In this document: positions 1 through 8,369 of the stretch, one piece after another
How the letters are laid out: each line of letters begins with the position of its first letter
Position numbering within the stretch: position 1 is the stretch's first letter
Source: an uncultured archaeon
Lineage (GTDB): Archaea > Asgardarchaeota > Jordiarchaeia > Jordiarchaeales > Jordiarchaeaceae
Assembly: GCA_964510585.1 (NCBI GenBank)
Contig: CAZECW010000007.1
Coordinates: forward strand, 1 to 8,369
Direction of reading: 5' to 3'
DNA: 8,369 bases
The notes under the pieces: generated by a model
Database searches by the model: none
Seen by the model: the letters and a program-made list of their open reading frames with translations, nothing else
What the model was told of the DNA's origin: nothing
Translations under genes and position numbers: made by a program

Positions 1-605
1 CATCCACGACCACCGTGAGCAACTCCAGCACGCCCAAGTCCACGTAGGCCCTCTTATCTGAGAGCGGTTGATGGGGAGGTTCGACCTCCACCGATTGTTG
101 GGCGTACCACCTGTTTCTGTTTTTGTCGTAGATGATGGTGAGCAAGCCCTGCCTGCTCCAACGGTTCCACCTGGGCCGGCCTTTCCACTTTACTTTCAGC
201 TTCTTGGGGAGCTTCAGGATGCCAGTTTCTAGCCTATAGCAGTCGCGCCTGATTAGAATCAGGAGCCTTCGCTCTCCTTTCTTCCAATCCTTCCAGTAGC
301 GCGGCGGTGCCACCTTTTGTGTGTGTGGTGGGAGTTTTCCCTCGGCTTTTTGTAAGTAGGGCGAAGAACGATTTCCAGGCCTCGTTGTTCTTCCTCTGGA
401 TTTGCTGGGCGGTTGCGGAGCCCACTATACCCTTATACTTGTTGTAGAGGTCGCGGCTCTCCCAGTTGATCTTGCCCTTGAAGAAAGATTGCCTGCGGCG
501 ATAGTTGAGTTCGTTCCACAGTCGGGCGCATGCATCTGCGATCTCCGACAGCTGCCTGTGCTGTTTTTTCGTTGGGGCGAGTGCAAACGTGTTTGTACGC
601 TTCAT
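1..605 (-). pseudogene. tnpB: TnpB RNA-guided nuclease, frameshifted near 347-358 and truncated by the window edge
   Basis: Frame 1 from ATG 605 reads MKRTNTFALAP...LWNELNYRRRQ...NNEAWKSFFALL, then degenerates to a stop at 236-234. The +1 frame continues QKAEGKLPPHTQKVAPPRYWKDW...WYAQQSVEV...AYVDLGVLELLTVVVD to position 1, including the RuvC-I-like VDLG motif. Confidence 0.88.
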
Positions 606-607
606 CT

Positions 608-997
608 TTACAGCCTCGACTGCGTTTCGATGTATTTCTGAATGGTTTTGTTCGACACGTTCTCCGCTGTGGAAACGAAGTATGAGTTGGTCCAAAGCGA
701 CGGAAGCTTAAGCAGGTGGGGGAACTCCCGTCTTAAGTGGTGGGATGAGCGGCCCTTGAGTGCTTTGACGAGCTTGTGGACTGGAAGCTGGGGATATGCG
801 GATATGAACAGGTGCAGGTGGTCGGGTTGCACTTCTAGTGCCAGGATTTCCACGCCCTTCTCCTTTGCTACTTCTCTCAGGATTTGCTCCAGCCGCATTT
901 TTACCTCGCTTATGGGGACTGGCTTTCTGCGCTTGGGGCGCCAGAAGAGGTGGTAGTTGATGGGATAGACTTGGTTTCGAGAATGCCGGTATTCCAT
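608..997 (-). CDS. tnpA: IS200/IS605 Y1 (HUH) transposase TnpA, ~129 aa
   Basis: NYHLFWRPKRRK N-terminal motif, HUH motif DHLHLF, W-x-x-SYFVST and C-terminal KYIETQ with the catalytic Tyr. Start placed at ATG 997 (MEYRHS) because the ORF-track start at 1045 abuts the IS end hairpin. Confidence 0.93.
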   Translation of the reverse strand: MEYRHSRNQVYPINYHLFWRPKRRKPVPISEVKMRLEQILREVAKEKGVEILALEVQPDHLHLFISAYPQLPVHKLVKALKGRSSHHLRREFPHLLKLPSLWTNSYFVSTAENVSNKTIQKYIETQSRL

Positions 998-1049
998 CTG
1001 TTGATGCAAATTTATCAACACGCAAGCCTTAAGCTTTTTTGGCATTCAT

Positions 1050-1074
1050 CCCCACGACTTAAGTCAGGGGCTTT
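1050..1074 (-). other. IS605-type left-end hairpin with adjacent AAAG guide sequence
   Basis: Minus strand reads AAAG-CCCCTGACTTAAGTCGTGGGG: stem CCCC/GGGG plus GAC/GTC around a TTAA loop. TTAC lies exactly 19 nt upstream of the hairpin foot. Confidence 0.85.
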
Positions 1075-1243
1075 CTCGCCAACGGTTTTGTAACCATCCA
1101 AGCATATCATATGTGCATCGTGAGTCCCTTTTTCGTAATTATTAGACTCGGATTAAATAGAGTGACAATCTCAAAAGAGGAAAATTTGGGAATGTTTTTG
1201 AACTTATGGGACAGATTTTGCTCACTAAGGTGGTGGCAGTTGG

Positions 1244-1669
1244 TTAGCTATTTTCTTTAACGCCTAGTTTGCCTCGGAGTATCTTTCTTCTTTTTATTCC
1301 TTGGAGTACTTCTTTGTAGCTGGTGAATTGGTTCTCCTTGTAGCGCTGCTCCACATCTTTCCAGAGCCTGCGATAGTAGTAGAAGTACTCTGAGATTTCC
1401 AGGGGGTCTCCGAAGACTACAGCATAGTTTGACATGACTTCCGCCTTTATGTGGAGGGGGAAACTTTCGAAAATCCTGACATCGTAGCCTGATGGAGTTT
1501 TTCCTAGGAGATTTTTCATGGTTTTTAGGTTAGCTTCATTGTTCTCGGTTCTTGTGATAACCGCCACGTCAATATCGGATCGTGGGGTGGCTTCTCCTCT
1601 GGCCCAGCTTCCGTAAACCACAACCCAGAACCCACTTAGAGCCTTCAGGTCGCTTCTAATCTCCTCCAA
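1244..1669 (-). CDS. mntA: Minimal nucleotidyltransferase (MNT), MntA-like antitoxin
   Basis: GSWARGEATPRSDID matches GS-x10-D-x-D. TTG start overlaps the HEPN gene by 14 bp. Confidence 0.88.
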   Translation of the reverse strand: MEEIRSDLKALSGFWVVVYGSWARGEATPRSDIDVAVITRTENNEANLKTMKNLLGKTPSGYDVRIFESFPLHIKAEVMSNYAVVFGDPLEISEYFYYYRRLWKDVEQRYKENQFTSYKEVLQGIKRRKILRGKLGVKENS

Positions 1670-2063
1670 TGATTTTTTGTAGGACGTTTTCGATTACCTC
1701 CAAAAAATTGAACACACCACTTATAACTTCATCCAGCTCGTCTCGCACAATGGATTCATCAAATTTATTGTACTTGTGAACTATTGCGTTTCTTAGACCG
1801 TTAAGCCTTCTGAGAAAATCCGCCATTTCACTTTTGATGATTCCAGCAGATTCTAACCTTTCTATGTTGATGTAGTCGTCTCCAACGCTGAGCCCCAGGT
1901 CTTTAACCAACATTGCCAGGACACTCATTATTGCTTCTATGCTTGTGTGCAGACGATATAACAAAGCCTCAAAATAGTAGCGGTCATCCAAGTTTGGAGG
2001 CAAATCCCCCAGCATGGAAGCAACATAATCAATTTTTCTTCGATATTGGAGACTCCTACTCAT
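1656..2063 (-). CDS. hepT: HEPN (DUF86/HepT-like) RNase toxin, ~135 aa
   Basis: R-x4-H motif RNAIVH followed by K-Y. Adjacent to the MNT gene. Start at ATG 2063 is preceded by GGTGG; the ORF-track alternative is 2078. Confidence 0.88.
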   Translation of the reverse strand: MSRSLQYRRKIDYVASMLGDLPPNLDDRYYFEALLYRLHTSIEAIMSVLAMLVKDLGLSVGDDYINIERLESAGIIKSEMADFLRRLNGLRNAIVHKYNKFDESIVRDELDEVISGVFNFLEVIENVLQKIIGGD

Positions 2064-2241
2064 TAAACCACCATCCATAGAAAAAGAAATTTCATCCCTT
2101 TTATCCCTTTCCTTAGAAAGGACTCCAAAAACCTATAACAAATATTTCTTCGATGGTAAAAGCATCTTTTTTCTGAAACCTTCCGAAATTTTACGAATTA
2201 TGATTAAAAGGTCTTAGAATGTGTTGAAATTGGATAACAGT

Positions 2242-3003
2242 TTATTTTAACGAGTCCTCATAGATTTTTTCCCAAAACAGTTTTCTTATTTCATGTGCGC
2301 CACGGGAGTTGGGTTCAATCACCAGCCATAACCAGGGAGTGTTATCCTCAGGATGGTAATATTTGCCGCTTGGATCGTTATAGTTTACTCCGTGACCCAG
2401 AAAGTGTCTGTGAATGTCTACCAGCGTTAGGCCCTTCTCCAGGGCGACTTCCATAATTCTTTTGTTCCAGTGGTCGAGTACCTTAAGCCCATCAGGCCAG
2501 CGGGAATAGCCCTCCTTTTCCAGATTCCCAATGCCGTCTGAAGGATCATAAATGTTCCCAATATATATTCTGGGGGGTTTGGGGAACCTTACGGGATCTT
2601 GAAGGTAGGATATGATTTTAATGAGCTTCGCCTTCATCTCGTAGCTTAGTTTTTTACCCTTCTCTTCGGGCACTCCATAGTGGTGTAGTAGATCGTTTCC
2701 CCCAACTGTTATGATAATTATGGTGGCCTGGTTTTCTCCTGTGGGCACTTTGGGAAGTTGCCAGTTAAGAACGGTGTCCGTGGTCGCCCCATCGGAAGTA
2801 AGATTGTAGAACCCTATTCCGGGGTAGAGGGTGGCTAAATCCTTCCCCCTCCAGTCGGGATAAGCATCATCTAGGTTCTTGTAGAGAAGCGACGCAGCCC
2901 CCCACCCCGGTCCACCAGCATAGTAGTCTATAAGCATACTGTCGCCCAGAGCCACGTAACATTGACGCCCCAACACTTTTTGATTCTCTTTTCTCGTACC
3001 CAT
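2242..3003 (-). CDS. SGNH/GDSL hydrolase-fold protein with atypical block V, ~253 aa
   Basis: Block I ALGDSM, block II DGAT, block III TVGGNDL. Block V reads LVIEPN instead of DxxHP. Start at ATG 3003 is preceded by GTGA; the ORF-track alternative is 3027. Confidence 0.85.
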   Translation of the reverse strand: MGTRKENQKVLGRQCYVALGDSMLIDYYAGGPGWGAASLLYKNLDDAYPDWRGKDLATLYPGIGFYNLTSDGATTDTVLNWQLPKVPTGENQATIIIITVGGNDLLHHYGVPEEKGKKLSYEMKAKLIKIISYLQDPVRFPKPPRIYIGNIYDPSDGIGNLEKEGYSRWPDGLKVLDHWNKRIMEVALEKGLTLVDIHRHFLGHGVNYNDPSGKYYHPEDNTPWLWLVIEPNSRGAHEIRKLFWEKIYEDSLK

Positions 3004-3124
3004 TTTTATCACTTTAACTAAAACCATTTTTAACTGTTTTTGACACTAAAAAATTTTCCCACCTTTTTTAATCTTTAGTGTATCTGAGTTTTCCAATTTA
3101 ATGATGAAACCTTTTTGAAGCTTG

Positions 3125-3139
3125 GTAATAATTTATAAG
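3125..3139 (+). promoter_or_regulatory. Putative archaeal BRE+TATA promoter of the thiolase gene
   Basis: GTAATAA followed by TTTATAAG about 40 nt upstream of ATG 3180. GGTGA SD at 3169-3173. Confidence 0.5.
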
Positions 3140-3179
3140 TGTGAACACAACGTATTTTATAGAAAAAGGGTGAGTAAAA

Positions 3180-4349
3180 ATGGTTTCTCCACTTAAGGAT
3201 AAGATAGCAATTATGGGTGTGGGATACACCAAATTTGGAGAATTATGGGACAAAAGCCAAGAAGACCTCATGGTCGACGCAGCATACGAAGCTTTTAACG
3301 ACGCGGGAATAGAACCCAAAGACATAGATGCAATCTGGGTTGGCGTACAATACTTCTTCACAGGACTGTCTGGCGCCACAGCCACAGAACCCCTAAAAAT
3401 TTTTGGAAAACCCGCAACCAGAGTGGAAAACTTTTGCGCCTCAGGAATGGACGCCTTCCGAAACGCCTGCTACGCGGTCTACTCTGGAGACATAGACATT
3501 GCCCTAGCCTGCGGCGTAGAAAAACTCATGGACGCCGGATCCAAAGGACTGCCAGGGTTTGACCAATTTGGACATCCAGTCTATGGCAACGTTTCCGCCC
3601 CAGGAATGTTCGCCCTAATGGCTACAAGAGCGTTCCACAATTGGGAGTGGACTAAGGAGGATTTGGCAAGAGTAGCAGTTAAAAATCACTACAATGGCGC
3701 CGCGCATCCCAAGGCTCACTTCAGAAGGGAAATTAAGATTGAGGATGTTTTAAATGCCCCCATGATTGCTGAACCCTTGGGCAGGTATGACTGCTGCGCT
3801 ATGAGCGACGGAGCCGCGGCACTTATTGTTACACGTCCAGAGATTGCAAAGCAGTACAAACACAAGGACGACTTTGTGGTTTTGAAGGGAAATGGCATGG
3901 CCGTGGAAACCGTTTACCCTTACTATAAACCCAGTTTTGATTTTTCCGAAGTACCAGCAACCATTAAGGCGGCTCAAGCGGCCTACAAGGCTGCAGGAAT
4001 AAAGGATCCAGTCAAAGAGATTGGGTTTGCCGAGGTACACGACTGCTTCACCATAACAGAACTCCTAAATATGCAAGATTTAGGACTATGCAAAAAGGGT
4101 GAAGCTGCCCAACTGGTAAAGGATGGTTTCACCGCTATTGATGGCGAATTTCCAATTAATCCCAGCGGTGGACTCAAATGTTTCGGACACCCAATTGGAG
4201 CCACAGGATGCCGCATGCTGGTTGAAGTCACAAAGCAGATTCAAGGCAGGGCAGATGGACGTCAGGTTGAAAGGAATGAGGTGGGAATGGCCCACAATCT
4301 GGGCGGACCCTACACAGTTTGCACTGTGACTATTCTCGGAAGACCCTAA
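3180..4349 (+). CDS. Thiolase (acetyl-CoA C-acyltransferase), SCP2/archaeal-type, 389 aa
   Basis: N-terminal MGVGYTKFGE, catalytic Cys in VENFCASG, AEVHDCF, NPSGGLKCFGHPIGATG, and C-terminal AHNLGG. Confidence 0.95.
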   Translation: MVSPLKDKIAIMGVGYTKFGELWDKSQEDLMVDAAYEAFNDAGIEPKDIDAIWVGVQYFFTGLSGATATEPLKIFGKPATRVENFCASGMDAFRNACYAVYSGDIDIALACGVEKLMDAGSKGLPGFDQFGHPVYGNVSAPGMFALMATRAFHNWEWTKEDLARVAVKNHYNGAAHPKAHFRREIKIEDVLNAPMIAEPLGRYDCCAMSDGAAALIVTRPEIAKQYKHKDDFVVLKGNGMAVETVYPYYKPSFDFSEVPATIKAAQAAYKAAGIKDPVKEIGFAEVHDCFTITELLNMQDLGLCKKGEAAQLVKDGFTAIDGEFPINPSGGLKCFGHPIGATGCRMLVEVTKQIQGRADGRQVERNEVGMAHNLGGPYTVCTVTILGRP

Positions 4350-4368
4350 AAAACCCATTTAGCTCCTG

Positions 4369-4382
4369 TTTTTCCCTTTTTT
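4369..4382 (+). terminator. Putative oligo(T) terminator of the thiolase gene
   Basis: TTTTTCCCTTTTTT about 20 nt after the stop, in the gap between convergent genes. Confidence 0.4.
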
Positions 4383-4442
4383 AGTAAAAAACTGATAGTA
4401 TATGACTTATTAGGGGGTTTCCCACTAATTTTACGCTTATTT

Positions 4443-4652
4443 TTATTTTTTTGTTTGGCTGGTTTTTTCTGGTTCTTTTTCTTTTATTGGGTTGGGGTTT
4501 ATTTTTTCTGCCAGTTTCTCCCAGTATTCTTCGCCTACAGAGTAGAGTCCGCAGCTTGCGCCGGCTCTGAAGGTGTAGAGGTTTTCAAGTCCCTCCATTT
4601 TTTGTGCGTCTTTTTCTAGTGATGTCTGTGTTTGGGTTTTGGCTTTTTTCAT
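4443..4652 (-). CDS. Small hypothetical peptide B, 69 aa
   Basis: ATG overlaps the upstream stop (ATGA, 4652-4649). Core LYTFRAGASCGLYSVGEEYWEK aligns without gaps to peptide A. Tails are charged and low-complexity. Confidence 0.72.
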   Translation of the reverse strand: MKKAKTQTQTSLEKDAQKMEGLENLYTFRAGASCGLYSVGEEYWEKLAEKINPNPIKEKEPEKTSQTKK

Positions 4653-4870
4653 TTTTGTTCCCTACTGTTTTCTGTTTTCGGTGTGTTCTTTTCTTTTTGT
4701 TCTTCTTTTCTCCACATTTCTTCATAGTAGAAGTATAGGCTGCAGTTTCCGGACATGCAGCAGGGGTAGAGCATATCTGACCCCAGCCCTCGGAGGTCTA
4801 AGTCTAGGGGGTTGTTTTCCTCTGTATTTTCTTCTTTTTTATTTTTCGGGGTTCCCTGCGTTTTTCTCAC
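4649..4870 (-). CDS. Small hypothetical peptide A, ~73 aa (GTG start uncertain)
   Basis: Core LYPCCMSGNCSLYFYYEEMWRK shares a motif with peptide B. BRE/TATA lies about 40 nt upstream. Confidence 0.68.
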   Translation of the reverse strand: MRKTQGTPKNKKEENTEENNPLDLDLRGLGSDMLYPCCMSGNCSLYFYYEEMWRKEEQKEKNTPKTENSREQK

Positions 4871-4911
4871 CAGCTCTTCTCATGCCTGTTCTTTTGGAAA
4901 TGTGTGGGGGG

Positions 4912-4925
4912 ATTAAAAGCTTTCG
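4912..4925 (-). promoter_or_regulatory. Putative archaeal BRE+TATA promoter of the peptide pair
   Basis: Minus strand reads CGAAAG-C-TTTTAAT, a good fit to BRE plus TATA box. Confidence 0.55.
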
Positions 4926-5079
4926 CTTATTTCCTAATTTTAAACAATGGGGTTAAGTCCTCCTAAGCAGCACTCAAGAAGCTAAAAACCACATTTTTAG
5001 AAGGAAGTAACGGGGGCAAGTATTTCTGTTGTTTTTTTTTGTTTGTTTTGCTGTTGGGATTTTGGAGAGGTTGGGTTTT

Positions 5080-5619
5080 TTATGTTCTTAGGGCTTGGAA
5101 GTAGCATGCTCCGTTTTCGGGCATTGTTTGGAGCATGTTTAGTTTGACTTGGAATCCCATTTTGTCAAACACCGTTTGGAGTGCTGATAGGCAAGCGGCT
5201 TTGCAGGGCAATTTTTTAAGCTCCTCTTCGCTTATTAGGTTTTTTAGGGATTGATAAATTTTGCAGTCGTTCTCCGCCACTTTGAAGCTGAGTTCACGGG
5301 CATTGTTTGCCTCTATTTGGACAATTCCCATGAGGTGAACTGATAAGTACGCTATCTCTATGTATCTTTGTGCCACATGAGGAAAGATTAACTCACCGGT
5401 TTTCTTAGCGGCTTCCAATAGGATTTCATATGTTCGGTCACGATATTTGTCCTGGTCGCTTAGTTCCATGGTTCGAAGCATTAGTTGTTTGCCCCACTCT
5501 TCAAAGTCTTGGATGTTTTTGCTCGCAGCATACCTTTTCGCAATTGCCTCCCCATCAAATTCCTTCTCTATCGTTTCAAAGAGTTCATCCTTAATGTAGA
5601 AATCATACTTCTCAGCCAT
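5080..5619 (-). CDS. Hypothetical protein, ~179 aa, with a V4R/ATC-hydrolase-like Cys-containing C-terminal domain
   Basis: Long ORF with ATG 5619 preceded by GGTGA. C-terminal pattern FKV..DCKIY...LPCKAAC...QTMPENGACYF resembles the V4R/ATC-hydrolase fold. The fold call is pattern recognition only. Confidence 0.65.
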   Translation of the reverse strand: MAEKYDFYIKDELFETIEKEFDGEAIAKRYAASKNIQDFEEWGKQLMLRTMELSDQDKYRDRTYEILLEAAKKTGELIFPHVAQRYIEIAYLSVHLMGIVQIEANNARELSFKVAENDCKIYQSLKNLISEEELKKLPCKAACLSALQTVFDKMGFQVKLNMLQTMPENGACYFQALRT

Positions 5620-5636
5620 ACTACTCACCTTCAAGT

Positions 5637-5915
5637 CTATTTTGCAATTTCCTCCGGGGGTTGTATCACTACACTCAAAGCTTTATTGGGGCACACCTCC
5701 ACACACTTCATACAGCCCACACACTTGGGAGTCATAGGCGCTAATAGCAGGTAGGAGCCCGGCTGGTTTTCATCAATAGGCTGATACTTCTTTATCATCA
5801 TAGGGTTAGGCGTAACCAGAAACACCTCGCCCGGACAAACATCCATACACTTCTTGCAAGCAAAGGGTGTGGTACACTTCTGATAATCTATCGTCACCAA
5901 AACCTTACAACTCAT
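5637..5915 (-). CDS. 2x[4Fe-4S] ferredoxin-like protein, ~92 aa
   Basis: C-x5-C-x2-C-x3-CP (CTTPFACKKCMDVCP) and C-x2-C-x2-C-x3-CP (CVGCMKCVEVCP). ATG 5915 is preceded by GGTGA, which overlaps the upstream stop. Confidence 0.9.
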   Translation of the reverse strand: MSCKVLVTIDYQKCTTPFACKKCMDVCPGEVFLVTPNPMMIKKYQPIDENQPGSYLLLAPMTPKCVGCMKCVEVCPNKALSVVIQPPEEIAK

Positions 5916-5920
5916 ACTAA

Positions 5921-6766
5921 TCACCACGAATGTTTAAGCACCTCAAAATTGCGGCGGTTCACAAGTTTAATTGCGCCCCTTTTACATCCCGTTTCACAGA
6001 GCCCACAGCCAAAACACCTGGTTAAATCAATATAGGGAATCCCCTTCCTCACATTAGCTGTGATGGCCCCAAACTGGCAACGGGTAACACACTGAAAACA
6101 TCCATTACACTTCTCAGGATGGGCGAGAGTAGCAACACGCTCCCCCTTCAAAAGCTGCTTCATTCCATAGTCTAATCTCCAGCGAATACTTAGACAATCA
6201 CCATACGTACAATTGCACAATCCTCCAATGTAGGGTGCTCCTTCTCTTAACCCGAATGTCATAAGGGTATGAACCATACCCTTCTTATTCCACTCTTCCA
6301 ACCATTTTTTGGCTTCTTTATCACTAACAAATTCGGCACCAGCAGCATACCTTGAGGGGAGGCGCTCCCACCGAAACATACCCACACCCAACCCCAGGCA
6401 GGTCATCTTTGAACGGTCACGCTCAATGTAGCCGTGAAGCTGCCTACGACAATCACAGGCAATAAAGGCAATGGGACTAGCAAGATCAATCATAGTCTTC
6501 GCATCCTCCAAAGTAATCACCTGACCAGTGTGAATATCCCTCGCCAGTCTATTAAATTTAGCAACATACTCTGGGAATTTCTCGGGATCCAAATTTTTAA
6601 CTTGAAGCGTCTCAAGGGCAAGAGCACCCAACTGAGCCTCAAGATTTGCTCCCGCCCCTTCACCTTTGCGGTCAACCCTTGCACGATGGTACATCTGACG
6701 AGCGTAACGGCTAGCCCACTGATACCAATACTTACCAGTACCATGCTTGGTGCAAAAATCACACAT
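5921..6766 (-). CDS. Uncharacterised multi-Cys 4Fe-4S protein, paralogue A, 281 aa
   Basis: C-terminal CNGCFQCVTRC and CFGCGLCETGC dicluster. Extra motifs MCDFCTKH, ACDCRR, MTCLG, GMVH and CNCTYGDC. Confidence 0.9.
   Translation of the reverse strand: MCDFCTKHGTGKYWYQWASRYARQMYHRARVDRKGEGAGANLEAQLGALALETLQVKNLDPEKFPEYVAKFNRLARDIHTGQVITLEDAKTMIDLASPIAFIACDCRRQLHGYIERDRSKMTCLGLGVGMFRWERLPSRYAAGAEFVSDKEAKKWLEEWNKKGMVHTLMTFGLREGAPYIGGLCNCTYGDCLSIRWRLDYGMKQLLKGERVATLAHPEKCNGCFQCVTRCQFGAITANVRKGIPYIDLTRCFGCGLCETGCKRGAIKLVNRRNFEVLKHSW
6423..6514. repeat. 92-bp perfect direct repeat; second copy at 7388-7479
   Basis: Base-by-base identity (tcaatgtagcc...ctccaaagt), offset 965. Confidence 0.95.
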
Positions 6767-6783
6767 TCCAAAACCACTCCCAA
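6702..6783. repeat. 82-bp perfect direct repeat; second copy at 7673-7754
   Basis: Base-by-base identity (gcgtaacggc...ccactcccaa), offset 971. Covers the 5' coding region plus 17 nt upstream of the ATG. Confidence 0.95.
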
Positions 6784-6885
6784 TAATTTCACATCTAAAC
6801 TATGTCTTTAAATCTTTTAAAATTAAAAAAACAGTGTAAACTTAATAAATAAGGGTTACGGAAGGAGGAAAATTGGTTTAGGGTT

Positions 6886-7737
6886 CTACCAGGAATGTTT
6901 AAGCACTTCGAAGTTGCGGCGGTCCACAAGCTCAATGACTTGACGTTTGCATCCAGTCGCACATAGTCCGCAGCCGAAACACTTAGTTAAATCAATGTAG
7001 GGCTTTTCAGCCCGAATATTAGCAGTAATGGCTCCAAACTGGCACCGAGAAACACATTGAAAACAGCCATTACAGTTCTCAGGATGAGCTATTACAGCCA
7101 CCCTTTCCCCCTTAATGAGCTGCTCTATTCCATAATCGCGACGCCAGCGAATACTTATACAGTCAGCATAGGTACAATTACATAATCCTCCAATATAGGG
7201 CGCCCCATCCCTCAAGCCAAAAGTCATAAGAGAGTGAACCATACCCTTCCTATCCCAAGTTTCTAACCATTTTTTCGCTTCCTTATCACTAACAAAGTGT
7301 ACCCCAGCAACGTATCTTGAGGGTTCCCTTTCCCACCGAAACATTCCCACACCCAACCCCAGGCAGGTCATCTTTGAGAGGTCGCGTTCAATGTAGCCGT
7401 GAAGCTGCCTACGACAATCACAGGCAATAAAGGCAATGGGACTAGCAAGATCAATCATAGTCTTCGCATCCTCCAAAGTTATAACCTGGCCAGAATTCGT
7501 GACTCTTGCCAACTGGTTCACTTTCGCTACCAGCTCCGGAAACTTTTCAGGGTTAAGATTCTTAGCCTGAATCGCCTCAATCGCCGCTAATCCCATCTGA
7601 GCCTCTAATTGTGCAGTGCCTCCTGCCCCAGAAACCTTCCTATCAGTCCTCCTTCGATGGTACATTTGGCGGGCGTAACGGCTAGCCCACTGATACCAAT
7701 ACTTACCAGTACCATGCTTGGTGCAAAAATCACACAT
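6886..7737 (-). CDS. Uncharacterised multi-Cys 4Fe-4S protein, paralogue B, 283 aa
   Basis: Same motifs as paralogue A. Start at ATG 7737 (MCDFCTKHG) matches A, with an identical 17-nt upstream sequence. The 14-aa extension in the ORF track is probably not translated. Confidence 0.9.
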   Translation of the reverse strand: MCDFCTKHGTGKYWYQWASRYARQMYHRRRTDRKVSGAGGTAQLEAQMGLAAIEAIQAKNLNPEKFPELVAKVNQLARVTNSGQVITLEDAKTMIDLASPIAFIACDCRRQLHGYIERDLSKMTCLGLGVGMFRWEREPSRYVAGVHFVSDKEAKKWLETWDRKGMVHSLMTFGLRDGAPYIGGLCNCTYADCISIRWRRDYGIEQLIKGERVAVIAHPENCNGCFQCVSRCQFGAITANIRAEKPYIDLTKCFGCGLCATGCKRQVIELVDRRNFEVLKHSW

Positions 7738-7859
7738 TCCAAAACCACTCCCAAAACCAAGAAGGTTAACAAACACCAAGGATATTAATATAGAGAATAA
7801 CTCATTATTTCTTGTTTAAGATAGAAAATGAGTAGATTTTAATAAGTTTTACCTGTAAT

Positions 7860-7998
7860 TGCTGTGTTGTATAATTTTACTTTTTCTAATGAATTTATTT
7901 AATTTTCTTAAATTTTTTCAAATTAACAATGTGAAATTGCAAAAAATTCAAAATAATATATAAATAAATTAAAAAAATAAGAATTATGCAACACAGCA
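7860..7998. mobile_element. 139-bp non-autonomous foldback MITE with 8-bp target-site duplication
   Basis: TIRs TGCTGTGTTGTATAATT (7860-7876) and reverse complement TGCTGTGTTGCATAATT (7982-7998) match at 16/17. Flanked by CCTGTAAT at 7852-7859 and 7999-8006. The AT-rich interior is imperfectly palindromic. Confidence 0.85.
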
Positions 7999-8090
7999 CC
8001 TGTAATCAATAGTTAATAAAGAAAAAACGGAACCCGAAAATTCCAGAGAGGGTGGTCGCTTCCAATTCCAATTATTCTGCGAGAATTAGT

Positions 8091-8171
8091 GTGGGTGACG
8101 CGGATGCCATGCGAGGGGGAGGGGGGATTAGGATGAAAAGAGGATAAAAAACCGATACCCACGTCACCCAC
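8091..8171. repeat. GC-rich 10-bp inverted repeat with a 61-nt purine-rich spacer
   Basis: GTGGGTGACG (8091-8100) and CGTCACCCAC (8162-8171). Confidence 0.7.
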
Positions 8172-8294
8172 GCATTATACTGTTATACTTAATAATATAT
8201 AGGTTTTTCGGTTGGTTCGGGCGACACTAGACATTTTCGGGCTTAGCGTGATAGCTTAAAGGTTATAATTGCTTAACATTAAAACTGGTGAATT

Positions 8295-8369
8295 TTGAAA
8301 AATAGATGTGTGCTCATCGAGGTTGACTACAAACCTCCTGAGAGAAGGGTTAGAAAAGCATCCACACCA
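8295..8369 (+). CDS. Possible 5' end of a divergently transcribed gene, truncated by the window edge
   Basis: TTG 8295 opens MKNRCVLIEVDYKPPERRVRKASTP to the edge. GGTGA at 8287-8291, although the spacing is short. Too little sequence to identify. Confidence 0.35.
   Translation, partial: MKNRCVLIEVDYKPPERRVRKASTP

Follow-up and report, generated by a model that had tools for sequence, protein, structure and literature searches.

Background

The archaeal mu-proteins, which have been studied in Haloferax, are small zinc-finger proteins that carry C(P)XCG pairs. They resemble the two proteins described here (hereafter named A and B) in that they comprise fewer than 80 residues, are cytoplasmic, contain conserved cysteines and are often restricted to particular lineages; in addition, mu-proteins frequently partner larger proteins. 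A and B differ from them in the absence of CxxC or C(P)XCG pairs and of any similarity to Pfam, NCBIfam or PDB entries. A second resemblance is to RiPP precursor pairs, such as the two-component lanthipeptides and the sacti- and ranthipeptide precursors, which are likewise encoded by tandem paralogous short genes and contain a conserved segment rich in cysteine. In A and B, however, the conserved part is central and does not form an N-terminal leader, the long charged tails are partly under selection, and no maturase, protease or exporter is encoded in the neighbourhoods that were read.

Accessory subunits of Fe-S oxidoreductases provide a third comparison. In NuoB, a subunit of complex I, a CC motif ligates cluster N2. 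Subunits of this kind share with A the presence of adjacent Cys-Cys residues together with a further Cys, and they are encoded beside ferredoxin-type proteins, whereas A and B show no homology to them and no cluster motif, and a 3+1 Cys site between the two subunits is something that we infer. Finally, the N-terminal extension of yeast Bet3 (TRAPP) shows a local likeness (GEE-x-W-x4-EKIN) to the central part of B.

The genes for A and B were analysed in a window of 8,369 bp, which is an entire contig of a 3.78-Mb MAG. Close protein homologues are labelled Candidatus Jordarchaeum or Jordarchaeaceae, and matching DNA was found mainly in hot-spring metagenomes.

Results

Organization of the A-B locus

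Reading of the minus strand confirmed the predicted pair of ~70-aa ORFs linked by an ATGA overlap. ORF A (positions 4649..4870) encodes 73 aa when read from an in-frame GTG at 4870, or 70 aa from an ACG at 4861-4859, and its TGA stop codon (4651-4649) overlaps the ATG of ORF B (4443..4652; 69 aa). A Shine-Dalgarno-like GGTGA is located 5' of ORF A (4867..4871), and a purine-rich, SD-like AGGGA (4659..4663) lies 6 nt 5' of the ATG of ORF B, with purine runs of the GGGA/GAGG type at the same place in the orthologues. The BRE/TATA element and the downstream T-tract that had been proposed to flank the pair were both found where predicted. The former, CGAAA-GCTTTTAAT, reads CGAAAGCTTTTAAT at 4925-4912 of the minus strand. 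The latter is a T6 tract (4391-4386) situated 52 nt past the stop codon of ORF B, a candidate archaeal terminator; T5-T6 tracts occur 3' of ORF B in all five aligned genomes.

The promoter element AAGCGAAAnnTTTTAAnCC was kept in all the orthologous loci read, including L044, where a different gene separates A-B from the upstream cassette described below, and it is the best-conserved non-coding segment of the A-B locus. About 40 nt downstream of this element there is a GGTGA (in most loci) or a GGTGG (in L044, L046 and L047/L048). As judged from these signals, the segment 4925-4386 of the minus strand is a conserved, autonomous two-gene unit that comprises promoter, RBS, ORF A, ORF B and T-tract.

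The start codon of ORF A

In the window, the genes encoding a 179-aa protein, a ferredoxin and a thiolase begin with ATG 5-6 nt past a GGTGA. At the same spacing ORF A has an ACG (4861-4859), located 5 nt past its GGTGA. This start position is occupied by ATG in L026 and L027, and by ACG in G000, G001, G004, G005, G002, L044, L046 and L047. Five of the latter (G000, G001, G004, L044 and L047) possess, together with the ACG, an in-frame GTG three codons (9 nt) upstream. ORF A has no canonical in-frame start in G005, G002 and L046, the GTG being out of frame there, and G002 also has an in-frame TGA inside the SD of ORF A. The N-terminal tail of A is nevertheless under strong constraint, with a dN/dS of 0.115 in the comparison of G002 with G005, although neither of them has a canonical start. 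L026 has Thr, and L044 has Lys, in place of the internal Met33, which is therefore not the conserved start of A. As the simplest interpretation, ORF A would have lost its ancestral ATG by a change to ACG, and this ACG, or the GTG where it is in frame, would now initiate translation. ORF A would thus be a candidate for near-cognate ACG initiation in an Asgard archaeon.

ACG starts were also searched for throughout the genome by requiring a GGTGA, a spacing of 4-6 nt, the codon itself and an open stretch of 80 codons or more, and by leaving aside cases with a canonical start close by. Two ACG cases were obtained, versus one in the spacing control. This test, which is of low power, provided no general ACG-start signal, and the ACG start of ORF A hence stays a proposal specific to this locus. 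In a separate count of SD-defined starts throughout genome G000 (GGTGA, 4-6 nt, and a long ORF with an in-frame stop just upstream), 75 ATG, 49 TTG and 16 GTG starts were obtained, TTG being nearly as frequent as ATG.

Coding status and selection

The coding strand of the locus contains 46% A and ~12% T (11.7%), shows an AT skew of -0.5 to -0.64 and is fairly open in each of its three frames. With this composition, the probability of finding 70 open codons is ~0.035. Hence, on such a T-poor strand, ORF length alone is weak evidence for genes.

Orthologous loci were present in four other genomes of the same genus, with 72-83% nucleotide identity, and in further metagenome contigs (L026, L027-29, L044, L046 and L047/48); the comparison covered ~11 orthologous loci. 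The pN/pS ratio was calculated on ungapped blocks and summed over ten genome pairs. Values of 0.28 (A) and 0.27 (B) were obtained in the two annotated frames, where no stop codons occurred in the blocks, and values of 0.9-3.3 in four other frames. The mirror antisense frame, whose third positions are common to the coding frame, gave 0.30-0.48 and contained stops. The low ratios and the absence of stops in precisely these two frames indicate that both ORFs are protein-coding and under purifying selection, in agreement with the original prediction that they are real genes with a selected core.

Selection was unevenly distributed along the proteins. By region, dN/dS was 0.05-0.24 in the core of B, 0 to 0.84 in the core of A and 0.12-0.56 in the N-terminal tail of A, where all the indels are multiples of 3, and was often ~1 or above in the C-terminal tails. 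The analysis of homologues thus located purifying selection on the core, as had been anticipated. The accompanying idea that the flanks evolve freely held for the C-terminal tails, which change fast, but not for the N-terminal tail of A, which aligns among orthologues and is constrained, nor for ORF B, in which the conserved block extends beyond the core through EKINPNP.

It had also been suggested that annotation pipelines would miss these genes. This proved incorrect, since both are called in the NCBI annotation of a MAG as adjacent hypothetical proteins (QXS27_01595 and QXS27_01600), and they are also present in JGI and Logan gene calls; A and B are therefore already annotated in related MAGs. 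Two public runs labelled METATRANSCRIPTOMIC yielded contigs that match DNA runs of the same study in coding as well as non-coding stretches (window 3100-6000). Both runs probably contain DNA, and for this reason they are unusable as a measure of the expression of A and B.

The shared core and the properties of the proteins

Residues 34-55 of A and 25-46 of B align without gaps, and the residues L, Y, C, L, Y, E, E, W and K are identical, giving within the window the motif L-Y-x7-C-[SG]-L-Y-x3-E-E-x-W-x-K. Shuffling of A and B gave nine identities per 22 residues in 23 of 2000 trials and, with K, E, Q, T and N disregarded, six identities in 3 of 2000, which makes the match within the window moderately improbable. 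The core was kept in all orthologues of both paralogues, where its family form is L-Y-x7-C-x-L-Y-x3-E-[ED]-x-W. This invariance indicates that the match between A and B is not due to chance, and the gapless paralogous core that had been described for the pair was thereby corroborated.

In A, the core (L34-K55; 4706..4771, minus strand) contains invariant cysteines C37, C38 and C43 as well as invariant Y and W residues, and the elements D-x-L-Y-P-C-C, G-[NS]-C, L-[YF]-F-Y-Y-E and W are invariant among the orthologues. In B, the conserved block (E23-P55; 4488..4586, minus strand) includes the core L25-K46, and the invariant elements are E-N-L-Y, F-[RK]-A-G-x-S-C-G-L-Y-S and W-E, with C34 as the only invariant cysteine. 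A has therefore a CC-x4-C arrangement and B a single Cys, so that neither chain alone can form a four-Cys site. The two CxxC or CPxCG knuckles per chain that are typical of a zinc-finger or rubredoxin-type layout are absent from both proteins; the ferredoxin motif CxxCxxCxxxCP is also absent, and no Fer4 match was obtained.

Both proteins are soluble, highly charged and highly hydrophilic (A: pI 5.5, GRAVY -1.6; B: pI 8.7, GRAVY -1.2), with tails rich in K, E, Q and T, and neither of them contains a hydrophobic stretch of membrane-spanning length. AF2 models were built from shallow alignments and had a low overall pLDDT (58-60). The model of A contained a helix at residues 44-62, with pLDDT 76-83 in this block and low-confidence tails, and that of B consisted of one long helix (pLDDT 58) and was uninformative. 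The predicted helix may carry an aromatic stripe formed by L/Y, Y and M/W in A, and by Y, W, L and I in B. Co-folding of A with B gave a score of 0.02, which gives no verdict either way.

Distribution of the A-B family

A profile of the core shared by A and B was used across Asgard genomes. Both proteins were found in five out of six genomes of a single genus (Jordarchaeum/Freyarchaeum), which includes a closed chromosome of 3.58 Mb that bears the annotation Ca. Freyarchaeum deiterrae. None of the 394 other Asgard genomes, sister family included, contained a credible match. Weak DNA matches in the sister family (G006, G008 and G009) were discarded, since the protein-profile search found nothing there. 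When 1.84 billion representative proteins were searched exhaustively with HMMER, five true matches were obtained, all of them A or B orthologues of 51-125 aa from the same clade; no relatives from outside this clade and no fused or longer forms were present among them. Three weak matches to long repetitive proteins (P0013-P0015) were treated as false; P0014, the one that was read, is a simple tandem repeat.

Neither protein was assigned to a family in Pfam-A, NCBIfam, PADLOC or PHROGs at E<=0.1. No Rfam match at E<=1 was found anywhere in the window, and the ESM Atlas provided no usable match for B. Profile searches against PDB sequences returned non-significant matches only, to the Bet3 N-terminus (E 0.1-1.2) and to a repeat protein. 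The former, a possible Bet3/TRAPP or V4R fragment, spans 19-21 residues with E values of 0.096 (core profile) and 1.2 (B profile) in a PDB-sized search, and was treated as chance similarity. As far as these searches reach, A and B constitute an orphan family confined to the Jordarchaeum/Freyarchaeum genus. This agrees with the earlier impression that the family was not a recognised one: no curated family was found, and the core profile returned members of the same genus only.

Pairing of A with B

All the loci read (G000, G001, G004, G002, G005, L026, L027-29, L044, L046 and L047/48) carry both A and B, and the ATGA overlap is retained in most of them. In L027 the overlap is missing and the ORFs are separated by a 30-nt gap, and in L047 ORF B starts at a GTG one base past the stop codon of A. 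In the closed genome G005 (L006, ~1795-1830) an A8 run in the part of ORF B that encodes the N-terminal tail is the site of a frameshift; the frame of the ATG stops after nine codons and the core continues in another frame. This frameshift may represent a homopolymer sequencing error, a real change or disruption of the gene, or slippage at the A run.

The neighbouring Fe-S cassette

Upstream of A-B, and in the same orientation, there are genes for two paralogous proteins, each with 16 Cys and a 2x[4Fe-4S] domain at the C-terminus, as well as for a ferredoxin of the 2x[4Fe-4S] type and for the 179-aa protein. They include a three-gene cassette (5080-7779, minus strand) made up of a ~270-283-aa 16-Cys protein starting with MC[DQ][FW]C, a ferredoxin and a ~180-aa protein with conserved Cys residues. 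The Fe-S proteins contain only ferredoxin-type 2x[4Fe-4S] domains, and no match to a radical-SAM or SPASM family was obtained for them. The 179-aa protein had no match in Pfam, NCBIfam or PDB sequences; an ESM feature search pointed, weakly, to clusters of the ATC_hydrolase, DUF6125 and TRAPP types. The true start of its gene is likely the ATG at 5619, which is preceded by a GGTGA 5 nt upstream, and not the TTG at 5634. The upstream Fe-S paralogue likely starts at the ATG at 7737 (minus strand). This gene and that of the 281-aa paralogue at 6766 share their first codons and the 17 nt preceding them without any difference, in agreement with gene conversion.

An orthologue of the 179-aa gene is located directly upstream of A-B in the four other carriers of the same genus (4/4; 73-93% identity), and also in L026, L027-29 and L048. 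In L044 (4799-5950) a gene for a 383-aa membrane protein is inserted between the cassette and A-B, and the A-B promoter is retained; the product of this gene is a multi-pass membrane protein that has a soluble domain at its C-terminus and matched no Pfam family. On the downstream side, the neighbour of A-B is a thiolase gene (G000, L027, L044 and L047/48), a methyltransferase gene (G005), a GDSL lipase gene (G002 and L046) or a luciferase-like gene (L026). The downstream side has been rearranged at least four times, and the upstream link to the cassette persists. Genome G003 (97% completeness) contains only a 37%-identical paralogue of the 179-aa gene and cassette, and no A-B. A co-occurrence of the pair with the genes at 5080-7737, for which a test had been suggested, was observed for one copy of the cassette, which A-B follows and with which it is jointly missing from G003.

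The cassette itself has a wider distribution. Several Asgard families possess it, and the genome from which the window derives has paralogous copies (C8 and C24); the cassette is found without A-B in paralogous copies within the same genus and in MAGs that carry the label Helarchaeota or Promethearchaeota. In the five different A-B neighbourhoods read, genes of the radical-SAM, YcaO, lanthipeptide, protease or exporter type were absent.

Discussion

The combination of strict co-occurrence, translational coupling and homologous cores suggests that A and B act as a heteromer. The lasting upstream link, which has survived rearrangement of the downstream side, and the joint absence of A-B and of the corresponding cassette copy from G003 suggest in turn a role together with the cassette. 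The reading to which we lean, tentatively and at somewhat less than even chances, is that an A:B heteromer is a lineage-specific accessory of the adjacent cassette, with a shared 3+1 Cys site or a redox relay. According to this proposal, translation of A would begin at the SD-defined ACG, or at the in-frame GTG 9 nt upstream, and A and B would be made in coupled amounts and associate through their homologous cores, each of which would form a loop with Gly and Cys and, after it, an amphipathic helix with aromatic residues, while the K/E/Q/T-rich tails would stay disordered. The heteromer would serve the 16-Cys Fe-S protein, the ferredoxin and the 179-aa protein. The three cysteines of A and the one of B could supply four thiolates to a single shared metal or Fe-S site; alternatively, thiol, Tyr and Trp residues might constitute a redox-active relay. 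The functions originally considered included those of a mini-protein that binds a metal or cluster and of a small subunit belonging to the Fe-S module, and either would fit the synteny and the invariant cysteines.

Several observations argue against an accessory role. The cassette exists without A-B, and in L044 a gene insertion separates the two. A-B has its own promoter and hence is not simply a part of the cassette operon. Since all the carriers of A-B belong to one genus, its synteny with the cassette may have been inherited rather than selected. Adjacent Cys-Cys pairs, moreover, rarely both bind one metal, which counts against the 3+1 site. The most specific form of the proposal, namely a heterodimeric mini-metalloprotein with a 3+1 Cys centre that is a genus-specific add-on to a widespread Asgard cassette and whose A subunit is translated in several lineages from an SD-positioned ACG, is, in our estimation, improbable as a whole.

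The chief alternative explanation, which we regard as doubtful while giving it serious weight, is that A and B are unrelated to the cassette. The core would then be a fold-on-binding motif for some other partner (a protein, a nucleic acid or a membrane surface), and the present position would simply be the birthplace of a young gene pair. The strongly conserved promoter, which L044 retains even where A-B is separated from the cassette, is consistent with such independence, as are the restriction of the family to one genus, the K/E-rich composition and predicted disorder of most of each protein, and the wide occurrence of the cassette without A-B. What weighs on the other side is that the upstream link to one particular cassette copy has outlasted at least four downstream rearrangements, and that the genome of the same genus lacking that copy (G003) lacks A-B as well. 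In addition, A and B contain invariant cysteines, which in an anaerobe are usually a sign of metal or redox chemistry.

The original prediction also considered modified-peptide precursors. If A and B were RiPP precursors, either the Fe-S proteins of the cassette or an enzyme from another locus would crosslink the Cys, Tyr and Trp of the core, and the tandem paralogous small genes, the Cys/aromatic core and the adjoining Fe-S proteins would be explained. The search for an associated maturase was negative in the five neighbourhoods, however: the Fe-S neighbours are of the ferredoxin type only, with no radical-SAM/SPASM match, and no YcaO, lanthipeptide synthetase, peptidase or exporter gene accompanies A-B, and this lack of peptide-modifying enzymes among the neighbours argues against a precursor role. 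Furthermore, the conserved segment lies centrally between charged low-complexity tails, which does not correspond to a leader-core layout, and the N-terminal tail of A is itself under purifying selection. This function is therefore considered very unlikely.

The last explanation, that the ORFs stay open by chance in a spacer rich in A and poor in T and that the motif derives from a DNA-level repeat or an RNA element, has the 11.7% T of the coding strand and its three fairly open frames in its favour, but is effectively refuted, as far as comparative sequence data go, by the concentration of substitutions at synonymous sites of exactly these two frames, the absence of stops in the orthologues, the stops or ratios of ~1 or more in other frames, the lack of an Rfam match and the presence of SD sites at gene-like spacing.

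Conclusions

A-B represents a verifiable, lineage-restricted pair of Asgard small proteins that is selected, duplicated, apparently coupled in translation and provided with a promoter of its own. The family is narrow; the pair adds lineage-specific, Cys-containing archaeal small proteins, encoded beside redox genes and belonging to no known family. The change from ATG to ACG at an SD-defined start, with three lineages in which no canonical alternative is available, offers a test case for near-cognate initiation in archaea. If A and B bind the neighbouring Fe-S proteins, they would provide a handle on a cassette that is found in several Asgard classes.

Follow-up and report, generated by a model that had tools for sequence, protein, structure and literature searches.

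The bacterial-type ferredoxin domain with two [4Fe-4S] clusters is found in the PorD/KorD delta subunits, in the C-terminal domain of HdrA, and in FwdF and MvhB. Ferredoxin:thioredoxin reductase (FTR) and HdrB are flavin-free Fe-S disulfide reductases with CxC or CCG Cys motifs. Other Fe-S enzymes are fed by a GltD-type input module with the signature Fer4_20 plus Pyr_redox_2, as in the small subunit of glutamate synthase, NfnB, SudA and the N-terminus of dihydropyrimidine dehydrogenase (DPD). The HNOB, V4R and ATC hydrolase proteins are reported to have a fold and a 3-Cys cluster in common and to be kin at the superfamily level only; their superfamily includes sensor domains, for example those of the phenol sensors MopR and PoxR (PMC5847659).

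Here we analysed a gene module in the window, by which we mean the whole 8,369-nt stretch of DNA from an uncultured archaeon of the Jordiarchaeia. The ferredoxin domain of PorD/KorD, HdrA, FwdF and MvhB accounts for only 8 of the 16 Cys of its large protein (LARGE), and residues 1-210 of LARGE are without a counterpart in these ferredoxins. By analogy, LARGE resembles FTR and HdrB in being flavin-free, in having CxC pairs beside Fe-S ligands and in its ferredoxin-type electron supply. The GltD-type signature occurs on the ferredoxin subunit (FDX) at a single bacterial locus, whereas the module in the window contains no flavoprotein, and none of the GltD-fed enzymes is related to its putative catalytic partner. 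The third subunit, X, has the C-terminal Cys-cluster motif C...C-x3-C...C-x-F of ATC hydrolase-like proteins encoded in this genome, but it differs from ATC hydrolase (PF14196), V4R (PF02830) and HNOB in a fourth invariant Cys, in its own FPHxxQR(Y/F)IE motif and in being always partnered with LARGE and FDX, and it falls below every Pfam threshold. Literature searches (Jordarchaeia with iron-sulfur; ATC hydrolase with 4Fe-4S) returned no description of the module.

Results

Gene organisation of the window

The open reading frames of the module are all on the minus strand and co-oriented in the order B, A, FDX and X. The features are as follows.

6886..7737, minus strand: LARGE paralogue B, 283 aa from ATG 7737; N-domain (8 Cys, novel) and C-terminal 2x[4Fe-4S] domain
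6767..6885, minus strand: B-A spacer of 119 nt; T7 run, A/T-rich TATA-like boxes and GGGAGTGG SD, read from the sequence
5921..6766, minus strand: LARGE paralogue A, 281 aa; N-domain and 2x[4Fe-4S] domain at residues 208-281
5637..5915, minus strand: FDX, 92 aa from ATG 5915; dedicated 2x[4Fe-4S] subunit
5080..5619, minus strand: X, 179 aa from ATG 5619; four-Cys protein

The TTG listed for B at 7779 is an upstream extension of the reading frame, GTG 5927 is an alternative start of FDX, and the homologues of X are all 179-184 aa long. The ATG of A lies 119 nt after the stop of B, that of FDX 5 nt after the stop of A, and that of X 17 nt after the stop of FDX. SD-like motifs precede all four genes: GGGAGTGG is located 9 nt upstream of both A and B, and the motifs of FDX and X are GGTGAT and GGTGAG, respectively. 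An earlier note on this DNA had described four co-oriented genes, with A, FDX and X nearly abutting and each carrying an SD, and this description was borne out. The B-A spacer probably combines the terminator of B with the promoter of an A-FDX-X operon, as judged from its sequence elements.

The A and B proteins are 82% identical. B, a recent, lineage-specific tandem duplicate, lacks FDX and X genes of its own. Its orthologue in a sister MAG is 91.4% identical at the nucleotide level and 99% at the protein level, a sign of purifying selection. By such sequence comparison both paralogues are under purifying selection, which is strong for B. B also seems to have its own promoter region. It is plausible that A and B are interchangeable as the large subunit; B would then be a selectively maintained spare that could take the place of A in the complex.

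Cysteine pattern and N-terminal domain of LARGE

A and B contain exactly 16 Cys each, namely C2, C5, C104, C106, C123, C184, C186 and C191 and eight in two CxxCxxCxxxC motifs. The bacterial-type 2x[4Fe-4S] ferredoxin domain (PF00037/PF12838), defined by two CxxCxxCxxxC(P) motifs together with a Pfam score above the gathering score, was detected in A, B and FDX. In A and B it is the sole Pfam match (approximately residues 215-270), with Fer4 scores of 37.4 and 32.0 bits (cut-off 21.1) and Fer4_7 scores of 32.2 and 32.6 bits (cut-off 27), respectively, and the structural model confirmed the ferredoxin fold at residues 208-281. These counts and matches agree with the earlier description of two 16-Cys paralogues with a C-terminal 2x[4Fe-4S] domain.

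The N-domain of A has the pattern Met1-Cys2-x2-Cys5, C104-x-C106, C123 and C184-x-C186-x4-C191, all invariant. The eight Cys outside the ferredoxin domain, previously noted as conserved, proved to be invariant in 60 of 60 diverse homologues, and the start codon lies directly 5' of Cys2 in all eight LARGE paralogues of this genome. Two conserved His had also been proposed as ligands. H8 is His in 46 of the 60 homologues and otherwise Tyr, Phe or Trp, and the conservation of H166 is below 90%. Because neither residue is invariant, both are unlikely to be obligatory ligands.

The structural model of LARGE was confident, and in it known folds matched the ferredoxin domain only; the modelled N-domain (residues 1-210) had no structural neighbour clearly above background among solved folds. 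The N-domain has no named family in Pfam or NCBIfam and no PDB relative by sequence or profile. When the PDB was searched with the N-domain and with X, no relatives were found, and the matches besides Fer4 were chance matches to PPR and GCN5. The N-domain fell into clusters of 'hypothetical protein' only in the ESM Atlas, and longer proteins containing it in fused form were sought without success, which is weak evidence. These results are in line with the view of the earlier note that the Fe-S module is uncharacterised.

Candidate identities were compared with the Pfam and NCBIfam families and with the Cys motifs. No radical-SAM, flavin or molybdopterin family matched the module proteins in Pfam or NCBIfam, as anticipated from the motifs; for radical SAM, CxxxCxxC is absent among the Cys positions and its core was not matched. 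Activase models matched through their Fer4 part alone, far below their cut-offs. DUF362, QueG/RdhA, the N-terminal FeS domain of RnfB and COG1900/NIL-Fd (homocysteine biosynthesis) were without a supporting profile or motif, and identity with HdrB/CCG (CXnCCGXmCXXC) or FTR (CPC..CPC..CHC) was supported by neither.

Conservation of the trio and the FDX subunit

A 12-sequence alignment retrieved 80 related loci, which span 18 archaeal and bacterial groups at the phylum level. FDX follows LARGE for 73 of the 78 large genes in these loci, and both FDX and X follow it for 64 of the 78. The gene-neighbourhood check that had been suggested for this module was thereby carried out, and it showed that the homologues are syntenic. 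Three independent trios are present in this genome (on C7, C8 and C24), and LARGE is fused with FDX in some lineages (P0147, P0170, P0196, P0223 and P0290). The trio thus forms a genuine functional unit, as shown by its near-universal synteny in both domains of life and by the LARGE-FDX fusions.

The carriers include Asgard archaea, Bathyarchaeia, Hadarchaeota, alkane-oxidising archaea, Dehalococcoidia and Desulfotomaculia-type Bacillota, among others. Cultured carriers are Desulfofundulus australicus DSM 11792, Desulfovirgula thermocuniculi DSM 16036 and Desulfallas sp. Bu1-1. The copies, several per genome, currently carry no annotation beyond '4Fe-4S binding' or, erroneously, 'ATP-binding' protein.

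FDX (Fer4_6, 39.1 bits) differs from other 2x[4Fe-4S] ferredoxins in its atypical first motif, C-x5-C-x2-C-x3-CP, and in the insert of ~30 residues that separates it from a canonical CxxCxxCxxxCP; the FDX motif is kept in 36 of 37 partners. It had been regarded as one free electron carrier shared by the two large proteins, but it is a dedicated subunit, sometimes fused. At one bacterial locus (L106) FDX is fused to Fer4_20 and Pyr_redox_2 of the GltD/DPD type, and two X genes follow. The GltD fusion was seen at this locus only, and a second GltD-like gene lies nearby in another locus.

Relationship of subunit X

X has an invariant FP..QR..E motif and four invariant Cys (C119, C139, C143 and C172), each found in 67-70 of 70 sequences. 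It had no match in Pfam, NCBIfam or the PDB. The earlier note had called X V4R-like, which the profile searches did not support. PF02830 gave no match at E <= 1 to X or its two paralogues, a six-frame search of the genome with this profile found 12 other places, X not among them, and hhalign comparison of the X family with the V4R proteins of this genome gave a probability of 0.3%. X was thus rejected as a V4R member. Instead, hhalign matched X weakly, over the Cys motif, to ATC-hydrolase-like proteins encoded in this genome (probability 83%, E 9e-6). PF14196 (cut-off 28.1 bits) had no direct HMM match to X, and 23% of the language-model neighbour cluster of X in the ESM Atlas are PF14196 members. 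These comparisons weakly suggest that X is distantly related to the ATC-hydrolase-like proteins in the HNOB/V4R superfamily and is a putative ligand-binding subunit.

Genomic neighbours

Genes outside the trio are mostly not conserved. Of the CoA-metabolism genes near the trio, enoyl-CoA hydratase (ECH) occurs at 18 loci and acyl-CoA ligase of the PRK06187 type at 9 loci belonging to 5 groups; ACAD, AOR and thiolase are further examples. The link to acyl-CoA metabolism that had been proposed from a nearby thiolase stands in part: CoA-related neighbours recur, but in a minority of loci, and the thiolase itself is specific to Jordarchaeum/Freyarchaeum (3 loci). On both C80 and C118, the gene after the LARGE-FDX pair encodes an MFS transporter. 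The trio of several Dehalococcoidia is flanked by ribosomal-protein genes on one side and gyrB on the other, a setting that offers no clue to metabolism.

Discussion

We tentatively propose that A, FDX and X could form a dedicated, flavin-free, multi-cluster Fe-S oxidoreductase complex of an uncharacterised family, a reading that we consider quite possible. Low-potential electrons would enter via the 2x[4Fe-4S] domain of FDX, the input subunit that is fused to LARGE in some bacteria and to a GltD-type NAD(P)H:FAD module in one. From FDX the electrons would cross the two clusters of the LARGE C-terminal domain and then reach the N-domain, whose eight invariant Cys, with Cys2 first and two CxC pairs, may form one or two additional Fe-S or metal sites. 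At the N-domain, together with X, a small organic substrate would be reduced or oxidised, probably a hydrophobic carboxylic acid or a CoA-thioester derivative. We counted in favour of an oxidoreductase the synteny, the three trios, the fusions, the invariant Cys, the recurrent CoA neighbours, the confident structural model, the likeness of X to ATC-hydrolase-like ligand-binding domains, the MFS neighbours and the purifying selection. Counted against it were the poorly conserved neighbours, the restriction of the CoA link to a minority of loci, the single GltD fusion and the presence of pure sensor domains among the relatives of X.

Every recognisable domain of the trio is an electron-transfer domain, its neighbours differ widely among lineages, and PDB searches with LARGE gave matches through Fer4 only, the best profile matches being the polyferredoxins MvhB and FwdF. 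The trio might thus be a generic electron conduit or reductive activator, a polyferredoxin-like wire of at most 6-7 clusters that supplies various partner enzymes, whether their genes lie close by or not, and performs no substrate chemistry itself. This alternative appears unlikely; it leaves unexplained both the 210-residue novel-fold domain with its eight invariant Cys and invariant N-terminus and the strict co-inheritance of X, a protein of ligand-binding type, and no partner gene is consistently conserved.

A ligand-gated redox sensor or regulator, in which X binds a small molecule and the Fe-S proteins signal the redox state to a regulator, would be consistent with the sensor domains in the superfamily of X, such as those of MopR and PoxR (PMC5847659). 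This genome also encodes ~8 longer relatives of LARGE (356-413 aa), the N-termini of which resemble winged-helix domains and match TrmB weakly (E 3.5e-4). However, output domains such as DNA-binding or kinase domains are absent from the trio, an NAD(P)H flavoprotein is fused to FDX in one bacterium, and several divergent trios per genome lie by transporters and catabolic genes, as is typical of enzymes; we regard a sensor as distinctly improbable. It is very unlikely that the trio is a scaffold for metallocluster assembly or maturation, in which Cys2 and CxC would hold a metal or cluster transiently for a target enzyme: the invariant Met1-Cys2 recalls HypC-type carriers, which have an N-terminal Cys, and a CooC/ParA-type P-loop ATPase gene follows the LARGE-FDX pair on C40, but this neighbour is a single case, a hydrogenase, CODH/ACS or nitrogenase-like target is not consistently linked, and a fixed 2x[4Fe-4S] domain with a dedicated ferredoxin is rare in scaffolds.

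The proposed oxidoreductase complex can be extended to a bolder hypothesis, which we consider doubtful. The N-domain would be a new Fe-S fold with a new type of catalytic site formed by Cys2, Cys5 and the two CxC ligands, possibly non-cubane or heterometallic. The trio would then represent a new class of flavin-free reductases driven by ferredoxin or NAD(P)H, which may have been transferred horizontally between Archaea and Bacteria and which, in subsurface anaerobes and with X, may use acids related to acyl-CoA or derived from hydrocarbons as substrates. The carriers named for this hypothesis are Asgard archaea and the alkane-oxidising Helarchaeota, Methanolliviera and Hadarchaeota.

The family is present in cultured strains and is therefore experimentally tractable now. 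The trio is strictly co-inherited, has as many as 28 invariant Cys ligands and contains a confidently predicted domain without a solved structural relative, which makes it a strong candidate for a redox enzyme of anaerobic carbon metabolism that is yet to be described. Asgard and subsurface genomes serve the reconstruction of ancient and eukaryogenesis-related metabolism.

Gene organization of the Fe–S module

The window is contig C7 in its full length (8,369 bp). The Asgard metagenome-assembled genome (MAG) to which it belongs measures 3.78 Mb and is 96% complete; its closest public relatives are hot-spring Candidatus Jordarchaeia, Jordarchaeum, and Freyarchaeota bins. The genes for the two large 16-Cys paralogues (LARGE; A and B), the ferredoxin subunit (FDX), and a four-Cys protein (X) lie on its minus strand.

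Features of the contig
6886–7737, minus: B, LARGE paralogue, 283 aa
5921–6766, minus: A, LARGE paralogue, 281 aa
5637–5915, minus: FDX, 92 aa counted from ATG; GTG at 5927 is a possible start
5080–5619, minus: X, 179 aa
3180–4349, plus: PRK06157-type thiolase (537 bits, above the cut-off), convergent with the Fe–S operon
1244–2078, minus: HEPN gene (HepT-like, 1656–2078) overlapping an MNT nucleotidyltransferase gene (1244–1669); a typical toxin–antitoxin module
1–1045, minus, contig end: IS200/IS605-type element with a Y1 transposase (608–1045; PF01797, E 1e-37) plus a TnpB/OrfB-like gene represented by its N-terminal part (234–695 and 2–313), which is apparently either frameshifted or cut off where the contig stops

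The gaps are 5 nt between A and FDX and 17 nt between FDX and X, and each gene has an SD-like motif (A, GGGAGTGG; FDX, GGTGAT; X, GGTGAG). Between B and A lie 119 nt that include a T7 run as well as A/T boxes; these two genes share the leader GGGAGTGGTTTTGGA. From this layout we infer that A, FDX, and X would form one operon and B a separate unit.

A and B contain exactly 16 Cys each and are 82% identical in protein and 78.6% in DNA sequence. The DNA identity is distributed in mosaic patches (92% in codons 1–15, 86–96% in codons 76–120), which is compatible with gene conversion or local constraint. The sister-MAG orthologue of A is 92.4% identical at the nucleotide and 97% at the protein level. 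The corresponding values for B are 91.4% and 99%, indicating strong purifying selection on B and no decay. Freyarchaeota have one LARGE copy. It is plausible that B can replace A in combination with the single FDX and X.

Invariant residues and structure of LARGE

Pfam and NCBIfam matched only the C-terminal 2x[4Fe-4S] domain of LARGE. When 60 diverse homologues, with identity down to 24%, were aligned, the invariant columns were C2, C5, W14, Q82, C104, C106, C123, C184, C186, and C191. Thus the eight Cys beyond the ferredoxin domain, which the earlier note had described as conserved, are all invariant. Seven of the eight ferredoxin Cys are invariant as well, and the eighth, C254, is kept in at least 90%. 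The two His put forward as further ligands fared less well: since position 8 is His in only 46 of the 60 homologues and H166 is kept in <90%, they are not obligatory ligands.

Met1 is present in 57/60 homologues. The eight full-length paralogues that this genome encodes all have a start codon (ATG, TTG, or GTG), itself preceded by an SD, directly before the first Cys, which indicates that the family always begins Met-Cys-x-x-Cys. We regard this fixed N-terminus as functionally meaningful; removal of Met would possibly leave an exposed Cys.

The N-domain (residues 1–210), modelled alone, gave a pLDDT of 89.7, with a helical N-terminal part followed by an alpha/beta core and with Cys located where strands end and helices begin. 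A Foldseek search of the PDB found no relative (best E 0.06, probability 0.09), a profile search of PDB sequences matched Fer4 only and left the N-domain without matches, and its ESM Atlas neighbours were unnamed clusters only. None of these searches gave LARGE a confident match to a characterised subunit that would account for every Cys. The CxC motifs prompt a comparison with FTR, HdrB, or the Cys-Gly-Cys of the ACS A-cluster; no similarity of LARGE to these three was detected.

This genome also encodes about eight longer relatives of the LARGE core (356–413 aa; C21, C75, C27, C125, C72, C10, C68, C96; for example L009:1417–2493 and L010:1429–2517). Their N-terminus resembles a winged helix (weak TrmB match), they lack an FDX or X partner, and no Pfam or NCBIfam family covers their core. 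They may be Fe–S regulators or a sister enzyme family. The N-terminal CxxC is missing and is offset by extra Cys beside the conserved ones (CxC..C-x6-C..CNCCxxCC), which suggests that the N-domain needs eight or nine Cys, with C2 and C5 completing cluster sites. Another expanded Cys-rich family occurs on C76 (~15–22 kb) and C150 (~21–29 kb), where tandem arrays of 410–450-aa proteins carrying V4R domains at the C-terminus (up to 68 bits) are interleaved with Fer4-containing proteins.

FDX and X

The first motif of FDX is atypical (C-x5-C-x2-C-x3-CP) and is followed by an insert of ~30 residues and a canonical motif, as found in 36 of 37 partners. LARGE and FDX are fused as one protein in five cluster representatives. 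Locus L106 of an uncultured bacterium encodes a fusion of an FDX domain with a GltD/DPD-type NAD(P)H flavoprotein (Fer4_20 and Pyr_redox_2; 5096–6802, plus strand); LARGE and X are each present twice in this locus, both X genes lying after the fusion. FDX is therefore a dedicated subunit and not a free carrier, and the L106 fusion would show that NAD(P)H is the electron source in at least one organism.

All X homologues are 179–184 aa long, and F79-P80, R85, E88, C119, C139, C143 (67/70), C172, and F174 are invariant across Archaea and Bacteria. X had no match in Pfam, NCBIfam, or PDB. It also failed direct tests for V4R membership. X aligned over the Cys motif with ATC-hydrolase-like proteins of this genome (hhalign 83%, E 9e-6), and the closest named language-model cluster has PF14196 in 23% of its members (score 0.90). 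HNOB, V4R, and ATC-hydrolase domains are reported to be alike and to have a common cluster of three conserved Cys, with particular mention of the phenol-sensing domains in PoxR and MopR (Galperin et al., PMC5847659). On the basis of the ATC-hydrolase alignment, the PF14196 neighbour cluster, and this published domain similarity, X would be best described as a divergent member of the HNOB/V4R/ATC-hydrolase ligand-binding superfamily. The three conserved Cys coordinate a Zn in the PoxR and MopR sensor domains; the Cys of X may bind Zn or an Fe–S cluster.

Distribution and phylogeny of the trio

The LARGE family comprised 338 clusters at 90% identity in a word-based search, and 290 of the 50%-identity representatives matched at E<1e-10. 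Its members are named '4Fe-4S binding protein' or, spuriously, 'ATP-binding protein' in databases. Scanning one genome per species gave 80 loci in 18 phylum-level groups. The Asgard carriers were the Jord, Frey, Hel, Prometh, Hod, Baldr, and Atabey lineages, and the other archaeal carriers were Bathyarchaeia, Hadarchaeota, and Ca. Methanolliviera. Bacterial carriers were Bacillota, among which Desulfofundulus australicus DSM 11792, Desulfovirgula thermocuniculi DSM 16036, and Desulfallas sp. Bu1-1 are in culture, as well as Dehalococcoidia/Chloroflexota, Actinomycetota, Zixibacteria, Omnitrophota, and Schekmanbacteria.

FDX came next to LARGE downstream for 73 of the 78 LARGE genes counted, and FDX plus X for 64; the X HMM matched a same-strand ORF close downstream of LARGE in ~70 loci. 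The exceptions were B as a tandem copy, genes lying at the ends of contigs, and a deeper clade (33–38% identity) together with L064, L088, L105, and L106, in which FDX is kept and X was not called within the counting window. The module first noticed in the window is real and far from a chance arrangement. It was the word-based search that had made X look restricted to Asgard. Of the 301 Asgard genomes sampled, X was detected in 14, among them all five other sampled genomes of the window's genus; elsewhere it was patchy. This genome has three divergent trios (C7, C8, C24), whose X proteins are 29–35% identical, and four LARGE–FDX pairs without X (C80, C40, C118, C70). In one Helarchaeota locus, two complete trios, diverged paralogues of each other, stand in tandem (L039:6001–9671) beside a FAD desaturase-like gene. 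Four loci of Promethearchaeota (L046, L048, L050, L044) have a second, very divergent LARGE-like gene ~4–5 kb downstream of the trio, which forms a separate deep clade.

Beyond the trio, no broadly conserved neighbour was found in the scanned loci. Two neighbour families only recurred in at least four independent groups: enoyl-CoA hydratases, present in 18 loci, and an acyl-CoA ligase of the PRK06187 type, present in 9 loci of 5 groups (596 bits vs a cut-off of 476). Aldehyde:ferredoxin oxidoreductase, acyl-CoA dehydrogenase, HpaB/AbfD-like and nitronate monooxygenase-like proteins, ADP-forming acyl-CoA synthetase, FAD desaturase-like proteins, and MFS transporters were repeated in a few loci each, as was the thiolase, whose conservation beside the trio is confined to Jordarchaeum/Freyarchaeum loci. 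Several Dehalococcoidia have rpsL-rpsG-fusA-rpsJ on one side of the trio and gyrB on the other, a setting that is uninformative.

In a quick, unrooted FastTree of 88 LARGE proteins, from which no direction of transfer is claimed, all X-associated genes formed one clade of 72 rows with a local support of 98. Within it, groups of Archaea and Bacteria were interleaved; for example, Bathyarchaeia and Methanolliviera grouped with Dehalococcoidia, and Hadarchaeota with an actinomycete. This interleaving fits an accessory module passed repeatedly between domains. One LARGE on a contig labelled Candidatus Deferrimicrobium (L038; DATKTP010000266) is 69% identical to A and nested in the Helarchaeota clade, although its bin is labelled as bacterial; the contig was mis-binned, or else the gene was transferred very recently.

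Proposed function

The module belongs to no described family detectable by the searches used. The earlier interpretation stands in outline, while its details (V4R membership, His ligands, free ferredoxin) were wrong or unproven. With 16 Cys in LARGE, eight and one non-conserved in FDX, and four in X, the ligand inventory would allow up to four tetranuclear sites in LARGE, two in FDX, and one in X. In the most economical reading, electrons would pass from FDX to the ferredoxin domain of LARGE and on to the N-domain site(s), and X would supply or gate the substrate. Our confidence is high that LARGE, FDX, and X form a dedicated redox complex, moderate that this complex acts as an enzyme and not as a conduit, sensor, or maturation factor, and low that its substrates would be CoA-activated or hydrophobic acids.
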